In this document: in pieces, positions 1 through 13,320 of the stretch | Numbering within the stretch: position 1 is the first letter of the stretch | Layout of the letters: each line of letters opens with the position of its first letter | From: a virus | Reading direction: 5' to 3' (one strand) | DNA: 13,320 nt | Virus genome (UHGV): UHGV-1610946 | Translations under genes and position numbers: made by a program | Notes under the pieces: generated by a model | The model's database searches: none | Told to the model about the DNA's origin: nothing | Seen by the model: only the letters and a program-made list of their open reading frames with translations

Positions 1-2
1 AT

Positions 3-1250
3 AAATTTAAAGCCTATATTGCTGGTTTTGGCTCGGGCAAAACATGGGTTGGGTGTGGCGGCATATGCAAGGGGATTTGGGAGCATCCAGGTATAAATCA
101 GGGATATTTTGCGCCAACGTATCCCCAAATTCGCGATATTTTTTACCCTACAGTGGAAGAAGTTGCTGCTGACTGGGGATTGAACGTAAAAATTAATGAG
201 GGAAATAAAGAGGTTCACTTTTATTACGGACGCCAGTATCGGGGAACCACTATCTGCAGATCGATGGAGAAGCCACAAACGATCGTCGGTTTCAAAATTG
301 GTAATGCGTTGGTGGATGAACTGGACATTTTGCCGAAGGAAAAAGCCAGAACGGCGTGGCGCAAGATAATTGCGCGTATGCGTTATAAGATTGATGGACT
401 TCGCAACGGTATTGACGTTACAACCACGCCGGAAGGATTCAAATTTGTCTACGAGCAGTTTGTTAAAGCCGTGCGTGAAAAAACAGAGCTGGCCTCACTG
501 TATGGTCTGGTGCAGGCATCTACTTTCGATAATGAAAAGAACCTGCCAGCAGATTACATTCCTTCGCTTCTTGAATCATACCCTCCAGAGCTGATTAAAG
601 CCTATCTGCGAGGACAGTTTACTAACCTGACAAGTGGTACTGTTTACCATCAGTTTGACCGGAAACTGAATAATTGCGAAGAAGTGGAGCAGCCAGGGGA
701 GCCGATTTATATTGGGATGGATTTTAACGTTGGAAAGATGGCGGGAATCGTCCATGTGCTGCGTTTGGGGCTTCCATGTGCGGTAACTGAAATCATCAAT
801 GCCTACGATACGCCGGATATGATCCGCATCATTAAAGAACGCTTCTGGCTGTATGATGGGAATGATTACCGGAAAGTGAGGGAAATTTATATTTATCCAG
901 ATGCTTCCGGGGATTCCAGAAAATCAAGTAACGCAAGTACGACGGATATAGCCCAGCTTAAGCAGGCTGGTTTTAACGTTGTGGTGAACAGCTCGAACCC
1001 GCCAGTAAAAGATCGCGTTAACTCAATGAATGCAATGTTCTGCAATGCCAATGGTGAGCGTCGCTATAAAGTTAATGTGAAGCGTTGCCCGTTATATGCC
1101 GAATCTCTGGAGCAACAGGTCTGGGATGAGAAGGGGGAGCCTGATAAAAAATCTGGCAATGATCACCCGAATGATGCCGGAGGTTATTTCATCGTTAAGC
1201 AATTCCCTATTGTCAAACCGACCGGAAGAGTCACATCACTTCGGATTTAA
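3..1250 (+). CDS. Terminase large subunit, 5'-truncated (gene continues upstream of the window)
   Basis: The frame of ORF 153..1250 is open back to position 3 with no stop. Translation from position 3 gives KFKAYIAGFGSGKTW, a Walker A P-loop (AxxxxGKT), so the ATPase domain starts at the window edge; 153 is only an internal GTG. Downstream acidic motifs (IGMDFN, IYPDASGD, HPNDAGG) fit the terminase nuclease domain. It sits directly upstream of the portal gene. Confidence 0.85.
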   Translation, partial: KFKAYIAGFGSGKTWVGCGGICKGIWEHPGINQGYFAPTYPQIRDIFYPTVEEVAADWGLNVKINEGNKEVHFYYGRQYRGTTICRSMEKPQTIVGFKIGNALVDELDILPKEKARTAWRKIIARMRYKIDGLRNGIDVTTTPEGFKFVYEQFVKAVREKTELASLYGLVQASTFDNEKNLPADYIPSLLESYPPELIKAYLRGQFTNLTSGTVYHQFDRKLNNCEEVEQPGEPIYIGMDFNVGKMAGIVHVLRLGLPCAVTEIINAYDTPDMIRIIKERFWLYDGNDYRKVREIYIYPDASGDSRKSSNASTTDIAQLKQAGFNVVVNSSNPPVKDRVNSMNAMFCNANGERRYKVNVKRCPLYAESLEQQVWDEKGEPDKKSGNDHPNDAGGYFIVKQFPIVKPTGRVTSLRI

Positions 1251-1252
1251 TT

Positions 1253-2659
1253 ATGGCTGATATATCAACACCCAACCTCGACTATAACGATATGCTGGAG
1301 GCGTGGGATATTAACGACGCACTGATGGGCGGTACGCTTGAAATGCGCAGGCAGGGGGAAAATTATCTCCCAAAATGGCCTAACGAAGATGAAGACGCTT
1401 ATAAAAAACGCCTGTCTGTGGCTACGCTACTTCCTGTGTATGAAGAAAGCATCAAGCAAAATATTGGGCGCATATTTGCAGAGCCGACAGTATTGAGTGA
1501 GGAAACGCCGGCAAAAATCAGGGAATATGCAGAAAATATCGACATGGAGGGAAGCCGACTGGATGTGTGGGCGCAGCAATTTTTCAGCCTCGCATTTCAG
1601 TATGGTGTGGCACATGCGCTGGTGGACTATCCACGAACGGATATGAAAGAGATTCGGACAAAAGCCGATGAAAACGCGGCCGGTAGTCGTCCGTACGTTA
1701 CGATGCTGAATCCACGCCAGGTTATTGGATGGAAATCGAAAGTTGAAAAAGGGAAAGTTGTTCTCACTGATTTGCGTATAAAAGAGGTCATCATTATTGA
1801 TGGTGATGATTTCGGGCAGAAGAAGGTGGAGCAGATCCGCCATATTATGCCCCGTCGAGTTGAAATTTATCGACGTAGCGAAGGCACTAATGGCGAATCT
1901 GTCTGGACGCTTCATGAGTCATGGAATACCAGCCGTGATGATATTCCTCTGGTAACACTGTACACGAAGAAAACAGGATTTATGCGTGGTACACCGCCAT
2001 TGCTTAATCTTGGCTTGCTGAATATCAAGCACTGGCAAAGCCAGAGCGAGCAGGACAATATTCTTCATGTTGCCCGCGTTCCATTGCTGGTGGCCTACGG
2101 GCTGGACAGGAATGAAGAACTGACGGTTGGTGCATCCACCGCTACGATTTTTGAGGACAGAACAAAAAATGGCCTCGAATATGTTGAACATAGTGGCGCA
2201 GCGATAGAATCTGGCGAAACATCACTTGAGAAGCTGGAAAATCAGATGCGTCATGCCGGCGCTAAACTTCTGCGTGCTGAAAATACATCCACCAAATCTG
2301 TTGATCAGACTAATGAAGAGCGAATGCAGGAAAACTCGCCGCTTTATACAATGGCGAACTCCCTCGAAGATGCCCTCGATAATATTCTCCAGATAATGGC
2401 GGAATGGATCGGAGAGAGTTGCGGTGGCAATGTGGATGTGCGCACTGAACTGGATGTATCTGCCCAGGTGTTTGACTCATCCTCCGCGCTGGCTGTTCAG
2501 TCATTGCGTCAGGGCGGTGATATACGTCAGATTGATGCGATTCGGGTGTTGCAGGCGTTGAAATTTATCGATCAGGATTCCCGTCCAGAGGAAGTGATCG
2601 ATGAATTAAAAAATCAGAGTGTAATGCTGATGGAAATCAATGATGCAAACCGTGAATGA
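1253..2659 (+). CDS. Portal protein (putative)
   Basis: 468-aa ORF starting 2 nt after the terminase stop and lying between TerL and the MuF-like gene, the canonical portal position. Size fits portal proteins. No diagnostic motif was verified from memory. Confidence 0.7.
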   Translation: MADISTPNLDYNDMLEAWDINDALMGGTLEMRRQGENYLPKWPNEDEDAYKKRLSVATLLPVYEESIKQNIGRIFAEPTVLSEETPAKIREYAENIDMEGSRLDVWAQQFFSLAFQYGVAHALVDYPRTDMKEIRTKADENAAGSRPYVTMLNPRQVIGWKSKVEKGKVVLTDLRIKEVIIIDGDDFGQKKVEQIRHIMPRRVEIYRRSEGTNGESVWTLHESWNTSRDDIPLVTLYTKKTGFMRGTPPLLNLGLLNIKHWQSQSEQDNILHVARVPLLVAYGLDRNEELTVGASTATIFEDRTKNGLEYVEHSGAAIESGETSLEKLENQMRHAGAKLLRAENTSTKSVDQTNEERMQENSPLYTMANSLEDALDNILQIMAEWIGESCGGNVDVRTELDVSAQVFDSSSALAVQSLRQGGDIRQIDAIRVLQALKFIDQDSRPEEVIDELKNQSVMLMEINDANRE

Positions 2660-3755
2660 ACGGCTGCGTGATGAATCAATTGCTCATGCAGTCTGGATAT
2701 CCCGCTATAGCACTGGCGTGGCTGCCAGAATGGTGAAAATACTGAATGACAGCGATGCGGAACTTACTGCTCGCCTGCTGATAGCACTGGACAGCCTCGA
2801 TCCAGGTAGTTTTACCGTTAAGCGCCTGGAGTCACTTCTGGCGAGCGTCAGAGAGGTTAACCGCACTGCTATTAACAGCATGTTTACCAGTCTCTCCGGA
2901 GAGCTGAACGAGCTGGCAATTTATGAGGCTGGTTATCAGTTAAGTCTGTTTGATTCTATGCTACCTGATTTTGTTGCTGATGTTCACCCTCTGGTTGGTA
3001 TCTCTCCTGATGCACTTTATGCCGCTGCAATGGCGCGACCATTTCAGGGACGACTGCTCAGTGAGTGGGCCTCAGATCTTGAGGCGGATCGGCTCAGACG
3101 CATAACAAATACAGTGCGTCAGGGTTTTTTGCTGGGGGATACCAATGAGCAGATCGCAAGAAAAATTCGGGGACATGTCAGTAAGGGATTTCAGGATGGT
3201 GCATTGCAGATGAGCCGGGCTAATGCGGCCAGCATTGCAAAAACAGCGGTTGGACATCTTGCTGCTACTGCCCGTGAGAGTTTTGCCAGCGCGAATAATG
3301 ATTTGATTAAGGGTAAGCAATGGTTATCAACGCTTGATAATCGTACTACGCCACAATGTCGAATCAGGGATCGCCTCAAATATACGCTGAATAATAAACC
3401 TGTAGGTCACAGCGTGCCTTATTTGCAGGGGCCGGGAAAAATTCATTTCTGCTGCCGCTCAACGGAAACGTTCATTCTGAAATCAGCGAAGGAACTGGGT
3501 ATTGATGTTCGCGATATTTCCCCGGCTGAGCGGGCCAGCATGGATGGCGTGGTGGCCGGAGATACAACCTACAGGGAATGGTTTTTGCGTCAGCCTTACA
3601 CCAGACAAAAACAGATTGTGGGGGAAACCCGAGCAAAGCTGATTCGGGATGGTGGTATGTCGCCAGATGAATTTTACACCGATAAAGGCGAATGGCTGAC
3701 GCTGAAGCAGCTCCGTGAGCGTGATGCACAGGTATTCAGAAAAGCAGGGATTTAA
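2640..3755 (+). CDS. Head morphogenesis protein, Mu F-like / SPP1 gp7 family
   Basis: 371-aa ORF overlapping the portal stop by 20 nt. Contains LDNRTTPQCR, which resembles the conserved motif of Phage_Mu_F-type proteins. Position between portal and scaffold is typical. The start could instead be a downstream in-frame codon. Confidence 0.75.
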   Translation: MMQTVNERLRDESIAHAVWISRYSTGVAARMVKILNDSDAELTARLLIALDSLDPGSFTVKRLESLLASVREVNRTAINSMFTSLSGELNELAIYEAGYQLSLFDSMLPDFVADVHPLVGISPDALYAAAMARPFQGRLLSEWASDLEADRLRRITNTVRQGFLLGDTNEQIARKIRGHVSKGFQDGALQMSRANAASIAKTAVGHLAATARESFASANNDLIKGKQWLSTLDNRTTPQCRIRDRLKYTLNNKPVGHSVPYLQGPGKIHFCCRSTETFILKSAKELGIDVRDISPAERASMDGVVAGDTTYREWFLRQPYTRQKQIVGETRAKLIRDGGMSPDEFYTDKGEWLTLKQLRERDAQVFRKAGI

Positions 3756-3774
3756 ATAAATCATTTATTACAAC

Positions 3775-3802
3775 AGGCTACCTTCGGGTGGCCTTTTTTA
3801 TT
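3775..3802 (+). terminator. Intrinsic-terminator-like hairpin (7-bp stem, cUUCGg tetraloop, T6 run)
   Basis: GGCTACC(3776-3782) TTCG GGTGGCC(3787-3793) pairs as a 7-bp stem including one G-U wobble, followed directly by TTTTTTATT. Lies 20 nt after the MuF-like stop. Confidence 0.6.
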
Positions 3803-3859
3803 GCTGCGATCCGGATGGTGAGCAGCGTAACTGTCGGAAGACTTAAACCAGGTACTAAT

Positions 3860-4624
3860 ATGAAACTGAAAACGGTCGAGATTAACGGAAAACAATACGC
3901 AGAAATTGATACTGCTGGCCTGCCAGTTTATGTGCACGACGATGGTAAAGAAATTGGCTTCGATGCACCGCTGGCGACAAAAAAAATTACAGAGCTTAAT
4001 AGCGAGGCAAAAAATCATCGCCTGGCTAAAGAAGCTGCAGAGGAAAAACTGGCTAAGTTTGCCGCTATCGAAGACCCGAAGAAGGCGATCGAGGCACTGG
4101 AAATGCTGTCAAAAATCGACCAGAAAAAGCTGCTCGATGCGGGACAGGTTGACCAGGTTAAGGCAGAAATTACGAAAAATTTTCAGCAGCAATTAGATGA
4201 AGAAAAGCAACGCTCTCAGATGCTGGAGAAGCAGCTTTACGATTCTATGATTGGCGGTAGTTTTGCGGGTTCAAAATATATTGCCGATAAAATTGCGATC
4301 CCGGCAGATTTATTACAATCACGCTTCGGGCAGGCATTCAAAGTGGAAGAAGGGAGGATCGTTGCTTATGACGCTTCCGGCAACAAAATTTATTCCCGCG
4401 CGAAGCCTGGCGAACTGGCGCAGTTTGATGAGGCGCTGGAGTTCCTTGTCGAAAATTACCCTCAGAAAGACTACATCCTGAAAGCCAGTGGCAACAATGG
4501 CGGCGGCTCCCGTCCGACACAGCATGATATTGGTCAGAAAACGATGAAACGCTCTGCTTTTGATGCACTGGATGTTGCAGGTAAGCAAAACGCATTGAAA
4601 GACGGTATCACAATCGTTGATTAA
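3860..4624 (+). CDS. Putative head scaffolding protein
   Basis: Lies between the MuF-like gene and the major capsid gene. The product is rich in charged residues, with heptad-like stretches (KEAAEEKLAKFAAIEDPKKAIEALEMLSKIDQKKL) typical of scaffold proteins. Start is uncertain: the listed ORF begins at 3788 inside the terminator hairpin, which is implausible; in-frame ATGs occur at 3815 and 3860, the latter with a weak AGG upstream. Confidence 0.5.
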   Translation: MKLKTVEINGKQYAEIDTAGLPVYVHDDGKEIGFDAPLATKKITELNSEAKNHRLAKEAAEEKLAKFAAIEDPKKAIEALEMLSKIDQKKLLDAGQVDQVKAEITKNFQQQLDEEKQRSQMLEKQLYDSMIGGSFAGSKYIADKIAIPADLLQSRFGQAFKVEEGRIVAYDASGNKIYSRAKPGELAQFDEALEFLVENYPQKDYILKASGNNGGGSRPTQHDIGQKTMKRSAFDALDVAGKQNALKDGITIVD

Positions 4625-4633
4625 CACATTTGT

Positions 4634-4653
4634 CAGCTTCCGGATGGGAGCTG
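4634..4653 (+). other. Stable hairpin in the scaffold-capsid intergenic region (8-bp stem, GGAT loop, no T-run)
   Basis: CAGCTTCC(4634-4641) GGAT GGGAGCTG(4646-4653) gives seven Watson-Crick pairs plus one G-U. Begins 10 nt after the scaffold stop. No U-tract follows, so it is not a canonical terminator. Confidence 0.35.
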
Positions 4654-4722
4654 GTGTCAGGGCTGGATAGCTCATTACTCCATCTATTCACAATTACGCA
4701 AATTTTTAAGGAATATTTAATT

Positions 4723-5862
4723 ATGGCTGGAAATACCCTGACCGGGTTGATCCCGACTATTTATACCGCCCTGGATGTTGTATCCCGTGAGCAGGTAGGT
4801 TTTATCCCTGCGGTAGCAAAAAACGCAAAAGCTGACGCCGCAGCAAAAGATCAGACGGTAACCGCGCCAGTTGCGCCTGAGGCGAAAACCGAAGATATCG
4901 TACCGGGGCCGTCAGCTCCGAATACCGGTGATCAAAATATTGGCACTGTTGATGTAAAAATTACTAAATCCAAAATGGCACCGGTTAAATGGAATGGTGA
5001 AGAACAACTGGCTCTTGGTCCTTCAGGGACTTACAACACCATTCTGGCTGATCAGTTCAAGCAGGCTTTTCGCGCCCTTGCAAACGAGGTTGAGGCTGAT
5101 CTTGGTGCGTTGTATTTCGGTGCTTCCCGCGCCGTGGGAACCGCAGGGACAACGCCGTTTGGTGTTAAAGATGATCTTTCTGATGCTGCTCTGGCTCGTC
5201 AGGTTCTGGAGGATAACGGCGCACCGACAACCGATCTGCAGATGGTGCTTGGCTCCACTGCCATTGCTAATTTGCGCGGAAAACAGTCTGTATTGTTTAA
5301 AGTGAATGAATCCGGCACTGAACAGCTACTGCGTGAGGGCGTGTTGGGGCGTCTGGAGGGATTCAATATTCACAGTTCGGCAGGTGTGAAACGAGCGCCA
5401 AAGGTTGCTGCAACTGGTTATCTCGTGAATGGAGAGAAAAAAGAAGGCGATGTTCTTATTTCCATTGATACTGGTTCGGGGAGTATTTCTGCAGGTCAGA
5501 TTGTTACGTTCGCTGGTGATCCGAATCAGTATGTTGTGGCAGCAGCGACCAGCAATCTGATTACTCTTGCAGCGCCCGGACTGCGTCAGGATCTGGCCGA
5601 TGATACTGCCATCACAGTTGTTGGGGCCTTTACTGCAAATATGGCGTTTGATCGCAACGCGTTTCTGCTGGCATCCCGTACTCCGGCAATGCCGGAAGGT
5701 GGCGATAATGCTGATGATGTAATGAATGTTACGGACCCGATTTCAGGGATTACGTTCCAGATTGCACTGTATCGTCAGTATCGCCAGGTGCGCTATGAAG
5801 TTGGACTGGCATGGGGTGTTTCATCAGTGAAGCCGGCACATGGTTGTCTGATTCTTGGTTAA
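4723..5862 (+). CDS. Major capsid protein (putative)
   Basis: 379 aa from ATG 4723, which has a good Shine-Dalgarno (AAGGA at 4708-4712, 10-nt spacer). The listed ORF starts at 4630 with no RBS. Position is immediately after the scaffold gene. Family assignment is from context only. Confidence 0.65.
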   Translation: MAGNTLTGLIPTIYTALDVVSREQVGFIPAVAKNAKADAAAKDQTVTAPVAPEAKTEDIVPGPSAPNTGDQNIGTVDVKITKSKMAPVKWNGEEQLALGPSGTYNTILADQFKQAFRALANEVEADLGALYFGASRAVGTAGTTPFGVKDDLSDAALARQVLEDNGAPTTDLQMVLGSTAIANLRGKQSVLFKVNESGTEQLLREGVLGRLEGFNIHSSAGVKRAPKVAATGYLVNGEKKEGDVLISIDTGSGSISAGQIVTFAGDPNQYVVAAATSNLITLAAPGLRQDLADDTAITVVGAFTANMAFDRNAFLLASRTPAMPEGGDNADDVMNVTDPISGITFQIALYRQYRQVRYEVGLAWGVSSVKPAHGCLILG

Positions 5863-5871
5863 ACATTCAAA

Positions 5872-5895
5872 CGGGGCTTCGGCCCCATTTTTAAT
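5872..5895 (+). terminator. Intrinsic-terminator-like hairpin (5-bp GC stem, cUUCGg tetraloop, T5 run)
   Basis: GGGGC(5873-5877) TTCG GCCCC(5882-5886) followed by ATTTTTAAT. Lies 10 nt after the capsid stop. Confidence 0.6.
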
Positions 5896-5904
5896 GGGGG
5901 GCAT

Positions 5905-6081
5905 ATGGCCGGATTAACTAAAGAGCAAAGAGCACAGCGTGAAGCCGCACAAAAAACGCAAATTGAGTTAGTGGTTATGGTGACCGATTATCAGATGTTT
6001 CCCGGCGCACCAACTATCGCTAATGTTCATCCTGATGAAGTTGACAACTGGAAGGCTATGGGCTGGAAAACTCAGGAGTAA
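5905..6081 (+). CDS. Small hypothetical protein (58 aa), absent from the supplied ORF track
   Basis: ATG 5905 is preceded by a G6 run (5896-5901). The frame is open for 58 codons (MAGLTKEQRAQREAAQKTQIELVVMVTDYQMFPGAPTIANVHPDEVDNWKAMGWKTQE) to TAA 6079-6081, and the next gene's Shine-Dalgarno (AGGAG) overlaps its last codons. It fills an otherwise non-coding gap between the capsid and connector genes. Confidence 0.4.
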   Translation: MAGLTKEQRAQREAAQKTQIELVVMVTDYQMFPGAPTIANVHPDEVDNWKAMGWKTQE

Positions 6082-6084
6082 CAC

Positions 6085-6480
6085 ATGATCACTTACGTGA
6101 CCTGTGATGACGTTGATAATGCGTTTGGGAACGCCTGGACGAGTGAGAACGCTAAAAATAAAGCTGTTTTAATGGCTAATGCCTGGCTTAATGGCTTCAA
6201 CCTGAAAATTAACCCATCCCGTATTCCGGAAGAGGTAAAACTTGCGGGAGCATATGCAGCCAGAATTGCCTCATTTGGTAAGTTGTTTCAGCAGAAAAAT
6301 GATTCTGGCGTTGTTATCAGTAAAGCCGTGTCGGCTGACGGGGTCAGTGTATCGAAATCATTTTCTGAGTTGCCAGCAAACAGCACTGCATTGCTTGAAC
6401 CCGATTTACAGCTTGCGATAGCACTGCTGAAACCGTACGGACTTAGTCGCTCACAAGTCAGGGTTGTGAGGGGGGGATAA
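6085..6480 (+). CDS. Putative head-tail connector / head completion protein
   Basis: 131-aa ORF with Shine-Dalgarno AGGAG 6 nt upstream. It is the first of four small, translationally coupled genes between capsid and major tail, the canonical position for gp6-like connector proteins. No motif verified. Confidence 0.45.
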   Translation: MITYVTCDDVDNAFGNAWTSENAKNKAVLMANAWLNGFNLKINPSRIPEEVKLAGAYAARIASFGKLFQQKNDSGVVISKAVSADGVSVSKSFSELPANSTALLEPDLQLAIALLKPYGLSRSQVRVVRGG

Positions 6481-6863
6481 TGGGGCTTCGTGAAGAGATT
6501 CAGTCAGAGGTTGCCGCTGCTTTTGATGAGGATTTAGCGGACGCCGTGAGTGATTTTTCTGGTTATTACGTTACGCACCGGCACTGGGATCCTGTGACGG
6601 AAACTGGCGGCGAATCCACCGCAATCTATACCGGGCGAGGCGTGTTGACACGTTATAAGCTGGGCAGAATTGATGGGATTAATATTTTGCATGGTGACCT
6701 TAAATTAACCGCTCTGGTATGCGAGGTTACGGATAAACCAGCTGTCGACCATATTATTGAGATTTATGATCCTGTATCAAGGCAGTTACAACGATACGAG
6801 GTAATTACAGCAAGTTTAGATCCTTCCGCATCAGTTTACTCTATCCAGTTAAGGAGAGCGTAA
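6480..6863 (+). CDS. Putative head-tail adaptor / head closure protein
   Basis: 127-aa ORF whose start overlaps the previous stop (TAATG), with a G-rich Shine-Dalgarno (GAGGGGGGG) upstream. Assigned by size and position in the neck-gene block. Confidence 0.4.
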   Translation: MGLREEIQSEVAAAFDEDLADAVSDFSGYYVTHRHWDPVTETGGESTAIYTGRGVLTRYKLGRIDGINILHGDLKLTALVCEVTDKPAVDHIIEIYDPVSRQLQRYEVITASLDPSASVYSIQLRRA

Positions 6864-7244
6864 ATGGCAAAGGCATGGGATATAGAACCGTCAATATTTG
6901 CCGGGATGATTGAGGAAGATGTAGGGCTGAAGATTCGCTACATCGCTATGCAGATTCTTACTGCTATTGATATTGCTGCTCCGGTTGATACCGGACGTTT
7001 CAGAAATAACAACCTGGTGTCGTTACAGCATCCCGATTTTGGTATATCTGATAACGTGGATCCGAACGGTACGATTGCTGTTCAGCGTGGGATCGGGGTT
7101 ATTTCGAAAGCTGCAAATTACGGGGTTATTTATATCCAGAATAACCTTCCTTATGCAGAGGCTCTTGAAAACGGTCATTCACAACAAGCGCCAACTGGCG
7201 TGTATGCCAACGCTTTTTATGGTGTTTTACAGGCTTACAAATGA
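6864..7244 (+). CDS. Putative neck/tail-completion protein (HK97 gp10-like)
   Basis: 126-aa ORF with Shine-Dalgarno AAGGAGA upstream. Contains PVDTGRFRNN, which resembles the DTG-containing motif I recall for HK97 gp10-family proteins. Position fits. Confidence 0.45.
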   Translation: MAKAWDIEPSIFAGMIEEDVGLKIRYIAMQILTAIDIAAPVDTGRFRNNNLVSLQHPDFGISDNVDPNGTIAVQRGIGVISKAANYGVIYIQNNLPYAEALENGHSQQAPTGVYANAFYGVLQAYK

Positions 7245-7633
7245 AGTTTACTGAAATCAGAAATACGGTTATTTCCAGAATGACGGCACAGACGATTATT
7301 GATGGAAAAGACGTATTGTATCCGAACGGGCCAACGTTCGATCCTTCCGGTAAGTTAATCTGGGCGCGGTTAAGTAATATTCCCGGGCAGGCTGGGGTTA
7401 ATGAAATTGGCGCGGGGCCGGTTGTTTATCGCACGGGGATAATCATTATTCAGTTATTTGTCCCCGCAGGTTCTGGTTCAAAACTCATTACTGAGACAGC
7501 CGATAAATTGCGGGAACTGTTTGAGTTTCAGGATGACGATCGTCTCAGTTACCAGGCTGTTTCCTCAATAGCCGTCGGCGAAAAGAATGGCTGGTTCCAG
7601 CTTAATCTTCAAATTCCATATCGCGCGCTCTAG
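7241..7633 (+). CDS. Putative tail terminator / tail completion protein
   Basis: 130-aa ORF with ATGA start-stop overlap with the previous gene, lying immediately upstream of the major tail gene (the position of lambda gpU-type proteins). Confidence 0.4.
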   Translation: MKFTEIRNTVISRMTAQTIIDGKDVLYPNGPTFDPSGKLIWARLSNIPGQAGVNEIGAGPVVYRTGIIIIQLFVPAGSGSKLITETADKLRELFEFQDDDRLSYQAVSSIAVGEKNGWFQLNLQIPYRAL

Positions 7634-7659
7634 CGCAATTAATGACATAGGAGGCTTCT

Positions 7660-8622
7660 GTGAGTTCAGGTGCAAAGGTTATCTCGGCATTTATCCGGGA
7701 GACAGTTGCAGGCACTACGCCAGCAAGTGGTGACTGGAGTTTATTAAAACGCACAAGCTGGGGAGTAAAACCCACCCAGAATAAAGGCGAAAATAATGAG
7801 ATTGGTGGCTCCCGGATGGCTCAGGGGGCGACGCCTGGCACTGTGGATGTCGGCGGTGATGTTGGTACCAAATTTCGCTGGGGTCAACATGATGATTTTC
7901 TTGCATCCTGTTTCGGCGCGGAATGGTCAGGCGATTCTCTGACAATGGGGAATGAGCGAATAACATTTTCTCTGGCGACCTATGCGTCCGATGTCGGAAT
8001 TGCCTCTGTCGTCAGAGGAGCGCAGGTTGGCTCATGGAAAATGCAGATCCCTAACGACGGCGATATTACAGCGACCGTAACCTTTGCCGGGCTGGGCTGG
8101 GAAACAAAGGCCGATGATACGAATTTTATCAAAGGCAAACCTGTGGATAGTGCAGGAAAGTTACGCTATTCGTTTAAGGAGGTTTCAGCAGTAAGCCTGA
8201 ATGGTGTTGCCGGAGGTAACGGTTTTTGTATCGACAGTTTTGATATTCAGTTCGATAACAAACTCCAGACACAGCGTTGTATCGGGACTGGCTCGCCTTA
8301 TGCAGGAGCAAATATTCCGACTACTTTTACACCGTCCGGTACGGTGACGCTTTCATGGTCTAAAGCCGCGTGGGAAATCTGGAGTAAAACACTGACTGGA
8401 GAAACAGTTCCGTTCAGCTTCACGCTTTCGAATGGAGAGGGGGCATACACTTTCAGTTTCCCGAAGGTTCAGGTGTCAGGTGAATGGCCTGATGGGGGTA
8501 ATACTGACATTATCCAGGTTCAATTGAGCATTACCGCAGCAGATGAAGCACCTACGATAACCAGAAAAAAATGCTCCCCGACTGCCGTGATCGCAAAAGC
8601 CAGTGCTGATGCGATTAGTTGA
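7660..8622 (+). CDS. Major tail (tube) protein (putative)
   Basis: 320-aa ORF with GTG start and a strong Shine-Dalgarno (AGGAGG at 7648-7653, 6-nt spacer). Lies directly upstream of the chaperone frameshift pair and tape measure gene, the conserved major tail position. Product is rich in Gly/Ser/Thr. Confidence 0.65.
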   Translation: MSSGAKVISAFIRETVAGTTPASGDWSLLKRTSWGVKPTQNKGENNEIGGSRMAQGATPGTVDVGGDVGTKFRWGQHDDFLASCFGAEWSGDSLTMGNERITFSLATYASDVGIASVVRGAQVGSWKMQIPNDGDITATVTFAGLGWETKADDTNFIKGKPVDSAGKLRYSFKEVSAVSLNGVAGGNGFCIDSFDIQFDNKLQTQRCIGTGSPYAGANIPTTFTPSGTVTLSWSKAAWEIWSKTLTGETVPFSFTLSNGEGAYTFSFPKVQVSGEWPDGGNTDIIQVQLSITAADEAPTITRKKCSPTAVIAKASADAIS

Positions 8623-8634
8623 TTTTCCGTTATT

Positions 8635-8661
8635 CCCCCTGTGGTACTGCACTACAGGGGG
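8635..8661 (+). promoter_or_regulatory. Hairpin after the major tail gene whose 3' arm overlaps the likely RBS of the chaperone gene
   Basis: CCCCCTGT(8635-8642) and ACAGGGGG(8654-8661) are perfect reverse complements (8-bp stem, up to 11 bp with a wobble). No T-run follows. The GGGGG of the right arm is the only Shine-Dalgarno-like element for ATG 8671. Confidence 0.45.
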
Positions 8662-8670
8662 ACGCATTGA

Positions 8671-9132
8671 ATGAGGTTATGGATGTTTATTCTTAATCAG
8701 AAAATTATCATCGGTGGAGAACGCTGGTTTACGCCAATGAAGGACTTAAAACCTGTAGACGGGTTAAAACTGTTGGTGGCAAGCAGCGATAACGATCAGT
8801 ATCGCTCCCGTAATGCATTAATCCGTCGTCACATTGAGAAAATGGATGCCAGTTTGCACGTCGGAACGAAGGAGTTTGATATTTCAAAGGTTTCCGAGGT
8901 AGATTCTGTTGATGATTTACTCATTGATAATGCTGCTCGTTATCTGCTGAAAGACTGGAAAGGGGTTGGTGAACTGGTTAATGGTGCTGAGGTTGCACTG
9001 GAATATACGCCAGAACGAGGGATCGCGCTGCTTAAGCAGAATCCAGAGTTGTACTGGCAGATCCTTGCAGAAGCAGCCAGCATCGCCCAGGGTAAAGAGC
9101 AGCAGAAGCAGGATACGATAAAAAAGCCATAG
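8671..9132 (+). CDS. Tail assembly chaperone (lambda gpG-like)
   Basis: 153-aa acidic ORF between the major tail and tape measure genes. A slippery heptamer lies 4 nt before its stop, and an overlapping -1 frame stays open for about 105 further codons. Start could instead be an in-frame ATG at 8683 or 8737. Confidence 0.6.
   Translation: MRLWMFILNQKIIIGGERWFTPMKDLKPVDGLKLLVASSDNDQYRSRNALIRRHIEKMDASLHVGTKEFDISKVSEVDSVDDLLIDNAARYLLKDWKGVGELVNGAEVALEYTPERGIALLKQNPELYWQILAEAASIAQGKEQQKQDTIKKP
9120..9126 (+). promoter_or_regulatory. Programmed -1 ribosomal frameshift slippery site A_AAA_AAG
   Basis: In the chaperone frame the codons are ATA AAA AAG CCA TAG. The heptamer A AAA AAG (9120-9126) is a classic Lys-tRNA slippery sequence. 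The -1 frame has no stop from 9096 to 9440. Confidence 0.6.
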
Positions 9133-9440
9133 CCGCCCAGCGGTGGTTATCGGAGTTCGGGGGAGAAAGGGGGGAAAAGGCAAGATGGAAGCGAGAAAAA
9201 CTCAGGTTGCCACCGATACCGGAACCAGAAATAGACCCGGTGCTTAAGGAATTGTTGTACGCCTATTCGGTAATATCCCGTGCCCGACGTTATGCTGGAA
9301 TGACCGGGGTGCCTTTGCCTTTATCTCTGACAGAGATAAATGAATATTTAGCCACTCATCCGGTATTGATTGAGCGCGATGAGTTTGAAGCAGTGATCTT
9401 TGCACTGGATGACCAGTATTTTCAGGATCAGTGTGTGTAG
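9123..9440 (+). CDS. Frameshift extension of the tail assembly chaperone (lambda gpT-like part of a G-T fusion)
   Basis: Frame is open from 9096 to the stop at 9438-9440 and is entered by a -1 slip at 9120-9126. The supplied ORF 9207..9440 has no ATG (it begins at TTG) and no RBS, consistent with expression only as a fusion. Predicted fusion is about 255 aa. Confidence 0.55.
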   Translation, partial: KAIAAQRWLSEFGGERGEKARWKREKLRLPPIPEPEIDPVLKELLYAYSVISRARRYAGMTGVPLPLSLTEINEYLATHPVLIERDEFEAVIFALDDQYFQDQCV

Positions 9441-9560
9441 TTGTTAATTACGTACACTCTGTTACAGAGATGTGATGGTGTCTTTAATTAAATCGATGAT
9501 GCTCCTGGAGAAAAGCATTGCGTGGCCTCGTAATCGCTATATCTACTATTATGTCGCCTG

Positions 9561-9587
9561 AAACCCACTTCGGTGGGCTTTTTGTTG
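9561..9587 (+). terminator. Terminator-like hairpin (5-bp stem, cUUCGg tetraloop, T5 run) upstream of the tape measure gene
   Basis: CCCAC(9564-9568) TTCG GTGGG(9573-9577) followed by CTTTTTGTTG. It lies in a 163-bp non-coding gap between the chaperone extension and the tape measure start, 17 nt before that gene's GGAG Shine-Dalgarno. Confidence 0.5.
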
Positions 9588-9603
9588 TCTGGAGTTTTAA
9601 TAA

Positions 9604-12600
9604 ATGGCAGAGCAAACCTCGCGTCTCGCAATAATTATTGATAGCACTGGAGCAAAAAATAATGCTGACAATCTGACCTCCTCATTAGTCAAAATGACGC
9701 AGGCCGGGGAAACTGCTGCAAATAGCGCAGGGAAAGTGACTAAGGCAACAGAAGATGAGAAGAACGCGCTCGCAAAATTAAAAGCAGCTATTGATCCAGT
9801 TGGTGCCGCAATTGATACTGTCGGTCGACGCTATTCTGAATTAAAGAAATTTTTCGATAAAGGGCTTATTGATAAAGAAGAATATGAATTTCTTGTCCGT
9901 AAACTTAATGAAACCACAGAGGAATTGAGCGGGGTTGCGCAAGCGCAGAGAGAAGCCGAGAAGGCCGGAAAACTTGCTGCCGCCCAGCAGGAAGCGCAGG
10001 CTCAGGCCTTTCAAAGAATGCTGGACAAGATCGACCCTCTGGCTGCGGCGCTAAGAAATCTTGAACAACAGCAGGATGAACTTAATGCTGCGTTTGCATC
10101 CGGGAAAATAAATGGTTCTCAGTTTGAGAATTATAGCCGAAAAATACAGGAAACACGGCGAGAGCTTACCGGAGAGGCTCAGGCAGAGCGAGAAGCAGCA
10201 AAAGCGCATGATGAACAGGTTGCTGCTTTGCAACGTCTGATTGCTCAACTTGACCCTGTCGGAACTGCTTTTAATCGTCTGGTAGAACAACAGAAACAGC
10301 TCAATGAAGCAAAAGCTAAGGGGATGCTCTCTCCTGAAATGTATGAGGAACTTTCTGGAAAACTTCGTGCTATGCGGAGTGAGCTTGAGGTTACTCAATC
10401 TCAATTAAGCAAAACCGGAATGTCGGCAAAACAAACGGCTTTTGCTATGCGCATGTTGCCTGCACAAATGACGGATATTGTTGTTGGGTTGTCCACTGGT
10501 CAGTCGCCTTTTATGGTGTTAATGCAGCAGGGCGGCCAGCTAAAAGATATGTTCGGTGGGATTGGCCCGGCGATCAAAGGTGTTGGTTCTTATGTGCTGG
10601 GATTAATTAATCCTTTTACCCTGGCCGCAGCAGCCGTTGGCGTCTTAGGGCTGGCTTACTATAAAGGCTCTCAGGAGCAGGACGAATTTAATAAATCTCT
10701 TATTCTTACCGGAAATCAGTTGGGGACAACCAGCGGGCAATTGGCCGATATAGCTCAACGTGCCGGGAATGCGGCTGATTCGACAACTGGCGCTGCGGCG
10801 GCAGTATTAAACCAGCTTGTGCGTTCGGGAAAGGTAGCGAGCAGTTCGCTGGAGCAAGTGACGACAGCGATAGTAAAAACGAGCGAAGTAACAGGAATAT
10901 CAACCGAACAACTGGTTAATGACTTCAATGAAATTGCAAAGGATCCTGTCAGTGCCATATCAAAACTTAATGATCAGTACCATTTTCTGACAATTGCGAC
11001 TTATAACCAGATTAAGGCGCTACAGGATGAAGGGAACCAGCAGGAGGCCGCCCGCATTGCGACAGAAGCATACTCATCCTCAATGATCCAGCGCACCAAC
11101 CAGATTAAAGAAAATCTTGGTTATCTTGAGGCTGCATGGAAAGCTGTCGCAGACTCCGCAAAATGGGCATGGGATTCCATGCTGGACATTGGCCGTGAGG
11201 CCTCCCTTGATCAAAAAATCTCAGATGTTCTCCGTCAAATTGATGAAATAGAAAAAAATACCCGACCCGGAGTTTTCGGGTTAGGTGGCATTGGAGATGG
11301 CGGAGCTCAAAATAAAAGGCTGGCACGATTAAAGCAGCAATTGGGCGTACTTCAAGCAGAAAAAATTGCTCAGGACGTCCTAAATTCATCAATAAACGAT
11401 TACAACAAGCGACAACAGGAAGGAATTGAACTCAGACAGAGAGCAGATGCCTTTTCAAAACAATATCAGACCCGGGAGCAGCAGAGAGCTAGTGAACTTG
11501 CAAAACTGGAAAAGCTAAAGAGTCAGTATTCAAAGGAAGAATATAATAATTTTATCGCTCAAATAAATGAGCGTTATAAAGATCCAAAGCAACCAAAGGC
11601 GAAAGGTTATTCGGATGATGCTGCCCAACGAATGATTGATCATCTGAATCAACAGAATGCGTTACTAAGTTCACAAACTGAATTAACCGTTAAATTAAGT
11701 TCCTCTGAACAGGAACTGGTTAAGTGGCGTCAGCAGATTGCCGACCTGGAGTCACGACCGTCATCGAAATTAACCCAGGATCAGAAATCGCTTCTCTTAC
11801 ACCGGGAAGAAATAACCGCGTTGATGGAGAAAAATGTTGCGATTGAAAAAAATAACAGGCTAATCAAGGAATCCGCCGAAATAGCTGCATGGCGTGATTT
11901 ATTGCAGGCTTCGATTGATAATCGTCAACAGGGGTATGATATTCAGATTGCTGGTTATGGGGTTGGCGATAAAAATCAGCAACGCCAGCAGGAATTACTG
12001 CGGATTGAACGTGAATATAACAATCAGCGTCTGCAACTTGAACGTGACTATGCAGATAAATCCCGTGGGATGTCAAATCATGTTTTTCAGGAGAAAATGC
12101 AGGCTCTGAATGATGCTCTGGAACGAGAAAAAGAAATTGTCAGACAGAAAAACGAGCAGCTCGATATTCAGGCAGGAGACTGGGTTAGTGGTGCCTCCCA
12201 GGGATTCAATAACTGGCTGGATGACACTAAGGATATCAGTGAGCAGATAAAATCAACCACGACTCAGATGTTTGATGGAATGACCGATGCGCTGGGTGAT
12301 TTTGTCACGACAGGCAAGGCAAATTTTCGTTCTTTCGCTACTTCCGTGATTTCGGATCTTAGTCGAATAGCATTAAAGGCTTCAATTACTGGGATTTTCG
12401 ACAGCATTAGTAACAGTTCTTCGGGGGGGATTTTAGGAACTATCGGGAGTGCTATTAGTAAATTTATTCCGAATGCAAAGGGCGGTGTTTATGAGTCTCC
12501 GTCATTGAACACGTATTCGAACGGTATTTATGATTCCCCGCAATTTTTTGCTTTTGCAAAAGGGGCTGGTGTTTTTGGTGAGGCTGGTCCGGAAGCCATT

Positions 12601-12837
12601 ATGCCATTAACACGAACATCCGATGGTTCTCTTGGTGTCAGAGCTATTAATAGTAAAAGTGGTAATGGAGGCGGAGATATTACCTATGCCCCTGTATACC
12701 AAATCACTATTCAAAATGACGGCCAGAATGGAGAGATTGGCCCTCAGGCAATAAAAGCACTTATGGGGATGGTTGATCAGCGGGTGCAGGGCAATCTGTT
12801 AAATATGCGACGTGATGGGGGAATGTTAAGTGGCTAA
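9604..12837 (+). CDS. Tail tape measure protein (lambda gpH-like)
   Basis: 1077-aa ORF with Shine-Dalgarno GGAG 9 nt upstream, lying immediately downstream of the frameshifted chaperone pair and upstream of gpM/gpL homologues. It has a long coiled-coil-like N-terminal region with three internal repeats of roughly 70-80 aa, a hydrophobic Gly/Ala-rich segment ([35 protein letters not shown]), and a C-terminal [11 protein letters not shown] segment that resembles lambda-family tape measure C-termini as I recall them. Confidence 0.9.
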
Positions 12838-12871
12838 TACGGAAGAATTTCACTGGTTACCAGAGGATGGA

Positions 12872-13168
12872 ATGAAAACAGAAAATAAACCATCGATAAA
12901 AACTGTAAGATTTGGCGATGGTTATGAGCAACGAAGTCCAAATGGACTTAATCATTCTCTGCGCGTTTTCACCTGTGATTTCAAAGTTGAGGCGAATGAA
13001 CGTGATTCATTTGAAAAATTTTTAGCCCGGCATGAAGGCTATAAATCTTTTTTTTGGCGCCCGCCTGGTATTAACAGAAAAATCAGAGTGGTGTGTCGAA
13101 CGTGGTCAGCGACAGAACATATCACCTATACCGATTTTTCGTGTCAGTTTGACGAAGTGGTGATCTGA
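12872..13168 (+). CDS. M: Minor tail protein, lambda gpM-like
   Basis: Translation from ATG 12872 (MKTENKPSIKTVRFGDGYEQRSPNGLN ... FDEVVI) aligns with lambda gpM as I recall it (MKTFRWKV...VRKVRFGDGYSQRAPAGLN ... FEQVVN), at similar length. Shine-Dalgarno GAGGA lies just upstream. The listed ORF starts at GTG 12830, overlapping the tape measure stop; 12872 is preferred by homology. Confidence 0.85.
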   Translation: MKTENKPSIKTVRFGDGYEQRSPNGLNHSLRVFTCDFKVEANERDSFEKFLARHEGYKSFFWRPPGINRKIRVVCRTWSATEHITYTDFSCQFDEVVI

Positions 13169-13281
13169 TGCAGGACATACAACAGGAAACGCTGAATGAA
13201 TGCATTCGTGCGGAGCAGTCGGCCAGCGTGGTGCTCTGGGAAATCGACCTGACCGAGGTAGGCGGGGATCGCTACTTTTTC
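13168..13281 (+). CDS. L: Minor tail protein, lambda gpL-like (N-terminal 38 codons only; truncated by adapter sequence)
   Basis: ATG overlaps the gpM stop (TGATG). Translation MQDIQQETLNECIRAEQSASVVLWEIDLTEVGGDRYFF is near-identical to the lambda gpL N-terminus as recalled (MQDIRQETLNECTRAEQSASVVLWEIDLTEVGGERYFF). The reading frame then runs into adapter at 13282. Confidence 0.85.
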
Positions 13282-13320
13282 AGATCGGAAGAGCGTCGTG
13301 TAGGGAAAGAGTGTAGATCT
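13282..13320. other. Illumina TruSeq adapter sequence (sequencing/assembly artefact)
   Basis: AGATCGGAAGAGCGTCGTGTAGGGAAAGAGTGTAGATCT is an exact 39-nt match to the reverse complement of the 3' end of the Illumina universal adapter (the standard read-2 trimming sequence). Confidence 0.95.

Follow-up and report, generated by a model that had tools for sequence, protein, structure and literature searches.

In the paradigm established for phage lambda, RNA polymerase modified by the Q antiterminator reads through all downstream terminators, and the intrinsic terminators of the lambda late operon, tR' and the sites beyond it, are passed in this way. Internal terminators of Q-dependent late operons are a recognised kind of element, and so are the stem-loops that follow phage capsid genes. 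Phage HK639 (HM208537), which encodes Q, has an annotated terminator (GGUCGC-UUCG-GCGGCC-U6) directly before the leader of its scaffold gene, with five more annotated terminators in the late operon. In P22 the stem-loop AGGGGC-UGCG-GCCCCU follows gene 5 and is annotated in RefSeq as 'similar in location to stem-loops in phage HK97 and phage lambda', and in lambda AUGGCCC-UUCG-GGGCCAU lies 2 nt past gene E. Hairpins of the C(UUCG)G type, which have the usual stable terminator loop, were reportedly seen first in the intercistronic regions of phage T4, and UUCG loops are reported to be in excess in the Rho-independent terminators of E. coli, in the work of Tuerk and colleagues in 1988 and of d'Aubenton Carafa and colleagues in 1990. 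We found no experimental test of internal late-operon terminators or of post-capsid stem-loops in the literature, and searches on HK639 terminators, CsrA and phage capsid genes, UUCG in terminators and lambda late-transcript hairpins returned nothing directly on point.

The DNA analysed here is a stretch of 13,320 nucleotides from virus genome UHGV-1610946 (referred to as the window) that represents the late region of a Rac-like lambdoid prophage of E. coli in which the head genes are retained. All of its genes are on the + strand. The terminase large subunit gene, which starts upstream of the window, runs to 1250 and is followed by a portal gene (DUF4055; 1253-2659), a MuF-like head morphogenesis gene (2640-3755; PF04233, E 1.3e-8; phrog_241, E 3e-183), a scaffold-like gene (DUF6651/phrog_206; 3860-4624), the major capsid gene of the P22-coat type (4724-5862; PF11651), head-completion and tail genes, a tail assembly chaperone pair (8671-9440) and the tape measure gene (9604-12837). 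These profile matches agree with the gene context given by the initial annotation, in which a MuF-like gene, a scaffold gene and a capsid gene succeed each other in a co-directional late operon. Searching PDB sequences with an alignment of the scaffold gave no meaningful match. Positions 2600-6100 are 100% identical to Escherichia phage vB_EcoS-683R6 and its relatives, and the vB_EcoS-683R6 record has, upstream of the matching region, the Q antiterminator, tRNAs, lysis genes, trkG, a ParB-like gene and the terminase genes, all co-directional. In the record ON470595, which is 100% identical over 2600-6100, Q is annotated ahead of the lysis and morphogenesis genes, all co-directional, and strong hairpins followed by T tracts stand 80-110 nt and about 870 nt past Q; this is the arrangement of a Q-antiterminated lambdoid late operon, in which Q and a terminator close behind it precede a series of co-directional genes. 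With Q located upstream of co-directional late genes, read-through by antitermination is the expected mode of transcription, as the initial annotation had presumed.

Between the MuF-like and scaffold genes, in a spacer of 104 nt and 19 nt past the MuF stop codon, lies a hairpin, AGGCUACC-UUCG-GGUGGCCU (3775-3794, + strand), identified by folding, by terminator scans and by its conservation in relatives, and followed in the sequence by the U-tract U6 A UU (3795-3803, + strand); we refer to the two together as T1. The DNA reads AGGCTACC TTCG GGTGGCCT TTTTTATT at 3775-3802 and AGGCTACC TTCG GGTGGCCT TTTTTATTG when read to 3803. The architecture of an intrinsic terminator that had been described here, with hairpin, cUUCGg loop and six T, is present in full; the stem, given as 7 bp by a minor miscount, has 8 bp (5 G-C, 2 A-U and 1 G-U, the last a U-G wobble), and the UUCG loop is closed by a C-G pair. 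The six T (3795-3800) begin at the first base past the stem and are followed by A and TT. As in intrinsic terminators, the stem is GC-rich and within about 5-14 bp, the loop is within 3-8 nt, and the element follows a stop codon on the strand that is transcribed. T1 belongs to a kind of element that is already known, and its closest described counterpart is the HK639 terminator, which occupies the equivalent position before a homologous scaffold leader and has the same architecture, strand and operon type. The difference is that a small ORF separates MuF from the terminator in HK639, whereas T1 directly follows MuF. Nothing comparable to T1 stands before the scaffold genes of P22 and lambda; in P22 the spacer is only 13 nt long.

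Two further hairpins with cUUCGg loops and U-rich tails, also reported in the initial annotation, are found in the window. T2 (GGGGC-UUCG-GCCCC + AUUUUU; 5873-5892, hairpin 5873-5886, + strand) starts 10 nt past the capsid stop codon, and T3 (CCCAC-UUCG-GUGGG + CUUUUU; 9564-9583, hairpin 9564-9577, + strand) ends 20 nt before the tape-measure ATG at 9604; both have 5-bp stems and 4-nt loops. The claim that the three hairpins bracket the scaffold and capsid genes holds for T1 and T2, which flank the pair, and fails for T3, which instead precedes the tape measure gene. All three have U-tracts of the intrinsic-terminator type, and all three are intergenic, in a window of which roughly 4% is intergenic. 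They are among the top + strand terminator-like sites in a consensus scan and are picked out by a stricter scan that returned 5 + strand sites, against 1.2 in shuffles.

Could such hairpins have arisen by chance? Short GC hairpins are common and, when folded with their flanks, T2 (z -1.6) and T3 (z -1.0) are not distinguishable by energy alone from shuffled sequence. The same check, which the initial annotation had proposed, clearly sets T1 apart: its RNA has a minimum free energy of -13.8 kcal/mol, where shuffles average -6.4 (z -3.7), and 0 of 200 dinucleotide shuffles were as good. The window contains 3 hairpins that combine a UUCG loop, a stem of 4 bp or more and a tail with 4 or more T among its first 6 nt, where 0.034 are expected, and more than one was seen in 0 of 500 dinucleotide shuffles. 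Together with the position kept in related phages, described below, these results leave practically no room for a chance occurrence, which the comparative data refute.

Several other identities for the element were considered and rejected. A bidirectional terminator is contradicted by the - strand version, which has no U-tract, and by the absence of - strand genes. In MFE and centroid folds of 3745-3875, T1 folds alone, with no upstream competitor and an AU-rich stretch upstream of it, which speaks against the alternative pairing of a riboswitch or attenuator. There is no ORF between MuF and T1 in the window that could be read as a moron, an accessory gene equipped with a promoter and a terminator of its own. 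No match to the Rfam 15 covariance models was obtained for the window at E<=1, and the sole Rfam match in six relatives was a tRNA. Just upstream of T1, an AT-rich inverted repeat (GAUUU AAAU AAAUC, 3749-3762) overlaps the MuF stop codon and could be an AU-rich site of the RNase E type.

The comparison with related phages that the initial annotation had suggested was made on 63 loci from different species, retrieved via the scaffold protein, of which 55 could be analysed. In 47 of these 55 loci the last 150 nt before the scaffold ATG contain a strict hairpin with a T-tract, and only 98 other strict matches occur on the + strand across all 424 kb scanned. The position of T1 is kept across Enterobacterales, Acinetobacter, Haemophilus and Comamonas, with a considerable turnover of its sequence. 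Phages about 70% identical in the flanking genes retain T1 with UCCG or UACG loops, relatives show a compensatory change from A-U to G-C at stem pair 6, and the stems at this position vary by lineage (AGGCUGCC, GGUCGC, CCACC, CCGCC and others). Among 37 distinct sites the loop is UNCG in 22 and GNRA in 4; because UNCG loops are frequent at sites of this type, the cUUCGg loop shared by all three hairpins of the window is poor evidence for common descent or for a shared factor. The T at alignment columns 20-23 is invariant across 34 distinct sites, homologous or analogous, and 23 of the 34 have at stem pair 5 a U-G wobble that is compatible only with + strand RNA. Stem positions pair in 94% of cases, with 46 double-sided changes against 0-12 in slid controls, a count that is partly circular given that the sites were chosen by a hairpin finder.

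The stretch between the MuF stop codon and the scaffold ATG varies from 87 to 3087 nt in length, owing to frequent insertions of extra genes, all of them upstream of T1, whereas the leader-proximal terminator stays 52-91 nt from the scaffold ATG. T1 is coupled physically to the structured leader of the scaffold gene and not to the upstream gene. In Klebsiella phage ST974-OXA48phi18.2, MuF and T1 are shared and are followed by unrelated scaffold and capsid genes, and this swapped capsid region is again trailed by a hairpin with a U tail. Terminator-type elements therefore flank the scaffold-capsid pair throughout a very wide range of prophages, including those in which the two genes have been exchanged. 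The exact T1 region occurs in 796 of 5426 complete E. coli genomes (about 15%), including ETEC H10407, at about 887.9-888.2 kb of NC_017633.1.

With modest confidence, we take 3775-3803 to be probably a genuine Rho-independent terminator, one of three boundary terminators that would be read through by Q-modified polymerase, with hairpins that would double as 3' barriers on the RNA. During lytic growth, RNA polymerase modified by Q and coming from an upstream start would pass T1, T2 and T3, as the modified polymerase of lambda does at tR' and beyond. The three sites would then act mainly on polymerase that has not been antiterminated, that is, on prophage-state or read-through transcription, for instance from trkG or from genes inserted at the MuF-scaffold junction, and as boundary terminators they would shield the scaffold-capsid cassette, which is expressed very efficiently, and the tail genes from such transcription. 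On mRNA made by read-through, the hairpins would remain as stable internal stem-loops able to halt 3' exonucleases. No strict + strand terminator was found between the Q-proximal ones and T1, including after trkG, which makes T1 the first barrier before the cassette. In an intact Rac-like prophage, the region upstream of the part that corresponds to the window (L001, 4230-6275) likewise has no strict intrinsic terminator after trkG, and transcription of trkG could consequently run into the packaging genes.

An alternative is that these sites are partial terminators, or attenuators, which in lytic growth step down transcript abundance along the operon and so set protein stoichiometry. T2 and T3 do stand just before genes of lower-copy products (head completion and tape measure), weak U-tracts and nearby stop codons predict leaky termination, and leaky terminators are common in phages and have been found to tune expression in other phages (PMC9163698). 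The initial annotation had proposed such a role for T1 in setting the stoichiometry of the high-copy genes, and in this respect it is not supported. The consensus scan found no promoter-like site between T1 and the scaffold ATG, from which it follows that the scaffold and capsid genes are transcribed through T1 and that termination there cannot raise their level; it would lower scaffold and capsid relative to portal and MuF. T1, the strongest of the three, is upstream of the highest-copy genes, and attenuation at that point opposes the stoichiometry that is required. Moreover, Q lies upstream, and it is established for lambda that Q-modified polymerase ignores terminators of this kind. Attenuation in lytic growth is for these reasons quite unlikely in our judgement.

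As an internal terminator in a Q-dependent late operon, T1 adds one well-supported example to those known and alone matters little. Boundary termination is also not favoured by every observation. High-GC relatives (Dokdonella, Hyphomicrobium, Caulobacteraceae) keep the leader and lack the U-tract terminator, and this counts against it, as do the absence of a recognisable promoter at inserted genes and the behaviour of the post-capsid hairpin, both of which are described below.

T2 is near-identical in relatives and in P22, whose post-gene 5 stem-loop has nearly the same sequence, and it shares the cUUCGg loop with the hairpin past lambda gene E. A strict terminator-like hairpin, mostly GGGGC-UUCG-GCCCC, lies from -1 to 19 nt past the capsid stop codon (median 6) in 40 of the 55 loci, so that the comparison with related phages supports this site as well. 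Any stable hairpin after the capsid gene is present in 50 of the 55, whereas a U-rich tail is present in only 32-36, and since the hairpin is kept more often than the tail, selection at the post-capsid site may act on the hairpin rather than on termination, which counts against boundary termination. T2 is a post-capsid stem-loop in the sense of a stable hairpin no more than about 20 nt past the capsid stop codon, a category that does not apply to T1. In a tR2 reporter system, terminators close to stop codons are repressed by the terminating ribosome; as T2 has such a distance from its stop codon, it is expected to be leaky on translated mRNA (PMC4824070). The post-capsid hairpin would fit the role of a leaky terminator or of a 3' stabiliser, and under the boundary-terminator reading T2, about 10 nt past the capsid stop, would protect the 3' end of the scaffold-capsid segment and terminate only weakly.

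Intercistronic stabiliser hairpins, such as the REP sequences in malEFG, give differential mRNA stability within operons. T2 resembles these in being placed 3' of the gene for the most abundant product and in being kept even without a U-tract. T1 and most copies of T2 differ from them in carrying canonical U-tracts, which stabilisers do not need.

The position of T3 directly before the tape measure gene is also found, with a wholly different stem, in a Klebsiella phage. The T3 region is present in 1047 of the 5426 complete E. coli genomes, including K-12, where the Rac copy, at 1,412,822-1,412,844 of NZ_CP169634.1 on the + strand, reads ACCCAC-UUCGCG-GUGGGU-U6, with a UUCGCG loop and a longer U-tract. 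The non-coding 163-nt spacer before the tape measure, which includes T3 (window 9441-9603; L152 2541-2726), is 97.7% conserved in the K-12 Rac remnant, where it lies upstream of the ynaA/tmpR pseudogene. In the eLife 2021 supplements there is no entry for ydaY, tmpR, ynaK or the coordinates that would give a 3' end for the K-12 copy. A small ORF at about 9473-9561, before T3, was not borne out in the frames tested.

The MuF-scaffold junction (window 3756-3803; L003 3343-3876; L004 3354-3778; L086 3079-3299) is a hot spot for the insertion of ORFs and a breakpoint of mosaicism. Inserted ORFs bring a second terminator, the 3' half of which (GGCGGCCUUUUUUAUUAU) copies that of T1, and this copied half suggests recombination at the terminator. 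In the two cases examined (L003, L004), the ORFs inserted upstream of T1 showed no sigma-70-like promoter, which counts against insulation from inserted genes that have promoters of their own. The junction also raises the question of whether T1 is only a recombination linker or a relic at the border of two modules, with no regulatory role of its own in this phage. Phage homology breaks at T1 (window 3800-3803), insertions of up to 3 kb lie exactly at this junction, and the copied 3' half would be expected of a linker. A relic, however, would decay, and here the hairpin and U-tract persist with many different stems, in a wide range of hosts and in loci free of insertions, which makes this explanation very improbable.

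A conserved structured leader that was absent from the initial annotation begins directly 3' of the U-tract of T1. It consists of 2-3 hairpins with GGAU or GGAA tetraloops, with a second copy before the capsid gene. In the MFE fold of the window, hairpin A of the scaffold leader is GCUGC GAU CC-GGAU-GG UGA GCAGC (3803-3826, + strand) and hairpin B is GUC-GGAA-GAC (3833-3842, + strand; GGUC-GGAU-GACC in relatives). Before the capsid gene, hairpin A' is CAGCUUCC-GGAU-GGGAGCUG (4634-4653, + strand), kept with changed stems in L002, L004 and L085, and hairpin B' is GGGCU-GGAU-AGCUC (4660-4673, + strand). A compensatory change of CC/GG to CU/AG is found in hairpin A of L060. The leader also occurs in L002-L004 and L085-L149, in hosts ranging from Enterobacterales, E. 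coli among them, to Caulobacteraceae. GGAU is the commonest tetraloop of + strand hairpins of at least 4 bp in the 55 loci (129 occurrences against a mean of 35 per tetraloop), and 84 of the 129 fall in the scaffold and capsid leader spacers, about 3% of the sequence.

When 40 scaffold leaders were aligned, GGA proved invariant in the loops of both hairpin A and hairpin B and almost invariant in that of a third hairpin, C. Hairpins B and C were recovered independently by RNAalifold, with double-sided changes in 7 of 8 pairs. For the leader structure as a whole, pairing is found in 91.6% of cells, compared with 27-47% in slid controls, and there are 73 double-sided changes against 9-19, a level that 0 of 500 shuffles reached. 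A covariance model, R1, built without the class to which the window belongs, matches the window at 3787-3862 (28.4 bits, E 4e-6) and at 4611-4725 (E 9e-4); across 60 loci, all 68 of its 68 matches are on the + strand and before a scaffold or capsid gene. No R1 match was found in P22, lambda or the swapped-cassette phage. P22 was rejected as a model for the leader, its gene 8 having a spacer of 13 nt, no GGAU hairpins and no R1 match. The leader is apparently undescribed so far, and as a compact and strongly covarying element it is the part of this locus that is worth following, more so than T1 itself.

The constant neighbourhood of T1 and the leader allows another reading of T1, namely that its role is mainly post-transcriptional, as the 5' module of a single RNA element formed with the GGAU hairpins. 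RNase E may cut in the AU-rich stretch 3752-3774 and so leave T1 as a 5'-terminal stem-loop, in which case T1 and T2 would bracket a stable processed scaffold-capsid mRNA, or T1 may be part of a platform for protein binding. T1 constantly abuts hairpin A, whatever the upstream gene, and the segment between the U-tract and hairpin A is itself conserved, with the consensus UUUUUUAUGCCUGCCG. The covariation of the leader is strong, the motif occurs only before scaffold and capsid genes, and several relatives allow an alternative pairing between the 3' arm of T1 and the 5' arm of hairpin A. A stabiliser, however, needs no long U-tract, yet the U-tract is kept in nearly all gammaproteobacterial loci. 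The two elements are also separable: T1 is present without the GGAU leader in L153, and the leader is present without T1 in the high-GC hosts and in Erwinia phage Gungnir39. A mainly post-transcriptional T1 is in our view unlikely. The alternative pairing is seen in L094, L096 and L097 (about 3420-3445 in each), where it involves the 3' arm of T1 together with the U-tract; an example is the fold GCGGCC-UUUUUUAU-GGCCGC, at -12.4 kcal/mol, which is not evident in the window itself.

A related possibility, which we advance tentatively, leaves the terminator in place: T1 may be the 5' boundary of an undescribed and widespread cis-regulatory leader, composed of a terminator and then two or three 4-bp hairpins whose GGA(U) tetraloops are invariant, with a bound protein setting scaffold and capsid synthesis post-transcriptionally and T1 serving to insulate the leader or to define its 5' end. 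The candidates for this protein are host CsrA, the DUF6651 scaffold protein and a GGAU-specific endoribonuclease. The conserved pairing of T1 with the GGAU leader is a lead worth following, and the leader could offer a concrete handle on how the ratio of scaffold to coat protein is set post-transcriptionally in phages.

The leader resembles CsrA sites, as a candidate only. Like CsrA/RsmA arrays, it has GGA in the loops of short hairpins (<=4 bp) at several sites 10-30 nt apart, and the last of these is next to the Shine-Dalgarno sequence or contains it. The last leader hairpin adjoins the Shine-Dalgarno sequence in many loci and, in Acinetobacter, the loop of hairpin C is the Shine-Dalgarno sequence, whereas in the window 17 nt separate the scaffold ATG from hairpin B, which does not coincide with the Shine-Dalgarno sequence. 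The leader shares GGAUG with the CsrA SELEX consensus, RUACARGGAUGU (PMC7652899), and differs from the known arrays in that the ACA of this consensus is absent and in that its loops are tetraloops instead of the usual hexaloops. CsrA is uncommon in alpha- and betaproteobacteria (PMC12247646), and the GGAU motif is found in prophages of these groups as well. Because ACA is missing and the motif is present where CsrA is uncommon, a phage factor such as the DUF6651 protein would be an equally possible ligand. A precedent for control of this type is offered by P22, which has the same coat fold as the window phage and in which free scaffold would act on its own mRNA: the P22 scaffolding protein is said, from the work of Casjens and Adams and of Wyckoff and Casjens in 1985, to be autoregulated post-transcriptionally. 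P22 differs in that its gene 8 has no GGAU leader and in that the scaffold of the window belongs to the unrelated family DUF6651, for which we know of no RNA-binding activity.

The position of the leader and of T1 has a consequence for annotation, since GenBank relatives begin their scaffold and capsid ORFs inside these RNA elements. The scaffold ORF is annotated there from GTG 3788, which is inside the T1 hairpin, and T1 would then be coding as part of an N-terminal extension of the scaffold. This was rejected: phrog_784 aligns only from residue 25 of the 3788 ORF, and a Klebsiella relative has an in-frame stop within the supposed extension, from which the true start appears to be ATG 3860. 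The capsid ORF of the same relatives starts at TTG 4630, within the GGAU hairpins; phrog_283 aligns from residue 34 of this ORF, and the start is likely to be ATG 4724. Further downstream, the canonical -1 slippery heptamer A_AAA_AAG is present in the correct frame at 9120-9126, at the end of the first chaperone ORF (8671-9132), and the -1 frame is open over 9096-9440, matching the expectation for a frameshift of the G/GT type.

Follow-up and report, generated by a model that had tools for sequence, protein, structure and literature searches.

The interval between the major capsid gene of a phage late operon and the small open reading frame (ORF) that follows it raises the question of whether two potential RNA stems that share bases form a regulatory switch, or whether one of them is an ordinary terminator-type hairpin and the other a by-product of the sequences around it. 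A sequence-only reading of the window (the whole 13.3-kb stretch of DNA analysed here) had proposed a switch, in which a terminator behind the capsid gene and an overlapping hairpin sequestering the Shine-Dalgarno (SD) sequence of the small ORF would be mutually exclusive, so that termination would be coupled to initiation of the small ORF. Every base named in that proposal lies where it was placed.

The window belongs to a Rac-like lambdoid prophage of Escherichia coli and spans the head and tail section of its late operon, with genes on the + strand throughout. Induced E. coli phages match it exactly or almost exactly, and prophages matching it to the same degree are present in 761 of 5426 complete E. 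coli genomes. The copy in E. coli SE11 includes trkG, ydaY, stfR and tfaR and is therefore classed as Rac-like; the intact prophage copy in this strain also carries a Q-like antiterminator gene (phrog_753, E 2e-79) upstream of the lysis genes. Gene order in the window runs from the large terminase (153-1250), portal (1253-2659) and MuF-like minor head protein (2640-3755) to the scaffold (DUF6651; true start ATG 3860, end 4624), the major capsid protein (4723-5862) and the 58-aa ORF (5905-6081). Genes for head-tail adaptor, head closure, neck and tail terminator proteins lie between the 58-aa ORF and the major tail protein (7660-8622), and the tail chaperones occupy the space between the major tail protein and the tape measure protein (9604-12837). 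The capsid protein has a P22-coat-like fold and matches both Pfam P22_CoatProtein and phrog_283 'major head protein' (E 2.1e-136), with the latter alignment beginning at residue 34 of the mechanically called ORF. We discarded the TTG start at 4630 given by that call and took ATG 4723 as the true start, which is supported by the 1140-nt CDS annotated by PGAP at the matching position in SE11. No promoter-like site was found in a scan of the scaffold-capsid region, and an Rfam scan of the whole window returned zero matches at E ≤ 1.

The terminator-type hairpin (5873-5886, + strand) begins 10 nt past the capsid stop codon and is composed of five G-C pairs, formed by the arms GGGGC (5873-5877) and GCCCC (5882-5886), and a UUCG tetraloop (5878-5881). 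Immediately 3′ of the stem are A5887, U5888-5892 and AA, together AUUUUUAA (5887-5894, + strand), which is the expected release zone if the hairpin terminates transcription; the G-run at 5896-5901 and the ATG at 5905 come next. Predicted folding energy was -11.1 kcal/mol with a z-score of -2.81, only 2 of 200 shuffled sequences folded as well, and the hairpin was also detected by a consensus scan. A GC-rich stem with a short loop and a U tract directly on its 3′ side are two features of an intrinsic terminator, and both occur here. Its weak points are a stem of just 5 bp and the A that directly follows the stem, and the hairpin could be a weak terminator in vitro.

For comparison, we gathered 132 related loci by their capsid protein, together with four diverged phages, and scored conservation on sets of distinct relatives numbering 59 for a survey of every gene junction, 61 for the U tract and 64 for an alignment of the intergenic regions. 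At the capsid/small-ORF junction, 95% of the 59 relatives have a hairpin of -8 kcal/mol or better, and hairpins are absent from the tightly packed junctions of the operon. The hairpin is found 4-17 nt after the capsid stop codon (median 8 nt among the 64 relatives) and is present in essentially every distinct sequence as capsid identity falls from 100% to 71%. Within the alignment of 64 distinct intergenic regions, the five stem pairs are formed in 98.4% of cells, with compensatory changes at two of the pairs; Photorhabdus phages and prophages carry a GC-to-AU compensatory change, for example GGGGA...UCCCC, and the loop varies among UUCG, UUAG, UGCG, UACG, UUUG, CUCG and others. The 8 nt 3′ of the stem contain a mean of 6.0 U and 1.2 A across the 61 relatives, with at least five U in 54 and an initial UUU in 48, and the 8 nt upstream of the stem are A-rich. 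Of 138 loci, 102 contain the pattern GGGGCTNCGGCCCC a single time, in every case on the + strand, and in all but one (L009) it directly follows the capsid gene. At about 50% capsid identity, the same place is occupied by strong GC hairpins of unrelated sequence (-17 to -22 kcal/mol) in relatives from Cupriavidus, Pararobbsia, Desulfuromonadales and Xanthobacter. The 14-mer GGGGCUNCGGCCCC is almost invariant where the flanking coding DNA is just 67-70% identical, and conservation of the hairpin exceeds that of the coat protein. As judged from fold energy, shuffles, conservation and compensatory changes, the hairpin is a conserved functional element, and in placing a terminator-type hairpin after the capsid gene the sequence-only reading was right.

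We consider it quite probable, on this sequence evidence, that 5873-5894 is an intrinsic-terminator-type hairpin with its U tract, serving as an ordinary post-capsid terminator or stabiliser of a known class. A fraction of late transcripts would end in the U tract or, alternatively, 3′ exonucleases would trim processed transcripts back to the hairpin. By either route, the scaffold-capsid message would be more abundant or longer-lived than the messages of the downstream head-completion genes, whose products are needed in far fewer copies per virion. Termination is probably partial, because the prophage encodes a Q-like antiterminator; the operon would otherwise be read through by Q-modified polymerase, with the hairpin acting as a partial terminator and a stabiliser of the 3′ end. 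Q-modified polymerase should ignore most intrinsic terminators, which counts against termination. Only 10 nt separate the capsid stop codon from the stem, and a ribosome close behind could hinder hairpin formation by transiently blocking the 5′ arm; such a link through the terminating ribosome, from translation to termination, is more plausible than coupling in the reverse direction. Read-through transcripts would carry the small ORF, with its SD simply positioned after the U tract.

The second stem exists, as had been claimed, and is longer than the five pairs first described. CCCCAUU (5883-5889) can pair with AAUGGGG (5893-5899) in a 7-bp hairpin with a 3-nt loop (5883-5899, + strand), and in a second register GCCCC (5882-5886) pairs with GGGGC (5898-5902); each register has an energy of -9.5 kcal/mol. 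Bases 5882-5887 are common to this stem and the terminator, and the G-run GGGGGG at 5896-5901 (+ strand) that it would occlude is indeed the only SD-like element ahead of ATG 5905. Further points in favour of a switch between the two folds are that the energies are close (-11.1 and -9.5 kcal/mol), the barrier from the terminator fold to the alternative is a modest 7.4 kcal/mol as estimated with findpath, and the alternative dominates in some folding contexts. We nevertheless regard the switch as hardly credible, since the order of transcription and the comparison with relatives both stand against it. Termination is decided while the polymerase is on the U tract, that is, on 5888-5892 and a base or two beyond, and the 3′ arm of the alternative (5893-5902) is transcribed only once the polymerase has passed that point; the alternative cannot act as an antiterminator because this arm does not yet exist at the termination decision. 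By sequence order, terminated RNAs have no SD at all. The two folds would compete only in read-through RNAs, in which the terminator would form first and leave the SD free.

Comparison with the relatives gave the alternative stem neither conservation nor covariation. Its pairs in the two registers were formed in 64.5% and 58.8% of cells across the 64 relatives, equal to the 63-68% and 55-61% of slid controls in which the same helices were moved 1-3 columns along the alignment, and this level is the expectation wherever a C-run faces a G-rich SD. Pairing between the 3′ arm and the SD reached three or more expected base pairs in only 4 of the 64 distinct relatives, all of which have a GGG or GGGG run in the SD; the expectation was below one pair in 55 of them, with a median of 0.09 bp. 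Neither lambda nor HK97 can form a counterpart stem, since the lambda 3′ arm is G-rich and HK97 lacks a G-run. Segments containing the alternative stem had z-scores of -1.3 to -1.4, and for 5880-5925, 17 of 200 shuffles folded as well (z -1.39), which is not above chance. Coupling of termination and small-ORF translation is not supported.

What makes the alternative hairpin competitive in the window is a single base. Nearly every relative uses GGAG(G) as the SD of the small ORF, and G5898 is a derived A-to-G change from the family-wide GGAGGG, the single difference at this position between the nearest relatives (AAUGGAGGGCAU) and the window (AAUGGGGGGCAU). With the ancestral A5898, the alternative fold drops to -7.1 kcal/mol and loses to the terminator, whose probability is at least 0.95 in each folding context tried; with G5898, the terminator probability can be as low as 0.03 or as high as 0.97 according to how long the folded RNA is, and either fold can dominate. 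Structure prediction in several contexts, which the sequence-only reading had suggested as a check, gave an answer that depends on the allele, and of the sequestration idea itself, the competitiveness of the second fold held for the window allele and its maintenance in the family did not. We conclude that the alternative hairpin is a by-product of a C-rich 3′ arm facing a G-rich SD, and that it is competitive in this E. coli lineage only through A5898G.

A narrower reading is that the allele tunes translation: read-through RNAs with GGGGGG would partly refold, and pairing of the SD with the 3′ arm would lower the yield of the 58-aa protein relative to GGAGGG. The shift in terminator probability between the alleles is consistent with this, as is SD accessibility, which spans 0.05-0.37 for the window allele depending on the folding context and is lower for G than for A in both 5840-5950 (0.18 vs 0.49) and 5840-6000 (0.05 vs 0.64). 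Of the 734 E. coli genomes with the locus, 610 (83%) contain the exact 71-mer 5855-5925 with the GGGGGG allele; the SD point mutation that creates the competing fold is thus in the majority, and similar pairing is predicted independently in two other lineages with a GGGG SD (L105/L107 and L013/L116). Allele frequency, however, may reflect mere clonal spread of one prophage lineage. Predictions shift widely with folded length and none of the folds beats shuffled sequence, the terminator is the first to form during transcription and its UUCG loop is unusually stable, and binding to the anti-SD is nearly equal for the two alleles (duplex with the 16S 3′ end at -9.3 kcal/mol for G and -9.8 for A). 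We judge such tuning unlikely; at most, A5898G would lower translation of the 58-aa protein in read-through RNA.

One further long-range pairing was considered and set aside. In folds of 5840-5960 and 5800-6000, part of the 5′ arm and loop (5875-5881) pairs with 5938-5944 inside the small ORF. This was treated as fortuitous because the partner corresponds to about residues 12-14, ahead of the variable linker, with residue 13 itself varying, and because the 5840-5940 segment folds no better than shuffles.

Lack of conservation of the small ORF had been named as an observation that would count against the proposal, and the ORF proved to be well conserved. Its product matches phrog_1514 (E 3.5e-43) and has 416 homologous clusters, all of them unnamed; identity in diverged phages is 60-72%, and variability is greatest at third codon positions. 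By these sequence comparisons, the ORF is a real, conserved gene. In the protein, a linker rich in Q and E, whose length varies greatly, separates a conserved N-terminus (MAGLTKEQRAQR) from a C-terminal domain of about 35 aa that is also conserved. AlphaFold predicted a helix-strand-strand-helix arrangement, with strand-strand-helix in the C-terminal domain, at a pLDDT of 80.5 overall and above 90 in that domain. Searching the model against PDB folds gave no hit with E below 1, the sequence had zero matches among PDB sequences, and the window protein matched zero Pfam families, with other members of the family giving chance-level hits only (best E 0.016). The MxxLT(K/R) N-terminus and an APxxxxVHxxE(V/I) stretch led us to suspect a CsrA/RsmA-like regulator. 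That likeness was rejected: BLASTP aligned just a 12-residue stretch (E 0.028), and the searches of Pfam, PDB sequences and PDB folds gave no match in its favour.

The survey of gene junctions showed that the post-capsid hairpin is one of several, with others located after the MuF-like gene, the major tail gene and the chaperone genes. A second terminator-type hairpin, AGGCUACC-UUCG-GGUGGCCU (3775-3794, + strand) followed by UUUUUUAU, lies after the MuF-like gene and upstream of the scaffold start; it is conserved, with compensatory stem variants in relatives. Behind the major tail protein gene there is a 12-bp hairpin without a U tract (8634-8662, + strand; -22.3 kcal/mol, z -4.81, with none of 200 shuffles as good), and 12 of 13 relatives sharing the tail gene have a hairpin of -8 kcal/mol or better at that junction. 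Between the tail chaperones and the tape measure gene is the hairpin CCCAC-UUCG-GUGGG (9564-9577, + strand), followed by CUUUUUGU.

The leaders of the scaffold and capsid genes each carry a tandem pair of hairpins with GGAU-type loops. A covariance model (R1) finds exactly two sites in the window, both on the + strand: 3797-3848 in the scaffold leader, with GGAU and GGAA loops (50.8 bits, E 2.7e-15), and 4626-4677 in the capsid leader, with GGAU loops (58.6 bits, E 8e-18). Among 48 distinct copies, 10 of the 11 pairs show compensatory changes, and 94.5% of cells are paired compared with 25-52% when the helices are slid. Both loops keep an invariant GGA, the first loop also an invariant U, and the two GGA triplets are 22-24 nt apart. 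Across 0.97 Mb of related loci, the model found 145 sites, all of them on the coding strand and all closely preceding a scaffold or capsid gene. Among them are copies in loci that did not contribute to the model (Cupriavidus, Pararobbsia, Janthinobacterium and Tolumonas) and a second, scaffold-proximal copy in a Xanthobacter locus. In some scaffold leaders the pair is joined by a third hairpin beside the SD, with a GGAU or GGAA loop. Chance matches made up most of the output of a pattern scan of viral contigs, which we filtered with the covariance model; the divergent copies in IMG/VR again precede scaffold or capsid homologues. In distant phages with the motif, no homologue of the 58-aa protein was detected beside the capsid gene, a further point against the CsrA-like reading of that protein. 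The motif has no match in Rfam and is absent from P22, whose scaffold and coat genes lack leaders.

CsrA-family proteins bind short hairpins with GGA in the loop (PMC7366521), and the motif fits the layout of CsrA-type sites, with GGA in short hairpin loops and at least two sites close together. Burkholderia cepacia and B. cenocepacia are reported to lack a chromosomal csrA (PMC7366521), and some of the host groups bearing the motif may lack CsrA. Autoregulation of the P22 scaffold is attributed to Wyckoff and Casjens (1985), as cited in PMC2115188, and by analogy a phage-encoded binder, for example the scaffold itself, would be equally possible. A tentative reading, possible although we would not favour it, is that 3775-5886 forms a conserved post-transcriptional cassette with the post-capsid hairpin as its 3′ boundary, in which a protein that binds GGAU loops sets the synthesis of scaffold and capsid. 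The order would be hairpin (3775-3794), GGAU pair (3797-3848), scaffold, GGAU pair (4626-4677), capsid and hairpin (5873-5886); binding would fall to CsrA of the host or to a phage product, for example the scaffold. The hairpins on either side would mark the limits of a processed message and make it more stable, and A5898G would add a small lineage-specific cut in translation of the 58-aa protein. This strongly covarying RNA motif may be a regulatory operator; we find it more interesting than the hairpin that was originally put forward, and it holds the practical value of this follow-up.

Returning to the post-capsid hairpin and its preferred reading as a terminator or stabiliser, capsid-adjacent terminators are known in other phages. 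T7 has T-phi after its major capsid gene 10 and LUZ100 has a terminator after its capsid gene, which in these phages curbs transcription into later structural genes (PMC10134795). Unlike the window, they rely on a single-subunit RNA polymerase of their own and on a promoter dedicated to the capsid gene. When we looked in the literature for experiments on post-capsid hairpins in lambdoid phages, this T7-like example was the only one found.

Closer counterparts occur in lambdoid genomes, annotated in RefSeq for P22 and HK97 and visible in the lambda sequence. Phage P22 (NC_002371) has a 'stem_loop 6102..6119, putative; similar in location to stem-loops in phage HK97 and phage lambda', which sits directly after the stop codon of coat gene 5, the same placement as in the window. 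Its sequence is AGGGGC-UGCG-GCCCCU followed by UUCUUUA and UGGAG, and the order of elements is also shared: hairpin, U-rich stretch, GGAG SD, small ORF (orf69) and head-tail adaptor gene. Between the core GGGGC-UGCG-GCCCC and the GGGGC-UUCG-GCCCC of the window, 13 of 14 positions agree, even though the coat proteins of the two phages are just 21% identical over 165 residues and orf69 is unrelated to the 58-aa protein (E 2.3). Unlike the window, P22 with its GGAG SD has no competitive alternative stem. At the E/FI junction of lambda, UGGCCC-UUCG-GGGCCA begins 3 nt past the E stop codon; as in the window, U-rich sequence comes next and then an SD, here GGAGGAG, ahead of the FI start. The lambda late operon is subject to antitermination by Q, and Sampson et al. 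in 1988 reportedly attributed the expression ratios of its late genes mainly to translation initiation and not to RNA level, which counts against the preferred reading.

The near-invariance of the 14-mer goes beyond what base pairing needs and could be a sign that the sequence itself is recognised, as opposed to serving as a generic terminator. On that account the hairpin would mainly be a recognition or processing site for an RNase or RNA-binding protein, and the persistence of the 14-mer between diverged coding sequences, together with its recurrence in P22, argues in its favour. However, compensatory stem variants and several loops are tolerated, distant relatives use wholly different GC hairpins, and the lambda and HK97 sequences differ; four G-C pairs with a C-UNCG-G loop also make the most stable short hairpin, and convergence on it is plausible. 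We therefore hold such a recognition role to be very unlikely and retain the terminator or stabiliser reading.

The features shared by the lambdoid post-capsid stem-loops are all present in the window: no more than about 20 nt separate the capsid stop codon from the hairpin, which is on the coding strand, and the next head-completion gene has its own SD. On sequence and position, the hairpin is a member of the class already recognised in P22, HK97 and lambda, and a terminator-like hairpin after the major capsid gene of a lambdoid phage, having been recognised before, matters little by itself. HK97 (NC_002167, regulatory 5192..5213) has a putative terminator after its major head gene gp5, a GC hairpin with a U tract a few nucleotides past the capsid stop codon as in the window. 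Its sequence is different (GGGCGGG-GAAA-CCCGCCC), the adaptor gene comes directly next where the window has an intervening small ORF, and its capsid is of the HK97 fold with a protease, in contrast to the P22-like coat with scaffold of the window. Two further putative terminators flank the major tail gene of HK97, and in both HK97 and the window the highly expressed late genes are punctuated alike by hairpins.

The leaders of the scaffold gene (3797-3848, plus strand) and of the capsid gene (4626-4677, plus strand) each carry two tandem hairpins, every one of them capped by an invariant GGAU loop, and a third hairpin of the same type adjoins the Shine-Dalgarno sequence in some scaffold leaders. 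Across 0.97 Mb of related loci, a covariance model of the tandem arrangement (R1) located 145 copies; each has the coding-strand orientation and immediately precedes a scaffold or capsid gene, and the range extends to prophages of Beta- and Alphaproteobacteria. Further examples lie at 3982-4033 in related locus L041, 4878-4929 in L048, 3949-3998 in L045 and 2430-2484 in L179. Compensatory changes were observed in 10 of 11 pairs of the tandem hairpins, and the motif had no match in Rfam. The tandem GGAU hairpins may be a new cis-regulatory RNA motif.

Immediately 5′ of the scaffold leader motif, and 3′ of the MuF-like gene, is a terminator-type hairpin (AGGCUACC-UUCG-GGUGGCCU, followed by UUUUUUAU; 3775-3794, plus strand) that is kept across relatives with compensatory changes; some relatives have a tandem pair of terminators at this junction. 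Because the hairpin overlaps the GTG at 3788 that was called automatically as the scaffold start, ATG 3860 is the real one. Transcription of the scaffold and capsid genes presumably passes through the hairpin by Q antitermination.

Both the capsid gene and the downstream small ORF open with ATGGC(T/C)GGA (Met-Ala-Gly; 4723-4731 and 5905-5913, respectively). Over its first 13 nucleotides the small ORF hardly varies in DNA among relatives that share only 67-70% identity in their coding DNA. The 58-aa product of the ORF (5905-6081, plus strand; counterpart at 2111-2449 in L002) is conserved; its N-terminus and C-terminal domain, both conserved, are joined by a linker of highly variable length. 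Klebsiella phage 5 LV-2017 has a long (EQQ)n repeat as linker, bringing the protein to 112 aa. A search for a structural match to the 58-aa protein found none. Within the ORF, a consensus scan marked a terminator-like site on the minus strand (5932-5950), and the plus strand of this segment is the predicted long-range partner, in larger folds, of the 5′ arm of the terminator hairpin that follows the capsid gene (5873-5886); this is probably fortuitous. In the E. coli genomes H56 and H57 (NZ_CP148483.1 and NZ_CP148427.1), both from chicken isolates, the match is shorter by 1-2 bases, and one ORF under it carries the annotation 'protein singed' instead of the hypothetical protein of other genomes.

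Hairpins also occur at tail-gene junctions. One, CCCAC-UUCG-GUGGG, followed by CUUUUUGU (9564-9577, plus strand), lies in the 163 nt that separate the tail chaperone genes from the tape measure gene; its stem is longer in close relatives (GAAACCCAC...GUGGGUUUU). Directly 3′ of the major tail protein gene lies a very stable 12-bp hairpin (8634-8662, plus strand; -22.3 kcal/mol, z -4.8) without a U tract; 12 of the 13 relatives having the same tail gene carry a hairpin at this junction, and HK97 has annotated putative terminators at equivalent places. The GGAU leader motif, for its part, resembles CsrA-type GGA-loop sites.

Follow-up and report, generated by a model that had tools for sequence, protein, structure and literature searches.

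What does a strong hairpin do in the gap between the tail tube gene and the tail assembly chaperone gene of a phage late operon, when it lacks the U-tract of a terminator? The question arose in a 13,320-nt stretch of viral DNA (hereafter the window, the whole of which was analysed; from UHGV virus genome UHGV-1610946). A preliminary description, made from the letters and a list of open reading frames, had reported an 8-bp inverted repeat directly after the tube gene and had proposed two roles for it: protection of the upstream tube message, and throttling of chaperone translation by a Shine-Dalgarno (SD) sequence held in its 3' arm. Here we placed the hairpin in its prophage, established where the chaperone gene begins, compared the gap with those of related tail modules and weighed the possible functions of the element.

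The locus and its prophage

Several records of induced E. coli prophages (vB_EcoS-606R9, vB_EcoS-683R6 and others) contained region 7600-9700 of the window at 100% identity. In record ON470595 the element was situated in a prophage adjoining ttcA, in which an integrase, ydaQ, ralR, recT/recE, racC, kil, racR and cI/cII-like genes were followed by O/DnaC-like replication genes and a Q-like antiterminator, and then by tRNAs, lysis genes, trkG, a ParB-like gene, terminase, portal, and head and tail genes. This gene content is that of a full-length, Rac-type lambdoid E. coli prophage. The Q-like protein matched DUF1133 (E = 1e-107) and phrog_753 ('anti-termination protein Q-like'), with Phage_antitermQ just above the cut-off, and its gene lies upstream of the lysis and structural genes. 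Q antitermination switches on the late operons of lambdoid phages (PMC2629481). E. coli K-12 did not possess the hairpin element, its Rac remnant beginning only at window position 8781. Among 5426 complete E. coli genomes, the 901-nt stretch around the hairpin had matches in 1074, over at least 80% of its length in 713, and the hairpin element itself was present in 717, at a median of one and a maximum of two copies per genome. The hairpin region carried no annotation in any of these 717, leaving an unannotated element in about 700 complete E. coli genomes. A REP sequence or other dispersed extragenic palindrome was considered and rejected on copy number, with one copy in the window and a median of one per genome in the 717.

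All genes near the hairpin lie on the + strand. A tail terminator gene (7241-7633; PF13554) is followed by the tail tube (major tail) gene at 7660-8622, with its TGA stop at 8620-8622 (PF18906 Phage_tube_2, E = 1.4e-31; 'phage tail tube protein' in RefSeq), by a tail assembly chaperone gene of the YdaY family with its conserved start at ATG 8683 (8683-9132; phrog_313, E = 1e-46, and, from precomputed annotations, PF27119), and by the tape measure protein gene (9604-12837; PF06791, PF09718 and PF24622). The identities first given to the major tail and chaperone genes thus stand on PF18906 and phrog_313.

A stable hairpin after the tube gene

The inverted repeat was found exactly where the preliminary description had placed it, with CCCCCTGT at 8635-8642 and ACAGGGGG at 8654-8661 and one exact match within the window. 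It extends to TCCCCCTGTGGT (8634-8645) and ACTACAGGGGGA (8651-8662), which fold on the + strand as a 5' arm UCCCCCUGUGGU and a 3' arm ACUACAGGGGGA joined by 12 pairs, one of them G-U (G8643-U8653), around the 5-nt loop ACUGC (8646-8650), in which the CTGCA motif of relatives' loops is retained. The stem begins 11 nt after the tube stop, from which it is separated by a U/C-rich spacer, UUUUCCGUUAU (8623-8633). On its other side the tail ACGCAUUGAAUG has no U-tract: only two U occur among the 8 nt after the stem (CGCAUUGA, 8663-8670), and the preceding base, A8662, is paired with U8634.

The folding calculation that had been suggested as a check gave -21.4 kcal/mol for the hairpin alone, and no other simple hairpin of the window, on either strand, was as stable as 8634-8662 (runner-up -13.3). 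In its 86-nt context the z-score against dinucleotide shuffles was -3.09, and none of 200 shuffles was as stable. When the whole window was shuffled in the same manner, an equally stable hairpin appeared anywhere on either strand in 4 of 100 shuffles, so that a chance occurrence within the 60-nt gap between tube and chaperone genes, on the sense strand, is very unlikely. The minus-strand fold was weaker (-17.6 vs -21.4 kcal/mol). Searching the whole window with Rfam covariance models returned no match at E <= 1.

To terminate intrinsically, E. coli RNA polymerase needs a U-rich tract right after the stem. The hairpin has one part of a canonical intrinsic terminator, a GC-rich sense-strand stem-loop after a stop codon, but not the other, a U-rich tract of about four or more U in 8 nt. 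A terminator scan requiring at least 5 T in 8 did not list 8634-8662, in agreement with the original remark that the U-tract is missing. It does have the layout of an intercistronic stabiliser, being a stable stem-loop on the mRNA strand between a high-demand upstream gene and low-demand downstream genes.

The chaperone start and its ribosome-binding site

Three starts for the chaperone gene are in circulation: 8671 (the longest ORF), 8683 (RAST-type annotation) and 8773 (RefSeq/PGAP). The choice decides whether the hairpin contains the chaperone's SD, as had been proposed: the GGGGG at 8657-8661 in its 3' arm would then serve ATG 8671 and be sequestered by the stem, limiting chaperone translation. 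Several observations agree with this proposal. The G-run lies 9 nt before ATG 8671, which is in frame with the chaperone in the window, would pair with the anti-SD at -9.4 kcal/mol, and is fully paired by prediction (P(unpaired) = 0.000), as the preliminary description had it. The start itself does not agree. We surveyed 120 homologues, in 88 of which the N-terminal GERWF motif could be placed, and in 84 of these 88 the protein began at the Met equivalent to ATG 8683 (M[LFI]I[LIV]...GERWF, with the motif 11 residues in). The extension MRLW, from the upstream in-frame ATG at 8671-8673, was confined to near-identical E. coli entries in which the longest ORF had been called. In three sister-clade loci (L080, L082 and L083; chaperone 91-92% identical) the corresponding sequence reads ATG AGG TTA TAG ATG, or MRL*MFILEQK, placing an in-frame TAG directly before the real ATG, and the upstream ATG therefore cannot be the chaperone start in those loci.

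ATG 8683 has an SD of its own, GAGGU at 8673-8677, with a predicted anti-SD duplex of -6.3 kcal/mol. The last G of GAGG (8676) is separated from the ATG by 6 nt (8677-8682); by the SD calculation's own measure, the distance from duplex end to ATG is 4. It aligns with GGAG, AGAGG or AGGAG located 8-11 nt before the start in all relatives. This SD is outside the hairpin, 11 nt beyond the stem end at 8662, which is about where the 5' edge of a 30S footprint on ATG 8683 would fall. Neither the real SD nor the start is inside the stem, and an overlap of hairpin and SD is not conserved: relatives have a T-run between the two, so occlusion by the stem is not a feature of the family. The chaperone start is thus ATG 8683 with its own SD at 8673-8677, and the hairpin does not contain the chaperone's ribosome-binding site (RBS). 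That GGGGG is an SD through which the hairpin throttles the chaperone is very improbable, and this half of the earlier interpretation falls, leaving the suggestion that the hairpin may protect or delimit the tube message. A start at 8683 with an unstructured RBS had been named as the finding that would speak against SD occlusion. The start and its SD are as described there, but the RBS is partly paired, with a predicted P(unpaired) of ~0.3-0.4, because it folds weakly with sequence further downstream, without participation of the hairpin. Moderate occlusion of the chaperone SD was general, the median P(unpaired) being ~0.2-0.3 in all clades (111 distinct family sequences), and the 11 other RBSs of the window spanned 0.01-0.77, too wide a spread for comparison. 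The MS2 replicase operator and RNA thermometers, translational operator hairpins that sequester an SD, share with the element an SD-like, G-rich 3' arm in front of an in-frame ATG; the element differs from them in that its conserved start uses another SD than the G-run sequestered in the stem.

The SD of the tube gene, UAGGAGGC, was predicted to bind more strongly than GAGGU (-10.2 vs -6.3 kcal/mol), and this difference alone would give more tube protein than chaperone.

The RefSeq/PGAP entry 'protein YdaY' (119 aa; locus L002, 1974-2333) starts at window position 8773, following the truncated K-12 Rac model, and loses 30 N-terminal residues that are conserved in all homologues (window 8683-8772). 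The gene model is corrected accordingly: the chaperone, named YdaY from the truncated K-12 remnant, should be read from 8683 and not from 8671 or 8773.

Terminators in related tail modules

About 300 loci with YdaY-family chaperones were collected from genome and viral contig collections, yielding 96 distinct 80-nt upstream sequences and 84 distinct stop-to-start intergenic sequences. In nearly all of the 84, a GC-rich stem-loop closely followed the tube stop codon; the clearest exception was L016, with a 110-nt gap and only weak hairpins. The distance from stop to stem was 4-14 nt by automated measurement, in which the low values include flank pairing, and ~8-14 nt by eye, and a TTTCC motif recurred between tube stop and stem across the family. 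Outside the E. coli lineage the order was stem, nearly always T5-T7, then SD and ATG; this arrangement was found in sequences like Citrobacter, Raoultella, Siccibacter, Serratia, Pectobacterium and Tatumella loci, in relatives of Klebsiella-type chaperones and in metagenomic phages. As the stem is nearly always accompanied by T5-T7, the tube-chaperone element of the relatives is a canonical intrinsic terminator. Lineages in which the tube gene has been swapped (L272, L282 and L303) carried a different hairpin and T-run in the same place (CCCTCTTCGGAGGG, then T6).

Covariation was counted in an alignment of 38 non-E. coli sequences sharing an 11-bp stem. Six of the 11 pairs had changed on both sides, in 25 such cells, and 84% of cells were paired, compared with 36-47% when the partner was slid by 1-3 columns; none of 500 shuffles reached as high a covariation. 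From this combination of pairing and covariation, the alignment identifies the family terminator as a genuine, selected RNA structure. Terminator-type hairpins between tube and chaperone genes are thus conserved by position across many enterobacterial prophages. In the literature we found no paper describing the 8634 hairpin or a tube-chaperone terminator; what we found dealt in general terms with phage terminators, with read-through and with late operons driven by Q.

Loss of the U-tract in the E. coli lineage

MAFFT aligned the window hairpin between the same landmarks as the relatives' terminators, namely the stop codon, TTTCC, the CTGCA loop motif and the SD, and the window's CGCATTG, within the post-stem tail, fell on the relatives' T-run. 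That run changes stepwise, from TTTTTT in relatives to CGTTTTG in the sister clade and CGCATTG in the window: the E. coli lineage kept the hairpin and lost the U-tract. Judged by alignment, the window hairpin is the positional counterpart of the family terminator, from which it probably descended, as position and flanking similarity indicate. The two are not demonstrably one sequence family, and base-for-base homology cannot be claimed, because the stems of the window clade and of the relatives were 3 columns out of register in the MAFFT alignment and a covariance model of the relatives' terminators, run by cmsearch with filters off, gave no match at 8623-8685 at E <= 10. Cross-clade covariation taken from the single alignment was discarded for the same misregister, the apparent GC/CG swaps being artefacts of the 3-column offset, and pairs were counted per clade instead.

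The loss was not confined to E. coli. A subclade of the Klebsiella-type chaperone relatives (L271, L273, L274, L280 and L288) has no T-run (GGGCTTCATTATGGAG in its place) and an intact stem of -15 to -19.5 kcal/mol, and its loss is independent of that in the window lineage. The persistence of this stem suggests that such stems can remain without termination. With the U-tract lost at least twice and the stem kept, these loci provide a natural test case for separating termination from a role in RNA stability in Q-antiterminated late operons.

Variation of the hairpin within E. coli

If termination was dispensable, for instance because a Q-modified polymerase ignored the terminator, the window hairpin could be a neutral relic, decaying and without present function. 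Its variation bears on this in both directions. Across 11 alleles of the E. coli and sister clade, 95% of stem cells were still paired and the outer 8 bp were intact in nearly all. Four stem pairs varied, on one side only, by C-to-U opposite G or A-to-G opposite U. No compensatory double changes occurred in the stem among these 11 alleles, for which the shuffle control was without power. Changes counted from the alignment comprised 4 independent pairing-preserving and ~6 disruptive ones, including two deletions, and predicted energies ran from -21.6 (L075) and -21.4 (window) through -16.6 for the commonest allele, which is also the majority identity band among the 717 E. coli genomes with the element, down to -13.7 kcal/mol.

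Site variability was measured over 70 E. coli-clade loci. In the arms 38% of positions were variable (pi 0.074), with 60% in the loop and 38% in the tail, and pi across these varying parts was 0.074-0.081; third codon positions of the chaperone, at 32% and pi 0.057, varied at a similar or lower rate. Codon positions of the tube gene could not be used as a neutral benchmark, 73-85% of their columns being variable, probably as a result of swapped C-terminal domains. The stretch of ATG, SD and spacer was nearly invariant (pi 0.018), and none of the 11 positions of the 5' spacer (8623-8633) varied, next to a hairpin changing at about the synonymous rate. The spacer may be kept invariant by the context it gives to the stop codon, by a nuclease site or by pairing weakly with the SD; pairing of 4-5 bp between the pyrimidine-rich spacer and the SD was present in the minimum free energy folds of some relatives, not in that of the window.

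With arms that vary about as fast as chaperone third positions, these sequences fit a weakly selected stem and a slowly eroding one alike. A relic would account for the lost U-tract, for the variable arms, loop and tail beside a conserved spacer and RBS, for the missing compensatory changes, for the balance of preserving and disruptive changes and for the weakest alleles. It sits less well with the pairing that remains, with the window allele still being the strongest hairpin in 13 kb, and with the second, independent loss of a U-tract in which the hairpin was again retained; moreover, a stable hairpin in a highly transcribed mRNA acts on exonucleases whether selected or not. We consider a functionless relic less likely than the role preferred below, but a serious rival to it, given a stem that varies at about the synonymous rate.

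The same variants indicate the molecule and strand on which the element would work. A near-perfect inverted repeat could be a protein-binding palindrome at the DNA level or belong to the minus strand, where a mechanically called ORF (8476-8667) overlaps the hairpin. However, pairing at the G-U position and in the C-to-U and A-to-G variants holds in + strand RNA alone, and a DNA palindrome or the opposite strand would have C-A mismatches there. There is also no minus-strand T-run, the neighbouring genes are all on the + strand, and the element is single-copy and prophage-confined. A DNA-level or minus-strand function is hardly credible.

A possible role for a hairpin without a U-tract

Our preferred reading, to which we give roughly even chances, is that the terminator-derived hairpin acts as an RNA 3'-end barrier, or as a very weak attenuator, favouring tube over chaperone and tape measure mRNA. 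Without a U-tract, the hairpin would terminate E. coli RNA polymerase poorly, and the late transcript would be made by a Q-modified, terminator-resistant polymerase; as known from lambda Q, such polymerases read through terminators. Given these two properties, the remaining effect of the hairpin is most likely post-transcriptional. The stem lies slightly too far downstream to be covered by a ribosome that terminates at 8620-8622; it would fold on the mRNA and could block 3'-to-5' exonucleases that enter where an endonuclease has cut or where transcription has, rarely, terminated. The message would thereby last longer in its tube segment than in its chaperone and tape measure segment, possibly with an added pause or slight attenuation. 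Lower chaperone output would come mainly from its weaker SD, together with any difference between the mRNA segments. Terminator hairpins are described as raising the abundance of the transcript upstream (PMC11696848). Counting against the barrier role, most lineages keep their T-runs, which argues that selection usually acts on termination itself, an activity that the window copy would no longer have.

Alternatively, the hairpin might still work as a weak terminator, attenuator or pause site, so that fewer polymerases reach the chaperone, tape measure and distal tail genes. It occupies the position of the relatives' canonical terminators, its stem is GC-rich and stable, and by known footprints a stem 11 nt after the stop lies just past the terminating ribosome, where co-transcriptional folding is possible. 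Phages are also known to grade and balance operon expression with weak, inefficient or read-through terminators (PMC9163698). Yet the two U in CGCAUUGA fall short of the U-rich tract required, the terminator scan missed the element, and the operon is downstream of a Q-type antiterminator, making a working terminator unlikely here.

The barrier reading invokes no new mechanism, as hairpins after abundant structural genes are a familiar means of shaping phage operon expression. The element is ordinary: it belongs to the well-known class of terminator-type hairpins that separate cistrons downstream of an abundant structural gene, with a lost U-tract as its local twist. Among the intrinsic terminators within structural operons of phages it can be compared with T-phi, which follows the T7 major capsid gene (gene 10), and with the read-through terminators known from ONT-cappable-seq mapping; like them, it is a GC-rich sense-strand stem-loop at the passage from a highly expressed structural gene to lower-demand genes. 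Relatives of the window module carry a full terminator in the same place; the window copy differs from the T7 type in lacking the U-tract and in being transcribed by host polymerase under a Q-type antiterminator, not by a phage polymerase. Also similar are the mRNA-stabilising stem-loops between cistrons, among them the REP sequences of malE-malF and hairpins in the pap and puf operons. There, too, a stable hairpin without a termination function separates high-demand from low-demand genes of one operon, stabilisation being a prediction in the case of the window. The window hairpin is, in contrast to REP, single-copy, prophage-confined and unrelated in sequence.

The order of tube, frameshifted chaperone pair and tape measure is that of lambda V - G/GT - H. 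Lambda sets its G:GT ratio by frameshifting and its V:G ratio at the level of translation, and we know of no terminator-type hairpin described between V and G. In the window, by contrast, one hairpin precedes the chaperone pair, at 8634, and another follows it, at 9564, an arrangement that also marks this family. The second is terminator-like (9564-9583; CCCACTTCGGTGGG, then CTTTTT; its hairpin listed at 9564-9577), was found by the terminator scan just before the tape measure gene, and has an equivalent hairpin and T-run in a Citrobacter-like relative (L091, 3289-3305).

Loop complementarity in relatives

In many relatives (Citrobacter-, Serratia-, Pectobacterium- and Tatumella-like loci), the 8-nt terminator loop UCUGCAUG matched the reverse complement of CAUGCAGAGG exactly, and CAUGCAGAGG overlaps the chaperone SD. 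The complement CAUGCAGA lies beyond the T-run and takes in the opening bases of the SD (AGAGG or AGGAG); loop TCTGCATG and complement CATGCAGA occupy columns 29-36 and 55-62 of alignment A3 (e.g. L091 2459-2492, L014 and L017). Conservation was higher in the loop than in the covarying stem. In two Tatumella lineages (L017 and L019/L020) both sides had changed with pairing kept, two variants were wobble-preserving and three were disruptive. No such complementarity was present in the window lineage, where it was also looked for. These patterns hint that the family hairpin may be a conserved RNA device acting also on chaperone translation, with a pseudoknot that would mask part of the SD in read-through transcripts, a rather improbable reading to which an inverted repeat at the DNA level is an alternative. 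Were it correct, the window lineage would have lost both the U-tract and the loop-SD pairing, leaving only a stabilising stem, and the proposed contact between hairpin and RBS would be right for the family, by a different contact, and not for the window.

The slippery site and other features of the operon

As at the end of the lambda chaperone gene, a slippery heptamer A AAA AAG for -1 frameshifting was read from the sequence at 9120-9126, two codons before the chaperone stop TAG (9130-9132), and the -1 frame is open to 9440. A -1 frameshift is predicted to give a chaperone fusion of ~252 aa, as in lambda G/GT. The -1 frame extension (9126-9440), the T-like part of the fusion, matched phrog_1189 (E = 5.6e-36) and, weakly and below the curated cut-off, PF23812 Phage_TAC_18 (E = 6e-4). 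A 240-aa database protein (P0011) ends in -1-frame sequence. Several database versions of 185-186 aa (P0001, P0003 and P0008) end in +1-frame sequence (…DTIKSHSRPAVV…), which implies that the A-run of the slippery site varies in length or was misread in sequencing.

Terminator-like hairpins with T-runs were also seen in other large gaps of the operon, at 3775-3794 before the scaffold gene and at 5873-5886 after the major capsid gene. The first is overlapped by GTG 3788, the mechanically called start of gene 3788-4624, which is doubtful, as is TTG 4630 for gene 4630-5862. PHROG matches of these two genes cover them from residues 25 and 34 onward, so the scaffold-like gene and the major head gene probably both start further downstream.

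Follow-up and report, generated by a model that had tools for sequence, protein, structure and literature searches.

A candidate programmed -1 ribosomal frameshift at A_AAA_AAG in the ydaY tail assembly chaperone gene of Rac-like Escherichia coli phages

The region between the chaperone start codon at 8683 (or 8671) and position 9440 very probably encodes a tail assembly chaperone pair of the G/GT type, the longer member of which would be made by a ribosomal -1 frameshift at the slippery heptamer A_AAA_AAG. This reading derives from a 13,320-nt stretch of viral DNA (genome UHGV-1610946), the whole of which we call the window, and from its comparison with related loci; judged in this way, the region displays every sequence-level hallmark of a G/GT-type chaperone frameshift. 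The mechanism is textbook, and the feature, real and unannotated in the ydaY group, is an ordinary example of it that holds little surprise.

The chaperone pair within the late operon

By profile searches, the 13.3-kb window belongs to a Rac-like siphophage or prophage of E. coli and comprises its late (virion) operon. Its genes run from terminase through portal, head morphogenesis protein, scaffold, major head protein, adaptor and head closure protein to tail completion protein, tail terminator, tube, the chaperone ORF, tape measure and minor tail protein M, so that tube, chaperone and tape measure follow one another inside a canonical siphophage late operon. An initial annotation made from the letters alone (the first-pass annotation) had recognised a chaperone arrangement upstream of a tape measure gene, and the two neighbours of the pair, both on the plus strand, bear this out. 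Upstream is the tail tube (major tail) protein gene at 7660-8622 (PF18906 Phage_tube_2, E 1.4e-31; phrog_290), and downstream the gene for a 1077-aa tape measure protein at 9604-12837 (PF06791, E 1e-81; PF09718; PF24622; phrog_24), separated from the T segment by a 163-nt gap that contains a terminator-like hairpin. Induced E. coli phages such as vB_EcoS-606R9 share positions 8600-9650 at 100% identity, and of 5426 complete E. coli genomes about 1075 contain a match to the stretch. These include the Rac remnant of K-12, in which the chaperone ORF is the gene ydaY, the heptamer is retained and the 104-codon T frame is intact. Relatives of the Rac-like module are also present in Klebsiella, Citrobacter and Providencia.

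The G-like chaperone ORF (YdaY) occupies 8683-9132 on the plus strand and aligns to positions 13-149 of the 258 in the 'tail assembly chaperone' profile phrog_313 (E 8e-47). It had earlier been listed as a 153-aa chaperone; the identity holds, whereas the conserved start is ATG 8683, which gives 149 aa. We prefer this codon to ATG 8671 because the homologues all begin there, its methionine being shared by every one of them as the first residue, and a GAGG lies 6 nt upstream. The predicted masses from ATG 8683 and ATG 8671 are 16.9 and 17.5 kDa. The G part has no match in our local copy of Pfam, and PF27119 is named among its precomputed Pfam matches. Structure adds little for this half: phmmer returned no sequence relative in the PDB, and the AlphaFold model has low confidence (pLDDT 48.6) and is unusable for a fold check.

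The T-like segment lies in the -1 frame at 9126-9440 on the plus strand, with 104 codons followed by TAG 9438-9440. On its own the -1 product aligns to phrog_313 positions 173-245, and the T part also matches phrog_1189 (E 5.6e-36); when the two halves are joined in silico, the 256-aa fusion covers positions 13-245 of 258 in one stretch (E 1.4e-51). The two halves correspond in this way to the N- and C-terminal parts of a single chaperone profile, in keeping with the original proposal of a G-T-type fusion. The T part scores weakly against PF23812 Phage_TAC_18 (20.3 bits, under the 27-bit cut-off), a family matched by 12 of 21 homologues with a best E of 9e-6. Its AlphaFold model is confident (pLDDT 85.9), and a Foldseek search of the PDB with this model gave no meaningful solved-structure relative. 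Among predicted viral folds, the top named matches are 'tail assembly / tape measure chaperone' proteins of about 260 aa, including proteins from phages Loki, CcrColossus and K1H, with weak scores (E 0.006-0.09, TM 0.4-0.64). Pell and co-workers reportedly described in 2013 a spiral fold for tail assembly chaperones.

The predicted fusion joins 8683/8671-9126 to 9126-9440, with base 9126 read twice, and would measure 252 or 256 aa (28.8 or 29.3 kDa) depending on the start. Its junction reads ...QDTIKK-AIAAQRW..., with two lysines; the peptide strings first put forward for the junction (QDTIKK and KAIAAQRW) give three lysines when joined, and are corrected here.

In the mechanism that we propose, most ribosomes that start at 8683 or 8671 would stop at TAG 9130 and release the G-like chaperone of about 17 kDa. 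A minority would slip back by one base, tRNA-Lys on AAA in the P site and on AAG in the A site re-pairing with AAA AAA, and would then read GCC ATA GCC... in the -1 frame up to TAG 9438. The outcome would be a G-T fusion of about 29 kDa, ...QDTIKK-AIAAQRWLSEFGGERGEK..., predicted to yield DTIKKAIAAQRWLSE on digestion with Asp-N or Glu-C. By analogy with phage lambda, the G part may coat the tape measure protein and the T part may bring in the tube protein for polymerisation of the tube around the tape measure, and both the G and GT products would be absent from the finished virion. That the shift is ribosomal, how efficient it may be and what it does in assembly are matters that we infer. Our literature search found no published proteomics, ribosome profiling or reporter assay for the ydaY family and nothing relevant on ydaY in combination with frameshifting.

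Phase, position and conservation of the heptamer

The 0-frame codons ATA 9118-9120, AAA 9121-9123, AAG 9124-9126, CCA 9127-9129 and TAG 9130-9132 set AAAAAAG at 9120-9126 in the slippery X_XXY_YYZ phase on the plus strand, with AAA in the P site and AAG in the A site, as the first-pass annotation had it; its distance to the stop, given there as 4 nt, is the single codon CCA, or 3 nt. The claim that the -1 frame is open from 9096 to 9440 is likewise correct, since TAA 9093-9095 and TAG 9438-9440 bound that frame. Frames 0 and -1 are jointly open just in the 37 nt from 9096 to 9132, between TAA 9093-9095 in the -1 frame and TAG 9130-9132 in the 0 frame, so any shift is confined to this overlap, and A_AAA_AAG is the only slippery motif within it. 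Both the phase of the site and the arrangement of the frames can thus be read directly from the sequence.

By itself the motif is not unusual: AAAAAAG occurs 4 times in the window, against an expectation of 5.0 +/- 1.9, and the 14 genes of the window contain 24 in-phase X_XXY_YYZ heptamers. Apart from A_AAA_AAG, with its 104-codon -1 ORF, the only one of these 24 to be followed by a long -1 ORF is G_GGG_GGA at 6471, which we rejected as a second frameshift site because it serves the following gene as ribosome-binding site. In E. coli genes at large, in-phase A_AAA_AAG is strongly avoided (z = -10.1; PMC4066793 Table S3). The significance of the heptamer lies in its phase, position and conservation and not in the motif itself.

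Conservation was assessed on 184 loci that encode relatives of both the G and T halves, drawn from Escherichia, Shigella, Citrobacter, Klebsiella, Raoultella, Dryocola, Scandinavium and Providencia and from Erwinia and Pseudomonas phages; Acinetobacter phage TRS1, in which the T half alone was detected, was handled apart from these. T lies in the -1 frame relative to G at 183 of the 184 loci, and an in-phase canonical heptamer occupies the homologous site in 128 of 132 distinct sequences, 122 with A_AAA_AAG and 6 with G_GGA_AAG. The comparison of homologues that had been suggested as a check therefore comes out in favour of both the slip site and the -1 frame. The one discordant locus (L060) carries a 1-nt deletion in the G-run of the tract at 9159-9180 that breaks the T frame, and it is a broken T, not a natural fusion.

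The pattern of substitution within the heptamer argues that slipperiness itself is retained. Across 54 distinct 76-nt segments, positions 4-7 of the heptamer are invariant and positions 1-3 co-vary as AAA or GGG; inside the heptamer the synonymous positions do not change, whereas neighbouring third-codon positions reach 1.0-1.6 bits of entropy. In the six sequences with G_GGA_AAG, which is lambda's own heptamer, it sits at the identical position, and the change from A_AAA to G_GGA altered three adjacent bases together at the cost of a Lys-to-Gly replacement while keeping the site slippery. In E. coli the two heptamers frameshift at near-identical rates with no stimulator, the IS911 stimulator and the IS3 stimulator, respectively 0.29, 4.3 and 39% for A_AAA_AAG and 0.28, 3.8 and 43% for G_GGA_AAG (PMC4066793 Table S3). 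This swap of heptamers of equal efficiency at one site illustrates from nature that slipperiness itself is what selection acts on, and the comparison as a whole indicates selective retention of the slippery heptamer. Non-canonical sites are found in distant relatives, C_GCA_AAG in Erwinia phage Gungnir39 and G_GAA_AAG in Pseudomonas phiPSA1-type phages, and the A-site AAG is all that remains constant across the four forms.

The possibility that RNA polymerase adds or drops an A within the A6 run, the edited mRNA then being read normally, bears directly on these substitutions. Such products are known to arise also by homopolymer slippage (PMC5009743); the site does contain six A residues in a row, and the distant relative TRS1 has an A7 run there. 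Yet G_GGA_AAG, G_GAA_AAG and C_GCA_AAG hold only 3-4 A at the same position, and it is the X_XXY_YYZ phase and the A-site AAG that are conserved, not the length of the run. Even in the window, moreover, six A residues are short for efficient slippage by RNA polymerase. We consider transcriptional slippage very unlikely, and read the conserved site as one of ribosomal slippage.

The boundary between the two coding frames also falls at the heptamer. In Providencia relatives the overlap shrinks to just 19 nt, with the heptamer still inside it, and among relatives generally the 0-frame stop lies at +3, +21, +75 or +105 nt after the heptamer; T homology starts at the heptamer in every case, wherever that stop falls. 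In the ten codons that precede the heptamer, it is mainly the 0-frame third positions that vary. Over the 13 codons that follow the heptamer, taken in the -1 frame, third positions vary in 12 of 13, first positions in 5 of 13 and second positions in 6 of 13. Substitution patterns of this kind indicate that purifying selection on the -1 frame begins exactly at the heptamer. Directly after the heptamer stands the peptide (A/V)(I/L)xAQxWLxEFGG, conserved as far from E. coli as Providencia and Erwinia and placed before every possible -1-frame start codon.

This last stretch weighs against the idea that the downstream ORF is a separate gene, translated from a start of its own at TTG 9207, GTG 9240 or TTG 9255 with no recoding. 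The first-pass annotation had described the -1 ORF as lacking an ATG and a ribosome-binding site. That description is right in so far as no ATG, GTG or TTG occurs in the -1 frame within 9096-9206 and no Shine-Dalgarno sequence stands at a proper distance before TTG 9207; it is wrong in that an ATG is present at 9297, although within the conserved domain. TTG 9207 is the earliest -1-frame start codon, and it is there that the ORF lister begins the ORF; annotated coding sequences also exist at window positions 9255-9440 in ON470595 and 9240-9440 in NZ_CP026723, and these calls are what a separate gene has in its favour. The 27 codons before 9207, however, encode a peptide conserved across genera with third-position variation in the -1 frame. 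The relatives share no conserved start codon in that frame, and in many of them the first ATG, GTG or TTG is codon 58, within the conserved RYAGM motif of the domain. Gene callers accordingly miss the T piece or give it arbitrary N-termini, and 27 T fragments were called where G proteins numbered more than 159. Comparison thus establishes that an independent start is absent, and we regard an independently initiated T gene as highly improbable; the T segment is better read as the -1 extension of G.

The same set of loci speaks to whether the pair is a single gene that has been broken, by pseudogenisation or by sequencing error in the A run, and whose intact form is one continuous frame. Many copies do reside in decaying prophages such as K-12 Rac, and rare single-ORF versions exist (P0001, P0025, P0232). 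The -1 arrangement is nevertheless found in 183/184 loci, from many genera and independent assemblies, and no full-length G-T match was found among 136 cluster representatives from 1.8 billion proteins, each of which covers the G or the T part. The rare matches that span the junction are fragments with indels or, in one case, a repeat-mediated deletion: P0001, which we considered as an ancestral fused gene, results from a 35-nt deletion between 10-nt direct repeats, and P0025, P0159 and P0211, considered as natural fusions, look like indel or assembly artefacts. Because P0001 and L060 are separate deletions and all other loci keep the -1 frame, we treat the single-ORF cases as exceptions or errors. 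The probability that the two-frame arrangement is damage to one continuous gene is negligible, and we retain the two-product chaperone gene as our reading.

Stimulatory elements and expected yield

We found no conserved RNA structure downstream of the heptamer: RNAalifold on 34 representatives gave a consensus of -2.6 kcal/mol with zero covariation, and, folded singly, sequences of 12 clades did no better than their shuffles (z-scores -1.1 to +1.3). An 11-bp local hairpin at 9127-9153 on the plus strand (-14.2 kcal/mol; 24 of 200 shuffles are as stable) follows the heptamer with zero spacer. Outside the E. coli clade it is missing or takes another form, and it was rejected as a conserved element on these grounds; it is probably not required as a stimulator. 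An AGGA 6 nt upstream of the heptamer in enteric sequences resembles a Shine-Dalgarno-like stimulator and was also set aside, being part of the Q-E/D-T codons and missing in Providencia. The G-rich tract at 9159-9180 (plus strand), which had been floated as a possible influence on slippage and which we considered as a G-quadruplex stimulator, does not qualify either: it sits 32 nt downstream of the heptamer and consists of -1-frame codons for the conserved peptide FGGERGEK, with third positions that vary freely.

Because a conserved stimulator was not found, the efficiency of frameshifting is probably low, as for lambda, which would here mean tenths of a percent to a few percent. The lambda GT:G ratio is 1:30. 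It is possible, although we think it unlikely, that the ydaY family frameshifts without an RNA stimulator; the GT:G ratio would then be about tenfold below that of lambda, or an unrecognised stimulator would set it. Candidates for the latter may be the conserved C-terminal peptide of nascent G, GKEQQxQETVKK, acting in the exit tunnel, or the nearby 0-frame stop. Bare A_AAA_AAG gives only about 0.3% frameshifting in E. coli reporters (PMC4066793), and the yield here may be very low.

Relation to known systems and to current annotation

The G and G-T chaperones of lambda are the reference for this class (Levin, Hendrix & Casjens 1993; Xu, Hendrix & Duda 2004, 2013, 2014; summarised in PMC5009743). 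The lambda frameshift was demonstrated in 1993 and long-tailed phages were surveyed in 2004 (PMC5009743), with experimental confirmation in lambda, P2, L5, TM4, phiC31, HK022 and HK97 (PMC5313236, PMC5009743). Members of the class are expected to make the two products in a fixed ratio, to need both for tail assembly and to leave neither in the virion. As in lambda, the gene in the window is flanked by the major tail gene and the tape measure gene, a -1 shift is predicted near the 3' end of G at an X_XXY_YYZ heptamer ending in AAG, and a short and a C-terminally extended product of similar sizes would result, with no stimulator evident; six relatives of the window use the exact lambda heptamer G_GGA_AAG. 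The differences are that the heptamer here is A_AAA_AAG, that the 0-frame stop follows it after 3 nt rather than the 15 nt of lambda, and that T is separated from the tape measure gene by 163 nt whereas lambda T overlaps H. Sequence similarity is lacking altogether: BLASTP of G against lambda G returned zero alignments, and hhalign of the T profile against lambda T gave a probability of 0.2%. Such dissimilarity between chaperones is usual for the class (PMC5009743). Judged from these comparisons, the pair is an analogue of lambda G/GT in role and mechanism, not a demonstrable homologue.

A nearer point of reference is Acinetobacter phage vB_AbaS_TRS1 (NC_031098), where TRS1_18/TRS1_19 belong to the same family, have the same synteny and a T part 37.5% identical to ours, and are already annotated as a joined -1 chaperone CDS. 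Its G part was unmatched by tblastn. The slip region of TRS1 is ACG AAA AAA AGC and not A_AAA_AAG, and, unlike the window, TRS1 has extra ORFs between T and the tape measure gene.

Among elements that share the heptamer, E. coli dnaX (gamma/tau) also uses A_AAA_AAG and slippage of a single tRNA-Lys, the tRNA that we propose to slip here. The dnaX shift is of high efficiency, with a Shine-Dalgarno-like element upstream and a hairpin downstream. The window differs in that a conserved stimulator is absent and the frameshift product is the longer one, whereas dnaX frameshifting yields the shorter product (PMC4066793). ECs1801, from prophage Sp9 of O157:H7 Sakai, constitutes cluster A_AAA_AAG_25 of Sharma et al. 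2014, for which -1 frameshifting was considered 'safely inferred' (PMC4066793). It resembles the window in that a tail assembly chaperone of a prophage is encoded, the in-phase A_AAA_AAG is conserved and the -1 product is the longer one. We considered this cluster as a prior description of ydaY and rejected it, since ECs1801 is a different, unrelated protein of 124 aa with zero BLASTP similarity to ours. The ydaY family is absent from the 69 clusters of that study (PMC4066793).

The expectation that annotation would miss the fusion proved accurate. None of the GenBank and RefSeq records that we inspected for the Rac-like/ydaY group annotates slippage; they give ydaY and a stray 'hypothetical protein' downstream, and the chaperone itself is named 'YdaY' or 'hypothetical protein' in all of them. 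Once the slippage is recognised, ydaY would gain a function and the correct 252/256-aa GT product, and spurious small ORFs would disappear. The understanding of frameshifting and of tail assembly is unchanged by the ydaY case, and its value is for annotation. RefSeq, for its part, often assigns to the chaperone the truncated 119-aa K-12 model.

Mutations at the chaperone junction

The E. coli protein P0001, one of the homologous proteins compared, is the product of a 35-nt deletion between two copies of a 10-nt direct repeat, GCAGAAGCAG (9067-9076 and 9102-9111 in the window), by which the tail assembly chaperone ORF, G, is permanently fused to T, the -1-frame segment at 9126-9440. P0001 is thus a naturally occurring, constitutive GT mutant. 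Breakage of T is seen as well: a run of six G within the T frame (9170-9175) is a hot spot, either mutational or of sequencing, and in L060, one of the compared loci encoding relatives of the chaperone region, it is shortened to five G, leaving T broken.

Slippery motifs in relatives and elsewhere in the window

A set of variant loci (L069-L079, L084, L086, L087 and L007) has an additional heptamer in phase, G_GGA_AAA, which lies 30 nt 5' of the main site, A_AAA_AAG (9120-9126), and in these variants the -1 frame is open at this upstream heptamer (homologous to window positions 9090-9096). The window's counterpart is GGT AAA, which places a -1-frame stop, TAA, at 9093-9095.

The canonical heptamer is absent at the homologous junction in distant family members: Pseudomonas phages Aurca01 and phiPSA1 (L095/L098), Erwinia phage Gungnir39 (L097) and two Acinetobacter phages (L096/L099). 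Junction sequences among distant members comprise C_GCA_AAG with TAA directly after, G_GAA_AAG, or A-rich runs (ACG AAA AAA AGC; GCA AAA AGC), and the sole feature common to them is a lysine codon in the A site. Separate ORFs are annotated in all distant members but the Acinetobacter phage TRS1.

Elsewhere in the window, an in-phase G_GGG_GGA (6471-6477) lies one codon ahead of the stop that ends the adaptor gene (6085-6480), and past it the -1 frame stays open for 128 codons, extending into the gene that follows (6480-6863). This motif is best explained as the ribosome-binding site of that following gene; G_GGG_GGA is a very poor shifter, at 0.04% (PMC4066793 Table S3).

The gap between T and the tape measure gene

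The 163-nt gap that separates the end of T from the tape measure gene (9441-9603) contains a terminator-like hairpin followed by a T-run, GAAACCCACTTCGGTGGGCTTTTTGTTG (9560-9590). Among 102 distinct segments from relatives, 39 have a terminator-like hairpin no more than 200 nt past the end of T, compared with 1 of 102 control segments taken inside the tube gene. The relatives' hairpins are of unrelated sequence, and are frequently found immediately 5' of the tape measure start. The gap itself is hypervariable (109 versions), and in the relatives from Klebsiella, Acinetobacter and Pseudomonas it holds extra ORFs. Its possible roles are that of an attenuator or mRNA-end element and that of a cargo slot. 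Adjoining the window's hairpin on its upstream side is a 28-codon ORF, MVSLIKSMMLLEKSIAWPRNRYIYYYVA (9475-9561), which is probably not a gene, because its start codon reads ATA instead of ATG in the L074 clade and locus L018 has a truncated version.

Annotation of ydaY and the tape measure gene

RefSeq (loci L188 and L189) gives ydaY, the chaperone gene, as 119 aa from a TTG at 8773 (8773-9132), even in intact prophages; the full-length start is at 8683 or 8671. The RefSeq model appears to have been carried over from the N-terminally deleted ydaY of the K-12 Rac remnant; in that remnant the heptamer is still present and the T frame is intact. The tape measure gene is intact in the window (1077 aa), and in the otherwise near-identical records L001 (ON470595) and L189 (NZ_CP026723) it is split in two CDS or flagged 'internal stop'.

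Follow-up and report, generated by a model that had tools for sequence, protein, structure and literature searches.

The window analysed here, a stretch of 13,320 nucleotides, is the late operon of a Rac-type E. coli prophage. The gene for the tail assembly chaperone G occupies positions 8671–9132 (+ strand, as do the other oriented features described below unless noted); it matches phrog_313 'Tail assembly chaperone' (E 8e-47) and goes under the name YdaY in phage and E. coli annotation, K-12 YdaY being a 5′-truncated copy of a G chaperone homologue. A slippery heptamer, A AAA AAG, can be read from the sequence at 9120–9126, where a −1 frameshift would give the G-T product. The T extension in the −1 frame spans 9126–9440, ends with a TAG stop at 9438–9440 and matches phrog_1189 (E 6e-36); its match to Pfam Phage_TAC_18 is weak and under the cut-off, and its RefSeq label is hypothetical protein. 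The slippery site is retained in relatives down to 65% G identity and can be seen in the sequence of L118. The tape measure protein (TMP) gene follows at 9604–12837, with an ATG at 9604 and a product of 1077 aa that is matched by Pfam TMP_2 (E 1e-81), Tape_meas_lam_C and TMP_4 and by the PHROG tape measure families; its Shine–Dalgarno sequence, GGAG at 9591–9594, is invariant across 41 aligned alleles. Besides G, T and TMP, the tail tube gene is also supported by PHROG and Pfam. The locus has the order of a G/G-T/TMP unit: a chaperone ORF, a heptamer near its end, an overlapping −1 ORF and then the TMP gene.

Between the T stop and the TMP start lies a spacer of 163 nt (9441–9603), the largest intergenic gap in the window. 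An earlier reading of this DNA, made from the letters alone (the sequence-only reading), had called the spacer unusually long, and so it is: the T stop ends at 9440, the ATG stands at 9604 and the remaining gaps are of 48 nt or less. Its GC content is 40%; the window as a whole has 46.7%, T has 49% and the 5′ end of TMP 46%, a contrast that is weak evidence because the segment is short. Window positions 9100–9700 are 100% identical to several Escherichia phage vB_EcoS records, including vB_EcoS-683R6, and 97.5% identical to the ydaY–ynaA interval of the K-12 Rac remnant. The junction, as a 281-nt sequence, was found in 1,047 of 5,426 complete E. coli genomes. Segment 9423–9574 was found in 1,046 of the 5,426, in one copy each at an identity of at least 95%, and no diverged second copy of it was found elsewhere in these 5,426 genomes. 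In the K-12 locus (L004; NC_000913.3 1,425,621–1,427,482), ynaA is the N-terminal part of TMP, and the T extension ORF and the frameshift site are unannotated between ydaY and ynaA. Nothing relevant was found in the literature on ydaY and ynaA.

The right-hand part of the spacer contains a terminator-like stem-loop, CCCAC-TTCG-GTGGG (9564–9577), which A/U pairs can lengthen to 9561–9581, followed at 9578–9587 by the T-run CTTTTTGTTG (TTTTTTGTTG in the majority of relatives). The sequence-only reading had described this UUCG hairpin and T-run correctly. It had also placed the end of the T-run 17 nt before the Shine–Dalgarno sequence, whereas the run actually ends 3 nt upstream of the GGAG and 16–17 nt upstream of the ATG. 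With a 5-bp stem (four GC pairs), a UUCG loop and then CUUUUUGUUG, the element has the sequence expected of an intrinsic terminator. Its fold has a ΔG of −9.1 kcal/mol and a z-score of −1.26, the hairpin of alleles with the commoner TTTTTT run reaches about −12 kcal/mol, and a terminator scan of 8400–10000 yielded two sites against 1.3 ± 1.3 in shuffled sequences. Taken as a single sequence, the hairpin is within chance; it rises above chance because relatives carry a hairpin and T-run at the same distance, as described below. When at least four GC pairs are required, the + strand of the whole window has only three terminator-like sites (3775, 5873 and 9564), all of them intergenic. K-12, where the hairpin lies at NC_000913.3 1,426,408–1,426,431, differs from the window by a 2-nt insertion confined to the loop, with the stem intact. 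At the K-12 spacer position no 3′ end is listed in the eLife Term-seq tables, and there was no match in the TERMITe tables.

A variable slot ahead of the tape measure gene

We drew loci that encode G chaperone relatives from genome, viral and metagenome collections and located the T stop and TMP start in each. The 261 loci yielded 92 distinct T-to-TMP gap sequences, ranging from 38 to 3,605 nt; these are counts of distinct sequences and not of independent events, since some contigs are present more than once. The shortest gaps, of 38–43 nt, hold a hairpin only (L081, L082, L085 and L118). Gaps of 163–165 nt, the window type, occur in Escherichia, Shigella and one Salmonella phage record, while gaps of 482–3,605 nt hold one to five genes. 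The cargo of these long gaps includes Ail/Lom outer-membrane proteins, found in E. coli relatives that are otherwise 93–98% identical to the window, together with many lipobox lipoproteins, DUF2545 membrane proteins with a zinc ribbon, KilA-N and ORF6N proteins, parts of toxin–antitoxin systems (YafO, SocA_Panacea and Fic/DOC) and a pair formed by Arc and a P22-antirepressor N-domain. Judged by its predicted protein families, this is gene content typical of prophage accessory ('moron') islands. The largest array, that of L214 (3,605 nt), combines an Arc-like repressor, a P22 antirepressor N-domain and ORF6N, an immI-like set amid a tail operon. In the SocA_Panacea array, SocA_Panacea is accompanied by an ORF downstream of it.

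The limits of the variable part were located by alignment. In blastn comparisons with the Lom-type relatives L063, L067, L021 and L068, homology ends at 9422, 18 nt before the T stop, and resumes at 9575, within the 3′ arm of the hairpin, to continue through TMP, with flanks of 93–98% identity. The segment in between, 9423–9574 (no strand assigned), is swapped in these E. coli relatives for an Ail/Lom cassette of 760–800 nt. Relatives of the Citrobacter type break at 9412–9413 and at 9576–9603 or later. Around at least 14 different cassettes the same G/T genes stand upstream and the same TMP gene downstream, and the flanks are collinear and co-diverge in all relatives.

This pattern bears on the proposal of the sequence-only reading that the spacer is a scar of recombination between a head-proximal module and a lambda-type tail module; on such a view the hairpin would be incidental. 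Homology does break at the spacer edges, as that proposal anticipated, and the GC content of the spacer is under the window mean; but the breaks lie on both sides, at 9422 and 9575, the two flanks stay together and co-diverge across all of the cassettes, and the position of the hairpin is conserved. Homology breaks on both sides of a segment with collinear flanks denote a replaceable cassette, not a module junction, and we regard a module scar as very improbable. Comparison of the junction across relatives gave a mixed outcome for the sequence-only reading in a further respect, in that the spacer is variable and genes are found in the gap there, but the hairpin element is retained. Its observation is confirmed and its interpretation partly supported. 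The alignments show an exchange of cassettes from phage to phage whose breakpoints fall in the last T codons and in the terminator 3′ arm or T-run, a pattern that fits recombination in the flanks.

Hairpins at the slot and elsewhere in the late operon

To compare the right-hand end of the slot between relatives, we took the distinct 60-nt sequences upstream of the TMP ATG and scored them, with our own script, for a stem of at least five pairs, at least three of them GC, followed by a T-run. Of the 53 distinct alleles, 49 had a hairpin with a T-run ending 20–27 nt before the ATG; after mononucleotide shuffling of these 53 sequences, a mean of 1.5 and a maximum of 5 had one. The stems fall into at least eight unrelated types (CCCAC, GCCCGG, GCCTCGG, ACCTCGC, ACCCGC, GCCGC, GGCCGCG and GGCCCCGC). 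Despite these differing stems, the cassette types have in common the T-run and a (T)GCCCGGAG ribosome-binding site. Pairing is also preserved through stem changes, as in CCTCGC/GCGGGG compared with GCGAGG, and GCCCGG/CCGGGT compared with GCCTCGG/CCGGGGC. Hairpins were counted per sequence by script because those of different cassettes are non-homologous and out of register, so that RNAalifold, run on 41 tails aligned with MAFFT, found no consensus structure.

Internal cargo genes of the arrays each have their own terminator, in several cases (L087, L008, L214 and L237) of the CCCAC/GTGGG type, which suggests that the terminator of the window formerly closed a cargo gene. In L090 and L133 the cargo is on the opposite strand, facing away from TMP, and the right-end hairpin is degenerate. 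The cargo-less L081 and L118 both have a good hairpin directly between the end of T and the ribosome-binding site of TMP; the stem differs between them on both sides (GCCCGG/CCGGGT in L081 and GCCTCGG/CCGGGGC in L118) with pairing kept, in a setting where the flanking proteins are 54–66% identical. That cargo-less relatives retain the hairpin suggests a role independent of cargo. Four arrays (L121, L207, L007 and L249) carry a hairpin of the cargo-less type, GCCTCGG-N4-6-CCGGGGC followed by T6, within the first 20 nt after the T stop and a second terminator at the right edge, an arrangement suggesting that cargo entered downstream of a resident terminator and ahead of the TMP ribosome-binding site. 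In L081, the terminator's 3′ arm (CCGGGT and the T-run) has a second possible partner in a GCCCGG overlapping the TMP Shine–Dalgarno sequence (4789–4821, ΔG −19.5, z −3.55); with two GCCCGG copies, the terminator and the hairpin that sequesters the Shine–Dalgarno sequence are mutually exclusive. Other cassette types are without such an alternative.

Several other gaps of the late operon also contain hairpins. At 3775–3794, in a 32-nt gap between ORF 2640–3755 and ORF 3788–4624, there is a strong terminator-like hairpin, AGGCTACC-TTCG-GGTGGCCT followed by T6 (ΔG −13.8, z −4.2). Directly 3′ of the major capsid gene (stop 5862) lies GGGGC-TTCG-GCCCC followed by ATTTTT (5873–5886), and this post-capsid hairpin is conserved in the distant relatives L081, L118, L244, L211 and L007. 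The 48-nt gap between the tail tube and G chaperone genes holds a 12-pair hairpin without a T-run (8634–8662, ΔG −22.2, z −4.05); at the tube/G chaperone junction of L081 there is a terminator-like hairpin with a T-run (3949–3978). In relatives of the Citrobacter type, nucleotide homology also breaks at the tube/G junction and after the capsid gene.

One reading of these hairpins, which takes up the second proposal of the sequence-only reading, a regulatory stop on tape measure expression, is that they punctuate the operon: the hairpin and T-run before TMP would be a resident, cargo-independent element of the late operon that lowers the output of TMP and the tail tip, with cargo accumulating alongside. 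It could act through partial termination or through 3′ stabilization of the message from the tube and chaperone genes upstream, and it is compatible with a cargo slot. The retention of pairing in cargo-less relatives, the persistence of a T-proximal hairpin at the left edge of the four arrays, the presence of a hairpin in every larger gap of the late operon and the maintenance of the post-capsid hairpin in distant relatives all point in this direction. However, RNA polymerase modified by the Q protein, for which a gene is annotated here, is expected from established lambda biology to ignore intrinsic terminators; HK022 is without such an element at the junction, and lambda is not known to have one; and the independent cargo-less lineages number just two or three. 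On balance, we consider attenuation of this kind possible but on the unlikely side.

Contents of the window's own cassette

The left-hand part of the spacer, of about 120 nt, has few features. An inverted repeat, CTCTG-TTA-CAGAG (9457–9469), is present as the sequence-only reading had described; it has 5 bp, lies in an AT-rich context without a T-run and is probably a chance occurrence. The spacer as a whole folds no better than shuffled sequences (z −1.19), and on this ground we set aside both a structured RNA and an anti-Shine–Dalgarno pairing between GCUCC at 9500–9504 and the Shine–Dalgarno sequence. When the left ~120 nt were compared by distant blastn with phages, plasmids and E. coli genomes, the same locus alone was returned; blastn-short comparison with the other cassettes matched the hairpin only, and blastx against 281 cargo ORFs gave no match.

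A candidate for a product of its own is a 29-codon ORF (9472–9561) with a GTG start, a weak Shine–Dalgarno sequence and a stop 2 nt before the hairpin, a placement that genuine cargo genes also have. Its layout is that of HK97 gene 15 (see below), with a short leader, a small ORF, a terminator and then the TMP ribosome-binding site, and the spacer is nearly invariant in approximately 1,046 E. coli genomes; it could conceivably encode a 29-aa peptide or, given a weak Rfam match to isrB at 9511–9583, a small RNA of about 100 nt ended by the terminator. The ORF, however, has no PHROG or Pfam match, tblastn found the identical locus only and no diverged homologue, and no gene is annotated there in curated K-12 (NC_000913.3). 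Variants in relatives include ATG9475 to ATA, a TGG to TGA nonsense change (L016) and a Pro to Leu replacement. We conclude that the ORF is probably not a gene. Rfam searches of 8500–10000 and 9400–9620 at permissive thresholds gave sub-threshold matches only; the Hfq-binding sRNA isrB (RF01386) was rejected at 15.8 bits against a gathering threshold of 35 (E 1.1–7.3), with an alignment that covers the terminator hairpin alone and lacks the 5′ helix of the model.

Nor was a sigma-70-like promoter found by a consensus scan of the + strand between 9380 and 9560. This result is weak, because the same crude scan found none in the gene-bearing cassettes of relatives either. On the minus strand, from 9447 to 9418, there is a promoter-like TTAACA-18-GAAAAT (9 of 12 matches) directed antisense into the T ORF, which is within chance; the same site is called in K-12 (L004, 2296 to 2267).

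The near-invariance of the spacer has another explanation. Positions 9320–10040 (about 700 nt) form a mosaic block that is 97–100% identical in L072, L073, L074, L077 and L078, while the flanks are about 90% identical, which indicates that a recent exchange ran from the 3′ end of T across the spacer into the 5′ end of TMP. The invariance is accounted for by this block and is therefore uninformative on selection. (In the same five relatives, whose G is about 90% identical, an internal stop or frame change is present in G/T and the T extension is of 68 codons.) Taking these observations together, we think it improbable that the spacer encodes a small product of its own. The cassette of the window is most likely non-coding leftover DNA with a retained terminator.

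The spacer as a probable short allele of a moron slot

The reading we favour, with a probability of about 0.68, is that the spacer is a short, cargo-less allele of a hypervariable 'moron' slot that Rac-type and related enterobacterial siphophages have between the G-T stop and the TMP start, and that its right end is closed by a putative intrinsic terminator abutting the TMP ribosome-binding site. Here the slot would consist of about 120 nt of non-coding DNA plus the terminator, and its contents would most probably be the remains of a cargo gene that was lost while its terminator stayed in place. In a lysogen, this terminator would stop transcripts begun in or upstream of the slot before they reach TMP and the distal tail genes. 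In the lytic cycle, RNA polymerase that has been modified by Q, the antiterminator of the phage, would read through it; this step follows from established lambda biology and from the annotation, in the intact prophage, of a Q antitermination protein ahead of the lysis and late genes. We infer terminator activity from the sequence of the hairpin, which is short, with five GC-rich pairs and a ΔG of about −9 to −12 kcal/mol. In the window's own cassette neither a + strand promoter nor a gene was detected, which leaves the terminator without an obvious local transcript to act on.

The word 'moron' was coined for gene 15 of phage HK97. This gene is said to have been treated as a moron by Juhala et al. 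in 2000 and by Cumby et al. in 2012. As the first moron, gene 15 is situated between the genes for the tail chaperone and for TMP, and morons have their own promoter and their own terminator (PMC3594210). In the HK97 record, the G-T stop is followed by 57 nt, gene 15 (62 aa), an annotated putative terminator, 12 nt and the TMP ATG, whereas the HK022 record has a gap of 19 nt at the same junction, without a hairpin. The likeness to the window is close, in that both systems occupy the same position between chaperone and TMP and run from the chaperone stop through a short leader, a small ORF and a terminator to a TMP start 12–17 nt further on. An insert-free relative also exists for both: HK022 for HK97, and L081 and L118 for the lineage of the window. 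The systems differ in that gp15 is the product of a real gene, a superinfection-exclusion protein expressed from the prophage, whereas the cassette of the window is without a supported gene or promoter, and in that the empty site of HK022 is without a hairpin whereas those of the window lineage have one. The HK97 cassette and that of the window have no sequence similarity.

Set against the features of a moron as defined by Hendrix and Juhala and given in PMC3594210, the cassette of the window is extra DNA (163 nt, compared with 38–43 nt in the hairpin-only relatives), has a terminator by sequence criteria and has a base composition that differs from its surroundings, at 40% GC in a short segment. 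It lacks a supported gene, the 29-codon ORF being the only candidate, and a promoter of its own, by the crude scan described above. Without these two features, it is a near-empty allele of a moron slot and not a moron.

Other known systems offer partial parallels. As in the late operon of lambda-type phages, the operon here is long, has a Q gene upstream and, as read from its sequence, contains terminator-like hairpins. Lambda has T next to H, and its lom gene is located downstream of J. Close relatives of the window carry Ail/Lom-family cargo and in this resemble phages with prophage-expressed morons of the lom/bor type; in contrast to lambda, their Lom-like gene sits in the slot between T and TMP and not downstream of J. 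Accessory and defence hotspots in P2 and P4 are reportedly the subject of Rousset et al. 2022, a work that appears in the reference list of PMC11364771, and moron hotspots are described in Burkholderia (PMC2920897). The slot is like these phage and satellite hotspots in being a fixed site between core genes whose cargo differs by relative and includes toxin–antitoxin and envelope proteins. It differs from them in its site, the chaperone/TMP junction, and in that its cargo is known by family only. The kind of slot is therefore already known and no new kind of element is involved; this member of it is unannotated in Rac and K-12.

A broader reading can be built on the same observations. The terminator and ribosome-binding site before TMP may together be an old, selected feature of the whole lineage with two roles, serving as a cargo-independent attenuator or mRNA-end element and as a docking joint for the capture of cargo. 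Recombination in the T-run/GCCCGGAG sequence that the alleles share would have placed units of gene plus terminator to the right of the resident T-proximal terminator (GCCTCGG...CCGGGGC) and to the left of the TMP ribosome-binding site, and the hairpins that follow the capsid and tube genes would form one series with the hairpin that precedes TMP. We offer this tentatively, as a possibility with the odds against it. If true, it would mean that terminators within the structural operons of phages both punctuate expression and set where accessory islands grow.

The reading of the spacer as a cargo-less allele of a moron slot has consequences for the annotation of K-12 and for the wider family. 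The unannotated stretch of 165 nt between ydaY and ynaA in K-12 Rac now has an explanation, and ydaY, the unannotated T ORF and ynaA are remnants of one G/G-T/TMP unit. The chaperone/TMP junction of Rac-type and related Citrobacter and Escherichia prophages is a rich accessory-gene island with at least 14 cassette types, mostly of envelope proteins and toxin–antitoxin modules, which makes the slot a useful place to hunt for superinfection-exclusion or defence genes. Its empty, short and loaded alleles also provide a natural series for the study of terminators inside a Q-dependent late operon.

Follow-up and report, generated by a model that had tools for sequence, protein, structure and literature searches.

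Mosaic joints between lambdoid phages, as treated by the modular genome hypothesis, have a recurrent form: relatedness switches sharply at a gene border, the exchanged block is >90% identical, its flank shows a short stretch of intermediate identity, and tail genes move together (PMC3945230, PMC9836094). Lambda recombines with defective prophages by relaxed homologous recombination; its exchange with Rac is Red-dependent, and the lower-identity stretches that flank the mosaics have been described as "recombination traces" (PMC3945230). Tail genes are co-transferred as a block (PMC9836094). In the lambda tail, gpM forms a hexamer ring that has one face on the tube and the other on the gpL/gpJ ring (PMC10721106), so that a break between the M and L genes divides the tail into a shaft unit and a tip unit. 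The joint analyzed here lies at this border. It has the same form as the described lambdoid joints and differs from them in nothing of kind, except that the break is inside the tail module (between distal-tail ring and hub) and not between head and tail. It is thus an ordinary lambdoid mosaic of a kind already known, in an element that is public and very common. The literature contains general work on mosaicism, and no paper on this specific joint or on intact Rac tails was found there.

The window is the whole analyzed stretch of 13,320 nucleotides (UHGV virus genome UHGV-1610946), of which 13,281 are phage bases. The explanation that best fits the data, and in which confidence is high, is that the window is the late-gene arm (head and tail) of an intact E. 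coli prophage, lambdoid and of the Rac family, that the sharp switch at the M/L border is a real recombination joint, and that the tail is a chimera, which would assemble and work. The features of the window are listed in Table 1; head and tail genes were assigned by matches to Pfam, NCBIfam, and PHROG profiles.

Table 1. Features of the window, with positions counted from its first base.
Feature	Position	Strand	Evidence	Remarks
Late operon	1-13281	+	ORF listing and profile searches	All genes co-directional
TerL (large terminase)	1-1250	+	Terminase_6N/6C (Pfam)	First 17 codons upstream of the window
Portal	1253-2659	+	DUF4055	
MuF-type head morphogenesis protein	2640-3755	+	Phage_Mu_F	
Scaffold	3788-4624	+	DUF6651, PHROG 206	
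Coat protein, P22 type	4630-5862	+	Profile match	
Four connector proteins	6085-7633	+	PHROG connector families, Pfam	Ad1, Hc1, Neck1/tail completion, tail terminator
Tube protein	7660-8622	+	Phage_tube_2	
G-like chaperone	8671-9132	+	PHROG 313	-1 frameshift extension open to 9440
Tape measure protein	9604-12837	+	TMP_2, TMP_4, Tape_meas_lam_C (Pfam)	1077 aa
Rac-type gpM (distal tail protein)	12830-13168	+	PF05939	112 aa, GTG start
Transition zone	13146-13182	+	BLAST onsets, chi-square break, base-by-base alignment	Last 22 nt of M, TGATG, first 15 nt of L
Lambda-type gpL (hub protein, HDI domain)	13168-13281	+	Lambda gpL comparison	First 38 codons; cut at 13281
Non-phage sequence AGATCGGAAGAGCGTCGTGTAGGGAAAGAGTGTAGATCT	13282-13320	.	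Every database match stops at 13281	39 bases

Database searches give 100% identity over 1-13281 to three deposited phages, vB_EcoS-606R9, -611R4, and -683R6 (ON470581, ON470587, and ON470595), and 99% identity to "Salmonella phage SPF_0923" (ON032529). The ON4705xx records are prophages of carbapenemase-producing E. coli, with attachment sites called by PHASTER, and RalR has been reported in three related records, namely vB_EcoS-683R6 and two others at 99.7% identity (bioRxiv 10.1101/2022.06.29.498070). A first, sequence-only reading of this DNA had held that uniform identity to a single known phage across head and tail would speak against a mosaic. Such identity is found, but trivially: the identical records are the same element and not an independent parent, hence the mosaic relation to lambda stands. 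ON032529 and ON470595 (loci L001 and L002, respectively) are 99-100% identical to the window up to 13281, and they serve as its stand-ins from full-length L onward.

The ON4705xx and ON032529 records contain trkG, a ParB gene, and a YdaY-family gene, as does the cryptic prophage Rac of K-12. In ON032529 and ON470595 the window is flanked by a trkG/ParB/small-terminase stretch on one side and by L-K-I-J on the other; in ON032529, L-K-I-J is followed by lom-stf-tfa and then by the uspF-ompN-ydbK flank (the ttcA side). This is the layout of K-12 Rac, and the window thus represents the structural genes now missing from K-12. The surviving ydaY-ynaA region of K-12 is highly similar to the window (98.6% identity), in a match restricted to 8781-10538, so that ynaA matches the tape measure gene only up to 10538. 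Outside the window, K-12 Rac shares with ON032529 the trkG end, lom, stf, tfa, and the flank; L001 is 99.4% identical to K-12 both over the rzoR-to-ynaK stretch, which holds trkG, and over the uspF-ompN-ydbK flank. By comparison with the window-type element, K-12 Rac has lost the terminase-to-chaperone genes and also everything from the middle of the tape measure gene to lom, and for this latter reason it lacks the M/L joint. Nucleotide similarity across the structural arm, as would be expected of a Lambdavirus, is lacking: lambda has no detectable similarity to 1-13145, and its sole match in a database search is 13146-13281 (86.8% identity, E 4e-33) of the 13,281 phage bases. The contig should thus be annotated as Rac-family and not as lambda-family. 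The "complete genome" of SPF_0923 also holds the chromosomal genes sitABCD, uspF, ompN, and ydbK (L001 28143-35262), and the part that begins just beyond sitA and covers uspF, ompN, and the end of ydbK (L001 31799-34992) is 99.4% identical to E. coli K-12. ON032529 looks like a prophage region excised together with host flank, and its Salmonella host label is doubtful.

The head genes of the window are not lambda-like, as had been proposed from the sequence alone: none of the head, connector, or tube proteins has a significant BLASTP match to any lambda protein. The MuF-like protein and the scaffold of that proposal are recovered by profile matches. The absence of an obvious prohead protease is also upheld, as neither the ORF listing nor profile searches reveal a separate protease gene between the portal and coat genes. 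The description of TerL as a PBSX-type terminase with an N-terminal Walker A motif holds only for the motif (AGFGSGKT, residues 24-31 of the full-length protein). The PBSX-family model (TIGR01547) gives 31.8 bits where its cut-off asks for 105.05, even though the alignment is full length, and Pfam gives Terminase_6N and Terminase_6C instead; the PBSX label is therefore weak and was not retained. The closest named phage for the head module is Escherichia phage HK639 (portal 69%, MuF 50%, scaffold 61%, and coat 75% identity). The resemblance does not extend to the HK639 large terminase, which has no match to TerL of the window at E 1e-4, nor to the connectors, where Neck1 alone matches (38%), and the two elements differ in the tape measure protein (33-37%), M (31%), and L (32%). 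The MuF-family protein is labeled "NAD+--asparagine ADP-ribosyltransferase" in GenBank relatives; Pfam identifies the Phage_Mu_F domain only (residues 154-275), and the C-terminal ~95 residues match only PHROG families of unknown function.

Between the tube and the tape measure genes, the G-like chaperone gene contains a canonical -1 slippery heptamer, A_AAA_AAG, at 9120-9126, 3 nt before its stop, and the -1 frame is open from ~9096 to 9440. This heptamer is the expected site of a predicted programmed frameshift of the G/GT type, which in this operon precedes the tape measure gene. The product of the latter is a distant homolog of lambda gpH (28% identity, BLASTP). The tape measure gene had been perceived by eye as more AT-rich than the head genes. 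The difference is slight for the gene as a whole (GC 0.451, against 0.477 in the head genes); its 5′ half is at 0.473, and the drop lies in the 3′ half (0.430) and in M (0.407). GC drops from ~0.47 to ~0.41 at ~11200-11300, within the tape measure gene, and this could correspond to another, older joint. In vB_EcoS-683R6 (ON470595.1, 14604-17837) the tape measure gene is annotated in two pieces, where the window has a single open frame of 1077 codons.

The assignment of gpM is firm at the level of the family. The profile Phage_min_tail (PF05939) scores 109.8 bits (cut-off 39), with residues 5-111 aligned on positions 1-108 of 108, and the solved structure of lambda gpM (8iyk_M, "Tail tip protein M") is matched with E 2e-25 (query 6-111 on chain 3-108). 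The gene also has the position typical of this family, between the tape measure gene and L, and is translationally coupled to both by overlaps: its GTG start overlaps the tape measure stop by 8 nt, and its stop and the start of L share the sequence TGATG. Within the family the divergence is large, with 42% amino acid identity to lambda gpM over 105 residues and 46% nucleotide identity between the two genes. By analogy with lambda, this gpM would be the adaptor between the tube and the hub.

The picture for gpL is different. Of its 38 residues present in the window, all but three (R5Q, T13I, and E34D) are those of lambda gpL, and the gene starts at the A of the TGATG shared with the M stop. In the stand-in records the full-length L proteins match the gpL profiles, with 332.9 bits for PF05100 in SPF_0923 and 328 bits for TIGR01600 (cut-off 70.75) in L002; the four cysteines of the [4Fe-4S] cluster (C173, C182, C205, and C212 in lambda), which lie beyond the window, are all kept in L002. 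These full-length copies remain similar to lambda (~92% nucleotide identity) over ~5 kb that take in L, K, I, and most of J. Protein identity to lambda is low up to the border (H 28%, M 42%) and high beyond it (L 95%, K 97%, I 75%, J 89%). The element and lambda agree in gene order and in the TGATG overlap of stop and start. They differ in composition on the shaft side only: GC of the 3′ half of H and of M is 0.41-0.43 in the element and 0.56-0.59 in lambda (H 0.59, M 0.56), whereas the part of L002 from L up to mid-J, where the locus ends, has a GC of 0.572, against 0.574 in lambda L-J. In vB_EcoS-683R6 (ON470595.1) no K gene is annotated at the expected place (18887-19261), where there is only a reverse-strand hypothetical ORF. 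L002 also shows a gap in the lambda match at 19270-19326, and its identity to L001 is 0.47 in the bin at window-equivalent 14230-14430.

The switch between these two regimes is abrupt. Similarity to lambda sets in at 13146, which is 22 nt before the M stop/L start, and BLAST matches to lambda-type phages all start at this very base. When 12830-13281 is aligned globally and codon-blind to lambda M plus the beginning of L, 43% of positions agree before 13146 and 87% from there on. The breakpoint analysis called for by the sequence-only reading places the maximum chi-square break after 13145, and the observed value was reached in none of 2000 permutations. Composition changes at the same place, with GC3 rising from 0.336 in M to 0.711 in the start of L (114 nt, GC 0.553). 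The claims of that reading about this border are thus confirmed: M is much more diverged than L, L departs from lambda at about three of its first 38 residues, and a recombination junction lies at or just upstream of the boundary, with identity to lambda going from ~43% to ~87-92% at 13146.

The transition zone (13146-13182) is partly conserved between all M types, at ~76-83% identity to lambda-type phages, and it is likely the crossover stretch. In the comparison with phage PhiR63_1, left of 13146 there is no homology, the zone itself has 9 mismatches in 37 positions, and from 13183 onward there are 353 nt without a mismatch, including all of 13183-13281 (100% identity).

A contrast between neighboring genes could also arise without recombination, if M and L had descended together from an ancestor shared with lambda and gpL were just far more constrained than gpM. 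The N-terminus of gpL is indeed conserved even in the distant Stx2a_WGPS2. Phages diverged throughout provide a calibration of whether M and L diverge together. Relative to the Rac-type proteins, M and L show 50% and 76% identity in Stx2a_WGPS2, and 31% and 32% in HK639; relative to lambda gpM and gpL, the values are 48% and 55% in a Providencia prophage, 41% and 55% in a Pantoea prophage, 42% and 48% in an Oceanisphaera prophage, and 31% and 45% in a Xenorhabdus prophage. Of the five diverged-phage comparisons that cover both genes, four show somewhat stronger conservation of L than of M, and in HK639 the two are about equal. However, when M is at 31-55% in such phages, L is at just 32-76% and never at 95%; with M at 42%, co-descent would predict L at ~45-55% and not the observed 95%. 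Synonymous sites are even less compatible with co-descent. Identity to lambda at third codon positions is 36/109 (33%) in M and 184/232 (79%) in L, and protein constraint cannot be the source of this contrast, as it cannot hold synonymous sites alike. Nor does co-descent agree with the jump of GC3 at the border (0.34 to 0.71), or with the identity of the window-type L to the L of a phage with lambda-type M (97%), which exceeds its identity to L in other Rac-type copies (90%). Unequal evolutionary rates are thus ruled out as the cause by synonymous sites, composition, and the calibration phages, and co-descent is very improbable as an account of the border.

The joint could also be thought an artifact, as it lies close to the end of the contig. 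The last 39 bases of the window are presumably an Illumina adapter. Identical relatives continue past 13281 with TGCAATGAGCAG, which is ordinary L sequence; as all matches stop at 13281, the truncation of L is artificial and due to a contaminated contig end, and this should be flagged in the annotation. An assembly chimera would be in keeping with a contig that stops 136 nt into the lambda-type segment next to an apparent adapter (13282-13320), and with the fact that E. coli genomes carry lambda-type L-K as a multi-copy repeat, such repeats often breaking or mis-joining short-read assemblies. Yet 707 complete genomes of E. coli, one chromosome of Shigella flexneri, and one E. ruysiae genome have the same M-L joint, base for base, and L continues normally in them. 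This rules out a chimera, whose probability is close to nil; the L-K repeat probably explains why the contig stops, but not the joint.

The recombination joint is in fact widespread. Of 5426 complete E. coli genomes, 707 contain the entire length of a 2.6-kb query that spans it. The Rac-type 3′ end of H with M, searched alone, occurs in 721 complete E. coli genomes, with one copy in each, whereas lambda-type L-K occurs in 4360, at a median of two places per genome. Among species-representative genomes, this M reaches ≥97% identity in just two, those of Shigella flexneri and E. ruysiae, where L is of the lambda type; the next best matches are at ≤44%. A tblastn search of 50,697 phage records with the Rac-type M gives 10 records at ≥99% and all others at <60%. 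Other than the near-identical copies (≥97%), relatives of the Rac-type M are all at or below ~51% identity. Neither the species-representative genomes nor the 50,697 phage records contain an intermediate, or a Rac-type M with a non-lambda L, which would be the parent that reveals the original event at the M/L border and its direction.

Three deep types of M can be distinguished, the Rac type, the lambda type (lambda, phi458, and PhiR63_1), and the PhiR49_2/Stx type, with ≤56% nucleotide identity between them. In contrast, the L genes that adjoin Rac-type, lambda-type, and PhiR49_2 M are 90-98% identical. Within the Rac lineage the relation is reversed: M is 95-100% identical, but L is just ~90% identical between some copies. 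In eight Rac-type copies the mean pairwise difference is 1.7% in the 3′ end of the tape measure gene and M and 7.0% in L, a fourfold contrast that is indicative only, as the copies were picked across the identity ranking and not at random. In these eight copies 13067-13180 is invariant, and polymorphism sets in at 13181, which is 13 nt into L. PhiR63_1, a carrier of lambda-type M, has an L 97% identical to that of the window type, and this includes the 353-nt perfect tract from 13183. Because L is more diverse than M and the 3′ end of H among Rac-type copies, exchange at the M/L border is recurrent rather than a single event, and the border is re-used.

These data suggest the following scenario. 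The left part (head, connectors, tube, chaperone, tape measure, and gpM) is of a low-GC lineage, for which the searches gave high-identity matches in Escherichia and Shigella alone. The hub and host-recognition block, starting with gpL and continuing with K, I, and J in the full-length copies, is of a high-GC lambda-type pool common to most E. coli prophages. The two parts would have been joined by recombination inside the ~37-nt stretch 13146-13182, probably kept similar in all M types by the C-terminus of gpM, the translational coupling signal, and the N-terminus of gpL. Homologous exchange with co-resident lambda-type prophages or infecting phages may run leftward through J, I, K, and L and would halt at the M/L border, where homology ends. 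As the M genes are too different, exchange must stop there, which would make the border both sharp and re-used. The tip unit (gpL, K, I, and J) would thus be repeatedly replaced, while the shaft unit (tube, chaperone, tape measure protein, and gpM) would stay. We infer relaxed recombination of the Red or RecET type as the enzymology of this exchange. The transfer of L-J appears to have been into the Rac lineage, because the GC of the tip unit matches that of lambda's H and M and because lambda-type L-K is far more widespread.

It is unlikely that the joint, while real, arose in either of two other ways, that is, by the reverse transfer (lambda-type lineages having taken L-J from a Rac-type ancestor) or by illegitimate recombination kept at the gene border. 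In their favor, no ancestral partner of the Rac-type M was found, and ~70% of the mosaics surveyed in PMC3945230 lack a flanking trace of homology. The similarity of 13146-13182 could also result from coding and ribosome-binding constraints alone, in which case the crossover might be illegitimate and have survived selection at the gene border. Against these alternatives, the GC of L-J (0.57) fits lambda H and M (0.59 and 0.56) and not the Rac-type H 3′ end and M (0.43 and 0.41), and lambda-type L-K is found in 4360 genomes as opposed to 721 for Rac-type M. The graded stretch of 76-83% identity, placed exactly between no homology and 100% identity, has the pattern of a trace of homologous recombination (PMC3945230). 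With homologous exchange at the border as the preferred reading, one may further ask whether 13146-13182 is a true recombination "linker", that is, a preferred crossover point common to otherwise unrelated M types, at which single-copy Rac-type prophages repeatedly re-equip with hub and host-range blocks from lambda-type prophages of the same cell. This extension is tentative and, for the moment, somewhat doubtful.

The border is a clean and well-bounded example of a textbook phenomenon, in which a tail is splittable between its distal-tail ring and its hub. A gpM only 42% identical to that of lambda adjoins a lambda-type gpL in hundreds of genomes, and homology-limited exchange between resident prophages could be tested at the M/L border, which offers a natural site for it. 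A decayed copy is found in strain EcPF15 (L007, NZ_CP054227.1). In this Rac-type prophage a deletion fuses the portal gene to the 3′ part of the tape measure gene (L007 1175-4008), and an ISEc31 element interrupts the I/J region (L007 5783-7867); the M-L joint is still intact.

Follow-up and report, generated by a model that had tools for sequence, protein, structure and literature searches.

The window analyzed here, which is the whole 13,320-nucleotide stretch of virus genome UHGV-1610946, consists of genuine prophage DNA that gives way, after position 13281, to 39 bases of synthetic oligonucleotide. These terminal bases are routine adapter contamination and not a real biological feature, and we hold it to be very nearly certain that they are a sequencing-library artifact generated by adapter read-through on a fragment of an Escherichia coli prophage. 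Nothing that was found contradicts this reading. The features on both sides of the junction are collected in Table 1.

Table 1. Positions of the adapter remnant and of the prophage features that border it in the window.
Feature	Position	Strand	Evidence
Genuine prophage DNA, terL to the first 38 codons of L	1..13281	+	Identity to NZ_AP040205.1; Pfam
gpM-like minor tail protein, complete, 112 aa	12830..13168	+	Pfam PF05939 Phage_min_tail, E 1.2e-31; RefSeq WP_000024051.1 "phage tail protein"
Minor tail protein L, genuine 5' part, 38 codons (MQDIQQ...GGDRYFF)	13168..13281	+	100% identical to the start of WP_001152425.1
Synthetic Illumina adapter remnant	13282..13320	+	Exact unique match; prefix of a published 58-mer; entered by no homologue

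A pattern search of the window placed AGATCGGAAGAGCGTCGTGTAGGGAAAGAGTGTAGATCT at its very end with 0 mismatches, where the sequence reads ...GGGGATCGCTACTTTTTC followed directly by AGATCGGAAGAGCGTCGTGTAGGGAAAGAGTGTAGATCT. When both strands were searched with up to 3 mismatches allowed, this 39-mer was found at that single site, to which its 13-mer core, AGATCGGAAGAGC, was likewise confined, and it was matched in 0 of 200 dinucleotide-preserving shuffles of the window. An earlier note on this DNA had described the last 39 nucleotides as an exact match to the Illumina TruSeq adapter, and direct comparison bears this out: they are identical at 39 of 39 positions to bases 1 to 39 of the 58-mer AGATCGGAAGAGCGTCGTGTAGGGAAAGAGTGTAGATCTCGGTGGTCGCCGTATCATT, which 10.1101/2021.08.13.456193 quotes as its read 2 adapter for cutadapt (-A) and PMC11020696 gives as an adapter for libraries. 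The 39-mer itself occurs in 147 papers of the literature searched. The window stops at base 39 of the 58, ahead of CGGTGGTCGCCGTATCATT. Reverse-complemented, the 58-mer reads AATGATACGGCGACCACCGAGATCTACACTCTTTCCCTACACGACGCTCTTCCGATCT, which is known as the TruSeq universal adapter, and by established library chemistry the leading A of the terminal bases occupies the A-tail/adapter T-overhang position. These comparisons identify positions 13282 to 13320 as the start of the Illumina read-2 read-through sequence, the reverse complement of a TruSeq/NEBNext-type universal (un-indexed i5) adapter. Dual-indexed designs carry an 8-nt i5 index after ...GAGTGT; here, GAGTGT runs straight into AGATCT without such an index, which, given the known adapter designs, suggests a single-indexed library prepared with the universal adapter. 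Elsewhere in the window there was no second adapter copy, distal adapter piece, or Nextera transposase sequence, and the window gives no evidence of adapter at its start or of an internal chimera.

Upstream of the junction, the window is an ordinary, known, and very common E. coli Rac-type lambdoid prophage. Every base from 1 to 13281 is identical to the chromosome of E. coli NR3736 (NZ_AP040205.1, locus L003 9001-22281), and the RefSeq names around that copy (trkG, ynaK, and ydaY) identify the element as a Rac-type lambdoid prophage. At least 80% of these 13,281 bases is covered in 696 complete E. coli genomes, as well as in 10 phage records comprising the vB_EcoS-606R9 group and Salmonella phage SPF_0923; because the integrated prophage is common in E. 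coli chromosomes, the source of the DNA need not have been a phage particle. The module runs through terminase large subunit, DUF4055 portal, Mu F-like minor head, DUF6651, P22-type coat, head-tail genes, tail terminator, tail tube, tail chaperone, tape measure, M, and L', and Pfam matches confirm it. The left end of the window lies approximately 51 to 52 nucleotides inside terL (L003 8949-9001), with neither adapter nor an obvious boundary, and is therefore a truncation as well.

Several further features were observed within the prophage sequence. The tape-measure gene (9604-12837, 1077 aa) is intact in the window; despite near-identical DNA, its annotation in E. coli 266917_2 includes an internal stop, and the vB_EcoS-683R6 record splits it into two CDSs. 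Two codons ahead of the TAG that ends the ydaY-like tail chaperone open reading frame (8671/8773-9132), the 0 frame contains a slippery heptamer, A_AAA_AAG, at 9120-9126; the −1 frame, open over 9126-9440, encodes a product with a weak Pfam match to Phage_TAC_18 (E 6e-4, below the cut-off). Judged by sequence, the heptamer and the open −1 frame look like a programmed −1 frameshift of the lambda G/GT type; in RefSeq, YdaY and a hypothetical protein are annotated there as separate CDSs. A terminator-like hairpin (CCCAC-TTCG-GTGGG, then CTTTTTGTTG) occupies window positions 9564-9587 within a 163-nt noncoding gap that separates the chaperone genes from the tape-measure gene, and a second, imperfect hairpin was seen by eye after the tail tube gene, at approximately 8633-8659. 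Rfam and tRNA scans of the window returned nothing.

The junction was read directly from the alignments. The last base shared by the window and all homologues is 13281 (C); at 13282 the window has A in place of the native T (TGC, Cys). In a three-way alignment, the sequences agree up to ...TACTTTTTC, after which the window continues as AGATCGG... and both relatives continue as TGCAATGAGCAGAACGAG... Native L DNA past this point begins TGCAATGAGCAG..., encoding CNEQNEKGE..., and strings of the native continuation read TGCAATGAGCAGAACGAGAAAGG and TGCAATGAGCAGAACGAGAAAGGAGAGTCTGTCACCTGG. By position, the terminal 39 bases agree with the native continuation at 11 of 39 sites, which is the level expected by chance. 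All alignments listed from approximately 3,600 records of E. coli and 100 of phages end at 13281, and this holds both for prophages that are 100% identical and for L genes of 87 to 93% identity (HK630, PhiR63_1, and others). A 34-nt pattern spanning the junction had 0 matches in the viral, metagenome, and genome contig collections searched.

At the protein level, the open reading frame starting from the ATG at 13168 encodes MQDIQQETLNECIRAEQSASVVLWEIDLTEVGGDRYFF followed by RSEERRVGKECRS, for a total of 51 aa, of which the part after MQDIQQ...GGDRYFF is translated adapter. The description of this frame as a gpL-like sequence that runs to GGDRYFF and then into adapter was thus correct, the genuine portion being a gpL-like N terminus that is identical at 38 of 38 residues to WP_001152425.1 ("phage minor tail protein L") and at 35 of 38 to lambda L. 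The earlier note also held that lambda gpL continues differently after RYFF, and it does: native L and lambda L alike read ...RYFF-CNEQNEKGE... and extend to 232 aa. As in lambda, L starts directly after M, in the order H-M-L, with its start overlapping the M stop; the gpM-like gene and the L start codon share one base. Full-length native L belongs to Pfam PF05100 (Phage_tail_L, E 4.5e-98, residues 29-230). No Pfam family, including Phage_tail_L, was matched by the 51-aa translation of the window, because only 10 residues of the domain precede the junction, and the chimeric 51-aa peptide was absent from a collection of 15 billion proteins. The L of the window is therefore a truncated PF05100 member and not a variant.

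These results bear on whether the terminal bases could be native sequence, that is, a real C-terminal gpL-like variant ending ...RYFFRSEERRVGKECRS... The reading frame does remain open through the 39 bases, which favors such a variant weakly, as 13 stop-free codons are unremarkable and one of three forward frames is open. Against it, the variant would have to replace the whole Phage_tail_L domain (residues 29-230) with a string identical to a synthetic oligonucleotide, a coincidence expected at approximately 4^-39 per position and seen in none of the 200 shuffles. DNA-level tests of native occurrence covered 5,426 complete E. coli genomes (28 Gb) and 50,697 phage records; the full 39-mer was found in 0 of the 5,426 genomes, and no gpL homologue among the matches listed carries it or extends into it. 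The same string is also present in unrelated taxa, next to unrelated flanks, where it runs on as adapter. We regard the native variant as refuted, with a probability close to nil, and the warning of the earlier note against annotating the last 13 codons as protein was justified.

The distribution of the 39-mer in public sequence follows the same pattern. At least 120 unrelated IMG/VR contigs (loci L004-L123) carry it, and each of the 122 listed copies is preceded by a different 20-mer (122 in all); 107 of these copies point outward and lie within 100 nt of the sequence end, and among the 117 listed copies that have following bases, 104 run on into CGGTGGTCGCCGTATCATT, often succeeded by poly-A. 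Unrelated flanks, outward terminal placement, and continuation as adapter are the behavior of a synthetic oligonucleotide and not of a gene segment. Many of the listed contigs share sample 3300045988, and two (L032 and L083) carry adapter at both ends. Adapter was further found in seven GenBank phage records (KT254133.1, PQ571273.1, OU509537.1, MW202825.1, OR360270.1, PQ462667.1, and OQ703102.1), whose hosts are Chryseobacterium, Bifidobacterium, Klebsiella, Enterococcus, and E. coli. KT254133.1 (phiFenriz) contains all 39 nt internally, at 59297-59335 of 65,760. The six other records have 32 to 33 nt, which in some cases are terminal and in others underlie annotated genes (for a hypothetical protein and an endonuclease). 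In five of the seven records, adapter bases 1 to 33 alone were matched, in line with the un-indexed universal adapter being the form in which AGATCT follows directly. The 5,426 E. coli genomes yielded one partial match, the 28-nt string AGATCGGAAGAGCGTCGTGTAGGGAAAG inside fliI on the chromosome of E. coli AREA_R485, which RefSeq lists as a complete genome (NZ_CP123349.1 702311-702338; L125 301-328). This fliI is annotated as a frameshifted pseudogene, and the string, itself evident contamination, is probably an assembly or polishing artifact that created a false pseudogene.

Internal copies of this kind raise the question of whether the adapter in UHGV-1610946 lies inside a longer chimeric contig, in which two unrelated fragments were mis-joined and the window merely stops within the adapter. 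Precedents exist in the 7 of 122 listed IMG/VR copies whose nearest sequence end is more than 200 nt away, in the internal 39 nt of KT254133.1, and in the 28 nt inside E. coli fliI. Two considerations weigh against a mis-join: the window ends in adapter that points outward, which is the geometry of the 107 terminal copies described above, and its odd length of 13,320 would fit a sequence that ends here better than an arbitrary cut. On the basis of that geometry, and of the stop inside the adapter, the end of the window is likely to be the end of the contig. We consider a chimeric join very improbable, and under it the terminal bases would remain an artifact.

Read-through on a prophage fragment would account for this arrangement as follows. 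Prophage DNA would have been broken at 13281 during library preparation, and the fragment would have been A-tailed and ligated to Illumina Y-adapters. With an insert shorter than the read, read 2 would, by established Illumina chemistry, run into the adapter (AGATCGGAAGAGCGTCGTGTAGGGAAAGAGTGT AGATCT...); had that read been left untrimmed or incompletely adapter-trimmed, the assembler could have extended the contig with it as the only extension available, leaving the true continuation unfollowed and the sequence ending inside the adapter. The true path was probably lost on entry into a multi-copy L/K region, with a local coverage gap as the alternative. The 1 kb that precedes the junction is complete in 711 genomes (approximately 13% of complete E. 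coli), where its median copy number is 1. The native DNA of equal length that follows it (L003 22282-23281, the rest of L and K) is present in 4,327 of 5,426 genomes (80%), with a median of 3 and up to 15 copies. Homology to other lambdoid phages begins at 13146, position 13281 lies 136 nt into the tail-tip (L/K) region, and a 47-nt exact run at 13207-13253 is common to the window and lambda L. With the sharp change in copy number across the junction, a lineage-specific head/tail-shaft module meets the pan-lambdoid tail-tip module at a mosaic boundary. Short-read assembly graphs usually break in multi-copy regions, and the position of 13281 inside the multi-copy tail-tip region is the likely reason for the contig break.

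A real boundary at 13281 would offer another account of why the true continuation is absent, in the form of an over-represented or preferred DNA end, a cleavage site, or a prophage truncated or rearranged after L codon 38; the adapter itself would still be an artifact. Such a boundary gains some plausibility from the frequent decay of Rac-type prophages, from some relatives in which the tape-measure gene is split or interrupted by a stop, and from the IS200 and truncated fiber gene found downstream in the NR3736 copy. Set against this, 13281 has no special feature, falls within a run of codons in a conserved gene, and lies away from the terminase end, which is where a headful packaging site is expected. 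Fragmentation at random is expected to produce ends everywhere, a single read-through read suffices to produce the terminal 39 bases, and the multi-copy repeat already explains a break at this position. We find a real boundary unsupported and very improbable.

For read-through on a prophage fragment, the preferred reading, the practical consequences are matters of housekeeping and data hygiene only. Positions 13282 to 13320 should be trimmed, gene L should be treated as 3'-partial with 38 genuine codons, and the peptide RSEERRVGKECRS should be kept out of protein sets. Because the remainder of L as well as K, I, J, lom, and the fiber genes are missing, the element should count as incomplete. 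The earlier note had held that the phage sequence is not complete here and that the rest of the tail-tip module must lie on another contig. Its incompleteness is evident from the native locus, where the remainder of L is followed on its 3' side by K (C40 peptidase), I, J, and lom in the RefSeq neighborhood of NZ_AP040205.1; the missing genes may be on another contig or may not have been assembled at all. As the source reads were incompletely adapter-trimmed, screening the other contigs of this assembly for adapter is warranted. In public data, many viral contigs carry this oligonucleotide, as do several phage records in GenBank, and part of it lies within one gene of a complete E. coli genome in RefSeq.

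Compared with known systems, the genuine part of the L gene resembles lambda gpL in 35 of its 38 N-terminal residues and in the gene order H-M-L, and differs from it in that 38 of 232 codons are present and the next 13 are adapter. The terminal bases are like the Illumina universal adapter in their orientation, with insert and then adapter as read-through expects, and in their outward placement at a sequence end, as in at least 107 public viral contigs; they differ in that 39 of 58 nt are in the window and the CGGTGGTCGCCGTATCATT part is missing. Adapter in deposited assemblies is a class of artifact that is flagged for trimming by NCBI submission checks (PMC5887294). The window shares with that class a synthetic oligonucleotide attached to genuine sequence, translated here as a false protein end, and differs from it in nothing of substance. 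Overall, we conclude that the end of the window is a routine instance of adapter contamination in a deposited assembly.
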